Position numbers and translations under genes: made by a program. A stretch of DNA of 64,000 nt from Catajapyx aquilonaris. Its lineage: Eukaryota. This document shows positions 1 to 64,000 of this stretch, piece after piece. Every line of letters starts with the position of its first letter. The first letter of the stretch is position 1. The stretch spans positions 1 through 64,000 of the forward strand of contig KZ538416.1 of the NCBI GenBank assembly GCA_000934665.2, given 5' to 3'. The notes under the pieces were generated by a model. That model did no database searches, was not told the origin of the DNA, and saw only the letters and a program-made list of their open reading frames with translations.

Positions 1-327
1 GAGTGAGGGCTCCTCCGGTCACCACTGACGTCACCGCTACATGTGACGTATCATCCAAACGGACGGTTGGGCCAGCTGGTGGGGAGTGGGGGGGGGGAGG
101 GCAGAGGGTGTGGGGGGAAGTTGTGAGACTCCTGATTGACCGAGCAGTATGTCGGCTCTATCTCCAAAACGGCTGGAAATTTTGCGATTATGAGGAATTT
201 TGGCTTCGGTAATTATGGGGAAAGGAATCCAACGGTGTTACTCTGAGTTCTCTACGACACCGGGAAGTCCGAAATCTTTTCCATCCTATATCCTCCTCCT
301 CCTCGAAGGGGGGTGGCTTTATATATA

Positions 328-508
328 AGGTGAAGTGGGGTAAGTGCATACACGGGCCGCCATATTGGAATGAAAATGGCTGACGACACCAAAACGCGTC
401 CGGGGATGTTATGTGCAGCTACATAAAGAGTGCCTGACGCGTTTTGGTGTCGTCAGCCATTTTCATTCCAATATGGAGGCCCGTGTATGCACTTACCCCA
501 CTTCACCT
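328..508. mobile_element. Palindromic MITE with TA flanks
   Basis: Arm AGGTGAAGTGGGGTAAGTGCATACACGGGCC...GACACCAAAACGCGTC (~328-400) is near-perfectly inverted at ~436-508; TA on both sides. Confidence 0.8.
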
Positions 509-1261
509 TACTTGATATTATAGACTCTCAATGGAAGTGTTGCATTGCAAGATATGTCTGCTATATAGATATATTGTTTTAATCACCCTTTTTTGTGTCC
601 ATATTGTCGATATCGACAATGCCGAATTTAGGCATAACTTCAGCATATGACGTGACTATGTCAATTTCGCGACAATCGCATCACTTTTGCAAAATTGTCG
701 GATTGTCGACAATAATTTCTACTGTCTCTATTGATAGGATATTTATACTGTCTATCATTCACCTGGCATTATTATCTGATGGACTGGCTGAAACAACATG
801 CCGCACCTGTTATTTTACTAGTACGGGCAAAAAAAAAAGTTAAGCAACATTACTGCAGCAACATTACTGTCGCAACATTGCTGTTGGATTGATTGGTTGT
901 TTAGAGGGTATTGGGGCGCACCTGGGAACCAGAAGGGTCTAAGGTACACCTCAATACCAACCCGACTACGGGTTGACCACCACTACTTATTGGGTTGATC
1001 TTGCCTTGCTCGTCTGCGACATTTCCCTATACTACTGTAATAACGGAATTAGAGTGGTATATTTTGCAATATATTACAGAACATTATACACACAGTCACA
1101 CAATACTATATGTCCTCAGGTGTTGTGTGTGCGTGGGGGGAACGCCCGAAGCGAAAAAGAAAAAAAGAAAAAGAAACGTCACGCGTCGGCGACGACTCCA
1201 TAACATTTAGTAACTTACCTTCACAAAGCAGTAAAACTAAATCTCAACAGCTCAAATATGA

Positions 1262-1598
1262 AATAATACTGGGGTAATGTGCTTTCGCCCCCACCTGGGG
1301 GCATATCGCACGGACCTTTATATGATGAAGGTACATTTCGGCGCCTATTGATTGAAAGGCCCGGCCCACGGGCAGGATGACAGGAGGGGATGTGCAAGGT
1401 GCAGTGCAATGTCCTTGTGTGGCCATTTTTAGTGAACTCCTCCTGGTGGTTTGTCTTAACGGAAATACCACCCGAGACGAAGCCAGAGGTGACCCTGAAG
1501 CCTGCACGAGATGAAGGGGGTGTCCCCGGGCGGGATTTGATCCAGGGACCTTAACATCCGTGGGCGCGTACGTTACCGCAGCTCCACATCGCCTCCCT
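1262..1598 (-). mobile_element. tRNA-derived SINE (family C-like), approximate limits
   Basis: Minus strand starts GGGAGGCGATGTGGAGCTGCGGTAACG and has a B-box-like GGATCAAATCCC; same layout as the copies at 45872-46207 and 60505-60822. Confidence 0.5.
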
Positions 1599-2766
1599 CA
1601 TAGATATAGTTTTGATCACCTTAAACTCTTAAAGTACCGAGGAATTTACCCTAGAACTTGGTATCATTACGAAACACTGCATAGTCCACGTACGAATTAC
1701 ATCATATCGCATTTATTAAACTTCGCGTGCTGCATGCAATACATCTACGTTGAACTTGCTTCACAACGTCTGCTTTCATATGCTGGTTCTAGGTCGTCCG
1801 GTCACAGAGGGTAAATGCATCGTAGAACCGTAGTATATAGTCATGATCAGCTGTTACTTAATACCGTTGTTTCGGGTCGGGTATCGAAATATAAGTATCC
1901 TACTTGACGCACAGATCGATATCACGTAACAAGGGCCCGCATTCGCATTGTACAAAGCCAATTTACACAGCTGTCATGTGCTGATAGCATCAAATTAACC
2001 GGGCTTTGCGCGCTAATCACGCTACCAGAGATAGCCTCGAGTCGATTTAATTGATCTATCGATAGAATAATCCGTTACATTCTACATGACCACGTCGCAA
2101 ACATGTTCCACATTCTACTGCAGCAGGTTACGCAACCACCCCTGCCGGGCTACAACGAGCCAATAACCGACACAATCATGAGTGTAATCTTGCCCTGCCT
2201 TTTTTTTGAAGAACAAAGAGCCAGCTATTCATCATCCCTATATCGACTACCAATCGATACCCGACATGAATCTGGAAATACGACGAAACCCCGTCGGGGA
2301 CAGTTATAGGTCTGGAGTTCCTTCACTTCTGAATCGAAGTTAGAGTTCAACGCTCATGCGATCGACCAATTAATAATACAGCTAAAAAGGTTTCTCCTCC
2401 ATCCCCTTGATTTCTCCCCGCTTCTTGATTTTCTACCCCCTTTCAGCTCCCTGATACGTAGTTGCATCCTGTTCGAGCCTCACCCTTTGATGTGGACTGA
2501 TATCGCGTACCTGATGAATTGCGCGTCGGAACTAGGAAAACCAGTCGAAACTAGTAAAAGCTGTGAATTAGTGTCGCATTGACGTTGGCAAAAATGTTCG
2601 TGCTACACCATCGGTCGCAGGCTTGAATGTTCCAGGTATTTCAGGGTCTTCGCTGTTACAGTATTATTAGTTTTGGATTCCATTCCTCGAAGCGGCGCAT
2701 TTTTCCGATGATTAAAAAATTCTTTTTTTCCCCAGGGTATTACGTCACAAACGTTATTTTAGTGTA

Positions 2767-3036
2767 CAGTGCTGGACAATAATTCCGTCATACTGCTAGC
2801 GACATTTTCAGTTGCGGCAGATGTGCAAATCGAAGTGATAGAGTGTGAGCCGTGCGAGTAAGAAATGATAGTCCTTGGGTGACGTCACTGGCTGGGGACA
2901 AGTCTTTTCTCCATTGACCCCCAGCCGGTGACGTCACCCAATGCCTACCTCTTCTTACTCGCACAGCTCACACTCTATCACTTCGATTTGCACTTCTGCC
3001 GCACCAACAGTATGACGCGATTAATGTCAAACACTG
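2767..3036. mobile_element. Palindromic Tc1/mariner-type MITE (TA TSD)
   Basis: TA|CAGTGCTGGACA...TGTCAAACACTG|TA; long internal inverted arms (GCAAATCGAAGTGATAGAGTGTGAGC vs GCTCACACTCTATCACTTCGATTTGC); terminus related to 31574-31735. Confidence 0.75.
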
Positions 3037-5659
3037 TACCTGCTCTGTGTTTACTATTACTTGCTGAACGTTTCTCGTTAGCTACTCCGACTTATAGCAT
3101 GTATTATAGTCAGTTTATAAGGCTACTTACTGTAGAGGGGCAGCTGTGCAGAAAGGATAATCTTTCGGGCTGACAACGAATCGTAAACAATTTGAAGAGC
3201 TAATGGGATAAAGCCCACTTTGGCGGAACTTAGAGCTCTAATGCGTGTCTATTGTTATGGAAGCACTTTCATTAGTTGAGTAATTGGCTATCGTTTTCAA
3301 ATCTTCTTAGGACTAAACTCCATGATGTTTATCACGAGATACTGGGTCCTTTGTTAATATTAGCCTACTTATAGATTATGCACGTGCTGTCCTTCATGCA
3401 AGGTGACTCCGTCTAGTCATTGATGTTATGACTGTATATAAAAGTTTCTTTCATCGTGTAGAACTGAATAGGCTTCCAGGTGGAGTGATGTATATCTGCA
3501 CCAATTTCTCGGCAAGAAAAATTCAATAGGGGATTATATGGAAATATTAATACGCAATATTGACTGTAATGAATTTGAGCCGTTTTCTTTCCTGTAGTTA
3601 TGAAAAATGATCAAACAAGATATCATTATTAGCATATTGGTAAATCTCCTCTTGATGGTCATAAAATTGTTCATCCCTTTAAATATTATACAATACGCAC
3701 GAGAAAGCTTGTGAAATATATCATATTTTTGCCTTCATATGTTTCATCATACTGGTGCATAGCTAATACTAACACTGTTTTTTGATTGCATAAAAATGCA
3801 TTGCTCTCCAACAAGAGACACATTTTTGGATTCCCTGACCTATATTTGCAAAATCGTTGGTGGAATGTCTGAAACTGTCCAGTAGGATGTCAAAAGTGGA
3901 AATGAGAATCTCAAAACATCAAGGGACAAACAATGCACGACACACCATTTCAAAGAATGCAGGATATAATTGCAACTTTTTAAAACCCGAATTCCACTAC
4001 CAAAAGGTTACAAAAGAAAAGGAATCTGGATGGAACTTTGAGGAGATTCAGGAAAAATGTTGTGAAAACCAAGAGACAGAAGCAAGAGATTCGCTATAGG
4101 TATGACTGACAAGTTCCCTCTGAACGAGGTCGCCATAGAATTATATAGAACAATACTAGGGTTTACAGCCTTTCATCACAGCATAGCGTAAACTGAAAAG
4201 ATACCAATTAATTATCAGTTAAAATGATAAATAATAATTCGGGTCAAAGACCGTTACACGACAGGGCTATAAGTAGCCACTATACATTTTGCATTGAAAT
4301 TTCTCTGAGGTAAATTAATATTCCAGAAACTTGAGTACTACCGACGCCACAGTTGGGCTCTCTCACAAAATTAATGAGTTCCTAGAATCTGATAAACTGG
4401 TTTTCAATAAGCGTGGAGCGTGTATAACTCGTGGTGGGCAATAATCCCATTTTGAATAGCTTATTCCAGCAATGAATATCCCCATTCCCACAGATGTATT
4501 TACAACTCTCCTTACCATTGAAAGGCCATGCTACATACATTGAATGAGATCAAGACGTGAAAAGCAATGCATAGGGTTATGTTGACCTCACGGGGTTAAC
4601 AACCAGAGAGAATATCATCAGCCTTGAGGTGGACTATACGGCATTCAACATTAATAATTATGCCCATAACTCGCTTTTTGACATATTTTTGTTTTACGAC
4701 CCGACAGCGACAGTTGATGACTCAGATTTTCCAGAAATTTATTATGTCACAGGTGATAAAACAGTATAAGGTGTGATGATCTCATCTTAACATAATTTTT
4801 ATTTGTATTCACGTAAACGGTGACCTTATAACAGGGATAACAAAATATGTCAAGGAGAGTCGAGTCTATTTTAAGACTGCAATGAAAGTTTGTCTATTAC
4901 GTCTATTACCATGGCAACTTAGCCTATTCCGAGGACATGCCAACATCAGTTACTCGGAAGCTGCTACCTGTCGACTTAGCTCCTTTGTGATTGGTTAAAA
5001 CCATAAGGTACCATGGCAACAGCCCTACTTTCATTTCAGTCTTCAAGGTTCCCGACCTCAAATAAATTCTCCAATGAAAAGAAAATCTATCCTGAACCTT
5101 TGCAAAAATATTCCATTTTCCAGGGACTGAATCAGCTTTTCTGTAGTAGTATAAGGGCAGCAAGTAGGGCCTGTAGTGATTGACATCTCGTATTATAGTA
5201 TAACACACCAATACTGAAAATAGGTCATGGTGTGATCCCTGCTGGGAAGTCAGGAGCGAAGGAAAAGTACATATATGTTCTGTAGTTCTACTAGCCATAG
5301 AGTCCTTTATCTATCTTCATCATTAATTAATTAAGATCTCCCAATGTAAGTTACATGTTATTTACACATTCTGGAATATTTTAGATACGTTTAGAGTATG
5401 GTATGTCTGCCATATTTTCTGTATGGTGTAACCACTTAGCTACCAAAGCGGTGAAGCGATCAATGTGTGATGTTATAAAGTAGTTAATCTGACGACTCTT
5501 CACCTTTCTACTTTAGTGCAAGATAATATTGGCAACCTTGCTGATCACATGATTTTAATCAACAAATGAAGAGCAGCAATAAGATTACTTGCAGCAGCCA
5601 GCAGAACTGCCTAAATTGTATCATGTGACCAGCCGTGGTACCAAGAGCTGGTGGTACCA

Positions 5660-6009
5660 ATAATCTAACCTTTAACCCCTTTGACGGCGGAGTTTTTGGC
5701 AGGTTTTTGGGCCGTTTTTTTTCCTTTTTGCCCAAAATTCGATGTAGGAGTGGTATTAATGAATAACAACTTCGCGCCAAAATGAATCATTTTAATTCGT
5801 AGTGGTCCTTTGAATGTCCTTAAATGTCGGAAGAAATTCATCTGCAGGGTGAAATAATTTTTAAAGAATAGTCTGGCTCTCAGGACGTCGATAGGCCTAA
5901 CAAGTTTACTCAGTCACTATACATTGTTATTATGGTTACATATTAATATTACAACAACATTGTACTATGAGAAACTCCCAAGGGTCCAGGCTTTACGGGA
6001 CACCCTGTA
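5660..6009. mobile_element. Partial Tc1/mariner-like non-autonomous element; second copy at ~23145-23470
   Basis: Shared sequence TCGTAGTGGTCCTTTGAATGT...CACTATA..TTGTTA..ATGAGAAA...TTACGG.ACACCCTGT at both sites; CACCCTGTA end. Confidence 0.55.
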
Positions 6010-9000
6010 CTGAGGGAGCATGTTTACATAAACGATCGCTCGGGAGCAACACGACCTTGGCATGTAGCCTACCGGTACGACTCAACTTTGCGGAAGCAGG
6101 AGGGATTCTGGGAATGCTATGGTAGTTGAGTCACCATCCAAGAGATGGCAGGGGCATATTGAACCGCATTTGGAACCGCAAAGTTCTCATTCTCTAGCAC
6201 ATCCTAGCGCGCCAAATTCAAAAAAGCTCATGACATCATATGATGCACGTAGGCCGCAAATGGTTAAGAAGAGAACCTTCAATAATATTACTACACGAAA
6301 CTTCTCTACAATGATCTTGCAGCAGGCCTTCATTTTTAAGGTATGAATAATGTTACGACAAATTATACCCAATATAAAAATGGAAATACTGCTAATATGC
6401 TACGCCGGCAGAGAGTTCCGTAATGACACTAACAAGGTTACAAGACGGTGTTCCTAGGCACCGGAATATTACTTCTCTATGCGTAGGTGTCACATCGTCT
6501 CCACTGCCTCATTACTGAGAAAATTATCATTAATTAAAGCACTCATAATACTATCCGCTACATCCCGGATACCGCCTACGACATCTCTATCACCTCAGCA
6601 ACTACCGGTACCTCCTTAACTTAATGATCTCTCAATGCAAACTACGCCTTCACTTTAATCCTCATCCCATATCGTTTCAGTTGGGAGGCCTTAAATTACT
6701 CACCCTTCAGCCCCGATCCTGCACCCAGTGCTTTCAGTCGTGTCTCTGAATAAATAAATAAAATATTTGGTGAGAAGAAACGTCTTATCGGAAAAGGAGG
6801 TGAAAGGAGGTACTATGTAAGTACTTCCCACAAGCATGGGATGAAAAAAAAAATGTCTTCCGCAGGGAAAAGTGCAACTGAAAAATACTGTACTATTCAG
6901 ATGAGCAAAACTAAAAACACATTTGTACTGCACATTCATTGCAATTAAAGTGAAGATTTGCATAACAGCCCACGTCTTTGGTGTAGTCGGTATGCGAGGC
7001 ACGCCTACCACATCCAGCCTGAAATGAGAAGCATCAGTCGAGACCCCAGGTACACTAACTGTACCGTCTCGTCCATCAATAATGCATTCACCTTTTTTTT
7101 AAAAAAAAAATGTCAACATTCATGACACGTGCTGGATTATCATCACATGTTATTTCTTCTCTGTTCCCTCCATGTGCTACAAGTCAGGTTGTCCCAATAC
7201 TGCAAAAAGCCTCCGCAGCAGTTGGTGCCGCATCGATCCCACCCACCCACCCACCCACACGCTACACCCACACACTCCGCCATTTTCACACCCACGCACA
7301 CTCACTACAGCCCACGTTGATCTCCCTGTACCGTTGTTGAAACGTCAAAATATCCCCGAGGCCTCTTCCCACCTTATGCAATTACATCATGGCCATCCTG
7401 AGGACATATGCTAATCCCATGGCTCAAGTGATACTCAGTCAGTTTCAGGGTCGAACGTGACAACTGTTGGCTAAAGTTGCTCGGTATTTGTGGGCTTCCA
7501 AAGCGCTTTATGGAGTTAGAAAGGGACGGACGGAGTCGAATTTATCCAGAATTTTAAGCAGGCTCATTTTCAACTGATGCGTACATAATGCGCGTTACAT
7601 GCAACATGGCGTTGTTCCTCGAACAACTGAATAGTGGTCCTTTGTCTTGTCTCGCAAATCACTCTCGAAGTATCTGCAAGTCTCTGATAATAGACTTGGC
7701 TTGGAAAGTATGGACTTAGGCTCACTTGTTGAACTTTGTCCTGTATAGAGGTGATGCGATATTAATATGCAAATGAAGGTAATTCCGCACAATCGCTCAG
7801 TTTGCGCAGTGAAATGAAGCGCGTCAATGAGTTTTGTTTGCACAAGCTCTGCGCTTTTATAGAGAGAAGCCGGGAAAAAAAAATTTATGCGAAAAAAAAT
7901 ACAACCCACGCAGTCTGTTTGATGTTACGAAGCGAGTTTTTAGGCTTTTTTTCTTAAATAATTTATTCCTCTTTCCGGTTGCTCTTAATGTAAGGCTGTT
8001 ACCTAGGAGTGAATATACGTAGGTCTTTTTCTGGCCTGATTTTTTCCTTGCTTTCATTTCCTTTTCCCGAGTCCCTGAGAGGATTTGCTGAACTGAACAG
8101 AATGCTGGAAGCCGCCAAAACCAATTTCCTTCAAGTCTCAACGGAAACTGATGAAGAATGGAAAATGTCTCTGGTCTGAAAGTCAAAGGGAAAATTCAAA
8201 ATCTGTGGGATTTTTGCCTCCCTCATGCGTTAGGCAGGAAAAGCAAAGCTTATTCTGCCAATCTAAAGAGTATTCCATTTTGGCACGCAATTACAGAATC
8301 CGTAAAAAGGAGCAGTTAATTAACGGTACAAAAGCAGGTGCGTTAAAGTTTCCGCACAAATTATGGTAGAACTTTATTTGATGCAGCCATCCGGAGTTGA
8401 CAGGGTATCAAGTGTGCTGAATATGAAACTAGAAAATAACAGAAAGGTTCTTGATCCTTTCCATGAGATTGAAAGGAAAATGCATATAGCTATGCATAAT
8501 AATAAAATCAGGTTGTGGCTTGAACAAGCAAGGAACGATGAAAATGGATGCTTTTTGAGGAACCGGAAAATCTGATTCGCCAGTATTGTGTGGGTGTAAT
8601 GCTATGCAATTCCCAGAAGGTACAAGTGGTGCTTGCAACGTAAAATATTTAATCATTCAGTTCTGCCAGTACCTTGTTTTGTGAGATGTCACGTTTTAAA
8701 TTCCCTGTCACGCCTGTGACGAGTCCAGGATAACATTTTCCGCTTTCCTTCCCTAAACGTTAAAGTGAACTTTTTGACGGTCCGTGAGTTTTGTAGCTCA
8801 GAACTTTTTATCACCAATTCACATTTTGGCCGTACGTGACCGGAGCGGCAATGACTGTTTACTGCGACACTGACGAGTGTAAATGTCACTCTCCAACGTC
8901 CACCAGGGTGGAATTGCTCGTAGCAGCATAATACCTTCAGTTATTTGTTTTTTTTATCAGGCAGGGATATGGGTCCCACTCGCATGAGTGTCATGTGGAT

Positions 9001-11493
9001 ATATGGCACGCAGTTTATTATTTTAAATGATGAAAGCAAATTGCATCTTAGCTACGCGACTTGGTTCAGATCGTTTATTACTTGGAAACACTGTAGCTAT
9101 ACCGTGTCTGACGATAGTGCTAAAAAAACCTTTGCGTGTTGTGACGCAATAATTTTATGTACAAATTACTGCCCACGTAATTGGTATCGTGTGTTATCAT
9201 AATATACTGGCGGCTTATTCTGGAGAGCCGTATATATATAACCTCCTCTGACTGCGCCATGAAACATTTATGTGATTAATGACGACTACTTCAAGCCGTA
9301 AAACACTGTCATTAATTTGTAGTAATTACACACTCGTCTAGATTAATGCCATTAAGAATCCAGTCATTGGAAAAACTATAATAAGACTAATTTTGATTTA
9401 AAAATATATACGGTGTATCAGATCGGACGTGGTGGGAAGTTGACTGACGGACACACCCACGCATCCATTCCTTACTGGCACAATGTATTTTTCCACTTTT
9501 ATCGTCCGATATGGAAGGGCAGAGCGTGGGTTGTGAACTGTAGTCGACAGAATATTGGCTAGAAAATATTAGTCCATGCACCTTTTCACAATTCGTCTTC
9601 TCAGGAGTATACTGTAGACATCGTGGGTAGCATGAAAATGCATCCTATACGGCGAGGGTCAACAAGCTCATTTTAAAAATGGCATTTGGCGTGGTCATTA
9701 CTCATCCCCCCGCTCCGTTGGGAAAAATGCTCTGATGCAGATTATATACATTAAAGAAACACGGCAATGAAGATTTTTACTGGTTAAACCTACGTACTGT
9801 ACATATGTTTGGTTTTAAAAATTCAACTAATTATTGTTACTAATTTAGAAAGTAAGACAATATAAATGGATGATATTATCATCCTTATATTATTTTATGC
9901 TATTCTGATATGTATATGTCATATAATATATATTTTAATACATGTATAATATAATAGTATAATAATTAATTAATTAATATAATAATTAATATAATATACT
10001 GCAATATGATCTCTGCAGCGTCTGTACAGACATTTCCGAAGGTTCTTGTCGGCTCTTGTTTACTCTAAAGTCTAGAGAAGTATAAGGGAATCCAACCTTT
10101 TCCTGAAACATATGGCGACAATCCTGTTACATGCAGATATTATTTGAAACTTTGAAAGTTTCCTTTTAAGTTGTGTTACTGTTTGCGAAGCTGATGTTTT
10201 TAATCCTTCAAAAATGTTCTTACAGCATACTTTTGCTCACTAAAACTTACGGCCTTAATATTATTAAATGAATCTGGTTCTCTGCTTCGCTCTGATGCTC
10301 ATAAGTATTTGAGGCGGAAAACCAAACCCAATCATTGCGCGTTGTGTGTCTGTTAGTCAGCTGAGATCATATGTTTCCTTACAGATGAAGACCTGAGATC
10401 CAGAATGAAAGTCTCACTGGAGTGATTACGAGACGAGATTTTGCGGTTATCCTTTTTGTGATAATATTTTCTTCAAGTTCTCAATTGGATTCTCGTTACT
10501 CGTGTGACCGAGCTGATTTCCGTACCATTCGACTACCACCTATGTCTACAAACAAGTCGAATATCTGTCAGATCATGCGATCGCTTACCTCTTCCTACCC
10601 AGCCTGCATTGCAGCACCATGATATAAGCCCGAACATTTCTGTAATCCAGGCCAGTCGCCCAGAGCATACCTTGGTGGCTGGTCAGACCGTGAGGTCTTC
10701 CTTCCTGTACTTTCCCTAACCTCAGCTATCCTATAGTCTTTCCATCTTTGATTGGTCGAATAAAAGTCGTTCTGGTTTACCCACTGCACATTCTTCAAGT
10801 GATCCCAACCGCTCGGGGTCACACTCGTAACATAAAACTGACATGAATATCAGAACTGAGTAGCTACTACTCTAGGGCTACTACACAATATCCATCTCAT
10901 TTTTACTATTGGACTGAATATTGTGCATTTCAGTCATGTTTTTGTTTACAAGTTAGCTGTACACCACTGTATACTGTAGAATGAAACCGGAATAACAAGT
11001 AATTATGAATAAATTATTTGGTATTATCTTCCGAAATCTCAGACGAAAAAGATTTCAGAAAAATAATAATTTCATAACCCATTTATGATACTTCGAGAAT
11101 TTTGGGGGAATATACCAGAAGTTGAGTATTATTGCAGACTCGAATACTTTTATATTGCGTAACATGTTGTAGGCTATACCTTCAGCATGTTTGTAACAGT
11201 CATACACAATTTTTATTGTCATTGCACACATTATACATCATTTTTGAATAATGTTGGTTGCCGTAATTCCAGACTAAAACCGAAGCGACCTAGCTTAGTG
11301 GTTAGACTTTGGGGGGCGACCATTTGGAAAATTATGAGTGAAAATCCCGGTGCCGACCTGCATCATCCTTGACTGAGGCTTTCAATGTGTTTCCTCCCGG
11401 TTAAATCCAGGATAATTCCAGGATGGTTTCGTTCACAGAATGACCACTGTCTCTTCTGTCCTTCTCTTTTCGAGTGTGGTACGAAATGTACAG

Positions 11494-11925
11494 TAGCGTA
11501 CATTAGGACAACAGAAGCTAGATCTGATGGTCCTGGAAGGCTGAGTCTTACTGACGTCCACTCCTCTGCTAATGATGGTTGGTTGATTGGTTCGTGGAAA
11601 TCAGGCGGTATGCCTCCAATGCTCCAAAGAGTCTTTAGTCGCCGTAATATGTAATCATGAAGACGCAACTAATAACACGCGGAAGGGATGTGTGTTATTA
11701 GTGTTTATTAGTGTTATTAGTGTGTTCCGTGTGTTATTAGTTGCGTCTTCATGATTACATATTACGGCGACTAAATACTCTTTGGAGGCATACAGCCAGA
11801 TTTCCACGAACCAATCAACCAACCATCATTAGCAGAGGAATAGAACAAAGCAAATGGAGAGGAATGGAAGTCAGTAAGACGCAGCCTTCCGGGACCAGCT
11901 TCTGTTGTCCTGATAATGTGGCTAA
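11494..11925. mobile_element. Long foldback (palindromic) element
   Basis: ~180-bp inverted arms (e.g. GTCGCCGTAATATGTAATCATGAAGACGCAACTAATAACAC vs its reverse complement at ~11731-11771) around a (GTGTTATTA)n core. Confidence 0.75.
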
Positions 11926-14380
11926 CTCAAGAGCGTGACAATCATTTCGGCTTTAATTCCATCAAAATTTAATGCCACTGTGAGACTCCATTTGTAGCCT
12001 GGCCACACTAACACACACTATTCTGTGTAACACCATGCACATGCCCCACGAATGAATGTCCTGTCATGCCTCAGTGAGCCACCTTCTCGTCATCCTGTCC
12101 TGTTATGCAACCCCACCTTTGTATCACACAAAGTATAACATGCAGGCGCTAGGGGAATGTTCGTAATAAGGATTCAAGGCCATAATGTATCACAGATTTT
12201 AAAATATTTAAAATATTTCAAATGTTCCATTCCACTGATCCCTGCTTAATTTTTCTATTTCATGACTTCGATCTCTACGGTGCTGTGAGCTTGAACACCT
12301 CTCTTCCTGTATATTGAATCCTCACATCTCGTGTGACTATTGCTGGCGACAGGTTGTTTATTTTAAAACTATAGTTGTTGAGATAAACTATATCCACAAT
12401 TTCTTCCCCTACCATCCATTGGAACTGGTAACTTGGGCATTACACCACCCTGTACATTAACCCTTGAATCACATTATTGACTAGACGCGACTAGGACCGC
12501 GCTTTGAAGGTGAACACCCTATCAACTACAATTAGATTAACCTATAGTAGACACCCTCATAAAATCACTTCTCGTTGAATGTTAAGCCAGAACCTAAGCA
12601 ACATTACCATACCACCATGCCATTCTTCCAGTCCATATCATATGTATAAACCACACAATTGTTTGGACCATGACTCCATGAGGAAATGAGTTTATTTCCG
12701 CTTGTTAGAACATAACGCGCAAAAGCTCTTGCGGATTGATGTAGGTGGGATTCTCATGTGTATACACATACACAATTCCTCGTGCATCAAATGTACAGTA
12801 CTTCGCTATATACCCTAGTCGCCCACGCCTACATACTGCATGGAGTGTATACTCTACAGTACCTATAGCTTGAAATCCAGCCTACCGCACCGGCAACATG
12901 CCCCGACCTTGAACTCAGCAAACCCGGTGGAACGTGCTTGAACTTGTACTCTAGCCCTAGGCCTACAGTAGGCGTCTATATCCCTTTGAATCTCCCATTA
13001 CATTCAACATCTGCCAACAAGGAATATTGGCACAACGCAGTTTCTCAGCTACGTGACACCACCTACGTCATACTTCTACTTAAAAAAAAAAAACACGACT
13101 CTGAATGTCTGAAAGGACCTAATCAATCCGCGGAAGCACTTTTTCAACCACGGATGATGGAAGAGTCGCCTTCACTTTCTAAGAAGATCAGACGTCTTCT
13201 TTGGTCCTGTCCTTCTTTCTCTTTCTCTGCAAAATAAGGCTCTAGACTGAAGCACAGGGAAATTAGGGAATTAGGAAGTAAACACCCTCGGAATGAGGAA
13301 GGGAAAAAGCAAGCTTGATTTGTACACTTGACGGCTCAGAACCCACCCCATCTGTCTAGCCTATATAACGTATCCAACCCACCCACCCACCATATCCGCC
13401 CACCCACTTACACCCACGTCTTCGAACTTTGCAGTCTCCAGAGACACTATTGATCAGAGCTAGGGCGGGGACTATCCTGTACTGTGCAGGGGGTCCGCGA
13501 CTAGCTTATTTCGAGTGTATTCTTATATTTTATAGAGACCTAATGAAGATGAACTGGCTTACTACCGGGAATTGGAGATTTTGTGCTATGGAAGTGAATT
13601 TCCTGGCTCATAGTCAGCTGGATGGGATTCTGATAAAATGTTTTCAGACAAAGTCGACTCTTTGAGCGATGTGAGAATTGGAGGATATTTGGGAAGATTG
13701 ACTCGACAGTATTTTGCACTATACTCTCATCGAGGTTCTTATTTGAATTGGAAGTAGTGCTGAAGATGTGCAGAGTCTAGCGGTTAGGTGTTGAGGTTGC
13801 CATTCGGGAAGTCCGTCTGTTGTGTTCAAATCCAGCTGCTGACCATAATGAGGTGAAGCTTTTTGTGTGTTTTGCCCGGTGCGCGGTGCTAGTAATTCCT
13901 GTCGGGATTTTTCTTTTCAGGAATTACCACGGCTTTCCTATTGTTCTCCTGTTACAAAGGGACTCTTACAGGAATCTCTTTCTTTTCCGACAGCCACAAT
14001 GTTAGTGGAAGTTGTTCGTAATGAAAAAACAAAAGTAACGATGAAAAAGTAATGTGCCTCAATATAATGTATTAAGGTAGTGTGAAAAAACTATTTCAAA
14101 TTCTGAATTTTGCAATTTTTCCACTTTGAAATCATAACTTAAGGCGCCAACGATCGAAAATTAATTTTACATTGTCGAGAAATTGCAGATTGTGACTAAT
14201 ATCTCGAGACGCCAATGGTTCATTAACACTGGAACTAATGATGTTAATATTCCGAACCAATCATATCTCCCCATTTGAACCCGTGTAACCGCGGTGTTGG
14301 AAAATAATTTATTTCCTTAATCATACGGCACAGTATATGTTTTAGTGGCCCATACCCAGCATTCAAAATCGAGGGTCATC

Positions 14381-14460
14381 ACGTTAGATAATATATATCT
14401 TAATTTTCAAGCAATGGTATACCATTGCTTGAAGATTAAGATATAAATTATCTATAACGT
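14381..14460. repeat. Near-perfect loopless hairpin
   Basis: TAGATAATATATATCTTAATTTTCAAGCAATGGTA|TACCATTGCTTGAAGATTAAGATATAAATTATCTA. Confidence 0.8.
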
Positions 14461-17400
14461 TTCTATATAGCGCCTTATATTGTGATTTGAAAATGTAAAA
14501 ATATATTTCCAAATGGCAAATTCAAAACGCCCCGTTTTGCAATACCGGAATACGTGGATATGACAAAGCTAAGTTTTGCTTTTCCATCTGACATTATAAT
14601 GAACAATCTATAGCCTACCGTGATCTCCACTAACAATATTGTGGAGGTAGGCGGACGATAATAATGATCCTGGAAAGGATCCTTTGAGATTTCTCCGTTC
14701 CGTTTCCTTCGCTGATTGGTGATAAGTACTATCGTGCGGCGGCGAAACGCTCTTCGGAGCCATAACGCCAGATCCATATTAACCAAACAATGCTCTAGTG
14801 GGCCCACGGTTCATGTCTCTTAGGGACTATTCGAGTATTCGATGCATTCATCCAAGAAAGGACGAAATTTGAACACGAAAGTACGTTCTAATTGCTATTT
14901 CCAGCTTGCGCGAATTTACATATTGTTAAACTGTGATATGAGATAACTGTTATATTACTGGTTTGCACTGGAGAGAATAACTTAACATGGTTTTGTAGTG
15001 TTAAACACGGAGTAAAGAGGTGCGCCTGACATATGGAATGGAGAGTGGGGGGTAACACGCAGTGTCTCATATCATGTATAATTTCGTCTGCTGCAGCCCA
15101 CTTGCACTTGGGAAATTATCACCTACTATATAGATCATGTGAGCAGTGTAATTCTGACGACTGGTTACTTTGTTTCCCGGCAGAAATGCGACTTCTGTTT
15201 TCCTCTTCATTATATACAGCACGCTTCCCCACTTATCCCACTTGAATAATGTAGTACACTGCACTAATAGGCACAACCAGTAATTTGGAGCGACCTTCCG
15301 TTGATTGCTGGCCTAACCTTCAATTTTTCGTTGTCATATTACTTTAAAGGTAACTACTTCGTTGCCAGTATCAGACTGCACCTGCTAGCTACATTTTGTG
15401 TCATTAATGTAGCGAACGAGCTATTAATGTCGTAATTATATGTCACATAACCTCTAACCAAATTGTTTGTATAACTTCAGGGCTTTTACAGATCATACGT
15501 TGCTATATGCACTTTCACTGTACAGTTCTGCGTCAATATCTTGATTTCGCTCGATGCAAAATAAGAATAATCAGCATTGCAAATATACTGTACCTGTATA
15601 TACTCTTGCTCTTAGGTTTCCAGTTGCTATATTCCAAGGCTAAACTACCCTAGTTGATTTAGAAGTGTTCGGTTCTGGAAGTAATCGGATGCTAAGTTAA
15701 ATTTTCTGGGTAATACATCGTGTGGGCGAGTTCCTTCCCTAAAAACCCGTGTCACATGCCGTAACCTTGGAAGTAACAAAATTTAACGCCGCGCCGGTAA
15801 TTATCTTCTCAATGGTGCCGAAATCTCCTAAAGCAACTACAGTAGCATAATTTAGTCTTAGAAATCCGTGCCGTTCGTATCATGCTGGATATCCCATGTC
15901 TTTTGAATCTCTATAGGCAGGTATACGAATGAAACATTAAAATTGTAAATAAGTAATGTTTTCAGAGAACACTCATGATGAGAAGAGTAGATCATTATGA
16001 ATTTATGCTGCGTAATGGGCTGCGTTCTATATGCAGACCACTGCGATGTGTTTAAGTAGTATTGACTGTATGAAAGAGTAAATACTGGTACGGCTTATTA
16101 AGCCTTAAAGGGACCATGCCAGTACCCTGCACTCCTTCGACAATACTCGTATAATAATTATTTGGGCTCTAAAAATCGAGGGGGATCTTGACTTGAGGGT
16201 GACCTTATTCTCTGAGGTCATGTGAAAAACATAGCATATTCGGTCAAGGTCAGAAATGACCTTCGGCAGTTGACAACCCTCGCAGTGACGTTGCGGTATG
16301 ACTGAGAATACATCCAACATGCTATACAGCAGAACATACGGTATGACCTGAAATCGCATATCGCCTGGTTATTTTACACTAAAAGTTACCGCGGTATTGA
16401 ATATTGAGAAAAACCGTTTAATCTCTATCTTTGCAATGGCGTGATGCAAATGTGCTGTTTATATGATAAAGCAGTTTTTTTTAGATATATGTATTTTTAG
16501 ATTTGGGTCGTAATCATTGGAACCCTGTACAGTACTGGTATATGGGTAATAGGGCAGGCTGATTGGGATTGTGCTATCTGTTAAGAAACGTTTTGGCCAA
16601 ATTATCCTGGCTTTTTACAATGTCAAAAAGAAAGAAAGGACATTGGCCTATCTGTTGCAGGATCTGTCTGAGTGTCACAGTTGAATGTGACGTAGGGGCA
16701 ATTGGACCATCGCCTTTCCTCCCGGCAGACTGAGTTATCTGACCATGTATCTGACCTTGCTTGAACCAGGGCCACCTGCTTGAACAGCCCCTTTTTGTTT
16801 TGGACTCACTCCCCTTTTGAGCTTCACGATGTGAGGGTGTCTGGAGAAGCTGCTGATACTGACATTTAAGTAAGTTATTCAGTGTTATATTGGGTTTGGG
16901 AGTCCCCGTTGTTGATGGTATTGTTGAACCGGGATTCAGGGTTCATTGTTGAGGGATTTGGGTGCAGGTTGAACGCACGTCAAGTGTGAGGTTCAGTAAG
17001 TTGTATGTCCTATTCTTCCCATGGTTATATCATCAGGTACTCTCTCACTTTAAAGTGTGATGTTCAGTGAGTTTGTATGACCTATCCTCCCCCATTATTG
17101 CATCATCAAGTGTTCTTTATTTTGGAGTACATTGTTGCAAAGGTTAAATGAGCAATGTACGGATTGATTCACTGATTGTGATGAGGTTTATTTGATAGAT
17201 GTGCTGGATGCAACAGGGGAAAGGAAGGGGGATTCAAAGCATATGTCATAAGGTGCTGAAAAGCAGGTGCAAGGCCAGAGTTGTGTGTATTATGGTTTGA
17301 TGGGCATTAAATGGGGCAAATTGTCGTTACATGATCATTAAGTCCACTGCGCTTGATTTATCTCGAACCTATGACCTATAGGTTCCGTTTGGGCCTCCTC

Positions 17401-17914
17401 TCCGACTATGATACTCAGCTTATGTTGCTGTAATTTTTATTGAAGTTGTTCTTAATAATATTTGATGAAAAAGTGGGACTGGGTTTTGCTTACTCGCGGC
17501 TGGTTGCACCAGAGCAAGATTCAAATTCAGGTATGGGTCTACCCTTGTTATCCATTATTGTTGTCAACAATTAACTAACAAGTAATAACACAGGTCGATC
17601 CATACATGAACCTTAATCTTGCTATGGCGTACTGGCCCCTGTAAAAAAAAAACAACTTTTAACCGCGCGTGTGTGTGTGCTTTCAGCCAACTATTGTGTG
17701 TAATATAAATAGTATAGTACGGTGCACATAAACAGCATAGTGTGTTATGAGTGTACATAGAGTTTTTCCATTGAAAATTCACTTCGATGAAAAAATGTTG
17801 CTTGATTTGACCCCTTGCAGAGAAGTGTTGACGAGAGTGTTGAGTACCATTCAGCTCCTCAAACATATCCGTAAAATATGTCTGCTATCACAAACTCATG
17901 CATTTATAATAATG

Positions 17915-18165
17915 GATAGCCCGTGATAGGCCTCCTTGGGCCTCTGGGATCATCTTTTCGTGAACCGTCTTTATTAATTGCCTGCGCTGTGATGGACTTT
18001 GATGAGGGGAGCAAACGGGAGAACCCCGAGAAAACCCACGCGAACACGGAGAGAACACATCGAAACTCGATCCACATAAGTATCCTCCGTCCGGCCCGGG
18101 GATCGAACTCGGGACCTCAGAGGTGGAAGGGTGCGGCGCTAATCACTTCACCACCGTGTCGCCCT
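17915..18165 (-). mobile_element. tRNA-derived SINE family B (other copies ~29445-29700 and ~34055-34290)
   Basis: Minus strand GGGCGACACGGTGGTGAAGTGATTAGCGC (A-box-like) and GAGTTCGATCCC (B box); body recurs at the other two sites. Confidence 0.7.
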
Positions 18166-19351
18166 CCTATAACACACACTCATTTGTAATCATTGCATCT
18201 GCTTCCCCTGGATAGCTGCTTGCCTTCAAATTATAAGTGCAGTTTGATTGGATCGTAGCGAACTCGGTAGCGGGCGCGGATAGAGTAGAATATATTAGGA
18301 TATGGTGAACGTTGCAGATTTCTCGCCGAACTACGGCTCAAACATAAAACTCGTACACAGTATTCACTCATTTTTGTTATCAAATTATTCATTATTGCAC
18401 ATAAACGGCAAAAAAAAAGGTTGAATCAAAGCTCGCCACCCCCAGCGACCCTGCCCGCTACCCCTAGATTGGAAACCTTGATTAAGAGTGCCCCAACCCA
18501 CTCCATACTGGAGAACCCGGTGGGCATCGGAACCTATCCTTACTCCCAAGTCACAATAATAATCCGTAAATCCCAATCATTAATCCCCAAATTAACCAGA
18601 CGTTACAGTATGTGGTAAGTTGGGGTAAGTGCGACGGATTTAGATTGGTTGCAGTTTAAAGGCAGGCTACTCTCCTCAGTAATTAGCAAGTGAGAAAAAA
18701 AGTAATGTGGCCTATTGCATAACAATCATCTATGTGGATGCTCCGAAAAATAATTATTAAAATATGCACGTGGTGCTTAGTGGTCCACTTGCCCTGTGAT
18801 ATGGGGTAACTGCATATGTGGATTTCCCTTGCAGCAATACACATTGTTCGGGTTGCATAGGACTATAGTGCCACAAAGACACAAACTTCCTCTGTCAGCT
18901 CTCAGCTGTATATTCCGAATAAAAAATTCGGAGAAGTTATTATAGGACAAACTTTTGTTCACTGCTCCCCAACAGACTGGCTAACAATACTGACATTATC
19001 TGATTAAAATGCAATATGTGGAAGTGTTTTCACACCAGCTGTGTTCGAAATTAGCCTGTTGAATTTTGCAGAATATCTATTGCTGGTGACCACAAAAATA
19101 CTAAAACTCCTACGTAGTATAAAGTTTTAAAAACCATCCTAATTATTCCACCAAACCAGTTAAATATAACAGCGTGATAGTACACCTTAGCGGCTTAAAC
19201 TCATGCAGACAGTGCTGGCGCTGTTACACAGCATGAGATACAATAGCCCTACTCATCAGATTTTCTGCAAAAGATGCATACTCGCCAGAAAAGTTAAAAC
19301 ACCAGGTTGAGCTGGGCGGCAATTTTTTTATCAATGTGACGAAAGAGAGAT

Positions 19352-19963
<612 letters not shown>

Positions 19964-19990
19964 AAACAAGCTGTTCACATTAGAAGCAAT

Positions 19991-20749
19991 GGGGACCTAG
20001 TCTTGGTCTGGGATTTGGAATTTTTGTTCCTAGCCCATGCCTGTAAACACACATTCCATCACTCTGTTGCATCAAGATGACATTACTGGATAAATTACAG
20101 CATAGTTAAAAGTGCCTTCAAAATTGGCGGGAACAGGGCAGCCGAGTGGTGCCAATCGAAGGGTACACTGAAATGCCTGGTTGACTGCGAGAGATGAGGA
20201 ATTTGATTTGGAATTTAGTGCGAATACGACGGAAAAGGCTGTAGGCCATCGATGTGGAGAAAGGGGGCCTTTATGTTCCGAATTCGGGAAACAGATAATT
20301 CCGAGCTGCTGGCATTTTATTATATTCCCGAAGCGGTTTGAACGTAAAAACGCGCCCCGACCGCTATGCTCACGCTTCTTGACTCTTCACTCCTTCCGGC
20401 ACACAGCGGGATGGGTTCGCCCCGGGGCGACCTGCCCGCCCTCCGAACCGAGCTCTGCGACGCTCTGGCACAGCAGCGCATGCACAAGGAATATGTCGGT
20501 TGCTAACAACAACAACGAATAAGCATTTTACGACCATGCCGGGGCACGTTCTATAACATCATTCTTGCCTTCTTTTCACTTTTCGTGACGTTAACATTTT
20601 CGTAGCACAGTGACGTCACCATGTCCTAGAGAAAAAAACGCTAATGAACTGAAGTCTGAAACTGATTTCTTAAAACGAAATACGCCAAAAAAATCCAAAA
20701 AATATGGCCGAATTTATGATGTAGTGTACAAAATGAAGGCTAGGACCCC
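19991..20749. mobile_element. Non-autonomous TIR DNA transposon, GGGG...CCCC termini (copy 1)
   Basis: GGGGACCTAGTCTT...AAGGCTAGGACCCC; absent from the paralog (AAGCAAT|TCCGCAC at ~35133); homologous throughout to 56480-57163. Confidence 0.8.
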
Positions 20750-21614
20750 ATTCAGAACTTGCCCCATTCCCACACTTACCCTACGTGTCGTACCCTATAT
20801 TATTGTGTTGGGGTAAGAGGGGGAAAAAATAACACTCATCAGTCATCACTCATGTCTCCTAGCCATCCCCTTAGCAAGAGTGGAGGTGCACTTCAAGGGG
20901 TATTTCTTCCTTACTGCACATGTATAAGTATATGGGAGGGAAGGGGACATTTTACACGCGGTCATACAAAGCTCTACACTTTGTCACTGCTTTTCGTCGT
21001 AAGTGCTGTTTGTGCCACCGCATCGCTCAAACCACCCCATTAAAATTTTACCAATTTAATGTTGGAAAGGCAATCTTCTCATTATTTTCGTGGTTTTTTC
21101 TCCAGAAATATGCTTCTATAACTTTTTATACCGCATGTCTTCATAATTTAACGATTTAGAGCATTTAGATGACAAAAATACACAGAAATCATTTTGACCA
21201 ACTTGTCGACCCAAATATCCCACTGTGCGTCGCTTATTTTCTCCCCCAGTGCACAGTTTCCGATCGCCTTGGAATCTTGAATTCAAACGGCCGCCAGCCT
21301 GGGTGACATCATGAGATGTCTGCGCGCGGATTGGCCGGGGTTGTGATGGCGCTACCTTTTCCTTTCAAGCAAATGATGAAAATATTATTTTTTCGTTTTT
21401 AAACATTTTAAATAAAAATATAATAAAATCGGTAGTTTTCCCGAAAATACGATAATTTTTCAAGGTGTGTTAGCGTGGTTGGTACCTTCGGTTGGTAGCG
21501 AGGTTGGTAGGCTGTTACTTGGATGGCGATATTTCAACGGCCCGCACCATATCCAAGTGGACTCAAAAACCCTGGTTTACTTGCATGCGGTTGAGTGCAT
21601 GAGTGTAGTACGTG

Positions 21615-21953
21615 ATGAGGGACATAGTAGATAAGTTTGCACCAGTAGTACCTGCGATCACATTCCCCTGCTTTCCTCCCGATGAGGAAATAGAGGACAA
21701 CTATGCACATAGTGTTGATTGCCCCGCATGTGAAACCCGGTTTGGCAAAGTTTTGATGCCCAGGAAGAAGAAGGATGGACGGCGTAAGAGACCGTCGGGC
21801 CAAAAGAGGAACCAGGCTGACCAAGATGGGTCTGCTAAGAAGCGAGCATCCTCAGCATCAGGTGGAGTGGGTGGCTCCAAGGGCATGTCTGGGGCCGTAC
21901 GAAGCGACAAGAAGGTGATGCCCAAGAGTGGGGCTGAAAAGAGCAAGATGAAG
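21615..21953 (+). CDS. F-box/LRR-repeat protein (FBXL-like), exon 1: CxxC and Lys/Arg-rich N-terminus
   Basis: ATG at 21615, open frame to donor AAG|GTAAAG (phase 0), which joins the F-box exon in frame. Confidence 0.65.
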
Positions 21954-22024
21954 GTAAAGCAGCTGTTGGGAATGTAGGCTAACCTGAACACACCAGCACT
22001 GAATAGCAGCATGTTTTAGTATAC

Positions 22025-22257
22025 CAGGGGTCGAAAAATATTCAGATGCAAAGGTGCAATGTGCACTCCAAAATTGTCATCTGCACTCCAAACTGAGCCT
22101 TGGAGTGCAAAGTTTGCACTCCAGTTGGGTCTGCTTTTACACATGGCTATACCCAGTAATTAAAAATTAAGCACTCCAAGTAGGCGATGTGCATTCCAGA
22201 TTAAAGTCTGGAGTGCAAACTTTGCATCTGGACAAAAATTTTAACATTCGACCCCTG
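22025..22257. mobile_element. MITE with CAGGGGTCGAA TIRs
   Basis: CAGGGGTCGAA...TTCGACCCCTG, with internal repeated TGCACTCCA/TGGAGTGCA motifs. Confidence 0.65.
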
Positions 22258-22564
22258 GTGTACCATTTGAAAAATTGGGTATCATCTCGCAATATCACAA
22301 AAATTGTTCTTATTGTCAGTTTTCTGGAAAGTCAGGAGTGATGTTACCACCTAGAAATTTTATGCCCATGTCTGTGTAAATGAAATGGCATGTGCATGAT
22401 TGCTGCACATGTCAATTGAGTGTTAGGGTAGGGCAAAGTAGACCTTTGAATCTGGGTGAATGGAACTATCACAGCAAGCTAGGAAAATATTCATGTGTAA
22501 GAATTCTCCCTCAGTGTGCATGATGCAAGACCCGTATTGTCTAATTACATAACTTCAATTTCAG

Positions 22565-22964
22565 GGGGAAAAAACCACAGCGACTGACCTCTTACAAGAT
22601 GTAGTAGTCAAGATATTTGCGTATCTCTCCAAGAGGGATCTCAAGAACGTAGCCCTTGTTTGCAAGGCATGGAGTGAGTGTGCCTTGGACTCACGACTGT
22701 GGAAGTCAATATCACTTGATGGCAGAAGGCTACCCAGCGTGACAGTTGCTGTTGCGCTGCTACAGGGAATGCCCCAGTTGAAGAAGCTGGAGTTGTTGCA
22801 ATGGAGTGGAAATGATACTAAGAAAATTATCTGCACTGTTTGGAGAACTGCTCCCAACCTGGAATGCCTATATCTGCAAGATATCTACTGCTTGGAAGAT
22901 GTACTTATACGCCTGCCCCAAAAATTCATGAAGCTTAAGGAGATCTCCCTTGTCCACATGAAGG
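22565..22964 (+). CDS. F-box/LRR-repeat protein, exon 2 (F-box domain and first LRRs)
   Basis: Acceptor TTTCAG; translates TDLLQDVVVKIFAYLSKRDLKNVALVCKAWSECALDSRLWKSISL (F-box consensus), then LRR-like PQLKKLEL and PNLECLYL; donor G|GTAAG. Confidence 0.85.
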
Positions 22965-23780
22965 GTAAGACAACATATCTGAACCTTAATTTCATTCCTA
23001 GCCTCATGAAGACAAATACACCATATGCTATCACATTCAAACAGCTTACACACCAATTAATACACTAATACCTCGATATAACACTCCCGCATATAATGCT
23101 GCCCCGCTTTTAAAACCCATTTTTTCTGGTCCCTTGATCATCCCCTTAACCTTTTGACGCTTGAATTTTTGTGGCTGTTTTAGCCTCTCTTTGACAAAAT
23201 TTTGTAGTAGGAGTAGCCTAATATTGATGAAAATCAATATGCTCCAATATTGATCATTTCAACTCGTGGTGGTCCTTTTGAATGTAAATTGCCGAAAATA
23301 TTCATCTACAGGGTGTTCCAGAAATTTTAAAAAAGTGCAATTAACTTTATGTAATTACATTTATTTAGCTTTTTAAAGTCACTATAAAATTGTTACTATG
23401 ATTGCAAAATAATACTAAAACACTGTACTATGAGAAATTCCTAAGAGTCCAGACTTACGGTACACCCTGTTCTGATGCTGCAGGAAGGGGTATGTTTAGC
23501 TCACGGTGGGAGGCGGAAAAACTGATTGGCATATGCACTGGTAGTTGAGCCCAGTTGGCAGTATGGGAGCATTGAGCAAGTGCAACAACTAATGAATAAC
23601 ACGGCATTTTTTTTTCTATCCACTTTAGATGTATGAGGGTCCATGTGGGATGGTGTAACGAGGTGGGCATTGTCACCAAGTGTTAAACATGATGTGTACG
23701 TTGCGGAGAGGCAGCTTATGTGAACTATGCCCCTGGTTAATCACTATGGTTTTGGGTACCAGTACTTCAGGGGATATTTT

Positions 23781-23900
23781 CTGATAATCCGCCAAAATTG
23801 TAATTATAAAAATAAATTGTAAAAAATGGGTGTGTATGTGTCCCCCAATACAGGCGTATGCCTGAGCACGGGGTATGAAAATAAATAAATAATATAATAA
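23781..23900 (+). mobile_element. 3' end fragment of the RTE-X-like LINE family at 50482-52837
   Basis: TGGGTGTGTATGTGTCCCCCAATACAGGC....GCCTGAGCACGGGGTATGAAAATAAA matches 52757-52815, followed by a (TAAA)-like tail. Confidence 0.8.
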
Positions 23901-24216
23901 AATCTTTTCGGGGTCTGCATGTTACGCAGGTCAGGCCAGGCTAATGTGGTTTATAAGCATCCACATGGGCTACATTGCAACAGTAAAGGCATTAATTTCC
24001 TGAGAAAAGGGTGAATTAAATCACATTTCCTGTATATAACGAATTCCCACTTACAATGCTACATTTGGGCGGTCCCTTGAAGAGCATTATAACAAGATTT
24101 TACTGTATAAATACCGTTTGCTGCAGTGCTGCCAGTGCTTTAGAGCAGGGGTTCTTAACCTTTCCGGGTCTCCGCACCCCTTTGAAGACAGTTGATCCTT
24201 GTCGCACCCCCTATAC

Positions 24217-24702
24217 CAGGGCTATTCAATTGGCGGACCGCGACGCAATTTTGTCCAGACCGCGACGATATACAGGACAGTTTGAAGTAGCATTTGAAAT
24301 TACTAATTCATCATTTTTTTGGAAAAAGTGCTACCAATTTCATCAAATGCACACCCATTCAAATGGTCCACATTCACCTAAGCTGGTGTGACATTGAACC
24401 CCCCCCCTCCCCCCCCCCCAAAAAAAAAATCGCTCCCCGCACTTTACGGCTTGTTTACCTTGTGCTTATGAAATGGGCCCCCCTCCGAAATTCTTTCTGC
24501 CTATTACATCATAACAGGGCGAAAATGTCTTAATATGTCCTGTCTTATTGCTAGACCCTCCTACACTTGCTGCACATATTTCTATTTTCGGAAATGAACC
24601 CTGTGGTATCCACATCTTTACTCGTGGGGGGGGTTTCCAGACCTTCAATGGCCCAGGAAAGGTAAATATTGGACCTTGTCATAAACTAGTTGAGTAGCCC
24701 TG
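24217..24702. mobile_element. Nested hAT MITE 1
   Basis: TIR CAGGGCTATTCAA / TTGAGTAGCCCTG; 8-bp TSD CCCTATAC (24209-24216 and 24703-24710). Confidence 0.85.
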
Positions 24703-24746
24703 CCCTATACCACGGGTGATTGATTAAGTTCATAGTTAGACTAAGT

Positions 24747-25229
24747 CAGCGGTTCCCAACCTTTTTTCACTTACGTACCCTCTGGCGGCCCATTCCCATA
24801 AATTGTACCCCTTATCCCTAATGGAGAATGTTTGTAATAAATACCTGCTGTTATTTAAAATATAGGCTGTAACTGGAAATAAATTAATCAGCAATAGGAT
24901 AATAATGCAAAGCAACCATAAGATATACAAAGCATATATTTTTACATTCAAATTCAAATGATACTTAAAGATTAACACATGTAATTATTATTAATAGTTA
25001 ATATGCGCACACACTTCCATATATTTGGAATCTTGTTTCATGAATAACATAGCACACAGGAAATGTTCAGTGAGATCCTTGACCTTGTTTTGAAGCACAT
25101 AATTTCTTGAAATCTGACTGAACATATTTGCCAGGTGCAATAGACTATATATTGATTAATCCGCCATTGCTCCTTTTCTTTCGCGTACCCCTGACCATCC
25201 TGCGGCGTACCCCAGGTTGGGAACCGCTG
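24747..25229. mobile_element. Nested hAT MITE 2
   Basis: TIR CAGCGGTTCCCAACCT / AGGTTGGGAACCGCTG; 8-bp TSD GACTAAGT (24739-24746 and 25230-25237). Confidence 0.85.
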
Positions 25230-25669
25230 GACTAAGTCATGAGGTGCACCTTGCTCGCACCCCCTGGGGGTGTGGGCACCCCAGGTTAAGAACCACTGCT
25301 TTAGAGAGAGCATTAAGGGACTGACACAACCTAGAAGGTCCTACAGGGCCAGTGCCATTGAATATTTCCATCTGTGCCTTTGCATTCTGCGGTTTCCTTT
25401 GAGTTCTTAGAAGAATTAATTATACTCCTGGAAGTATCATTTTTCTCTACTTTTTGGAGTCACCTTGTAAATCAAGTGCAGTTCCCCAATTCTTTTTGGC
25501 TACCATCTCTTGGGTTAAGCTACATCCTCCTCCCTGCCCCACCTTCTCACACTGCAGTTACACAGGGTAATAATTTTCACAACTGGCTACGAAAGATTGC
25601 AGTAAAAATCGTAATAACAACTGAATTAACATTTACTCAATCTTGAAAAAAGAATGTGTATTAAGTTAA

Positions 25670-26530
25670 CAATAATTATTATTATTCAATATTTATACTG
25701 ACAAGGGAAGGTCCCCAGGTGATAATGACAGATCTTGATGAAACTTAACATGCTAATACAGGACAGTATATGATAACTAAAAATGAAACATTTCGGGCAG
25801 AACTTCTGACGTCTTAAAGTGCCAAAAATAATACATTTTCATGCATAATGGATTACATTATCAACCACATAATAATAATGACTTTGAAGTGTGTAATCAG
25901 TTTCTAGACGACTTCTCATTGGAAAAAAGTCCTATGGAACGGCTCTGTCTGTTCGTCCGTCCATGGAAACTAATTTCAAAATCCAACGATAACCTGCCCG
26001 TCAAGTAGACTTGTGTGGATAGAATGAGCCTAGAAAACCGGAAGTGGTGGGTCACCGGAAGTTGACCATGAAACCTATTTTGGTCACGCTTAATCCGAAT
26101 ATGAAAACCATTGTCGCTATCTCTTACGGTTAGTCCTTGATACCTGTCCACATACAGACTAACAGAGCCATTCTATAAGACTTTTTTCGATGAGAAAAAA
26201 TCTAAAAACTGTTTACACACTTCAGTGTCATTATGTGTGGTCGCTAAGGTAATCCCAATACACCCAATCGCACTTGACCCGTGACTCTGACACACCCTGT
26301 ATTGTCATGTATTAGCATGTTAACCCTGTAATGCCCACTGGGTCATATCTGGCACACAGTTTAGTGCAATTTTTGCAATTTTTGCAATTTTTATATTTCC
26401 TGTAAGTGCCAAATTGCACTAAATGGTGTGCCAGATATGACCCAAGGGGCATTACAGGGTTAAGTTTCATCAAGATCCGTCCTTATCACCGGGGACCTTC
26501 CCTTGGAGCAAAAAACGACAACAATTATTT
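25670..26530. mobile_element. Foldback element with long imperfect inverted arms (approximate limits)
   Basis: CAAGGGAAGGTCCCCAGGTGATAATGACAGATCTTGATGAAACTTAACATGCTAATACA is inverted at ~26308-26504, where it is interrupted by a piggyBac-like MITE. Confidence 0.65.
26324..26459. mobile_element. piggyBac-like MITE (TTAA TSD)
   Basis: TTAA|CCCTGTAATGCCC...GGGCATTACAGGG|TTAA with long inverted arms. Confidence 0.85.
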
Positions 26531-27009
26531 ATAATTTGATAGAAATACAGTTGAATCCGGATATAACAGTTGGCTATAACAGACTTTCGGTTATAGCCGA
26601 CTCGAAAGGTCGGTCCTGGCATACCGTACTTCCATAAGCCTTGTGAATTTTTATTCCTGATATAGGCCCCTAACACTCATTTTCACCTCACTTCCGGTAT
26701 AACATACCATTTTTGGGCCCCTCGATGGGAAAATATGCTTTCTCTGGTATAAAATTTACAAAGTAGCGATGGCAGAAGAAAATTTCGGAATTTTTTTGGT
26801 CAGACTGCATAATATTTGGTTGAGCTAATATTGCATTTTTTATGGATTTCAGTAACCAGTACGCAGTAGTGTGCATTAAGGTCATATGGAAAGCAGAAAA
26901 CTTTGTGTATTCATTGCAAAAGTGACGATTTGGCAATAACATACTTTTTTTTGTGTTCCCTTGAAGTCTGTTATATCCTAATGCAACTGTAGTAATAAAT
27001 GCAAGGGCT

Positions 27010-27290
27010 GGGAGGCATGGTGGTCTAGGGGTTATGCACTGGCCAGCCAAGCAGGAGGCCGGGGTTCAAATCCCGTCCCCGTCACCTCTGCTTGGCAGGG
27101 TCTTTTTCAGCTTTTCCCCTGACATGCCGGGGCAGAATTGAACTCCCTACTCTGCCCAGGGCCAGGAGAAAAGGTTTGGTGTATTTCAGAAAGTCAGAAA
27201 TGACTAAAATTACAGCGCCCTCCCTTGGGAACCTCCCCTTCCCCCCTAAGAGGGCTCCGCCCTATCCCAGGGTATATATATTTTTTAAAA
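27010..27290 (+). mobile_element. tRNA-derived SINE family A
   Basis: GGGAGGCATGGTGGTCTAGGGG (A box) and GGTTCAAATCCC (B box); A-rich tail; TSD AAAT(G/A)CAAGGGCTG. Confidence 0.8.
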
Positions 27291-27577
27291 AAATACAAGG
27301 GCTGGAATTCCATTACTGGCAACATACCTGTAGGACAGCAGTGAAATATGGGAAATCGACACCTATTATAGTCTTATACCACAGATAGGTTGTGGCCTTA
27401 TCTACCTCATGTCAGAATGAGATCTTCCCAATATGAAATGCGGATACATTCTTAAAAAAAGGTCGTGAGATGTCGTGACCAGTTGGCCTATTCACCATGT
27501 ATTCGAGAGATAATGTTTCTCATTCCCAGGCATTCCTTCACATAATGCAGAGAATTTGTATGTGACAGTCCCATCTC

Positions 27578-27609
<32 letters not shown>

Positions 27610-28020
27610 CATCATCATCATCATAATCATAATAATAATAATCATCATCATCATATTCATCATGGCTTTTCCCCCAAAAAACTGGGGTGCCAGCAGATAA
27701 CAAGGAGGTCCTCACTAGCCTCATACATGACCACTTATTAAAAAATTCTGGAGACTGGTCAGGTACTCGCAGAAATGGGGGTGATACAAAAGAATGCCGA
27801 CTTTTCGGGCTAGCTGAGTTGTTGGCATCGGCATATTGGAGACTTCCACTACACATGAAGGGTGAGGCAGGATAGCCATCTGAATGACGAGCTGTTGGCT
27901 ACTCCAGACCACAACACCATCACCATGCAGGGGATGAAAGAGGGCAGCAAAACCTCCAGACGCCCAAAAAGAACGTCTACTTGCCGACTGTTTGGGCTAG
28001 CTGCTAATAATAATAATAAT

Positions 28021-28379
28021 CAAATCAAATCAAATTTATTGGTACTCCCCCCGAAGGGAACTGGCGTTCCATAGTGGGGGGGGACTCATGATGGTGTTGA
28101 AACCGAACACTCTACAAAACAATGTCACAAAATTTCCGTAATTTACAAGCATCTTTGAAAAAATTATACAAATTAAGAATGTCAGGTTTAGAGCAGCCAC
28201 AGAAAACATGATAGGAATTTATTTGGTGGCGTGGAAGGCATATGGCTTAAGTAACGCTTTCTACCATTTTTAAAAAAGCGACAGGAGTAAAGAAAGTGAT
28301 GCAAGTTAAAGAAAGAGGAAGTTTCATTACAGAGAGAACAGAACTGAATATCATCGAATCTAACAACATATCCATCTAA
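28021..28379 (-). mobile_element. 5'-truncated RTE-X-like LINE fragment (related subfamily), (ATTTG)n tail
   Basis: Minus strand translates FCSLCNETSSFFNLHHFLYSCRFFKNGRKRYLSHMPSTPP, homologous to FCEWCNMQEPLTAHHIIYECRYFDTPRKINLYNLPSYPP of the 50508 ORF; TSD CTGCTAATAATAATAATAAT at 28001-28020 and 28380-28399. Confidence 0.8.
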
Positions 28380-28383
28380 CTGC

Positions 28384-28433
<50 letters not shown>

Positions 28434-28434
<1 letters not shown>

Positions 28435-28865
28435 AGTGGAGCATCGATTATCCGAACACCAATCAACCGAATCATCGGTTAACCGAATGTGTTCAGGTAG
28501 GCAAAAAAAACCAAAAAAAAACATGCTCTGTGGTTCCGCTAGTGGTCGCTAGTCCCGTGGCACTGCAGATTTAGCCGCCAAAAAAAGCGAGCCTCGGCTC
28601 TCAAGCAAAATAAATTGGCTTTTCCCCCCCCCCCCTAAACTGTAGGACTACTTCATGTAACGACAGTAAGCTATATGTACAGTATTTTTAAGATGTGCCT
28701 GTGACAGAAAATATACCGTTTTGTGGTTAATATTGCTGTTTCTTAGTTTCATATTGCTCCTATGACACCGGCGCAATTTTTTTCCGTAAATGATTGGTTA
28801 TCTGAACAATCAGTTATCCAAACACCCTCTTGGCAGACTCTGTTCGGATAATCGATTTTCCACTG
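28434..28865. mobile_element. Tigger/pogo-like MITE (TA TSD) inserted in (TAA)n
   Basis: TA|CAGTGGAGCATCGATTATCCGAAC...GTTCGGATAATCGATTTTCCACTG|TA. Confidence 0.8.
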
Positions 28866-28900
28866 TAATAATAATAATATTGTGTGTTACTGTGTTACTG

Positions 28901-29199
28901 TTTTTCTTTTTTTCTTTTTCTTTTTTTCTTTTTTTCTTTTTTTAAATTACCCCTATGCTAACCTTGTTGGTCTTAAGGGGGGAAAGGAGGTTCCCAAGAG
29001 GGGGGCTCAGTATGATATAACTGTGACCACCAGACCTTTTCTCCGGGCCCCGGGCAGAGTAGGGAGTGCAATTCTGCCCAGGCATGTCGGGTGAAAAGCG
29101 GAAAAAGACCCGGCCAAGCAGAGGTGACGGGGACGGATTTGAACCCCGGCCTCCCGCTTGGCTGGCCAGCGGCGTAACCGCTTGACCACCATGCCTCCC
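28901..29199 (-). mobile_element. tRNA-derived SINE family A
   Basis: Reverse-complement homologue of 27010-27290, T-rich tail on +, TSD CTGTGTTACTG. Confidence 0.8.
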
Positions 29200-29988
29200 C
29201 TGTGTTACTGGGTTATTGATGTCATTTTAGGAATCACAGTTGTTGTGGTTTCCTAGTCAGTTCGATACCTGCCGTCCTGTGAGACGGACGTGTTATAGCT
29301 TTGGTTTGCAATTCAGTGCCATTGTGGCTGTTACACCTTCCCCGGTGTGTTACTTTACGTGGTGCCTCTGACAATTAAACATGGGACACTACGATGATGA
29401 TGATGATGGTGATAATATTAATAATAATGATAATAGTGCAGATACCCCGTGATAGGCCTCTTTGGGCCTTTTAGGGGAACATTTTTTAAGCAATTGACTT
29501 GAGTCATATTTCTGCTCTCTGATGGGTTTTGATTGTGAAGGAAACAGAAGAGCCACGAGAAAACCCTTGCGGGCATGGAGAGAACCCATCGAAACTTATC
29601 CACATAAGTATCATCTGTCCTACCCGGGAATCGAACTCGGGACCTCAGAGGTGGAAGGCTGTGGTACTACGTACTAAACACTACACTACCATGCCACCCT
29701 GTAGTCCCATCTCATAAGCTAACTTAACAATTGAGTGGGTCAGAACAATAACGGCATATCCCACCCAAGGGTCGAATTTGAGTTTTTGGTGGCTGTGATT
29801 GCAAGATACATCAATGAATCAGTTCCATAAGTTGGAGCCAACTTGGAGCCATACCTTTCTATTAAATCCACATTTACATTGATATGACTACATTAAGAAG
29901 TATTATTCTGCACACATTTAAACCTCGAATATCTCAAAAACAGTTGTGATTGGGATATGCCATTATTGTTCTGACCCACTCAATTGTC

Positions 29989-30155
29989 AGGGAGGCATGG
30001 TGGTCTGGTGGTTACACCACTGACCAGCAAAGGCCCAGGCCCAGGGCCAGGAGAAAAGGTCTGATGTATTTCAGAAAGTCAGAAATGACTATAATTACAG
30101 CGCCATCACTTGGGAACCTCCCCTTCCCCCCTAAATGGGGTTAAAAAAACAAAAA
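29989..30155 (+). mobile_element. Internally deleted SINE family A copy
   Basis: Same head (GGGAGGCATGGTGGTC) and 3' part (GGAACCTCCCCTTCCCCCCTAA); TSD CAATTGTC. Confidence 0.7.
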
Positions 30156-30551
30156 CAATTGTCCCTCGTCGGAGCCTTCTCCGTCAATGTGAAACAGCAC
30201 TCACCTTTTCCTCACTTGCAATGAGACTTACTGGCCTAAGTTTATACCTCATATTTTCCCTTCTCGTGCAACCATATTTGATGATAATGCAGATGCTCCA
30301 CAAGCTTCTGCAAGCTTTCTACAGTGTCTTGCTGTAGGCCCTCTGGCATTTAAAAAAATAAGTTTTCAAATTTTAAAACTGTGAATAGACTATAACTAGT
30401 CGCAAAGACTACCAATCTTCTGTTTACTTCTCATGCACATGTTGGCTTGTGGTGTGACCTTCATGGTAAACTCTTGCTCCTCGTTACATTTGTTGCAGAT
30501 ATTGTACCCAAAGGAAGGTGTCAATAAGCTATACTCATTGCATTATTCCAG

Positions 30552-31261
30552 AGGATGGCCAACACTTTTTGGACCGTCTGGTGCCACTCGCTGACCTGCA
30601 ACGGATGATCCTGGGCCAGTCATATACCTTCCATGGATGCACAGGTCAAGCAACATACTTTCCACCCCTTCTACCAGACGCATCTATGGAATGGAAGTGG
30701 CGCAGTCTGGAGGAGGTGTGCATTTTCCGAAAGCCTTCTGATGTTGAATTTCGGTTAGTAATTTGCAACATTTCAAGCCAGCTTCGAAAATTGGCAGTTG
30801 GATTACTGGAACAGACTGGATCATTTGCACTTCTGTCACACTGCACATCCCTGAATGAGCTGCATCTCGTGAATGCTAAGAAGATGGATGACCAAGGACT
30901 TCTGAGTGGTGTTGGCTCCTTGCTTGAACTGAAGCACCTTACTATGCGGTGTCTAACCTCCACAACAATATTTGGTCTGAATCAATTCTGGAGTCGTCGC
31001 CAAGTAGTTGGAAATCTTGAAAGCTTGGACATGTCCTACAGTCATTGCGTGACAGACAATGTTCTGTCGCTGGTAGTCAGGAGTTGTCCCAGATTGAAAC
31101 ATGTATCCCTTGGAGGATGTCACAAGATCAGTGGCGCAGGCCTAAAGTGCCTTGTAGCAGGCTGCCCGGAACTTTTGCGTGTTGATCTCTACAAGTGTCA
31201 ACTAGATGATCCCTACTTGCTTACTGAACTGAGGCCAGACCTTCAGGTGAACTTAATATAA
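30552..31261 (+). CDS. F-box/LRR-repeat protein, exon 3 (AMN1/cysteine-containing LRRs) to stop
   Basis: Phase-1 acceptor TTATTCCAG|AG fits exon 2; LRRs NLESLDMSYSHCVTDNVL, CPRLKHVSLGGCHKISGAGL and CPELLRVDLYKC; TAA at 31259-31261. Confidence 0.85.
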
Positions 31262-31573
31262 GAGAGAACGTAGCAGTAGGAGCTGCGAACACTGTGATTG
31301 GAAACACCAAAAACCGTCCTGTACACAGGATATTGGAGCAGACATTTCACAAGAAGGTGGTGCTATTTATGTTACAACCTAAATTGCAAAGGAATCAGTT
31401 AAGTTTTGGTCAAAACTGAGTTCACAGGAGTGTTCAATATATTCTTGACTTTAGGATGAGCAAAGTCAGTGTTCCCCTACAGTAATAGGGTCATTCCACC
31501 TCAATTCAGGGAACGTGGTGGCTTGACCAACTCTGATTTTCTTGTAAATTTTCATACAGGTAAGGTAAGTGTA

Positions 31574-31735
31574 CAGTGCTGGCCATATATCGAGGCAACC
31601 GCCAGCGACATTTTTCCGAAGCGGCAGAAGAAGGAATCGAAGATAAGCATGCTACAAGCCGGGCGAGCAAGATTCCTGCTTCTGCCGCTTCGGAAAAATG
31701 TCGCTGGCGGTTGCCTCGATATATGGCCAGCACTG
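31574..31735. mobile_element. Palindromic Tc1/mariner-type MITE (TA TSD)
   Basis: TA|CAGTGCTGGCCATATATCGAGGCAACCGCCAGCGAC... with ~65-bp near-perfect inverted arms ...CACTG|TA. Confidence 0.85.
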
Positions 31736-33286
31736 TACTAGTATCCTGCACTGTCCATGTATTCGCCAACCAAGACTGGAAAGCTAAAAAAAAACAGCGT
31801 GGCAATATAGCAAGGAAGTGCAACATCTGGCACCTTTTCCCATCCCTTTGGGGCTGCCTCATCACCAGGTGTCACCATTCGTGACCTAATTTGCAAAATA
31901 GAAGCATTTGAAAAAGTTCGGTCTGATTTTTGCGGCGAAGCGGTACTTTTCTTAGCATATTCATTAAGAGATAAGTAGAAAATAAAACCTTACATATAAC
32001 GCAATGGAAGAGTTTGTTTCTGTTTTTTTGAGCGGAAAAAGAAGTAAATGTTTTAAAATTTACAAATTTGATGTCATTTTGGGTAAATCTCTTGTAAAGA
32101 AAGTATTAGCTGGGTTGGCGATTACTGGAACCAAAAAACGTCGATGGACCAATAATCTGCTGGGATGTCGACTTCATGAAAACGGAATAATATTGACACC
32201 TATATGTACCAGTACCGCTTATAAAAACTGGTACTACTCTATGGACCTCCTGTTCCCAACCCCTGGATCGCCAGCATGTTTTAATGGTTGTGGGGAAGGC
32301 TGATAAGGGAATTAAAAATAAATAAAAAATATGAGAAAAAAGCAAGTCAAAGTAGTGTAATAATTACAAAGGGAGAATTACTAGATTTATGATGGTCACA
32401 AATAGCCAAAAAAGCGAGTTTCTGTAAAAGTGGGTCCAATTTTATAAAGAATCAATCTTTCCCAAAATAAGTGTTGTTACATATTGTTTCCAACCCTCAA
32501 AATCTTTCTTTCCTACAACCCAAGGCCTACAACGTGCTACAACCCTAGTTCTGATAAAAAATATTTGTTACACGGATCTAACCAATTTTCCAACAAAGCC
32601 AGTTTATACATTTAATTAGTCTTATACATTAGAAGTCACTTCATTTTAAACCCTCGACAATATATTATTTTTTCTTCAGTCTAACTTCTGCCTGGGGGGG
32701 GGAGAAGCATTCAGGTGGCTCACGAATGCTCTGGCTGAGGCATCAATAACCTTACCATTGTTTGATGCAAATTGGAGCAGCCCTCTAATGACACATGCAA
32801 ATGATAAAGACAGAGTGTGGTAGAAAATCTTTCTAGATTAGGCCTACTATCAGAAGAAGAGAGGTGATAATTATGATATTTAAAATCGAGAAAGAGTTCC
32901 TTGCATTAGACTGGGCATGTAACAAGTTTAAGGACTTCATCATGGGTGTCCAATGAGCAATGACACTTGGTGACTAATAACAAGACCCTTATTCCACTTG
33001 TGCCATCCAGAGAGGGCCTGGACGACCTTGCTCCCCATCTTCAGTAAATAAGACTTCATCTCACGAGTTATAATTTCAGCATAATAACATATACGTCAGG
33101 GAAAGAGCTGTTCCTGGTGAATTCTCAGAGTTGATACCCACTGGGTATAAGGATGATTATGCTGTTCTGTTGCTGCGAGAGCAGTATAAAAGGGGCCATT
33201 TTCATAATATTATTCTTTTAAAAAAATCATTATGCAACATCACCTGCAGCTGTCTGATTGTGCCCTGGATGGGATATACAGTAGAA

Positions 33287-34559
33287 CAGTGGTTTCCAAC
33301 CTTTTACCGATTGCGACCCTCTAAACATGTATCATATTCATTAATGTGCGACCCCCCCTTTCCCAGGTCCCTTCTACAGCTGCCTCATTTCCAGAAAACA
33401 TACACTCTGTACGGCAGCAAAAAATGGTTCTATCGACATAGAAATTGCATCAAAAAAGTAGATGATTTGGGGGTAGGGCACCTAGTTCGTCTTTTTTAAT
33501 TTTCGGCCCAGAAATGACATTTATGGTCAGTTGAAGTCAACCGGAAAACGGGGTTCCCAAGAAGTCCTTTTGATTATAACATGGCGGCAGGAATCGCGAG
33601 AAAATCGGACACATTTCTGCGGCCATATGTCCACAATTTGTGTGCAATCGTGTCGATTATGGTACTATTGTAAAGGCAAAACCATTGCCCGTGTTTTTCA
33701 AGATTAACACGCATTTCGCGACAAATAATTAAGTTCTCTCCGAAATGTGTTAGTGGTTTTTTCATTTTCTTTATTTTTTTGCCACTGGACCCATTTATTC
33801 CACCTGCACATCCAGCCAGAACTTCGTCAATTCTCCCCTTCTTGAAATTTATCTTTCAATGTGCGATCTCAGTGCAAATCAATGAGCGGCTCTTGTTCAT
33901 AAGTAGACAGTTTTTCCTTAGAAAATTCACTTCGATGAAAAAATGTTGCTTGATTTGACCCCTTGCAGAGAAGTGTTGACGAGAGTGTTGAGTACCATTC
34001 AGCTCCTCAAACATATCCACAAAATATGTCCGCTAACACTCTTTTATAATAATGGATACCTCGTGATAGGCCTCCTTGGACCTCTTAGGGGATCATCTTT
34101 TCATGAACCGTCTTTATTCATTGCCTGCGCTGTGATGGACTTTGATGAGGGGAGCAAACGGGAGAACCCCGAGAAAACCCACGCGAACACGGAGAGAACC
34201 CATCGAAACTCGATCCACATAAGTATCCTCCATCTGACCCAGGAATCAAACTCTGGACCTCAGAGGTGCTCAGAGGCGCTAATCACTGGATAGCTGCATG
34301 CTTTCAAATGATAGGTGGAGTTTGATTGGCTTGTAGCGAGCTCAGTAGTGGGGCCTCCGCGGATAGAGAATAGGATATGGTGAATGTTGCAGATTTCTCT
34401 CGCCGAACTACGGCTCAAACATGAAACTCGTACACAGTATTCACTCATTTTTGTTATCAAATTATTCATTATTGCACATAAACAGCTAAAAAAAGAGGTT
34501 GAATCAAAGCTCGCGACCCCCAGCGACCCTGCCCGTGACCCCTAGATTGGAAACCACTG
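33287..34559. mobile_element. Non-autonomous hAT element (contains a SINE B copy); short relative at 59167-59394
   Basis: TIR CAGTGGTTTCCAA / TTGGAAACCACTG; degenerate TSD CAGTAGAA / CAGTAGGG. Confidence 0.7.
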
Positions 34560-35267
34560 CAGTAGGGTAAGTTGGGGTAAGTGTGGATGGATTTAGATTA
34601 GTTGCAATTTAAAGGCAGGCTACTCTCCTCAGTAATTAGCACCACAAAAAGATATCTTGTCACCTCTTTTGGCGACCACTAGCTTTACCCTCCCAATATT
34701 GCATTTCTGTCAATATACTAGTATAACTAGGTGACGCACTTGCCCCTGATAATGTCTAGTTAGCAGCAAGTGCAGCCCCCTTTTTAAAAACCATCCTAAT
34801 TATTCCACCAAACCAATTAAATATAACAGGGTGTTAGTACGCACACCTTAGAGGCTTAAATTCATACATAAAGTGCTGGCGCTGTTACGCAGCATGAGAT
34901 ACAATACTCTTCAGATTTTCTGCAAGAGATACATACTCGCCAGAAAAGTTGAATTGCCAGCTTGAGCTGGGCAGCATTTTTTAATCTATGTGACGAAAGA
35001 GAGAAGATGATGCTACTTTTATCAGAGTGGGATAAGGTCGTTGTGAATGTTTACATGATTTTTGATAGCTCCTTGGCAAAAATGCCTAAGGCTTAGGCGT
35101 TTTTGCAAACGAGCTCTTCATATTACAAGCAATTCCGCACTTTCCCACACTTACTCCAACTTACCCTATATTATTGTGCTGGGTTCACTCATGTCTCTTA
35201 TGGCCATCCCCTTAGCAAGAGTGGAGGTGCCCAGCACTTCAAGGGGTATTTCTTCCTTACTGTACAT
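33909..35267 (+). repeat. Segmental duplicate copy B (direct repeat of 17761-20921)
   Basis: Collinear with copy A; lacks the poly-T and the GGGG-TIR insertion. Confidence 0.85.
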
Positions 35268-35286
35268 AGCTTCCTCATCATTCCAG

Positions 35287-35453
35287 TTCATGAAGGACAT
35301 CTTTGGCAATCACATAATCTCACCTGGAATCTGGCCTGTTCTTTCTTCTGACCTGACTCTGGAATATTATCCGTACGGTGCACTGAAAGTGTGTCCAGAC
35401 ATGTCTTCAGGCCCTGAGGGCAGCCAGGGGGACATTTCCAACATCTGCTGTAA
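35287..35453 (+). pseudogene. Tc1/mariner (DD37D/maT-like) transposase C-terminal relic
   Basis: FMKDIFGNHIISPGIWPVLSSDLT..YYPYGALK resembles the WPPRSPDLxPLDFxLWGxLK motif; a shifted frame ends GGHFQHLL*. Confidence 0.6.
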
Positions 35454-37018
35454 GAAGAACTGCAACATGGTCCCGTAGAATGGGGGGACTTCAGACAATG
35501 GCGTGAAATCAAAGGCTTACACTTTTCTTTGCTTGGGTCAGTGTGGATACTTATTAGGAGACCAAAAAAGCTGTTTTTCAAGGGTGTTGGATGGAGTGGG
35601 TTCGAGAGCTGCAGAATAGAACATGAGCAAGCCAGATGCACAGTGAGAGTACTGTACTTCTTGCACACACTCATTCCCCAACTCAAAAAGAGTTACTCAG
35701 AGGCCTCCTGGGAGGGTCGGGAGTGAACCCGGCTATAGTTTCTATATTTGTGACTCGCAGGAGATAATGTGAACCTTTTGATTTCCATTATGAACAGGTA
35801 TTTTCTTTGAAGGGAGACAAAAATCCCTTCCGTTTCCGCATTGGACAGGTTCCGTTATACTCGTCAAAAAATGCATTGCATGCCCTATGCATATGCCTGT
35901 TCCAGGAAAATATTCTGCCATGGATAGGTTTCCGCTATACCCAGGGTCCGCAATTGGCAGATTTCATTGTACTTTGCTGCACAGACTGTTATTCCAGTGC
36001 AGTTACTTTTGGAACACCTGTATAGGTCTGCCACAATAATATTTTTTGCTGCTGTCTCAGCATGTACTACTCATAATTATGTATTTTTTAAATTATTACA
36101 ACTGCATGAGTTTCCATTTCGTAAACAAACATATGCGAGGCTAATTTTTCACAACATATTTTCATTTTTTCCCATTTATTATTACAAATGCATGAATTTT
36201 ACATATTTTTCATAAACAAACTTAAGCTAAGGTGATTTGTCCAACCTTTTTTTCATTCTTCTCCTTTTTTTCTGTATATTACAACAAGCTCGCAAGTTTT
36301 CATTTCATACATAAACCAACTTAAGATGATTATTGTCCAACCACTTTCAATTTTTCCTCCTCTTTTCCATACATTACTACAAGAGCACAGGTTTTTCAAT
36401 TTCATATAAACAAACTTAAGCTAAGCTGAGTTTTGTGCAACTTTTTTTCCAATTTTTTCTCCTTTTTTCTGTATATTACTACAAGAGCACAGGTTTTTCA
36501 ATTTCATATGAACAAACTTAAGCTAAGCTGATTTTTGTCCAACTTTTTTCTTTCACTCTTCTCCTCTTTTCCATACATTACTACAAGAGCACAGGTTTTT
36601 CAATTTCATATAAACAAACTTAAGCTAAGCTGAGTGTTGTGCAACTTTTTTTTCCAATTTTTTCTCCTTTTTTCTGTATATTACTACAAGAGCACAGATT
36701 TTTCAATTTCATATGAACAAACTTAAGCTAAGCTGATTTTTGTCCAACTTTTTTCTTTCATTCTTCTCCTTTTTTCTGTATATTACTACAAGCTCGTAAG
36801 TTTTCATTTCATACCTAAACCAACTTAAGATGATTATTGTCCAACCACTTTCAATTTTTCCTCCTCTTTTCCATACATTACTACAAGAGCACAGGTTTTT
36901 CAATTTCATATAAACAAACTTAAGCTAAGCTCAGTGTTGTGCAACTTTTTTCTCCAATTTTTTCTCCTTTTTTCTGTATATTATATTACTACAAGAGCAC
37001 AGGCTTTTCAATTTCATA

Positions 37019-37465
37019 TGTGACCGGAACGAGTACACATACAAACTGGGCTCCATTGTAAAGTTGGTTTATTCAGAAAAACGTGTCGTACAATTGCGTC
37101 AGGGAGACAGGAATGGTTAAACAGTTAAGAGAGTGATTTGGTAGGGAGCAAATGACCAGCCCTCGGGATATTCTCCCGAGGGACTGATCTGGAGCATCAC
37201 TGGCCTGTTGGTTAAATAGTTGGTTATGACATAGTGCATGATGGGTATAATCCTGGGTATAAGGATGAGACGTCATAAACACGCTATACGATGGATAGAT
37301 AACATGCATATAGGGGTACATACAAGTGATAACAAGACAGGAGAAATGCTACACTTCAATGGGTCTCTTCAGGTGGTATAATGGGGGAGGTATCAATATA
37401 GGAAATTGGACCTGGACAGTGAAAGGAAAGGTCATTAAACCTTTCTTGAAAATGATAAGGTCACA
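37019..37465 (-). repeat. 3' LTR (447 bp)
   Basis: TG...CA ends with 7-bp terminal inverted repeats; minus-strand TATTTAA (~37212-37218) and AATAAA (37068-37073). Confidence 0.9.
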
Positions 37466-37630
37466 CACCTCCGACCGAAGATGCTTCCCACCCGGCAATG
37501 GTTTGAAGACAGGTTCTAGTAGATTTATACACTCACAACTGGTATCCACAAAATAAATAAATAGGACTGTCTGATGGGGCAATGGTTCCCCGTCCAAAAG
37601 AACAAAATAGAGATGGGTTGGTTATGAACG

Positions 37631-38185
37631 TTACACATCGTGCCCCTCGATTTCGGGTGTAACCCCCACCGATGGTTGTGGAGGGTCAAAAGTATTGCTC
37701 GCTACAGACGCTTCGACTACTGGTTCGAATGTGGGGTTGTTAAACATTTCAACGTGCATAGAGAATGCGACAGGGTCCCCCGCGCCGTCGGATGGGATGG
37801 CCCCCACCAATAATTGTCGGCTGATATCGATAGAACATTCCCAATACCTCAAGAAATCAAGTCCAAGAATCACCGGACTTGCTGATGATGATATGATGTA
37901 CAGCCTCTTCAGGTACACGTGTTGGTCCAAACATAAGGGTAGGGTCATCTCTCCAAGCGGCACAATAACATGGCCGTCCGGGGTTGCGAGTCGTACTTGA
38001 TCACACAGTCGAATAGCGGGTCGCAAGTCGTCTGGAATACGATGTATCACGTTGGTTGACACGAGGGATGCTGCGGCTCCAGTACATAAAGCTGCCCTCC
38101 AGGTACGTCCATAGATGGATACTTGTATCGAGGCAGCGGCACGCCAGGCATCGATTGAACCGGTTAAGTTCAAAAAGAGTGACAT
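37631..38185 (-). CDS. Retropepsin-like (Gypsy aspartyl protease fold) protein, 184 aa, catalytic Asp replaced by Cys
   Basis: Intact ATG-to-TAA ORF; IQVSIYGRTWRAALCTGAAASLVS fits the (A)LxDTGAxxSLIS motif, and PVILGLDFL fits the ILGxDFL motif. Confidence 0.8.
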   Translation of the reverse strand: MSLFLNLTGSIDAWRAAASIQVSIYGRTWRAALCTGAAASLVSTNVIHRIPDDLRPAIRLCDQVRLATPDGHVIVPLGEMTLPLCLDQHVYLKRLYIISSSASPVILGLDFLRYWECSIDISRQLLVGAIPSDGAGDPVAFSMHVEMFNNPTFEPVVEASVASNTFDPPQPSVGVTPEIEGHDV

Positions 38186-38257
38186 CCTTCGGTGGCTGTG
38201 AATGCAAGAGTCTCGAGCACGCCAGGCACAATCAGTTCATGAATCCAGCGCCTCTTC

Positions 38258-38265
38258 TTTTTATA
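38258..38265 (-). promoter_or_regulatory. Candidate internal TATA box for the protease-like ORF
   Basis: Minus strand CGTATAAAAAGAAG, ~75 nt upstream of the ATG at 38185. Confidence 0.4.
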
Positions 38266-38820
38266 CGGCACACATCCACACACACTAACACAAATTTTCG
38301 TCATCCTTCCCAAAATTGTCTCCAATGGGACAAATTAAATGCGGGGCCAGTTGGTGGCTGTTTTACCGTCAACTACAATACCTCATAGATAGAATGTAAG
38401 TCCAATGTTCGGCATCCAAGATCCGGAACTGCATCACCCCAATTTCAAATAGGGGTAACAAGGGGGGAAAGAATGGTACATACTATTCACGTCATCTCAA
38501 ACGTGTAAAGGGTCAAACCCATAGTAAAAAGGGGTCCAAGGTCCCCACCACTCAGTTACATTCAAATCAGGTTACCGCCGGAAGGGCGTTGTGGGTCTAG
38601 CTATCCACGCTATCGCAAACGTGAAAAATGGGTGAATCCCATAGCTAAAAAGAAAAGGGCCAATGTGGGGCCCACCCCACATCGCAAGACAAAAGGGATC
38701 GTCTCAGTTGTTGATAGAGACGATCACTCCTACAACATGGTTAAATCACTCCAACTAAATGTCACATGTAACAAACACATGGGGTTCGGCTTTAAAGAAG
38801 GAAAAGGTATATGCTCATAG

Positions 38821-39051
38821 CGTAGGACAGGGAAATGTCTCAGCAGATTTGCCTACAGCGGTGAGGAGGGGTAAAAGGAAATTGTCACGTTGCGTAGGAC
38901 AGGGAAATGACTCAGCAGATTTGCCTACAGCGGTGAGGAGGGGTAAAAGGAAATTGTCACGTTGCGTAGGACAGGGAAATGACTCAGCAGATTTGCCTAC
39001 AGTGGTGAGGAGGGGTAAAAGGAAATTTGTCACGACAGAGCAGGGAAATGT
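38821..39051. repeat. 72-bp tandem repeat (3 copies plus a partial) in the element leader
   Basis: CGTAGGACAGGGAAATG...TTGTCACG units start at 38821, 38893 and 38965. Confidence 0.9.
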
Positions 39052-39217
39052 CAAGCATATGTGCTCATGGAAAATAGTACTTCAAAGTACGTCATATGTA
39101 GACTGGGCCAGCCGTACGGCACCATGTCATTCATAAGTGTCATTTTAAAGACACTCCATTCCCGATATGGAAATGGCACACGTTATGTTGTTGAGACAAC
39201 AGTTTACAATGCATCGG

Positions 39218-39235
39218 ATCCCACTTCTGACACCA
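39218..39235 (-). promoter_or_regulatory. Primer-binding site complementary to the tRNA-Leu 3' end
   Basis: Minus strand TGGTGTCAGAAGTGGGAT, 8 nt inside the 5' LTR; complementary to ...ATCCCACTTCTGACACCA of eukaryotic tRNA-Leu(CAA). Confidence 0.85.
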
Positions 39236-39243
39236 TTTTTATA

Positions 39244-39689
39244 TGTGACCGGAACGAGTACACATACAAACTGGGCTCCATTGTAAAGTTGGTTTATTCA
39301 GAAAAACGTGTCGTACAATTGCGTCAGGGAGACAGGAATGGTTAAACAGTTAGAGAGTGATTTGGTAGGGAGCAAATGACCAGCCCTCGGGATATTCTCC
39401 CGAGGGACTGATCTGGAGCATCACTGGCCTGTTGGTTAAATAGTTGGTTATGACATAGTGCATGATGGGTATAATCCTGGGTATAAGGATGAGACGTCAT
39501 AAACACGCTATACGATGGATAGATAACATGCATATAGGGGTACATACAAGTGATAACAAGACAGGAGAAATGCTACACTTCAATGGGTCTCTTCAGGTGG
39601 TATAATGGGGGAGGTATCAATATAGGAAATTGGACCTGGACAGTGAAAGGAAAGGTCATTAAACCTTTCTTGAAAATGATAAGGTCACA
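39244..39689 (-). repeat. 5' LTR (446 bp)
   Basis: Near-identical to 37019-37465; adjacent to the PBS. Confidence 0.9.
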
Positions 39690-40611
39690 CATATAAACAA
39701 ACTTAAGCTAAGCTGAGTGTTGTGCAACTTTTTTCTCCTTTTTTCCGTATATTTCTACAAGAGCACAGATTTTTCAATTTCATATGAACAAACTTAAGCT
39801 AAGCTGATTTTTGTCCCAACTTTTTTCTTTCACTCTTCTCCTCTTTTCCATACATTACTACAAGAGCACAGGTTTTTCAATTTCATATAAACAAACTTAA
39901 GCTAAGCTGAGTGTTGTGCAACTTTTTTTTCCAATTTTTTCTCCTTTTTTCTGTATATTACTACAAGAGCACAGATTTTTCAATTTCATATGAACAAACT
40001 TAAGCTAAGCTGATTTTTGTCCAACTTTTTTCTTTCATTCTTCTCCTTTTTTCTGTATATTACTACAAGCTCGCAAGTTTTCATTTCATACCTAAACCAA
40101 CTTAAGATGATTATTGTCCAACCACTTTCAATTTTTCCTCCTCTTTTCCATACATTACTACAAGAGCACAGGTTTTTCAATTTCATATAAACAAACTTAA
40201 GCTAAGCTGATTTATGTCCAACTTTTTTTTCCAATTTTTTCTCCTTTTTTCTGTATATTACTACAAGAGCACAGGTTTTTCAATTCCATATAAACAAACT
40301 TAAGCTAAGCGGATTTGTGTCCAACATTATTTTCAATTTTTTCTCTTTTTTTCTGTACATTACTACAAGTGCAGAAGTTTCAATGTCATAAACAAACTTA
40401 AACTAAGATGACTGTTGTCAATTTTTTTTGCAACTTTTTTTTTCTCCCGATAACATTGATGACCATACTTATGTACTTATATATACAGAGTACACACTGA
40501 ACCTTCATCATCTAGTAAGGCTGACATACCCCCCATTATACTAACTTAAAAATAACAACCTTAAGCTTAGTTGTTGATAGAATTACATGCCAATCTTAGA
40601 AAAGTGAAACT

Positions 40612-41097
40612 TCATGCCATCATTTGCTTGTCCATTTGGTCTGCAATCATAACAGCAATGGCCAAAGAGGAAGTTGCACCTGGTGAAGGTGCATTCCTAC
40701 AGTGTAATAATCTCTTCCCAAGATCTCCCTTCCCAGAGTCAAATACAAAATCATCCACCAGGTTGCCCTGAGAGTCCATAGCTTGTGCCCTGACGCCTGA
40801 AGGACCCCTCTTTACATCATGCCTTTCAATCTCTGGTATGTAGCGCCTCAAGGCAGTGACCTGCATTTGGTAAAATGCTGATCGCATCACCTCATTAACT
40901 CCAAACCATGCATACTGGAGGGCCAGGCGCTGGAATCCTGGGAAGCGAACCATGTCCCAGACGTCTTTGGGGTCCACCTGGCCCCAGCTGTAGCCCTCTC
41001 GCTTCAAAGCAGGGACAGCATTTGGTCCCAGCCACACACTGCCATCCATGCGTGGGGTGAAGTGGACACCCAGAAAGGGAAATCGTGCATCTGGAAC
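40612..41097 (-). CDS. L2HGDH: L-2-hydroxyglutarate dehydrogenase, last exon
   Basis: VPDARFPFLGVHFTPRMDGSVWLGPNAV...GPSGVRAQAMD...LHCRNAPSPGATSSLAIA; acceptor TCAAG|GTT; TGA stop. Confidence 0.95.
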   Translation of the reverse strand, partial: VPDARFPFLGVHFTPRMDGSVWLGPNAVPALKREGYSWGQVDPKDVWDMVRFPGFQRLALQYAWFGVNEVMRSAFYQMQVTALRRYIPEIERHDVKRGPSGVRAQAMDSQGNLVDDFVFDSGKGDLGKRLLHCRNAPSPGATSSLAIAVMIADQMDKQMMA

Positions 41098-41374
41098 CTT
41101 GAGTTAGAAGGAGTGGAAAGAAAAAAGAAATATTAACATCTCTTGCTAAAGCTTCACTATTATAATCCAATTCACATGGCTCATGCAATTGTCAATTTAA
41201 CTTCTCTAACATAAAACAGGTGTCAAATATTTGATTTGAAATAAAAGTGCTTGTGGGTGTGTGGGTGTATGTGAGTGGGAGACGTGTGTGAAGCTTTAAA
41301 ATCACCCTGTGCAGTAAAAGTATATAAACTGCTTTGTAAAAAAGAAAAAAGAAACATAGCCAATTGTTTCTAAC

Positions 41375-41539
41375 CGGATAAATGTTTCCCTTGACGAGAT
41401 GTGCCTTCTCAGGTCTAAGCAGTAGGTATTCCCCTCGAAAAGGAACAATCTTAGGATCTCTGCTGCATCCAGACATCTCTGCTAGACGGTCAGAGTGAAG
41501 GCCTCCACAGGTCAATACATGGCTACATCTCACTGATTT
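41375..41539 (-). CDS. L2HGDH: L2HGDH internal exon
   Basis: [20 protein letters not shown]...[29 protein letters not shown] borders, phase 0. Confidence 0.93.
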
Positions 41540-42113
41540 CTGCCAAAGCAAGAGAAAATTGAATAGCCATAACCTATGACTCCTGTATTATTTGAGTGGC
41601 TGAGAAGCAGAGTGGTTCATGTCGAAATTCGGCCATTTTGAGTTGTTGCTTGCATGGCATTCCCCATGCCCAACTCTGTTTTGTAACTTGGCCTAAAGAC
41701 GTTTGTAATATTTGCTATCAAATTATTAAGTTAATGTGACTTACTTTTACCATGGCTGCAAAGGCAAGCCTAGAACTTAGCATGTGTTTATCTCAAAACG
41801 ATCTTTTTTGACATGAACCACTCTGCTTCTCAGCCACTCATTTGATAGACACCTGAATCTACTCTTACAACATTAAGAGGTATTATCACAGGCAAAATAA
41901 TGAAAACATTCATGTTGGTAAGGTCTAATAAGTTCACTGGAAAACATAAATATACAGGGTGCTTCTTACATACTAGCATGTCGCCCAGCACGCAGCATAC
42001 GCTATGGCAAAAAAAAAAAAAGTACAGGAGAGAAATGTCAAGAGACCAACTGGTATATGGTAGATGACCAGACACATTGGTGTGACACTTTTTTGTAGGA
42101 AGATCACCTGACA

Positions 42114-42200
42114 TGTACTATCGGCGCGGAAATGGTACGGACACTTGGGGGTAAGCTGACCATTGAAAAGTGTCTGTACCATTTCCGTGCCGATAGTACA
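42114..42200. mobile_element. Small palindromic MITE-like hairpin
   Basis: TGTACTATCGGCGCGGAAATGGTACGGACACTT...AAGTGTCTGTACCATTTCCGTGCCGATAGTACA. Confidence 0.65.
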
Positions 42201-42516
42201 CTCATGCACTGGCTGTGCTTATCTGCAGGTTTTGTAGCTGCAGTGATTCAATCAACTGCATATCAAAATCCTGCCCCCCCTCCTTTTGGTCCTGCACAAT
42301 TTACTGATAAGCTAAGTTTGCATTTTTGTGGACAGCTTCATCTATCAATATGCAATAATGTGCATTATAGGCATACAGCAGGCAGAAAACTTTGTGCATT
42401 AGTTGCAAAAGAGGTGGTTTGGCTGTAACAGACCCTGGTTACAACAGCGGTCCCTTGAAGTCTGTTATGTCTGGAGCAGCCCACGGACACTACCCCTACA
42501 GTCTGATCTTATCACC

Positions 42517-43733
42517 TGCCGGGGTGTTTTGCATGAGGTGCTCACCTGAGAGCGCCACGAGACCTCTCAGTGCTGGATTATGTGGCGACCCTACCGGACT
42601 AGGCTGAACTTTATAGGTACAAAAGGGAAGCGCTACATTGGGGGACCCAACATGGCCGCCGGCGACCATGTTGGGTCCCCCAATGTAGCCAGAGCTGCCA
42701 ACCCTACCCCCCAAAAATGAGGGGGAGGTAATGAAATAATGAGGGGGATTGGCCATCTGAGAGGGGGATTTTCATATAAAGTCAAAATCAAATTATAGGA
42801 ATGTTTCAGGCACATTTACTTACCAGGATATACTTTGTTATAGGTTACAGTAGCTTTTTTGGCTGTAAGAAGAACTTCCATAGGGGGTTTAAATGTGGCT
42901 GCATTTAAGTTTTCCACTTTGACAGTCATAATAGATGATAGTGTTCCAGTTAATGATAGGCTACCTCGAAATTCGGTCTTGTTTTTTTCTAATCATACTG
43001 AACACACGTTCCTCAGAAGCATTAGAGTGAGGTCAGCTCCATGGGCGTAGCCAGGATTTCGGTTAGGGGGGAGCAGGACGCAAATTGTGTCTGGGGATGT
43101 GTCTGGGGAGGGGGCGCAGGACCCGCCGCATGCGGAAATTTTTTCGGTTCAATGTCACAACCCTTCCTCGCGACCACAAATGGGGCAAAACGGGAGAGAT
43201 TTAGGGGGGGGGGGGGGCTGCCCCCCCCCCCNNNNNNNNNNNNNNNNNNNNNNNNNNNNNNNNNNNNNNNNNNNNNNNNNTGTGGTAGGTAGCGGGTAGT
43301 CTGTCGCGATTGGCTGGATCTTTCTTCCGCAGACTTACCACTTGAGTACACCTTGAAAAAGATGGCGGATAGCGAACGATGTAGCGCGGCTAGCGCCAAA
43401 TTCCCAGCCTGGTGGAGACACAGAAATGAAACTATCGCATCCATACAACTAGGGGGGAAGTGACACGGGGCTGAGTGAGGTAGTACTTGTACTAAATCTA
43501 ATAATTTAACGATATTCTCTACGGCGGGGGAAATAACCCTGCTTGCGGGGGGGCGGGGGAGAACACGTAAATGCGGGAGTCCCCCGCCCAATGCGGGAGG
43601 GTTGGCAGCTCTGATGTAGCGCTTCCCTTTTGTACCTATAAAGTTCAGCCTAGTCCGGTAGGGTCGCCACATAATCCAGCACTGAGAGGTCTCGTGGCGC
43701 TCTTAGGTGAGCACCCCATGCAAAACACCCTGG
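42517..43733. mobile_element. Element with ~120-bp terminal inverted repeats spanning an N gap
   Basis: GGGTGTTTTGCATG...AAAAGGGAAGCGCTACAT (~42522-42638) is inverted at ~43615-43730; gap at 43232-43280. Confidence 0.65.
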
Positions 43734-43928
43734 AAGGGGGTAGGTGGGAGTGACCTAACCTGAGTATTCTAAAACCATGGTCTGGGGTAAACAGTACAAG
43801 ATAAAAATTACTATGTGTCCTGGTTTTTAGATTAGTTACATAAAATTACAACTCAAAATATTATTTCATGATTAAAATGCTGATTTTTCAAAGATTGGAC
43901 CTGTTCGAGTTATTTTGCTGGTATTATA

Positions 43929-44586
43929 CAGGGTGATTCTCTCGAATGGAAACCCAAACATTCCTCAATAACTTTTTAACTATGGTATGGTTCCCGATGA
44001 AAATTTACTTATACTTACCTTGTACCATGCCAAACAAGGTCCGACTAAAGAATATACCAAAAGTGGTCCCGTCCAGCATTCAGGAATTTTTTAATGCGAG
44101 CCTGCATCTTTACCGAAGACTCCTGCCTACTGGCGGCGGGCATTGCCTCCATCTCCCGCCAGCCAAGCGCCGTGGGGGGGTTCACAACTAGCTGACGGTA
44201 GGTTACGAAACGAACGAAACGAAATAGTGGACCAATCAGAGCCCACTTGAGGATGACTAAAAGTGACTTTCACTCTTTGACTCTGATTGGTCCACTATTT
44301 CGTTTCGTTCGTTTCGTATGCTACCATCAGCTGAACCCCCCTACGGCGCTTGGCTGGCGGGAGATGGAGGCAATGCCCGCCGCCAGAGGCAGGAGTCTTC
44401 AGTAAAGATGCAGACTCGCATTAAAAAATTCGTGGGTGCTGGAGGGGACCACTTTTGGTATATTCTTTAGTCGGACCTTGTTTGGCATGGTACAAGGTAA
44501 GTACAAGTCAATTTTCATCGGGAACCATACCATAGTTAAAAAGTTATTGAGGAATGTTTGGGTTTCCATTCGAGAGAATCACCCTG
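43929..44586. mobile_element. Long palindromic Tc1/mariner-type MITE (TA TSD)
   Basis: TA|CAGGGTGATTCTCTCGAATGG...CCATTCGAGAGAATCACCCTG|TA with ~310-bp inverted arms. Confidence 0.9.
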
Positions 44587-44872
44587 TATATGACTTACAG
44601 AAAAGCCTTTTGTCATAAAAACCCCAAGGATTAGAGTACTTTTATGTAAATGTACAAACATTAATAGTCGCACTCCCACTGATTATATTATTATTATTAC
44701 GTATTCTACATTCTCACTCACTATTGACCCATTTGAGTTGAGAATTCAACCTGGAGGGAAGACATATTTTTTCATTCATTTTCTGGTAAAAGCAAGATTC
44801 ACCGTTACAATCACTCGTTAAACACTGAGGCTTCAATTATTTGAGATTGAATGTGACTGGTGCTCATTTTAA

Positions 44873-45708
44873 CCCTAATAAGACGGGCGTATCATATGCT
44901 GATACGCTGGCTTTAAAAAATTCTGCTGGCGAAACTATAGCGTTTTCCCCCTATGTAACATGGTTTCTGTGTGGGGCTTTTTAAATTTTCTCTCGCGTAA
45001 AAAATTGCGAGTTTTGGACTACATAATCGTGCATAAATAAACTGTATTAACCAGATTAACTTGAATGAAATCATCTTTTTGTGGTCGCTGAAAATAACTT
45101 CAAAAAAAAATCCGACCTTCATCGGCAAATTTTTGGCATACATAGTTGGACCCCCAAACCTCCTCAAGCGATTCCACCCTAAAATTAGTGCAAAAGATGA
45201 TTCAATAGTTTTAAAATAAATAATGTTCGTAAATGCCAATTAGAGGCTGGCGGGAGTCTGCGCACTTCAACGCCGGCCTCAGGCTGGCTGGTGGGCACAT
45301 GCTCCCCACGGCTTTTGAATGGCTGAATGTTTACATTCATGAAAGGTTGTTTGTTTATGACTGCTGCAAGTCTCGCAGTCCTGTGACGTAATTCATGCCA
45401 TGCGCTTATGAACTGCTTTGTTCAGTGGTGCCAAGGCTACATACCAATAATTTTTTGTCAAGCAGGCAGAGTGACAAAAAATTGGAGTAGGCGCGAATAA
45501 TACCCCACTCCGCCACCTTGTTGTGCATATGAGAGTTTCCACTGCATATGGAATGAGAGGAGGGACACATAGATGTCCTGAGGATCAAGCCTGGACACTA
45601 TACGATCTTATTCACTAGTGTTTTCAAGTCTCGACCCCCAAGTCCCAAAGAAAGCGAATTTTTTGCAGATACTTGCAAAAATGCGAAAAACCACCTGTCT
45701 TATTAGGG
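44873..45708. mobile_element. piggyBac-like non-autonomous element
   Basis: TTAA|CCCTAATAAGAC...GTCTTATTAGGG|TTAA. Confidence 0.8.
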
Positions 45709-45818
45709 TTAAAAGAAGCATGAGTCCTGCTCCTTTGATCTATGGGTTGAGCCTGCTTCTCTCTCAAATTCGTAACATTAACATGTATCTATTTTGTGTA
45801 GGCCATATTGTATTGCAA

Positions 45819-45871
<53 letters not shown>

Positions 45872-45873
<2 letters not shown>

Positions 45874-46207
45874 TTTACCCCGTGATGTCCCTTATGGGAG
45901 CTATAGGGGGGTGGCATACCACCATCAGTTTTCTGTATATATTTTCGCTTCATTCACCGGTGCAAGGAAACAGGGACAATGGGAAAGGATAGGGATTTTT
46001 GGGGAGGGAACATGGGTGCAAGGTGCAATGTCGTAGCTAATGGGCCATGTGCTGTTCCCCAGGAGGTTAGGTTGCCAGACACCACCTTTGTGCAGGTCAG
46101 AGACCCTCCTGGCGCAGGTGAAAGGAAAGTTCCCCAGGCGGGGATCGAACCTGGGGCCTTTCACTCAGCAAGCCGTGACGTTACCATCACGGCCACCACA
46201 CCTCCCC
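45872..46207 (-). mobile_element. tRNA-derived SINE family C (second copy ~60505-60822)
   Basis: Minus strand GGGGAGGTGTGGTGGCCGTGATGGTAACG...GGTTCGATCCC; adjacent (TTA)n tail; homologous body at 60505-60822. Confidence 0.7.
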
Positions 46208-46235
46208 TATTGCAAAAATATGGTGATTAACTCAC

Positions 46236-46436
46236 TCCTTGAGCTGATGTGACCCTGACAGGATACTTGTTGCCCAGCTGAGATCCTGGTGAGCTCTCTG
46301 AGAGCAGCCCAAAATCACACACCTCAAACCTCAGATGAAGCTTTCCGCCCTTTTCTTGAAAATCTTCGGCATATTGGCGAGTCACAAGCTGCCAGTCCAC
46401 TATCCCTGTCTTGGGTGACCATATTGCTTTCACTCC
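46236..46436 (-). CDS. L2HGDH: L2HGDH internal exon
   Basis: GVKAIWSPKTGIVDWQLVTRQYAEDFQEKGG...; TTTCAG acceptor, GTGAG donor. Confidence 0.93.
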
Positions 46437-46553
46437 CTGAAAAATAGCACAGGATATTATTTCTAAGTTTGGACACAGGATCAGTCACATCTGAACACCT
46501 GAAATATGAAATGATCAACCACAATTGCATGATTTTGAAATATGAAGGGTGCA

Positions 46554-46743
46554 CAGTGGCGGATCTATGGGGGGGGGGGGGGGGGATCCCCCCCCCCCCC
46601 CCCCNAATAATTGAATTTTACTTGCTTTTATCCGATGTGCTTAGAGTTTTTAAAAAAAATCGCCTGCGGCGGGCTTATTTTGTTTGGGGGGCGGCAACAA
46701 ACCCCCCCCCCCCCCCCAACAACGACGTCTAGATCCGCCACTG
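46554..46743. mobile_element. hAT-like MITE
   Basis: TIR CAGTGGCGGATCT / AGATCCGCCACTG; perfect 8-bp TSD AGGGTGCA. Confidence 0.85.
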
Positions 46744-47530
46744 AGGGTGCAAGTTTCCTTATGGTATCCTTTATTTTCAAAGATTTCTCTACAGGATTGT
46801 AATTGCTCCAGAAGAAAAAATTCTGACCTGACCGTCAGAAAGTATGTAACCTCAATTTTGATCTAAATGTGAATTTGGTTATTCGGCATTTCCAGTCTTC
46901 ATCTGTATTTGATAAAATTCTGGTCATTATTTAGAAAGTACCTGCAAAAACTATCAAAAACCTGCATGATTTACAAGGAAGACACTTCGACTATCTCTTA
47001 GGACTGACAGTGAGTGCAAGATGTTTGGCAAATATACAGTATATTCAAGAAGAAATCCATGCGAATTGTTAATTTCAGAAAGACATAACTTCTCCTTTCC
47101 TGGCCAGGTCAGCCACATTCCACATGACAGTACTGAACATTAAAATAAGCTACTTGTACTTTCATGCACTATTATGTACCTTTTACACCAAATAACTTTT
47201 TCTGAGAAGAAAAATTAGACCACAGAAATCCCCAGCTTCTTGGTCATTGACCTCTGCATCAATCCCAACAATTTTTACCAATGTCTTTCATAATTTCTCA
47301 CTGCTGTCATGTCCCAGAGCCAATTCTCCCTCCCAAATAACATTCCCCTTCACTATACTTCCAAATTGCCCTCCCCTATACCCATCCTCAAATTCATGGC
47401 TAATCTTTACACATGCATATGTATGGTATAAAACTGATCATTTAAATCAGTTCTGCTCATGTATGAGGGTTAACCAACTCTCTCAAACACTGTGTCACAA
47501 ACAATAGGCTTTGATAATTATGTAAGTTAC

Positions 47531-47814
47531 CTGACAGTAAGGCTCATAGTCTTTGATCTTGTCCTGGTCAATCAGTTCCAAATCAGGACAGTTGTTCTCT
47601 TGTCCCCTCTTGTATAGTTCCAACAATCCTGGCACTTCGTTATTGTCCACTGCAACTATGAGTTTCCCCACCTGTCTATATGGGATGTTCTTGGAGTCCA
47701 GGTACTTGTAGGAGCGGTGCAAACCCTCAACACAGAGCTTGGCCTTGAGGGAACCTGGCTTGTAGTAGATGCCAGCATGGATCACTCCACTATTGTTCCC
47801 ACTCTGATGTGCAC
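47531..47814 (-). CDS. L2HGDH: L2HGDH internal exon
   Basis: (G)AHQSGNNSGVIHAGIYYKPGSLKAKLCVEG...EPYCQ; GTGCAG acceptor, GTAAC donor. Confidence 0.95.
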
Positions 47815-47899
47815 CTGCACAAAAGCATTAGTTTTATTAAGCCATCCAGTGGATAATCTTTGGCTGATGGCTACATATTTTGGCAAAGCACAAAAGGAA

Positions 47900-48526
47900 G
47901 TCTAGACCCACTGCCTTACCATAATTATTTATCTCGGACCCCTGCCCTGGTTCAAATTGAATATCTTGAGGAACGACCTAACACAACTGATAAGTAGCAC
48001 TTCGACCGCGGACAAAAGGTCAAGGATGTCGGGAGTGTAGGGGGACGTACACTTTGTTGAGCAAGGCAATGGGTGGGATGCGAGGATTTTTGCACCTCAA
48101 GCTGTTATAGCACCATTGACACAGGCCAATTTGATTGCCAACCCTTGGAATCAGAATCATCTTGACGTCATCCGGGTAGTCGTTTGCCACATTTTTGAGC
48201 ATTTGTAGCATTCGGTCACAAACCTTGCAATGGTGATTAGTGGCCTGATTGATGTTACAGAGGAACGCGTCTTGTAGTGGAGTATGCCCAGTAACAGTGC
48301 TTTCAGAGGGCACTGAAGTGTCAGTTATGGCATCGTGACAGTTACTTCTCGATGCTGCAACGCTGATTCTATGGTGTAGAGACTGATACCACTGAATTTT
48401 TCTGACCTTGGAAGGCATTTTTGAGGTGAGAGGGTTGTTATTAAACTGAATGAAATTGGCTGAAGGCAACTCAGATGTATCCTGGACGGCAGACGGAACA
48501 ACGCAAATGCACGTGTTAGTATGCAC
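47900..48526 (-). pseudogene. Helitron/Helentron Rep-helicase N-terminal (DUF6570-like) fragment
   Basis: CKVCDR...LCQWCYNSLR..RIPPIALLNKVYVP, then after a frameshift PDILDLLSAVEVLLISCVRSFLKIFNL..GRG; this is the motif order I recall for Helitron DUF6570 regions. Confidence 0.55.
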
Positions 48527-49983
48527 TCACTAAAGAAAGAACATGGGGAGCGTAGCAATAACTTACTATTCTGTTTTTCACGGGCCCTGCGTGCAAGAAG
48601 GAAGAATAGAAAAAAGAAGCAAAGAATTTTTACACCACATGGACATTCAGTATTTCAATCCCGATGTGTGAAGAAAAACCAATGATTTCGCATCCGGCAC
48701 GGGTATTATTGGAAATTCCACTTGGAAACCCTAGCACATGGACGCTTATGACTTATGCCAATATATTCCTGGCCTACACTATATCTGCGATTTAATTTTC
48801 AGCAAATATTACATCATCCCTTGCTTGTCAAATAAGAATGGTAGCCTACTATAGTTAGGTTGGCAGAACTTGATTCAAAGAGTCATAAGTCCCTCCTCCC
48901 TTTTATCAGTTCTCTGCAGAGGCAGAGTGGTGCTATGGTATCACCTGCGTCCACCAATAGAAAGGTCCCGGGTTCAATCCCAAGCCCTGGTTTCCCTTTC
49001 TTATCTCATGTGGGGTTTAATGACTCTCCAGCTTTGTCTCAGGCGGAATTACTAATAGATTATAAACATCCAGGTGAACTCACTAACATGGTCCCTTACA
49101 ACACTGTACTTGCACCTTCACCATCCCTCCCTTACTCGTGGACTTGGACGTTACACAAAAGGGTTCACCATGTAATGCAAATGAAGGTCTGAGATAAATC
49201 ACTACTCAAATTGTTGTTATGTTACTATTAATAAGCTTTCTTGGATTGTAATGCACCTGTCTAGGCGTGAATGTGTGAACTTCGGTGTGCTGCCAGATCT
49301 ACTGCAGGACTCATTACCCCTATCACCCACATGCCAACCTCTAGATCTAGAATCTAGTCTAGATGAAAGTTTACCTCTCAGAAAAGTCAGAAATGACACC
49401 ATCTTGAGCAGAAATCAAGTGACATGTTGCATTCCTTTGCTAGGTCCAGATTAGTGAGTCCTACTCTAAAATGTATCCCAATGATAATGAAATTTGGGCA
49501 TCACTGTTTCATGCATTAAAAGTCCTTGATATTCTTCAATTAGCCCTATTAATGCTGAGAGCTTGGGACATAGCATGCAGTAGATAAATGATAGCATGAG
49601 CTAATAACTGAAGGGGTCGGTGCAATACTGCCCTAACCCACCAAATGACACAAATTGAGTTTCGCGCACTTCCATATACTACACTCAAATATCTAATAAA
49701 GTACACTGAGATTGTCCAGTTTCTGCCATTTGTCGACGAGAAATCAAACAATGTTTTTACTGCTGCAAGGTTATGAATCCCTTTTTGTCTGCAGCAAAAC
49801 CGCCCTAACCCTCCGTCTTCAAATATTGCAGCGCGCAGGATGCAGCTGCGAGCAGCTGTGTCTCACAAGTTGGGCTTAAATAGTGAGCTTTTGCCTGATG
49901 ACACCGATGTCGATGAGAGTACCTAAGATTCAGAGTTCGATCCTGATAATGATGATGTGCAAAGTAGTAGTCCATTGCAGCAA

Positions 49984-50034
<51 letters not shown>

Positions 50035-50481
50035 CGTAATTGGGTCATTCCATGTCAAGACAGACAACTTGGTGGCTCGACCATCTCATAATTTGATATA
50101 AAAATCATTGAAGTGTTGCCAAAAATAAAGTTAAGAGCCTCCCAGGTGAAAATCCCACGGAGATATGGCAACGTCTTTCAGCAACTGTGGAGCCGGATTC
50201 GAAGGTCCATTTATTTCAGGTGAAATTATTGTTGTACCCTCATGTTCATATTATATCAAATGAACTGTTGTGAGATGAGGAACATTTTGTGGCAACATGT
50301 TTAACCTAGATTGTAAAATAAAAATGCTAAAAAAATCGCATTATTGTGCAAAACGGACATATTTCACATGGTCGAATGTCATTGTTAAATACATGCTAAG
50401 CGTGTGGAATTAATATGGTAGGTACATTGCCATCTGATCATCAGTAGTCATTACTACTGCAGGACAACATCAAGGTCAAGC

Positions 50482-52837
50482 CATCTGACCAAGCCAGAGA
50501 AAAATATGTGGCAGAAAGGAGACTCTATAAAAAACTATTAGCTGCAAAAAAGAAAAAATACTTCTCAGAAACCCTGAGGCAACAATTATTAAGTACGGTA
50601 GAACCAAAGAGTTTCTGGAAAATAATAAAACAAGCAAAGAGGTATGCACCTAAAATAGACTTGGACAAGGAAAAATGGTGGGAGTACAACAAAAAATTAC
50701 AAGAGAGAAACGCCTCAAATCTAATCCCCCAAATCGTCAATTTTGGTACGTTTGAAGATCCGATGCTAGACCACATTTTAACGTTTGAGGAATACGAAAT
50801 AGCAATTAAGAAATTAAGGCCTAAATCCTCTCCAGGGCCAGACATGGTGCCAAATACTTTATTACTTGTGAAAGCAGAATGCCTTCATGATAATCTATTC
50901 ACTAAATTGAAAAATTACTTAGAAAGCAGGCAAATACCGGATGGATGGATACAAGCCAAAATATGCCCGATTTATAAAACAGGAGACAAAGAGGACCCAG
51001 CAAACTACAGACCAATAACTCTTTTTAACAATACTCTTAAAATTTTCACTTCCATTATAAACAACAGGATCAGGATATGGGCAGAAACAAGCGGAATTTT
51101 TCCTGAATGGCAAGCAGCATTTCGCAAAGGCAGAGGATGTGCAGACCACTTATTCACCCTGCATGTACTGACCCAAAAATATCTAAATAAACCTAAGGGC
51201 AAACTCTTCGCTGCATTCATAGATCTATCAAAAGCTTTCGACTCGATTGGACATAATATGTTATTACAAAAATTAAACTCTATAGGCTTTAGCTTCAAAA
51301 CCTTAGAATTAATTAGACAAATTTACCTTAAAATGGAAATTGTGGAAGACTTTGAAACAAAAAACCCAATCAGAATAACAAGAGGAGTTCCGCAAGGAGA
51401 ATCACTTAGCCCTACCTTATTTAATCTGTATATGGCAGACCTAGATACCTTTCTACAGCAAAGAAATTGCAAAGGAGTTAATTTTGGAAGCGGATTAAGA
51501 GAAATCAGAATACTAGCGTATGCAGATGACCTCATTCTTTTAGGAGATAACCCCCTCTATCTGCAGGAAAATATAAATGCATTACGAGAGTATTTTGAAG
51601 CGCAAGAACTCCAAATAAATCTTAAAAAAACAAAGATTATTTGCTTCAGAAAAGGAGGTAGACCACCAAATAAAGCTTTTTATTGGCACTCCGAAAAAAT
51701 AGAAATGGTATCGTCATATACATATTTGGGCATAACACTCAAGAGCTCCGGAAAATTTATTTTAGCTGCTGAACAACTGAAAAAGAAAGCACTCTCTGCG
51801 ATAAACGGACTCTGGCCTATATTGATAAATTTAAAATTACGAGACATACATATTGCTATGAAACTTTTCCATACCCATATCACACCGATAATAATGTATA
51901 ATGCACATATTTGGGGTCCAAACCACTTAGACACGATAAACCAGGTACAAATTTTCTTTATAAAAAAATTCCTAGGACTCCCACGAAATGCAGCGAATTA
52001 TTTTGTCTACTTGGAAACAGGGATTTTGCCATTAACTGCTGTATTAATAAAATCAATAATCAGAAACATGGAAAAGATAATAAACCTGGACGATCAGAGG
52101 CTAGTGAAAGAAGCCTATAATTATTCTTTGAAAACTAATTCAGATAAGCCATTATTAAGAGAAAATTGGATATACACTTGTAAAAACCTAATTCAAAAAA
52201 ACGGAGTGAACTGGTCAGATATCTTTTCGGACATGGCCATTATTGCTGAAAAGATAAACGCGACCCAAAAGACAAATATTATGAACATACTTCAACAAAC
52301 TAGTAGATATAAATATTACAAAGAAATTAAAAATAGTTTTGAACAGGAAGGATACCTAGCTTACGGTTTGCCAATGATACAGATCAGAATGATAAGTAAT
52401 TTAAGAAATAAGTCAAAATATATACGCTTAAAGAAAGACTCCATAAAGCTGTATGATGAGGTTTTCTGTGAATGGTGTAATATGCAAGAACCGTTAACAG
52501 CACATCACATAATATACGAATGCAGATATTTCGATACGCCGAGAAAAATTAATCTGTACAACCTCCCCTCTTACCCACCGACACTTTTTCATTTTCTTTT
52601 GGAAGGATTAACAAAAAACCAAATTTTCTGTTTATATGCTTTTTTTCACAATGTAAATAAAAGAATCAACTTTTCAATGTAATCCGGGAACCTCGAAACA
52701 TCAGATAATTTGTCAAAAATTGTAATTACAAAAGTAAACTGTAAAAAAAAAAAAAATGGGTGTGTATGTGTCCCCCAATACAGGCATACGCCTGAGCACG
52801 GGGTATGAAAATAAAAATAAATAAATAAATAAAAAAT
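50482..52837 (+). mobile_element. 5'-truncated non-LTR retrotransposon (RTE-X-like), antisense in an L2HGDH intron
   Basis: 16-bp TSD AACATCAAGGTCAAGC (50466-50481 and 52838-52853); (TAAA)n tail; RT ORF. Confidence 0.9.
50508..52682 (+). CDS. LINE ORF2 reverse transcriptase (endonuclease lost by 5' truncation) with C-terminal CCHC-like motif
   Basis: KSSPGPD, NYRPITL, QAAFRKGR, FIDLSKAFD, GVPQGESLSPTLFNLY, YADD, YLG motifs; CEWC...H....C; no stops over 724 codons; no true ATG start. Confidence 0.9.
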   Translation: MAERRLYKKLLAAKKKKYFSETLRQQLLSTVEPKSFWKIIKQAKRYAPKIDLDKEKWWEYNKKLQERNASNLIPQIVNFGTFEDPMLDHILTFEEYEIAIKKLRPKSSPGPDMVPNTLLLVKAECLHDNLFTKLKNYLESRQIPDGWIQAKICPIYKTGDKEDPANYRPITLFNNTLKIFTSIINNRIRIWAETSGIFPEWQAAFRKGRGCADHLFTLHVLTQKYLNKPKGKLFAAFIDLSKAFDSIGHNMLLQKLNSIGFSFKTLELIRQIYLKMEIVEDFETKNPIRITRGVPQGESLSPTLFNLYMADLDTFLQQRNCKGVNFGSGLREIRILAYADDLILLGDNPLYLQENINALREYFEAQELQINLKKTKIICFRKGGRPPNKAFYWHSEKIEMVSSYTYLGITLKSSGKFILAAEQLKKKALSAINGLWPILINLKLRDIHIAMKLFHTHITPIIMYNAHIWGPNHLDTINQVQIFFIKKFLGLPRNAANYFVYLETGILPLTAVLIKSIIRNMEKIINLDDQRLVKEAYNYSLKTNSDKPLLRENWIYTCKNLIQKNGVNWSDIFSDMAIIAEKINATQKTNIMNILQQTSRYKYYKEIKNSFEQEGYLAYGLPMIQIRMISNLRNKSKYIRLKKDSIKLYDEVFCEWCNMQEPLTAHHIIYECRYFDTPRKINLYNLPSYPPTLFHFLLEGLTKNQIFCLYAFFHNVNKRINFSM

Positions 52838-53798
52838 AACATCAAGGTCAAGCAGACTTGGAGATAATAAATCTGAAATGTCTGAAAAAGCCCTCTATAG
52901 GCTACTCCACGTTATTTGATGTTGCGAGTGAACCATTCATGGTAAGTGAACAGTTCTTATACCGCTATGTTATGCATGAAAAGACGTTTCTGCGATAACT
53001 TAAAAATTGACCCAGCCCCACACTGAGAAAAATGACCCCAAAGATGACCAAATTAGTGGAAAACAGACATTTCAGAAGTTTTATTTCCAAGACTGCTTGA
53101 CCTGTGATGTTGTCCTTCGACAGTATAGTAATGATCAGATGACAATGTATACCTACCATATTAATTCCACACCCTTAGCATGTGTTTAACCATGACATTG
53201 GACAATATGAAATGTGTCCGTTTTGCTCAATAATGCGATTTTCTTTTAACATTTTTATTTTACAATCTAGGTTAAACCAGTTGCCACCAAAATGTTCCTC
53301 ATCTCACGACAGTTCATTTGATATCATTTATATGAATATTAAACTAACTTGTGATACGTTCTTGACCAATTTAGTTCGCATTACAAGTTGGGTGCAATAC
53401 TGCCCTGAGCCATTTTTTCACACGCGGCCACCTTATTTTGTCAATTCTTAGAGTGGGTGGTGCATCATCATCATCATAATAGCACGTAAATGTTCCTTAT
53501 TAGTGCCTTGTATATTGGGGTAGAAATGAAAATTGTCCCATGGAAAATGTGATTTATGGGTCATCTCGAACTTTCAAATGCGTTTTTCTCGAAATCAGGT
53601 TTGGGAGGGTTAGGGCAGTATTGCACCGACCCCTTCAACTGTTATTAGCTCTTGATGATAGTAACACTACTTCTGGATAAATTATTACCAGGCTGACATG
53701 CTTCATGGATGACCCCTTTTGTGCTTGAGTGCTGTGGTGTATAACATGTCCAATTAGCATGATTAAAAAGCATATATATTCCAAGAAGTTATCCATAC

Positions 53799-53953
53799 CA
53801 ACTATTGCTTCCTTCTCGAGGACGGCAAACGTGAGGTTGGGATGCCGGGTGATCAGCTCCCTGGCTGTTGCCAGACCCACAATGCCTCCACCCACTATTG
53901 CCACATCATATTCATCTTCAGGCCTGCCAGTATTACACACAATATCAGAAATC
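53799..53953 (-). CDS. L2HGDH: L2HGDH exon with the FAD-binding Rossmann motif (5' border 53953, or alternatively 53922)
   Basis: [20 protein letters not shown]...AVLEKE; phase-1 donor G|GTATG joins the 47814 acceptor. Confidence 0.9.
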
Positions 53954-54345
53954 TAACCAACAAACATGAACAATCAAGTGGAGGGATGGAATTGCCATTT
54001 CTAACATCCTACAAAAGAAAGGCATAGTTGGCATAGATTAATTTTTTTTTACGGGTGCAACTGTGTGCGCATCCACACTCGCACAAGTCCATTGTCCCAA
54101 CAACAATGTTGCCACAACTACTTCTCAGGAGCCTCTAAAGATTGTTTCAGAGCCTTAGCAACATCGCAAAAGTTTTTTGTTACCCCCTCAAGCTTAGTGT
54201 TGGAAACAATTTGCGCGGACTGTGTTGCACACTCAGTTGCGCTCATAAAAATGTTCGTCATAAGTGATATGGTCAAGTGTTGCTTATTAGGCTCAATCAG
54301 ACTACATGCACCTGGATGAGCAGCACTCAATATTATCACATACCA

Positions 54346-54954
54346 CAGGGTGGACAGAAAGTTTCGGACCCCTGCAAATTTGGGATTTTAATGTGTGTCC
54401 TTGGAGGAGACATTCTGAATGTGGAAATGCGTCATGTTGACTAATTTACCACGGTAGGACTGTTTACTGTCCTTTCGTACCAAAAAAATTATTTGAATGT
54501 AAAAATGGAGAGTACCAATGTGAGGATTGGAAAGTAATGCATCTGCGTCAGCAATTTAATGCATTCCTTTTCATATTTTTATTGGACAAGGTTATAGACC
54601 AATGCAAAAAATAAGGTCAGGAGTGAGTTCACAACATTTGACTGAAGGGGAACTCATGGAAAAGGGGTAATGTAAACCTTACCTGCTGCATAATATGACC
54701 AGGGGTCCTCCAAGGCAACAAGCAAAATAAATGCAAAACAAATAGGATGTTTAGATGAGTCACAGAGGTGAAGTTATTAATGGAATTGCAGGAGCAAAGG
54801 TGCTCACATGTTCTCAAGATTATGCTTTAAAAGAGAGTGTACATTAGAACTGCTTGTGGACTTTTAAAAGATGTGAAAAGAAGCTGTGAAATGTAGGGTT
54901 TAAAAAACTGGGGGGTGGGGGGGGGGTGTGTTACGAAACTTTCTGTCCACCATG
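54346..54954. mobile_element. Tc1/mariner-like non-autonomous element
   Basis: TIR CAGGGTGGACAGAAAGTTTCG / CGAAACTTTCTGTCCACCATG|TA. Confidence 0.65.
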
Positions 54955-55200
54955 TAGTAGCAGACCCGTTGCCAAATTTTGGCAACACTGCCTGCTCCCC
55001 CCCCCTCCCCCACCCACTTGGACATAGTACGATATGCCACTACCAGTTGGCACATACCTGCCACTCTCAGGGCAAAAGGAATAGTCTACTACATGCACGT
55101 TGGTGATGAGTCACTGCATGGACAAAGTCCACCAGGGTGCTATAACTTATAATATTATTATCTATTATAGGTTTATTATAGCAGAACTCTTTGGTCCCAC

Positions 55201-55649
55201 CAGGGAGCATATACTACATAAGAAGCGCAAACTTCTGTAGGCGCCTTTGATGTTTGCGTCTCTCTGTTTATAGGGCGTTGCCAAGGCTGGCGGCCATCTT
55301 GAAGTGTGTGGTGCGCCAACGAGGTATGAATAGGGTACAAGCAAAAATAGGGTCCGCCATCTTTGATGATTTTGGCGGCCATGGCAACTTCACGACAAGA
55401 ACACGCGCGAATTTGAATTCGATATTGGAATGGGTAAGTAAATTGTTATTGCCATGTATTGCCATGGCAGCCAAAACCATCAAAGATGGCGGACCCCCGC
55501 GGACCTTGACGGCCTGCCTGTACCCTATTTATACCTCGTTGGCGCACCACACACTTCTAGATGGCCGCCAGCCTTGGCAACGCCCTATAAACAGAGAGAC
55601 GTAAAAATCGAATGTTTGACCCTCTTATGTACGTAGTATATGCTCCCTG
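55201..55649. mobile_element. Palindromic MITE with 7-bp TSD (P- or hAT-like)
   Basis: TIR CAGGGAGCATATACTAC / GTAGTATATGCTCCCTG; TSD GTCCCAC; ~130-bp internal inverted arms. Confidence 0.8.
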
Positions 55650-55728
55650 GTCCCACCCTCTCTGACCACTATATGTCCTCTCATTGTTGAACAGGAAAAG
55701 TGAAAACTATGGTAACTACTACCTAGGC

Positions 55729-56099
55729 CAGGGGTGGGCAAACCTTTTTCTCCCTGGGCCGCATAGGGATTTTAAAAAAATTGACGGGCCGCATCTAACA
55801 AATAAGAAATTTCAACTTGTAAAAAAGTTTGCAATTATATATCCATTGTTTTAAATGAACTTCCATTAATTGCATAAATTACCATTAAATTCTCTGAAAA
55901 TCGATAAAATTAGCTAAATATATTGATGAAAATGGCCTGTATAAATAAAAAACAATGTTTTTGTGGATTTAAAAGAATTAAAAAGAAAGGCATAGGCATA
56001 GAATTTTTAAATTTAAATTTTTCAACATTTTCAGGAATACCGAAATTTTTGCACGGGCCACACAATTTGTCTTCGTGGGCTGTAGTTTGCCCACCCTTG
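55729..56099. mobile_element. hAT (Charlie-type) MITE
   Basis: TIR CAGGGGTGGGCAAAC / GTTTGCCCACCCTTG; degenerate TSD ACCTAGGC / ACATAAGC. Confidence 0.7.
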
Positions 56100-56479
56100 A
56101 CATAAGCAATGAGTCAACTTGTTTATAGAATGGCGTCATGCAGTCTATATTCTGTATATGATACTGCTGAATTTGTTGTTGTCATTGTTGTTGGGCTTTT
56201 CAGAGAAAATGGCTTATTCAGGGTATTTCTCAGGTCAAGTTGATGGTCCCAACTATGGAGACAGGGGAAAGTCAAAAGATTATAATCACCCTGGGCCATG
56301 TCAACAGTCCAAATATGAAATATGGCAGAAGAAGCCCCAACACAGTGCCGAGTCTGGACTGGAGTTCGCATTAGCATCAGAAGTGACTGCAGGAAGTCCG
56401 TGGTTTACAAACGACCCGACTTCTGGAGATATGTACTTACAAACGGGCTCCCAAGCTCCCCATAAGGATAATTAATAAT

Positions 56480-57163
56480 GGGGAAGTAGCCTTGGTCTGG
56501 GATTTGGGATTTTTGTTCATAACTAGCTAGCCCATGCCTGTAAACATACATTCCATCACTCTGTTGCATCAAAATGACATTACTGGATAAATTACGGCAC
56601 ATTTAAAAGTGCCTTCAAAATTGGCGGGAAAAATGCCCCGGCCGGGTGGTGCCAATCGAAAGGGTACACTGAAATGCCTGGTTGTAGTGGTTGACTGCGA
56701 GATATGAGTAATTTGACTTTGAATTAACCGCGGACACGACGGAAAGCATTCGCAAGGCGGCTGTAGGCCATCGAGGTGGAGAAAAGGGGGCCTTCATGTG
56801 CCGAATTCGGGTGACAGATGATTCCTGCCAGTTGGCACCACTGTCAGCCCAGAAGCGACTTGAGCGGCCTGGAATAAATACGCGCCCCGGCCGCTATCTT
56901 GCTCACGGAATGGGACGGTTGCTAACAACAGCGAAGCATTTTACGACAATGACGGGGCGCATTCTATAACACCATTTTTGCGTTCATTTCACTTCGCGTG
57001 ACGTCAACATTTTCTAGGGAAACAGTGACGTCACCATTTCCCTACATAAAAACCCCAATTACTCCGGAACTGAAACTGATATCTTAAAACGGAATATGGC
57101 AAAAAAATCCAAAAAATATGGGCGAATTTATTATGTAGTTTCCAAAATGAAGGCTACTTCCCC
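56480..57163. mobile_element. GGGG...CCCC TIR element (copy 2)
   Basis: GGGGAAGTAGCCTT / AAGGCTACTTCCCC perfect TIR; homologous to 19991-20749. Confidence 0.8.
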
Positions 57164-57316
57164 ATTATCCCTCCATTCTCAATCATATCTGCGTACATCG
57201 ACTGACACCAAGTTCAACATAAATACCATATAATTAATAATAATTTGAGAACCGCTTTCTTCCATGCATGTAAACAAACCCAAATGATGTCAGTCGTTCA
57301 TTGGCGCAGTGTCTTT

Positions 57317-57434
57317 AAGGCCCATTCACACAGGCCGTTGACGGTTTTGGTCTTTGGTCGCGTCGACGCCGCTGACCAATCATGACTCATGTAAGCAAGC
57401 ACAACACCGTCGACAGCCTTTGTGAATGGGCCTT
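57317..57434. mobile_element. PIF/Harbinger-like small MITE
   Basis: AAGGCCCATTCACACAGGCCGTTGACGG...CCGTCGACAGCCTTTGTGAATGGGCCTT. Confidence 0.6.
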
Positions 57435-58724
57435 TACACTAGCGGTTATTATTTTTATTTGAGTATATGCACTGTTCCTCCGGTATCAAGTTACGTACAA
57501 ATCTAACTTACATTTTCAGGAATGTGATACCGTTTGTACACCAAGTCCTACCTGTATTTCATCAACTCTCCCCAATCCCTGCCCATAAATTTGGGCACTT
57601 AAACACCCTGTAGACTACATATTCTAACCCACACTGACATAATGACTGGGATCAATGAGGATGGAATTTTATTCCACACTGAATCTGAATCACTGAAACA
57701 AGGACATATAGTACGCCTATCAATTTATTTCATGCGTATAGTGTTAGGTTATGTAATAATAATAATGGGGCAAAATTACATTACATGCCAGGAGAAGGTT
57801 CATTTTGCTTGTCGGCTGTACCAATTTCAAACCACACCTCGTGTGCCTACTTGTTGTTGTCAATGATAAAACAGAACATGTTTTTAAATGCCTGGCATGA
57901 TGTATGTACTCTTACTATAACAGCTGCTATTTACATATCAGTTTCCAGTGGTGTTGTGCTCGCCGTTGCTAGTGTCCGGCGAGACGGTCCTAGGTGGTGC
58001 AGGATCCTGTATGACCGCGACCGGATCAACCCGTACATGCTAGCGACTGACTTGAGGTAGTGGTAGTACTGTACCTCTGACGAATACCCAGATGAAACGC
58101 AGACAGGTCGCCGGAACAGGCCGCGGCCTGAAGTGAATGGAAACTTTCGGTAGTTTCATATCCGATAGGATTGCCTGCTGTACTGTTTTGTACGTGGTAC
58201 AAGACAGTACTATGCATGACCCTTATCTCGGCAGTTCACTACGCCTTCAGTAACAGTCCTTGATGATCACCGTCTTAACTAACCAGCTAACTAATTAAAA
58301 TATACCAGCACAAGCAGGGGCGGCAAAAACCTAAATAATGGACGTCACTGTGCCTGTTGGCTCCAATTAACATTTCCACGTATGTTTTTATGCCATCATT
58401 GTTGTCGTGGTGTTTGTGACTTGCCGCCAATGAGAAAAATGGTCCGAAATATCGAGTGACTTTTGGTGGGAGCCTTTTCATTTCCCCGCGCGAAATACCT
58501 TATCGATACTATCCTCGCTATTCGAATCATATTAGCTCAGCTCATCATCAGCTGTACAGTTGCATCCCAACTCTGTTTCTCATCCCTGCAGATGGATGCA
58601 CTGTCCGAGCCTGCAGCCGGTTGGCTTCATCTCCGCCAGATCTATGGCACAGCCCCGCGCCGACGCACGAAGCAACAGAAGCAGCCCTGGAAAAATGTCG
58701 GGGGAGGATGCTGGTGGTACAGGT

Positions 58725-58787
58725 GTGAAGTTGGGATGACAGGTGAAGTTGGGATGACAGGTGAAGTTGGGATGACAGGTGAAGTTG
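58725..58787 (+). repeat. 18-bp tandem repeat (x3.5) just upstream of the unc-79 ATG
   Basis: (GTGAAGTTGGGATGACAG)3 GTGAAGTTG. Confidence 0.9.
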
Positions 58788-58841
58788 ACAACCGCTGATT
58801 GAGAGGACGGCTGGCGAACAGCACGGTGCTAGGCCGCCACA

Positions 58842-58863
58842 ATGGGCACCAGGGCGGCGGCAT
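58842..58863 (+). CDS. unc-79: Protein unc-79 homolog, first coding micro-exon (MGTRAAA)
   Basis: GCCGCCACAATGGGCACCAGGGCGGCGGCAT|GTACGT; splices to give MGTRAAAFTAKIR, matching the arthropod UNC79 N-terminus. Confidence 0.85.
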
Positions 58864-59166
58864 GTACGTAACTGTTATACAGTATAGTCTGCGGCTGATG
58901 CATGCATCGGCATAGTCGTCTTAGCTCAGGTGGGAATGCAAGATGGCACGTTGTGGTTACAAGGCGAGCTAAAAAATTACTGGAAGCAGTCCTTGCCATT
59001 GCCCAGGATTTTCAATGCAAAAGCTGCTGTTAAACGTTAAAAGATATTTCTACCATCTAACATTTAAAAAAAAGCCAGTCAGGGACTTGTTATTGACACG
59101 TGCCTTTTATGGTGTTACAATAAATAGAAAATATAATGTTCATGGGGTGACATTTATTGTTTAATA

Positions 59167-59394
59167 CAGTGGTTTTCAACCTTTTACCGACTGCGACCCC
59201 CTAAACATGTTTCCATAATTGTGCGACCNNNNNNNNNNNNNNNACCCCTTCTACAACTGACCCATTTCCAGAAAACATACACTCTGTACGGCCGCAAAAA
59301 TGGTTCAATTTACACAAATTGCAAAAAAAAAAGTTGAACAAAGGCTCGCGACCCCCCACGACCCTGCCTGCGACCCCCAGGTTGGAAACCACTG
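59167..59394. mobile_element. hAT MITE (short relative of 33287-34559)
   Basis: TIR CAGTGGTTTTCAACC / GGTTGGAAACCACTG; perfect TSD GTTTAATA. Confidence 0.85.
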
Positions 59395-59443
59395 GTTTAA
59401 TATGACGTGATTACTATTATTATTTGATGTTTTCATTTTTCAG

Positions 59444-59896
59444 TCACGGCGAAGATCCGAAATCTGAATGACTTTCATCTCCGACTCCTTCACAACATTG
59501 TACCACTTCCCTCAGGCCAGGACATAGCCAACACCTTGAAGCATTTTTCCCAGACTCTTCTGGGTGTCTTGAAGGATGTTCCCAATTTTCCACTGGAGAT
59601 GCTTAAGTGCCGCTCGCAAGACACGGTGCGAATGTCCCTATTCCCAAGCCTCGATTACAAGGCCCTGTTTGGAGCCATAGTCCAGCTTCTGGAAATGGCT
59701 CCCGTTATCCAGCAAGGAGTGGAAACATTTGGACTTGGGATTTTCCATTCTCTCTCCTGCTTGCTGCCCTTCTTGGAGCATGAGTTGATTGACACCCTGC
59801 CTTATGTAGTAGCAAATTCTATGGCCTGCCTGCCACCTTGCCTTCACCAGGAGATCATGAATATGCTATGTTACAGGCTTCTTCCAGTCACTCTAT
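59444..59896 (+). CDS. unc-79: unc-79 coding exon 2
   Basis: TAKIRNLNDFHLRLLHNIVPLPSGQDIANTLKHFSQTLL...LLPFLEHELIDTLPYVVA; TTTTCAG acceptor, GTATGT donor. Confidence 0.93.
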
Positions 59897-59962
59897 GTAT
59901 GTTTCAATGCAAGTCATGAGTTTTGTGTTGGGATACCCAGGTATTTGTATTCAAACCTACAG

Positions 59963-60055
59963 GCATGGAAGAAGGGGAGACTGAGGCAGACAATTATGCA
60001 AGCCAATCTACTTCTGCTGTGCTCATGATGGTGCTTCAGTACTCGGACAAGACAG
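59963..60055 (+). CDS. unc-79: unc-79 coding exon 3
   Basis: After a 66-bp intron: MEEGETEADNYASQSTSAVLMMVLQYSDKT; phase-consistent AG/GT. Confidence 0.85.
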
Positions 60056-61032
60056 GTCAGTAGTTGAAGGGATATTGCGTCAGTAATTTTTATTCCTTGG
60101 AAAAACAGACCAACAAAGTTTCTTTCCTGTTTCATTATCAGGGATGTAAAAGGCAGGCAATAATGTTAATATACTGACATGGCATGGAATTTTTTTAAAA
60201 TATTGGCAAAACTCGTGTGTTTCCCTATGAAGTAATGCTGTCTCTGTATGCCATTCACTTTTCTACCATTAGAGGAAAATAATTATTTGGCAACAAATAA
60301 TAATTGGAATCCTTCGTGTGACAAATTTTGCTTATCAACATTGCTTGCCTCTTATGACAAAAAAGCTCACCTTGGTATATTGATTTTGGTATTTAGGGCT
60401 TACCCCCAAACTTGCCAAATGTCCACCAAAAAATTCTCCCCATGGGACTATTTTTAGCGGTTTTTATGTTGAAGTACATTATTAAATTTATTTTTATTCT
60501 TATTTTTTAATTGTACCCCATGATAGAGCCTGTGGCTCTCTTAGGGGGGTGGGACACCACCATATTTTCTTAGTTATTTTTCATCTTTCTTTCGACTCCG
60601 GTGCAGGGAAATCAAGGACATTGGGTAAGGATAGGGATTTTTGGGGATAATACTGATAAATGGGTCATGTGGTGTTCCCCAAGAGGTTAGGCCAGACACC
60701 TCCAAGGCATGGGACAGAGACCCTCCTGACGCAGGTAAAAGGGAACTCCCAGGCGGGGATCGAACCTGGGACCTTTCATTCAGCAAGCCAAGACGTTACC
60801 GTCTCAGCCACCGCACCTCCCCGAAGTACATTATTTAATTACTGTTAACTGTGTGGATGGGGGGGAGGGATGAAAATTTATCATGTACAGAGAGAAAATG
60901 CTGAAAAAGAGCATGCTCCTAAGCATCTGGTGGAGTGAGGAGTGTCTAGAAACTCAAACCAGTACAGAGAGAGTTCTTTGTGCACTGGTATGTGACCAAA
61001 ACTGCCATATCTTGACAGATATGTCCAGTATA

Positions 61033-61409
61033 CAGGGTGTTTGTTACTAGTCCAGCATGCCGCCATCAGTGTATTCCTCGGGCCAAAAGAAGTCGAAAAT
61101 GTAGGGGGGAGAAATGTCGAGGGAGCAACCTTTAATATGACCTTGACCAGAAACATTGGTCGATGGTTGCCGAAGGAGCAGGATATCAACGTGAAAAACG
61201 TGACTGTTAGGATTTGCAAGGTCACCTCTTTCGCAGAAGTGATTACCACCGCTCACATCCTGCAACTTCGGCAACCACCGCCTACTGTTTCTGGTTGTCT
61301 ACCTGGTTAACGGTTGGTCCCTCGACATTTCTCCCCCCTACATTTTCGACTTGTTTTGGCCCAAGGAATACGCTGACGGCAGCATGCTGGACTAGTAAGA
61401 AACACCCTG
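61033..61409. mobile_element. Tc1/mariner-type MITE (TA TSD)
   Basis: TA|CAGGGTGTTTGTTACTAGTCCAGCATGC...GCATGCTGGACTAGTAAGAAACACCCTG|TA, ~90-bp arms. Confidence 0.85.
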
Positions 61410-61706
61410 TATGGACTTAAAATACACTTGATTCACTTCCATGTCGATAACACTTTGGCAATTTTTGCTGGGCTCTCCCAAAAGTAGTACAAAAAGTTCA
61501 AAATTATGTTTAATTAGGGTTAACAAAAACTCAGGACACGTAAAATATTGTGGGCATGTTAAATTTTTATGCACTGTGACGACAGTTTGCATCATACACG
61601 GTGATCAAACTTTTTTGTCAATAACTAAAACGACAAAAATGTTTGATCACCCTGTATATCACATCTAAATGACAGCACTATAGTTAGCTTGCTGTTTTGA
61701 TTCCAG

Positions 61707-62208
61707 AGTTCCACTGCCAACTGACAGAGTGCCTGATGAGCCTGAAAGCTGATGTGGTGAAAGATGTGTATTGCGTGATTTCATATGGTACTCCAGTTGC
61801 CCAAGCTGCTGCAGCCACACTTCTGGTCTACTACTGGCCTCATCTTGATCAGCACTTGTATGATCGGCGTGGGATCCAGTTCCCCTTTACTGGATGGAGG
61901 CCCATCAACTGTCAGTGGGACCAGTGCTCCAATGGGAATAATATAGAGGCTGTTAAGGTCTGCCTAGATCACACACTGGCAGTCACTTGTGCCAATGACC
62001 CTCCACCACCATTGTATGCTTGCCAAGAATGTGCTACCAAGATTGTGCATGGCTACAACATGTCTCGCCACATATACGACATATTGCAACCCATGCCGCT
62101 GGTGTCCATGGCATGTGAGAATAAAAACTGCCGCTCTGATGAAAGATCAGCAACCACTGTGTGCTTTGCAATGGACTGTGCATCCTTCCATGCCAATCGT
62201 CCAATCAG
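61707..62208 (+). CDS. unc-79: unc-79 coding exon 4
   Basis: FHCQLTECLMSLKADV..D..CVISYGT...LLVYYWP...CENKNCRS...CASFHANRPIR; TTCCAG acceptor, GTGGGT donor. Confidence 0.93.
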
Positions 62209-62556
62209 GTGGGTGGTGTTTGCATGTAAAGTAGGATTTACACTGAGCAACCTTGTCGGATAAGTTTGTGAAAATTACGTTGTCAAATTACAGTCACAAA
62301 TGTGGTTCTGCGACTTGCCTTATGACTTCAAATTCTTCCTCTCTCTGTCATTGTGATTAATTATGTCTACTTGTCCTATAACTAGGTTGCTCAATATGAA
62401 CCCTACCTTGGTTGGCCTATGTTGTTAAACGTGAATTGACTAATCAAGGACAGATTAGTATTCCTTGGAAGATGAATTGTTGATAGTGGTATTATGCTAA
62501 TTGCTGATGTGATAATGACCCAATGAAAAATACTTAATTCTTGAACTTGGCCACAG

Positions 62557-62966
62557 ATACTGCTCCCAATGCCATGCTTTGCGTCACAACAATCGGCGAG
62601 GTGGTGATCACATGGTGCATTCTTACCTGAAGCCTCCATGGGATGCTGATGCCGAGACCCAGATCTACATGGTGGAAGCTGTGGTCAGCTTGTTGAAGGC
62701 AACAGAGATAACCCGAGGGCCTAAGGGAACTGCATTTGGGGCAGGTTTTGGATTGGGGACCACCACTGGGATGGAAGCAGGAGCCGCCATGGCAGAAGAT
62801 GCCGGGCAAAGCATTTCAGCAGAAGACAGACGATTACTGGGGAGATATGGCATATGGCTTTTGGTTGGTCTCTGCACTCCAACTGAGAAGACACCTACCG
62901 AGACTCTTGGGAGGCTACTCTCGATGCTGTTTCAGTGGTTTAATGCCACTGCATATCAAGCTAATG
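62557..62966 (+). CDS. unc-79: unc-79 coding exon 5 (gene continues beyond the window)
   Basis: YCSQCHALRHNNRRGGDH...YMVEAVVSLLK...RRLLGRYGIWLLVGLCTP...LGRLLSMLFQWFNATAY. Confidence 0.92.
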
Positions 62967-64000
62967 GTAGGTACATGTGGAGTTGGTGTTGATAAAGAGC
63001 CAATAGTGATAGCTATTGTTTTTGCATAAGACAAATGAGGCGCTCAGAGGAAAAACGGCATATCCCAACAGACCTCAGATTTTGAGATTGTAGTGCTTTT
63101 GTACACTCCTGCCATCTACCTTTCATGTGCTGAAGTCCCAAATGAATTGGGATATGCCAAAGCTCACATATTACACTTGTAAAATTGGTCCGCAATGGAA
63201 AATCCTATTATCTTGTAACACAAAAAGCCTTTTATCTCAAAATAAACTCTGGTTGGGATATCCCGTTTTTTCTCTGAGCGCCTCAAATATGTTGCCAACT
63301 CAGGATGTAATAATGTGGTTTCATAGGCTGTGAATAATGTCTTGCCAAGACAATTTTGCAGCAGATGTCACCAAATGATAAAGGTTGCTGGGGGTGTATG
63401 CTTGAGCATTATGAACAGTACTCAGACTCTGTGTTAATGTTTACCAACATTAGGTTTGGATCTGGATCCTAAGGCTGCACAATCTTCTCGCACATCACTT
63501 AACGTTCTTCTCTTTTGAAATGAAAATAATATTTTTTGCAGTTAATTATTCTGACTCCTTTATTTCATTTATAATAATTGCTTACCTTCTGATAGGCCTG
63601 TGATTTCTTAGGGGATCTTTTTGAGACATAAAATATGGCTCTGAAGTTACATGACATATCAATGATACTCAGTGGCGTATTATTGTTTTGCTGCAACAAA
63701 GATGGGTGATGTGGTGGGAAGAGCAACAGTATGATGTTATAGCCAGCGGTTCTCCAAGAATGCACGTCTGGCACCTCCCACTTTTCAAATTTCTATGAAC
63801 GACTCCTGGTTGCCAGATGGAATAAGTGATGTTTTTGAAAGACTGTTGTTACTTTATAAAACAATTGTATACAAAAATTTATCATATCTTAATATCAATT
63901 TACATATGAAAAGCACAAGCACATGAATAATATTTTCTTTGCCAGTGTAATGTTTTTAATGAGATAATGTTCGCTTCACTGGGGAGGCGGAGTGGTGCTG

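What the first reader, a model, noticed from the sequence alone, without database searches (positions are those of the whole stretch)
37019..39689. Young protease-only mini LTR retroelement (no gag, RT, RNase H or integrase)
Seen: two 446/447-bp LTRs (TGTGACC...GGTCACA) differing by a single visible 1-nt indel, a 4-bp CATA TSD, an 18-nt tRNA-Leu PBS and a weak purine tract (GGAGGTG) before the 3' LTR. The 1.78-kb interior holds ~1 kb of non-coding leader and one intact 184-codon ORF with its own ATG and stop. Established: in Gypsy elements the protease is normally part of a Gag-Pol polyprotein, and non-autonomous LTR elements (TRIM/LARD) are typically non-coding or gag-only. Inference: near-identical LTRs plus a clean TSD mean this structure transposed recently in trans. 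It may be a distinct class of non-autonomous element that keeps a stand-alone protease-fold gene, i.e. a parasite or modulator of a helper Gypsy family.
Basis: partly seen in the sequence, partly recalled or inferred. Interest (0 to 1): 0.85.

Follow-up and report, generated by a model that had tools for sequence, protein, structure and literature searches.

The report
Mini retrotransposons carrying a pseudo-protease gene
This is a freshly inserted miniature jumping gene that cannot copy itself, and it belongs to an old, diverse family in this animal genome whose only gene is a protease look-alike that selection preserves even though it has usually lost its cutting residue, probably to act on the full-length elements it depends on.

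Summary
Observation confirmed: a 2,671-bp minus-strand element with identical LTRs (one indel), CATA duplication, tRNA-Leu(CAG) primer site and one 184-codon retropepsin-fold ORF. It is no deletion stub: of 56 protease-like loci examined in this genome, 38 lack adjacent gag/pol, and 12 elements (window included) are complete 2.4-3.7 kb LTR-ORF-LTR insertions with their own 4-bp duplications and 0-2.3% LTR divergence. Their ORFs form one side of a branch apart from pol proteases, show purifying selection (dN/dS 0.15 for the window ORF; 0.16-0.34 in pol proteases), and 18 of 31 lack the Asp. A TATA box precedes the ATG in 18 of 30, suggesting a separate internal promoter. Full-length Gypsy-type elements share only LTR ends, primer site and purine tract. 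Best mechanism (inferred, about 0.45): a non-catalytic partner of the helper's protease; rival: a nuclear SUMO-binding anti-silencing factor. No expression data. The scan noted this layout before on other DNA of this genome (few copies) and a look-alike in a sea urchin. I found no published description.

The parts
37015..37018 (.). Target-site duplication CATA (left copy)
   Evidence: empty satellite units carry it once
37019..37465 (-). 3' LTR, 447 bp; AATAAA signal starts at 37073 on the minus strand
37466..37472 (-). Short purine tract GGAGGTG; near-identical tracts precede the 3' LTR in other minis and in full-length elements
37631..38185 (-). Stand-alone 184-codon ORF: retropepsin fold (about residues 11-150) plus a low-confidence tail
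   Evidence: dN/dS 0.15 against the C4113 relative
38084..38086 (-). Codon 34 (Cys) at the position of the catalytic Asp of the D-[ST]-G motif
   Evidence: same Cys in the C4113 relative
38259..38265 (-). TATA box 80 nt before the ORF's ATG: candidate internal Pol II promoter (inferred)
   Evidence: present at a like distance in 18 of 30 related ORFs
38820..39034 (.). Three 72-bp tandem repeats in the leader; role unknown
   Evidence: a similar stretch lies in the C10955 relative
39218..39235 (-). 18-nt primer-binding site for tRNA-Leu(CAG)
39244..39689 (-). 5' LTR, 446 bp
39384..39442 (-). LTR promoter-like layout: TATTTAA (39442), Inr-like TCAGTC 31 nt later (39411), then a 23-nt hairpin (39406-39384); inferred start of the genomic RNA
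39690..39693 (.). Target-site duplication CATA (right copy)
36212..40429 (.). Host ~102-bp satellite array interrupted by the element (context, not part of it)

Best explanation
SHOWN: the element is a recent insertion belonging to an old, diversified clade of 2.4-3.7 kb non-autonomous Ty3/Gypsy-type LTR elements whose only recognisable gene is a stand-alone retropepsin-fold ORF under purifying selection, in most lineages without the catalytic Asp (my confidence in this part about 0.9). INFERRED: the LTR promoter makes a genomic RNA that borrows Gag, RT and integrase from full-length elements using the same tRNA-Leu primer, purine tract and LTR ends; a second, internal TATA promoter makes a short mRNA for the ORF, bypassing a 1-kb leader with 26 ATGs. 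MOST LIKELY FUNCTION (inferred, about even odds given the above): the protein is a pseudo-protease that works by binding, pairing with the helper's protease domain in Gag-Pol or sitting on its cleavage sites, and so damps or delays helper maturation in a way that favours packaging and integration of the mini RNA, as a satellite does to its helper.
For: Class: 38 of 56 fetched protease-like loci have no adjacent gag/pol, 18 have it; 12 of 39 such loci (window included) are complete with 4-bp duplications, LTR divergence 0-2.3%. One branch separates 31 mini from 16 pol proteases (99/99) and 26 mini from 27 pol-type core domains including 14 outside proteins (SH-aLRT 86). Selection: 15 of 17 mini pairs show a synonymous excess at p<0.01; dN/dS 0.09-0.29 in the 13 of them with estimable dS, including Asp-less pairs; 8 pol pairs give 0.16-0.34. 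Catalysis dispensable: 18 of 31 minis lack the Asp, 5 keep it in an altered motif, 8 keep D-S-G; 16 of 16 pol proteases keep it; at least 4 changes on the tree; that column is among the least conserved while fold residues are near-invariant. Own promoter: TATA 50-160 nt before the ATG in 18 of 30, against 9 of 176 upstream windows, 0 of 30 on the other strand, 0 of 18 before pol proteases. Helper link: minis match gag/pol loci at the LTR-end/primer junction (window vs L076/L077: 90% over 40 nt) and short LTR motifs only. Binding: a predicted complex of the window protein with a pol protease domain scored 0.62 against a best control of 0.00 (runs agree in at least 88% of contacts, partner pLDDT at least 77; the mark was reached by 51 of 78 solved and 2 of 108 mismatched pairs), with residues 34-35 against the partner's D-T; since retropepsin dimers are solved many times over, this shows retained likeness of the dimer surface, not that these two bind. 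Premature proteolysis abolishes particle formation in HIV-1 (PMC3675044, passage seen); inhibition by inactive protease subunits in HIV-1 is recalled, not found in the passages I read.
Against: No expression evidence of any kind. Predicted interface columns are no more conserved than other core columns (36 vs 95 columns, p 0.69). The mini proteins share only about 24% profile identity with pol proteases and diverge widely from each other, more than a partner of one conserved helper enzyme might be expected to. Eight of 31 keep D-S-G, so one mechanism may not cover the clade. 12 of 29 tails end in a SUMO-interaction-like motif and some carry basic runs, which points to the nucleus rather than the particle. 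The two closest mini pairs show no significant selection (0.77, 0.59). The dN/dS method ignores transition bias, which lowers the ratio, and pairs are not independent. A protein acting in trans helps rival minis too, so how selection reaches the encoding element is unexplained. No specific helper with a matching LTR body was found.
Confidence: 0.45

Rival explanations
1. Same class of element, but the protein acts in the nucleus as an anti-silencing or integration cofactor: the retropepsin fold serves as a dimer scaffold that presents two SUMO-interacting tails (or, in the D-S-G lineages, cuts SUMO- or ubiquitin-marked proteins as Ddi1-like enzymes do).
For: 12 of 29 tails match a hydrophobic-core-plus-Ser/acidic motif against a shuffle mean of 0.16 (maximum 3 in 2000), spread over four deep sub-branches; L068, L087 and L088 have basic runs; own promoter fits expression apart from the genomic RNA; closest solved folds are Ddi1 protease domains. 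The role of SUMO in piRNA-guided silencing is recalled.
Against: The motif pattern was chosen after viewing the tails, and related sequences are counted separately; the window protein has no such tail; 17 of 29 lack it; Ddi1 tops the fold list at only 13-20% identity, as any eukaryote-like retropepsin might. Two literature searches gave no transposon-encoded precedent in their listings (listing only).
Confidence: 0.25
2. The gene is an active or formerly active extra protease that supplies processing in trans; Asp-less members complete an active site with a helper subunit or use another residue.
For: 8 of 31 minis keep D-S-G and most of them sit nearest the pol proteases in the tree; selection strength equals that of pol proteases.
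Against: Retropepsins need one Asp from each subunit (established knowledge); the position holds at least seven different residues among minis (A, C, H, K, L, N, S, T), so no substitute catalyst is conserved; 7 of the 12 young complete insertions lack the Asp.
Confidence: 0.12
3. The ORF matters at the RNA level only (translation stabilises or exports the RNA, or the region is a packaging signal) and the protein is incidental.
For: No protein evidence; non-autonomous LTR elements are generally held to need only cis signals (PMC4350172, PMC10886601, passages seen).
Against: Synonymous sites change 4 to 8 times faster than non-synonymous ones and fold-critical residues are kept at about 25% overall identity, the signature of selection on a folded protein; no Rfam match.
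Confidence: 0.08
4. A one-off internal deletion product of a full-length Gypsy element whose protease fragment is simply young, or a host gene captured by chance.
For: The window element is single in the assembly; true deletion derivatives exist in this genome (L154, L160); the ORF clearly descends from a pol-type protease (probability 99.9).
Against: No interior alignment to any of 26 gag/pol-bearing loci; minis group together, not each with a parent; they have their own ATG, stop, tail and TATA box; selection acted between minis, after the Asp was lost.
Confidence: 0.04

Closest known systems
TR-GAG non-autonomous LTR elements of plants (PMC4350172; passages seen)
   Same: Under 4 kb, two LTRs, PBS and PPT, TSD, a single ORF, several families, no matching autonomous element found; TR-GAG1 also uses tRNA-Leu.
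   Different: Their ORF is Gag and elements with protease similarity were filtered out; here the only gene is a protease fold, with no Gag, often no catalytic Asp, and a candidate internal promoter.
TRIM / SMART / LARD (PMC10886601, PMC6696364, PMC4350172; passages seen)
   Same: Helper-dependent LTR elements that keep PBS and PPT and resemble their helpers mainly at the primer-site region.
   Different: Described as having lost internal coding regions; this clade keeps a selected protein gene.
Gag-protease-only ATHILA derivatives (bioRxiv 10.64898/2026.03.20.713144; passages seen)
   Same: Abundant, recently active non-autonomous Gypsy elements that keep a protease and lack RT, RNase H and integrase.
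   Different: About 8.8 kb, keep Gag, and arise by a repeated ~3-kb deletion from their own parent families; here Gag is absent, the protease is a separate gene and the minis form their own old lineage.
Ty3/Gypsy pol retropepsins of the same genome (L071-L099 set) and Ddi1-type retropepsin domains (PDB 4rgh, 3s8i, 4z2z)
   Same: Same fold; profile-profile match over 150 columns; predicted to form the usual dimer surface.
   Different: Pol proteases are polyprotein domains with an intact Asp motif followed by a spacer and RT; the mini proteins stand alone, have a distinct C-terminal extension and variable tails, and mostly lack the motif.
Non-autonomous Troyka elements of sea urchins (PMC12440569; abstract and passages seen)
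   Same: Short LTR elements without functional Gag-Pol; an unchecked note of this scan reports a pseudo-protease gene in one.
   Different: Troyka has CG...CG ends and 3-bp TSDs; this element has TG...CA ends and 4-bp TSDs. The passages I saw say nothing of pseudo-proteases.

Membership tests
LTR retrotransposon (structure) | Paired direct LTRs with TG...CA ends and a 4-6 bp TSD | tested here: met
LTR retrotransposon (structure) | tRNA primer site and purine tract at the inner LTR borders | tested here: met
Autonomous Ty3/Gypsy element | Gag plus pol with PR-RT-RH-IN | tested here: not met
   none in the interior; related full-length loci show that order (L078)
Non-autonomous Gypsy-dependent element | Shares cis signals with an autonomous Gypsy-type family in the same genome | tested here: met
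   same PBS, purine tract and LTR ends; 90% over 40 nt at the junction with L076/L077
Non-autonomous Gypsy-dependent element | Mobilised in trans by an identified helper | not testable with these tools
   no helper with a matching LTR body found; inferred from young LTRs and TSDs
TRIM / SMART | Short, no internal protein-coding gene | tested here: not met
   2.67 kb with a selected ORF
LARD | Over 4 kb, non-coding interior | tested here: not met
   2.4-3.7 kb and coding
TR-GAG | Single ORF is Gag | tested here: not met
   no hit with a Gag profile of this genome's elements in 12 mini interiors; ORF is a retropepsin fold
Gag-protease-only deletion derivative (ATHILA type) | Keeps Gag and is colinear with a parent across one deletion | tested here: not met
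Troyka | CG...CG termini and 3-bp TSD | tested here: not met
   TG...CA and 4 bp; definition from PMC12440569 abstract
Retropepsin (clan AA) fold | Retroviral-type protease fold | tested here: met
   model pLDDT 81.8; best Foldseek match Ddi1 domain E 3.5e-7; Pfam hits below cut-off
Active retropepsin | D-[ST]-G catalytic motif | tested here: not met
   C-T-G in the window protein
Active retropepsin | Dimer formation | tested here: inconclusive
   prediction passes (0.62 vs 0.00) but probably by likeness to solved dimers; homodimer not tested
Named Gypsy clade of the helper (Mdg3, Mag, CsRn1 and the like) | RT phylogeny against reference clades | not tested
   no reference set on hand

The most novel reading that the evidence does not exclude
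These minis are true satellite retroelements that turned their helper's protease into a dedicated, separately promoted pseudo-enzyme: a trans-acting factor that binds the helper's protease or Gag-Pol (and in some lineages SUMO) to redirect the helper's particles, diversifying into many families inside one genome, with the same invention possibly arising independently in sea-urchin Troyka satellites.
Probability: 0.35. Interest if true: 0.92.

Novelty: new variant of a known kind. Interest (0 to 1): 0.78.

Why it matters
Non-autonomous LTR elements are usually treated as passive: they keep cis signals, at most Gag. Here a whole clade keeps one protein gene under selection as strong as that on the real enzyme, while discarding its catalytic residue several times and apparently giving it its own promoter. 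That implies an unrecognised non-enzymatic role for the retroviral protease fold and an active helper-satellite conflict among animal retrotransposons, comparable to phage satellites. It supplies natural variants (Asp kept, altered, lost; tail present or absent) for testing how protease timing governs particle assembly, and it shows a type of element that annotation pipelines keyed on RT or Gag would miss or discard as debris.

Tried and rejected
Near-identical copies of the window element: none besides itself; best relative 78-80% identical, 5'-truncated and frameshifted near the ORF end; a draft assembly of 20,583 contigs may collapse young copies. Relatives outside this genome: two word-based searches of 5.8 billion proteins gave nothing; the profile search of 1.84 billion representatives gave 4,461 hits at E<=0.001, none at 1e-30, nearly all over the protease core only, and 146 of the best 150 keep a D-[STC]-G motif; the 12 I read by eye look pol-type. 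The ESM Atlas returned generic retropepsin clusters. These blanks do not show absence in related animals. A metagenome scan with the alignment could not run. Expression: no RNA holder listed. Run X1 (kind not on record) has one contig joining 37015 to 39241, as a solo-LTR allele would, but with only 26 letters on the short side, so it is not used. Spliced sub-genomic mRNA: acceptor-like sites near the ATG in 10 of 32 against 30 of 250 control windows, weaker and less positioned than the TATA signal. Ribozyme or known RNA family: no Rfam match at E<=1. Degenerate Gag in leaders: none; the 330-codon leader ORF of L053 has no Pfam hit. Interface conservation: no signal. Literature: nine searches; the six aimed at protease-only or pseudo-protease LTR elements listed no description; most subscription papers and Repbase entries are outside the library, and I saw no supplements (those of the Troyka and ATHILAfinder papers may bear on novelty).
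Full report
1. The observation. The element spans 37019-39689 on the minus strand. Its LTRs align with 446 identities, no mismatch and one 1-nt gap, end in TGTGAC...GTCACA, and are flanked by CATA on both sides. It interrupts a ~102-bp satellite (36212-40429) whose empty units hold CATA once at that position, so the duplication is real. The primer site matches the 3' end of host tRNA-Leu(CAG) genes. The only ORF with a plausible family match is 184 codons at 37631-38185 (a weak peptidase-S68 hit on a plus-strand frame comes from the 72-bp repeats and had no stretch passing on its own). An AlphaFold2 model (mean pLDDT 81.8) has the retropepsin fold, nearest to Ddi1 protease domains and then HIV-1 protease.

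2. One stub or a class? The host genome is an animal draft of 286 Mb. DNA searches found no second near-identical copy; the best relative (C4113) is 78-80% identical. The protein search, however, gave 78 matches. I fetched 56 of these places, from the upper part of the list and skipping several at contig ends, plus 4 LTR matches. They split cleanly: 18 have gag upstream and, where the contig allows, pol downstream; 38 have neither beside the protease. Of these 38 plus the window, 12 are complete LTR-ORF-LTR insertions of 2,383-3,703 bp, on 12 contigs, each with a 4-bp duplication (10 different 4-mers) and LTR divergence of 0-2.3%; three more (L063, L080, L094) have LTR pairs without a resolved duplication, and many of the rest keep a purine tract and LTR start after the ORF. 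These were found through the protein, so ORF intactness among them is biased. An unbiased entry by primer site gave 137 exact matches (control 0); 60 further places were fetched and yielded one frameshifted mini (L124), a few partial ones, several gag/pol loci and a second lineage sharing the primer.

3. Origin. The mini ORFs are very diverged: 27 of 28 aligned relatives are 21-43% identical to the window protein. They descend from a pol-type protease (profile match probability 99.9, 24% identity). In a tree of 47 proteins (10 partial rows left out) one branch divides all 31 minis from all 16 pol proteases (99/99). With the core only, 8 near-duplicates further removed and 14 outside pol-type proteins added, the 26 minis still form one side of a branch (SH-aLRT 86, quick search). 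Long branches are present, so a single origin is favoured, not proven. At DNA level the 12 complete minis match 26 gag/pol-bearing loci only at the LTR-end/primer junction and short LTR motifs. They are therefore not fresh deletions of present-day parents.

4. Selection without catalysis. Pairwise counts (Nei-Gojobori) give dN/dS 0.15 for the window ORF against C4113 (135 codons, p 1e-8). Of 17 mini pairs, 15 show a synonymous excess at p<0.01 (0.09-0.29 in 13, two saturated); the two closest pairs do not (0.77, 0.59), as expected if their few differences arose after insertion. Eight pol-protease pairs give 0.16-0.34. The method ignores transition bias and the pairs share ancestry, but minis and pol controls are treated alike. 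Yet 18 of 31 minis lack the Asp, 5 keep it in an altered motif and 8 keep D-S-G, whereas 16 of 16 pol proteases keep it; the tree needs at least 4 changes, and the Asp column is among the least conserved while S40, P104, D110-F111, C117, D120 and G128 are near-invariant. Seven of the 12 young complete insertions lack the Asp. Selection thus keeps the fold, not the chemistry.

5. How the gene could be expressed. The window leader holds 26 ATGs before the ORF, so scanning from the LTR start is unlikely. A TATA box lies 78-116 nt before the ATG in 17 and 160 nt before it in 1 of 30 minis, against 9 of 176 upstream windows, 0 of 30 on the opposite strand and 0 of 18 before pol proteases; 10 of the 18 have a TCA initiator-like word 30-36 nt after it. 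I noticed the motif before testing it, moved five starts to the aligned second Met by hand, and relatives are not independent, but the signal spans several deep sub-branches. The LTR has its own TATA-like/initiator layout and a polyadenylation signal. I infer two transcripts: a genomic RNA and a short mRNA ending in the 3' LTR. No RNA data were available.

6. Mechanism. Shown: young insertions, no replication enzymes, cis signals shared with full-length Gypsy-type elements (pol order PR-RT-RH-IN), a selected and mostly Asp-less retropepsin gene. Inferred: mobilisation by those helpers. For the protein I rank first a binding role towards the helper's protease or Gag-Pol (0.45): retropepsins work as dimers with one Asp per subunit (established knowledge), an Asp-less subunit would damp a partner (HIV-1 precedent recalled), and premature proteolysis blocks particle formation in HIV-1 (PMC3675044, passage seen). 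A predicted complex with a pol protease domain scored 0.62 against 0.00 for the best of three controls, with at least 88% contact agreement and partner pLDDT of at least 77 (mark reached by 51 of 78 solved and 2 of 108 mismatched pairs); solved retropepsin dimers make a pass by likeness probable, so it shows only that the dimer surface looks intact. Interface columns are not specially conserved. Second (0.25) is a nuclear role: 12 of 29 tails end in a SUMO-interaction-like motif (shuffle mean 0.16; pattern chosen after viewing; motif type recalled) and three carry basic runs, but the window protein has neither. Active protease (0.12), RNA-level role (0.08) and deletion relic (0.04) follow.

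7. Comparison with what is known. Reviews and papers read in passages list TRIM, LARD, TR-GAG and BARE-2 as the non-autonomous types (PMC6696364, PMC4350172, PMC10886601); gag-protease-only ATHILA are larger, keep Gag and arise by deletion; non-autonomous Troyka differ in termini and TSD. The element works like TR-GAG in outline but fails its defining test. Six searches aimed at this layout listed no description; the library lacks most subscription papers and Repbase, and no supplements were seen. No mini-type protein was recognised outside this genome. This scan had earlier noted two nested protease-only copies in the same genome (e1-7593706, resting on few copies) and a pseudo-protease gene in a sea-urchin Troyka derivative (e1-7908809, unchecked); neither is used as support. 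What is added here is the size and age of the clade, selection after loss of the Asp, the candidate internal promoter and the tails.

8. Verdict. A real and apparently undescribed structural type of non-autonomous LTR retrotransposon: new variant of a known kind, interest 0.78. The class is well supported; the function is not shown.

Noticed in passing
window 40612-41103 (-): Exon of an FAD-dependent oxidoreductase gene (Pfam DAO; looks like L-2-hydroxyglutarate dehydrogenase, recalled). The element lies about 920 bp past its stop on the same strand, so it may sit in or near the 3' UTR.
   Followed up: partly
window 37015-39241: One contig of run X1 joins these points, as a solo-LTR allele would; short side only 26 letters.
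   Followed up: partly
L130, L158, L159, L164 (and L152): A second lineage with TGTAG-type LTRs shares the tRNA-Leu primer site; 2.4-3.0 kb elements with young LTRs carry long ORFs that by eye resemble the first ORF of gag/pol-bearing L152: TR-GAG-like elements in an animal.
   Followed up: partly
L157, L163, L167, L148: LTR-bounded elements of 1.1-1.2 kb and one of 2.7 kb (LTR identity 94-100%) with no recognised gene: TRIM-like.
   Followed up: no
L149, L150, L154, L160: Other young partial elements: gag-like plus protease (3.0 kb), integrase tail only (1.4 kb), RNase H end plus integrase (3.5 kb), RT fragment (3.6 kb).
   Followed up: no
L051, L054, L056, L061, L092, L100 vs L079: Minis from different protein sub-branches share a 93-100% identical 32-55 nt LTR-end/primer junction with one gag/pol locus, while the window and L053 match another: hints at helper switching or recombination.
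   Followed up: no
L096, L098 integrase C-terminus: The integrase tail ends in a hydrophobic-Ser-acidic stretch like the mini tails; a possible source of, or parallel to, the SUMO-type motif.
   Followed up: no
L053:3553-4542 (+): A 330-codon ORF that starts inside the primer site of one mini; no Pfam hit.
   Followed up: partly
window 19353-19961: 609-nt pure poly-T run, probably an assembly artefact.
   Followed up: no
window 50448-52682 (-): 744-codon open frame that reads like a LINE-type reverse transcriptase (by eye).
   Followed up: no
window 22553-23068 and 30470-31261 (+): F-box frame (Pfam) and a leucine-rich-repeat-like frame (by eye).
   Followed up: no
window 59428-62992 (+): Exons of an UNC-79 gene (Pfam UNC-79 for 61688-62260).
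   Followed up: no

Follow-up and report, generated by a model that had tools for sequence, protein, structure and literature searches.

The window, by which we mean the whole 64,000-nucleotide stretch of DNA that was analysed, contains a young LTR element of 2,671 bp (37019-39689, - strand) whose sole gene is an open reading frame (ORF) for a protein of predicted retropepsin fold. The features of the element and its insertion site are as follows.

36212..40445 (36212-37014 and 39694-40445), no strand: 102-bp satellite array, the insertion target of the element; contigs that join 37014 to 39690 represent the empty unit
37015..37018, + strand: left copy of the 4-bp target site duplication (TSD) CATA, read from the sequence
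37019..37465, - strand: 3' LTR, 447 nt, which pairs with the 5' LTR
37466..37493, - strand: purine-rich tract before the 3' LTR, a weak PPT, with the same ending as in the autonomous element L068
37631..38185, - strand: stand-alone retropepsin-fold ORF, 184 aa, with a short N-terminal arm, a protease fold at about residues 15-149 and a disordered tail
37850..37870, - strand: ILGLDFL, the distal retropepsin motif, whose Asp is invariant in 27/27 stand-alone ORFs
38084..38086, - strand: TGT, coding for Cys34 at the position of the catalytic Asp (C-T-G-A), within ALCTGAAASLVS, read from the sequence
38258..38265, - strand: TATA box of the inferred internal promoter, TATAAAAAGA, 80 nt upstream of the A of the ATG
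38820..39035, no strand: tandem array of three 72-bp units within the 5' part of the internal region, which is non-coding
39218..39235, - strand: primer binding site (PBS) of tRNA-Leu type, complementary to the 3' end of the genomic tRNA-Leu(CAG) gene in L085
39244..39689, - strand: 5' LTR, 446 nt, with TG...CA ends, identical to the 3' LTR except for one 1-nt indel
39690..39693, + strand: right copy of the TSD CATA (4 bp), read from the sequence

All cis parts of a Ty3/gypsy element are present, namely paired TG...CA LTRs, a TSD, a tRNA PBS and a purine tract (weak), and a contig of run X4 is without even the single LTR indel. The tRNA end that matches the PBS gave 11 pattern matches in the genome; three loci were examined, and ARAGORN called one of the three tRNA-Leu. 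Across the 1.77-kb internal region, pol is matched by its protease part only; no similarity to gag, reverse transcriptase (RT), RNase H or integrase was found, and an Rfam search over the element gave 0 matches at E 0.1. The element is non-autonomous and dependent on autonomous gypsy helpers. A contig of run X5, from a second sample, reads satellite-LTR-satellite over window positions 39241-39719 and may represent a solo-LTR allele; it was not counted as bridging because it has under 31 letters on each side, and low-depth X5 coverage of 37701-37949 was not used.

The minus-strand frame is open from 38236 to 37631 (201 codons), and translation from the ATG at 38185 gives 184 aa. The earlier note had described a retropepsin whose catalytic DTG had become CTG in an intact frame, with a Cys codon at least two changes from Asp, an intact distal ILGLDFL and a TATA-like box about 75 nt upstream of the ATG. 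Each of these readings holds: TGT at 38086-38084 is two substitutions away from either Asp codon, ILGLDFL is read at 37870-37850, and the TATA box begins at 38265, 80 nt before the ATG. The hydrophobic-hydrophobic-G-x-D distal motif is thus present (ILGLDF) and the catalytic D-[ST]-G absent (C-T-G). Contigs from runs X1 and X4 match 37937-38868 with 0 differences, although they come from the same sample as the likely source of the assembly and are not independent of it.

Searching Pfam with the ORF gave matches to gag-asp_proteas (E 0.0016) and RVP_2 (E 0.002), both under the curated cut-offs (19.5 vs 28.2 bits and 18.4 vs 20.3 bits). An AlphaFold2 model built from a 19-row alignment has a mean pLDDT of 79.6, with the residues after about 150 predicted to be disordered. 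The top Foldseek matches of this model are the retroviral-protease-like domain of Ddi1 (E 5e-7) and then HIV-1 PR (E 4e-4), and VIA-align superimposes 115 residues on Ddi1 (Z 15.1, rmsd 2.6, 16% identity); a PDB sequence search returned weak Ddi1 matches only (E 0.11 or worse). The fold proposed at the outset is thus recovered by sub-threshold Pfam matches and by two structural comparisons, and the model indicates a protein of retropepsin fold that, by its motif, is not an active retropepsin.

A DNA search of the genome gave three matches, the window copy and two others with 83% and 72% DNA identity; a fourth fragment, L108, lies outside the Cys site. Both other copies retain C-T-G (TGT and TGC), one of them being frameshifted and the other interrupted by stops, and all 3/3 close copies that cover the site therefore carry Cys (TGT, TGT, TGC), as the earlier note had asked to be checked. 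Compared with the window copy, dN/dS is 0.16 (dS 0.42, p 2e-10) and 0.08 (dS 2.3, p 7e-23). At 65-86% protein identity, Cys34 is conserved no better than an average site. With Cys kept in 3/3 copies and dN/dS of 0.08-0.16, the lineage has long been selected in its Cys form, and it has been inserting until recently. That the ORF is a decaying relic, or its Cys a private mutation or sequencing error, is scarcely tenable. Pfam scores under the cut-off and the broken state of the other two Cys copies would fit a relic. Exact contigs cover the codon, the other copies also have Cys, the start and TATA box are conserved, and the selection signal (dN/dS 0.08-0.16, p on the order of 1e-10 or less) refutes the relic reading. 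In all three Cys-type copies (window 37631-37645, - strand; L002; L003) the ORF frame ends in D-V-stop after tails that differ in length and sequence; this shared C-terminus is possibly a binding or degradation signal.

The Cys-type ORF belongs to a large group. A protein search of the genome returned 79 matches and two further searches, largely overlapping with it, 84 and 68; about 70 places were fetched. We aligned 27 short, unbroken ORFs whose Met lies 24-42 codons ahead of the site; they form 21 families at 60% identity. L012 and L027 were omitted as near-duplicates, and L005, L006, L008, L010, L018, L021, L023, L025, L028, L029, L072, L086-L088, L090, L091, L096, L097, L104 and L105 as broken, truncated or Met-less. 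The genome thus has at least 21 stand-alone families, six of which have D-S-G (6/21), although seven omitted rows are D-S-G, most apparently in counted families, and the tally could shift by one to two families in that direction. Three further families (3/21) have Asp in an altered motif (DSK, DCV/DSV, DGG). The remaining 12/21 have no Asp at the site, which is occupied by C, A (four families), N, C/S, L, K, T, H or S. Asp is therefore found in 9/21 stand-alone families, compared with 7/7 pol families (Fisher p 0.01), and the T/S or G of the active loop is gone in families with A-P-G, C-P-G, D-C-V, T-N-R and D-S-K. The start Met is aligned in 27/27 rows, which were chosen for a Met 24-42 codons before the site.

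In a tree with 15 pol-embedded and 8 outside proteases, the 27 stand-alone rows form one clade (support 100/97), and in a second tree the pol side is supported at 100/100. The rows without Asp are spread over four or more separate positions within the stand-alone clade. The nearest sequence relatives of the stand-alone ORFs are the pol proteases of tRNA-Leu-primed gypsy elements in the same genome, and the clade is one that split off from the pol protease of the helpers.

One option in the earlier note, a protease of altered chemistry, which would here have Cys as the nucleophile, is highly improbable. It could draw on the presence of Cys in 3/3 copies across dS of up to 2.3, once as TGC, and on Cys in a second family (L014). 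An unchanged site is expected at 65-86% protein identity, however, and eight different residues occupy the position in sister families, with A, N, S, L, K, T and H found elsewhere. In the L014 family, the only Cys family besides that of the window, one copy at a dS of 0.06 carries Ser instead. We saw no conserved general base, and the flap is degenerate.

Thirteen stand-alone elements have a PBS and both LTRs. Their LTR identity is 95-100% in 13/13, with Asp or not (several LTRs were aligned partly), and a 4-bp TSD is readable in 7/13, the alignment having started inside the LTR elsewhere. No gag or pol remnants were found in their internal regions (0/13), and two helper Gags gave no match. 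Among 13 close pairs of ORFs, which are not all independent, dN/dS is below 0.5 in 12 and Fisher p below 0.05 in 11; the exceptions are L011-L012 (dN/dS 1.0, 8 changes) and L014-L019 (0.45, p 0.12). Strong purifying selection and an own promoter would also fit a host-domesticated gene or restriction factor rather than selfish cargo, which we consider very unlikely. Near-identical LTRs and a TSD bound the window copy, which sits within a satellite; stops or a frameshift disrupt its two close relatives, in the way that transposon copies decay once inserted; and 13 family members are young insertions. For the window copy, host domestication is largely refuted.

Several of these elements have further features. 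Short tandem arrays lie in the 5' internal region of 5/13: the window element (38820-39035), L080, L082, L043 and L044, with units of 72, 81, 68 and 26-27 bp. L046 (G000:C487:82300-89159) comprises two protease-only elements, of a D-S-G and an S-P-G family, nested or adjacent. Two related elements of the N-T-G family have a long frame that starts from the PBS (L038 2723-2016, - strand, 236 aa; L041 6253-7242, + strand, 330 aa; 76% identical), and Pfam gave no match to these long putative frames.

The helpers that the earlier note had presupposed are present. The genome (285.6 Mb) contains autonomous gypsy elements with the same PBS, which encode a CCHC Gag with a CX2CX4HX4C knuckle and a PR-RT-RH-IN pol with a GPY/F-type integrase end. 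The L067/L068/L069/L074 family shares the LTR-end spacer and purine-tract ending of the window element and is probably its likeliest helper family. A comparison of RT gave animal gypsy relatives. The TSD is 4 bp, against 5 bp in the Mag clade of gypsy; the label 'Mag clade' was dropped on this ground, and the elements are named here only as gypsy. The pol proteases of these elements (L063-L076, L092-L102) have Asp in 15/15 rows and an invariant R-x-G-D flap. Full-length L068 lacks the stand-alone ORF and the 13 stand-alone elements lack pol; for the elements covered, this rules out that autonomous elements carry the ORF as an additional gene at their 3' end.

Three observations concern the helpers themselves. 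L100 and L102 form a pol-embedded protease family with D-G-G or D-G-S in place of D-[ST]-G, which is the first branch among the pol rows. In helper pols (L033, L063, L069, L073), protease and RT are separated by a conserved domain of roughly 100 aa, for which Pfam gives one weak match at most and which the stand-alone ORFs are without. A 283-nt stretch is 95% identical between an autonomous leader (L070 internal 209-486) and a stand-alone element (L071 internal 1382-1664), and this similarity suggests a recent exchange or a shared insertion.

The TATA box is not peculiar to the window copy. TATA[AT]A occurs 55-130 nt before the ATG in 13/21 families, where 0.54 are expected from shuffles, and in control windows it occurs in 0/21 at 300 nt and 2/19 at 600 nt further up. 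An initiator-like word lies behind the TATA in six families, by a loose, author-chosen word list. Since the TATA position is common to 13/21 families, the predicted internal promoter is a family trait, which supports the TATA-like box and ATG described earlier from the window alone.

Comparing mean identities region by region within and between the two groups indicated which parts of the protein selection keeps.

Active loop: within stand-alone 0.34, within pol 0.82, between groups 0.51
Flap: within stand-alone 0.23, within pol 0.65, between groups 0.28
Core: within stand-alone 0.31, within pol 0.38, between groups 0.30
C-terminal sheet: within stand-alone 0.35, within pol 0.49, between groups 0.20
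Last strand: within stand-alone 0.34, within pol 0.30, between groups 0.13

By these identities, the catalytic loop and flap are relaxed and the scaffold is kept as in pol. The C-terminal sheet is unlike that of the helper and has conserved residues of its own: G128 is found in 21/21 stand-alone families, F141 in 20/21 and C117 in 17/21, and G128 in 0/7 pol families. The last strand was considered as a novelty, but the helper model has a short strand there too, and we regard it as re-shaped rather than new. Retropepsin dimers are formed by the C-terminal sheet together with the active-site Thr/Ser. Relaxed catalytic parts beside a conserved C-terminal sheet speak against both a Cys chemistry and the trapping of substrate in the old cleft. 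The divergence of this sheet from the helper's, with its own conserved residues, makes a self-dimer likelier than a heterodimer with the helper protease.

Dead subunits are reported to poison the dimer in HIV-1 PR D25 mutants, and the earlier note had considered a dominant-negative heterodimer, in which a dead subunit would pair with the helper protease and tune or block Gag-Pol processing. Such a subunit might serve as copy-number control like that by Ty1 p22. The window family does have an intact fold and retains T-G behind the position where Asp was lost, and the ORF descends from a helper-type protease; Ty1 p22, a trans-dominant inhibitor from an alternative transcript, is described as such in PMC4599808 and provides a precedent. 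We nevertheless hold this reading to be distinctly unlikely, as it is weakened on several sides. Likeness to the helper protease is lowest in the C-terminal sheet and last strand (0.20 and 0.13 between groups vs 0.35 and 0.34 within stand-alone), the T/S or G of the active loop is gone in several sister families, the D-S-G ORFs of 6/21 families would not poison a dimer, and blocking the helper would presumably be self-harming for an element that needs the helper's processing.

The disordered tails differ between families. Seven of the 21 have a tail that resembles a SUMO-interacting motif (SIM), with a hydrophobic core followed by a Ser/acidic run (phospho-SIM type), where 0.33 are expected from shuffles; the pattern was picked after the tails had been seen, and the families are related. 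SIMs are a loose motif, as noted in excerpts of PMC12751080. Basic clusters occur in the tails of three further families, and the tail of the window copy has neither a SIM-like nor a basic motif, likewise in 11/21 families. SIM-like tails showed no association with motif loss (1/6 against 6/15, p 0.61). Lys/Arg-rich, NLS-like tails are found in L030, L077, L078 and L086, three of these four in D-S-G ORFs, which are possibly active proteases sent to the nucleus.

Taken together, we consider it very probable that the ORF product is a free protein, made from the internal TATA promoter apart from Gag-Pol, that binds and does not cut, to the benefit of its own element. The option of a binding or scaffold protein is the best fit among those the earlier note had offered, with the catalytic parts relaxed and the scaffold under purifying selection. 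Of that note's interpretation, a selected pseudo-protease with its own promoter and a binding role has stood, Cys chemistry has not, and the dominant-negative heterodimer has lost ground. More specifically, and with a likelihood that we put somewhat short of even, the product is a putative self-dimeric adaptor or decoy against a host silencing factor, most likely nuclear.

The mechanism we propose runs as follows. The ORF would be transcribed from the internal TATA, apart from Gag-Pol, to give a free protein, which would self-dimerise via the family-specific C-terminal sheet (W115, C117, R123, G128, F141). This dimer would counter a host factor responsible for silencing the element, either as adaptor or as decoy and most likely inside the nucleus. 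Reverse transcription, integration and particle maturation would be borrowed from the helper. Because six families retain D-S-G, the ancestor was probably an active free protease, and catalysis may have been lost several times once binding sufficed. The likeliest target would be SUMO-dependent transcriptional silencing, towards which the SIM-like acidic tails and basic NLS-like tails of sister families point. We suggest this pathway because it uses SIM-bearing effectors, because viral proteins use SIMs and because transposon anti-silencing proteins exist. PiRNA-guided transposon silencing involves SUMO and SIM-bearing effectors (excerpts of PMC8490990), viral proteins use SIMs (excerpts of PMC12751080), and VANC is a known transposon-coded anti-silencing protein (excerpts of PMC6719617). 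The SIM-like tails are a hint at counter-silencing, seen as a sequence pattern in 7/21 families and lacking in the window copy. As a counterpoint, a protein that acts in trans and is made from a subgenomic RNA must be specific for its family if selection is to maintain it, and no specificity module was found in the proteins.

Phage satellites redirect the capsids of their helpers, and the ORF could act comparably as a particle-hijacking adaptor, a dead protease whose conserved C-terminal surface binds helper Gag or Gag-Pol, so that assembly or packaging is tilted in favour of the small element. Helper particles are the only thing the element needs, and several coexisting helper families could supply family specificity. 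However, the stand-alone clade is not paired off with helper families in the tree, the tails appear nuclear, and a TATA-driven RNA would presumably be without PBS and 5' LTR. Cis preference would then favour an RNA that cannot be copied. We regard this adaptor role as unlikely and the counter-silencing dimer as our working proposal.

Non-autonomous LTR elements are thought to carry nothing or leftover gag. TRIM and LARD elements are defined by having no coding capacity; the element described here has an ORF under purifying selection and is neither. The closest likenesses are partial. TR-GAG elements of plants (PMC8704663, excerpts) are likewise non-autonomous LTR elements with one intact ORF that are moved by an autonomous relative, but their gene is gag, whereas here it is a 3'-end protease-fold ORF with its own TATA box and often without the catalytic Asp. 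Gag-protease-only derivatives of ATHILA (bioRxiv 10.64898/2026.03.20.713144, excerpts) are likewise recently active, have no RT, RNase H or integrase and have kept the protease; they retain gag and protease in place after an internal deletion, whereas here there is no gag and the protease is a separate old clade. Non-autonomous Troyka elements are likewise short, helper-dependent LTR elements, described in excerpts of PMC12440569 as without functional Gag-Pol and with no protease gene named there. Troyka helpers have a CX2CX8-10HX4C knuckle and no GPF/Y motif according to the same excerpts, whereas the helpers here have CX2CX4HX4C and a GPY/F-type end and the window element has TG...CA ends and a 4-bp TSD; it is not Troyka. 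Helenus/Ajax was rejected as an identity, as excerpts of PMC10886601 mention no protease.

Other likenesses concern the protein. Ty1 p22/p18 is likewise a free fragment of a retroelement polyprotein from an alternative transcript, but p22 is Gag-derived, lies inside an autonomous element and restricts it (PMC4599808), whereas the protein here stems from a protease and is all that the dependent elements encode. VANC of VANDAL transposons offers a functional model, an anti-silencing accessory protein with short tandem motifs in the element; it belongs to plant DNA transposons and is an unrelated protein (PMC6719617, excerpts), and the anti-silencing activity here is putative. The helper pol proteases (L063-L076, L092-L102) come from elements that agree with the stand-alone ones in their PBS, in the length of the TSD and in the motifs at their ends, but are pol-embedded and have Asp in 15/15 rows. 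The best structural match, the retroviral-protease-like domain of Ddi1/DDI2, is likewise a free-standing retropepsin. In Ddi1, a host enzyme, the catalytic Asp is present, and ubiquitin-like and ubiquitin-binding domains accompany the protease. The ORF has 184 aa, protease-type Pfam matches only and a disordered tail, and it groups with gypsy pol proteases (in a tree without Ddi1); it is not Ddi1.

Outside this genome, a homologous-protein search found no relatives among 8000 candidates, a profile search of 1.84 billion representatives found none at 1e-30, and an ESM Atlas search found generic retropepsin clusters only, in libraries that may lack this animal group. Among the best 150 matches of the profile search (172 aligned stretches), the site has Asp in 164 and Thr in 1 and is uncovered in 7. 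Our literature search found no account of protease-only or dead-protease LTR elements; most subscription journals, Repbase and supplements, including that of PMC12440569 with possible listings, lay outside it. The present analysis adds a stand-alone clade that is under selection, has a predicted promoter of its own and has lost Asp repeatedly.

A lineage of more than 20 families has thus kept one selected gene, derived from a helper protease and with its own promoter, in elements that are still mobile while catalysis was repeatedly lost. This implies that the protein itself has a function where parasite, helper and host silencing are in conflict. Motifs that look active, are half broken or are dead occur on a single scaffold and also provide a natural series from retropepsin to binding protein. 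To our knowledge, hardly any anti-silencing proteins of animal retrotransposons have been described; a small soluble candidate such as this one can be tested directly. As a broader conjecture, which we judge somewhat unlikely, such elements would form a class of satellite retrotransposons with more than one origin in animals, each with an internally promoted pseudo-protease engaged in SUMO-directed counter-silencing or in redirecting the helper, and their D-S-G and dead members would be stages on the way from cleaving to binding a host or helper factor. If true, this class would be for LTR elements what VANC and the interference proteins of phage satellites are in their own systems.

Elsewhere in the window, a 744-aa reverse transcriptase ORF (50448-52682, + strand; RVT_1 E 3.7e-39) is flanked by 96-nt inverted repeats with arms at 50329-50424 and 53150-53245. 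The layout is unusual, and we presume that the element is perhaps Penelope-like. A 263-aa frame at 30470-31261 (+ strand) has weak leucine-rich-repeat matches.
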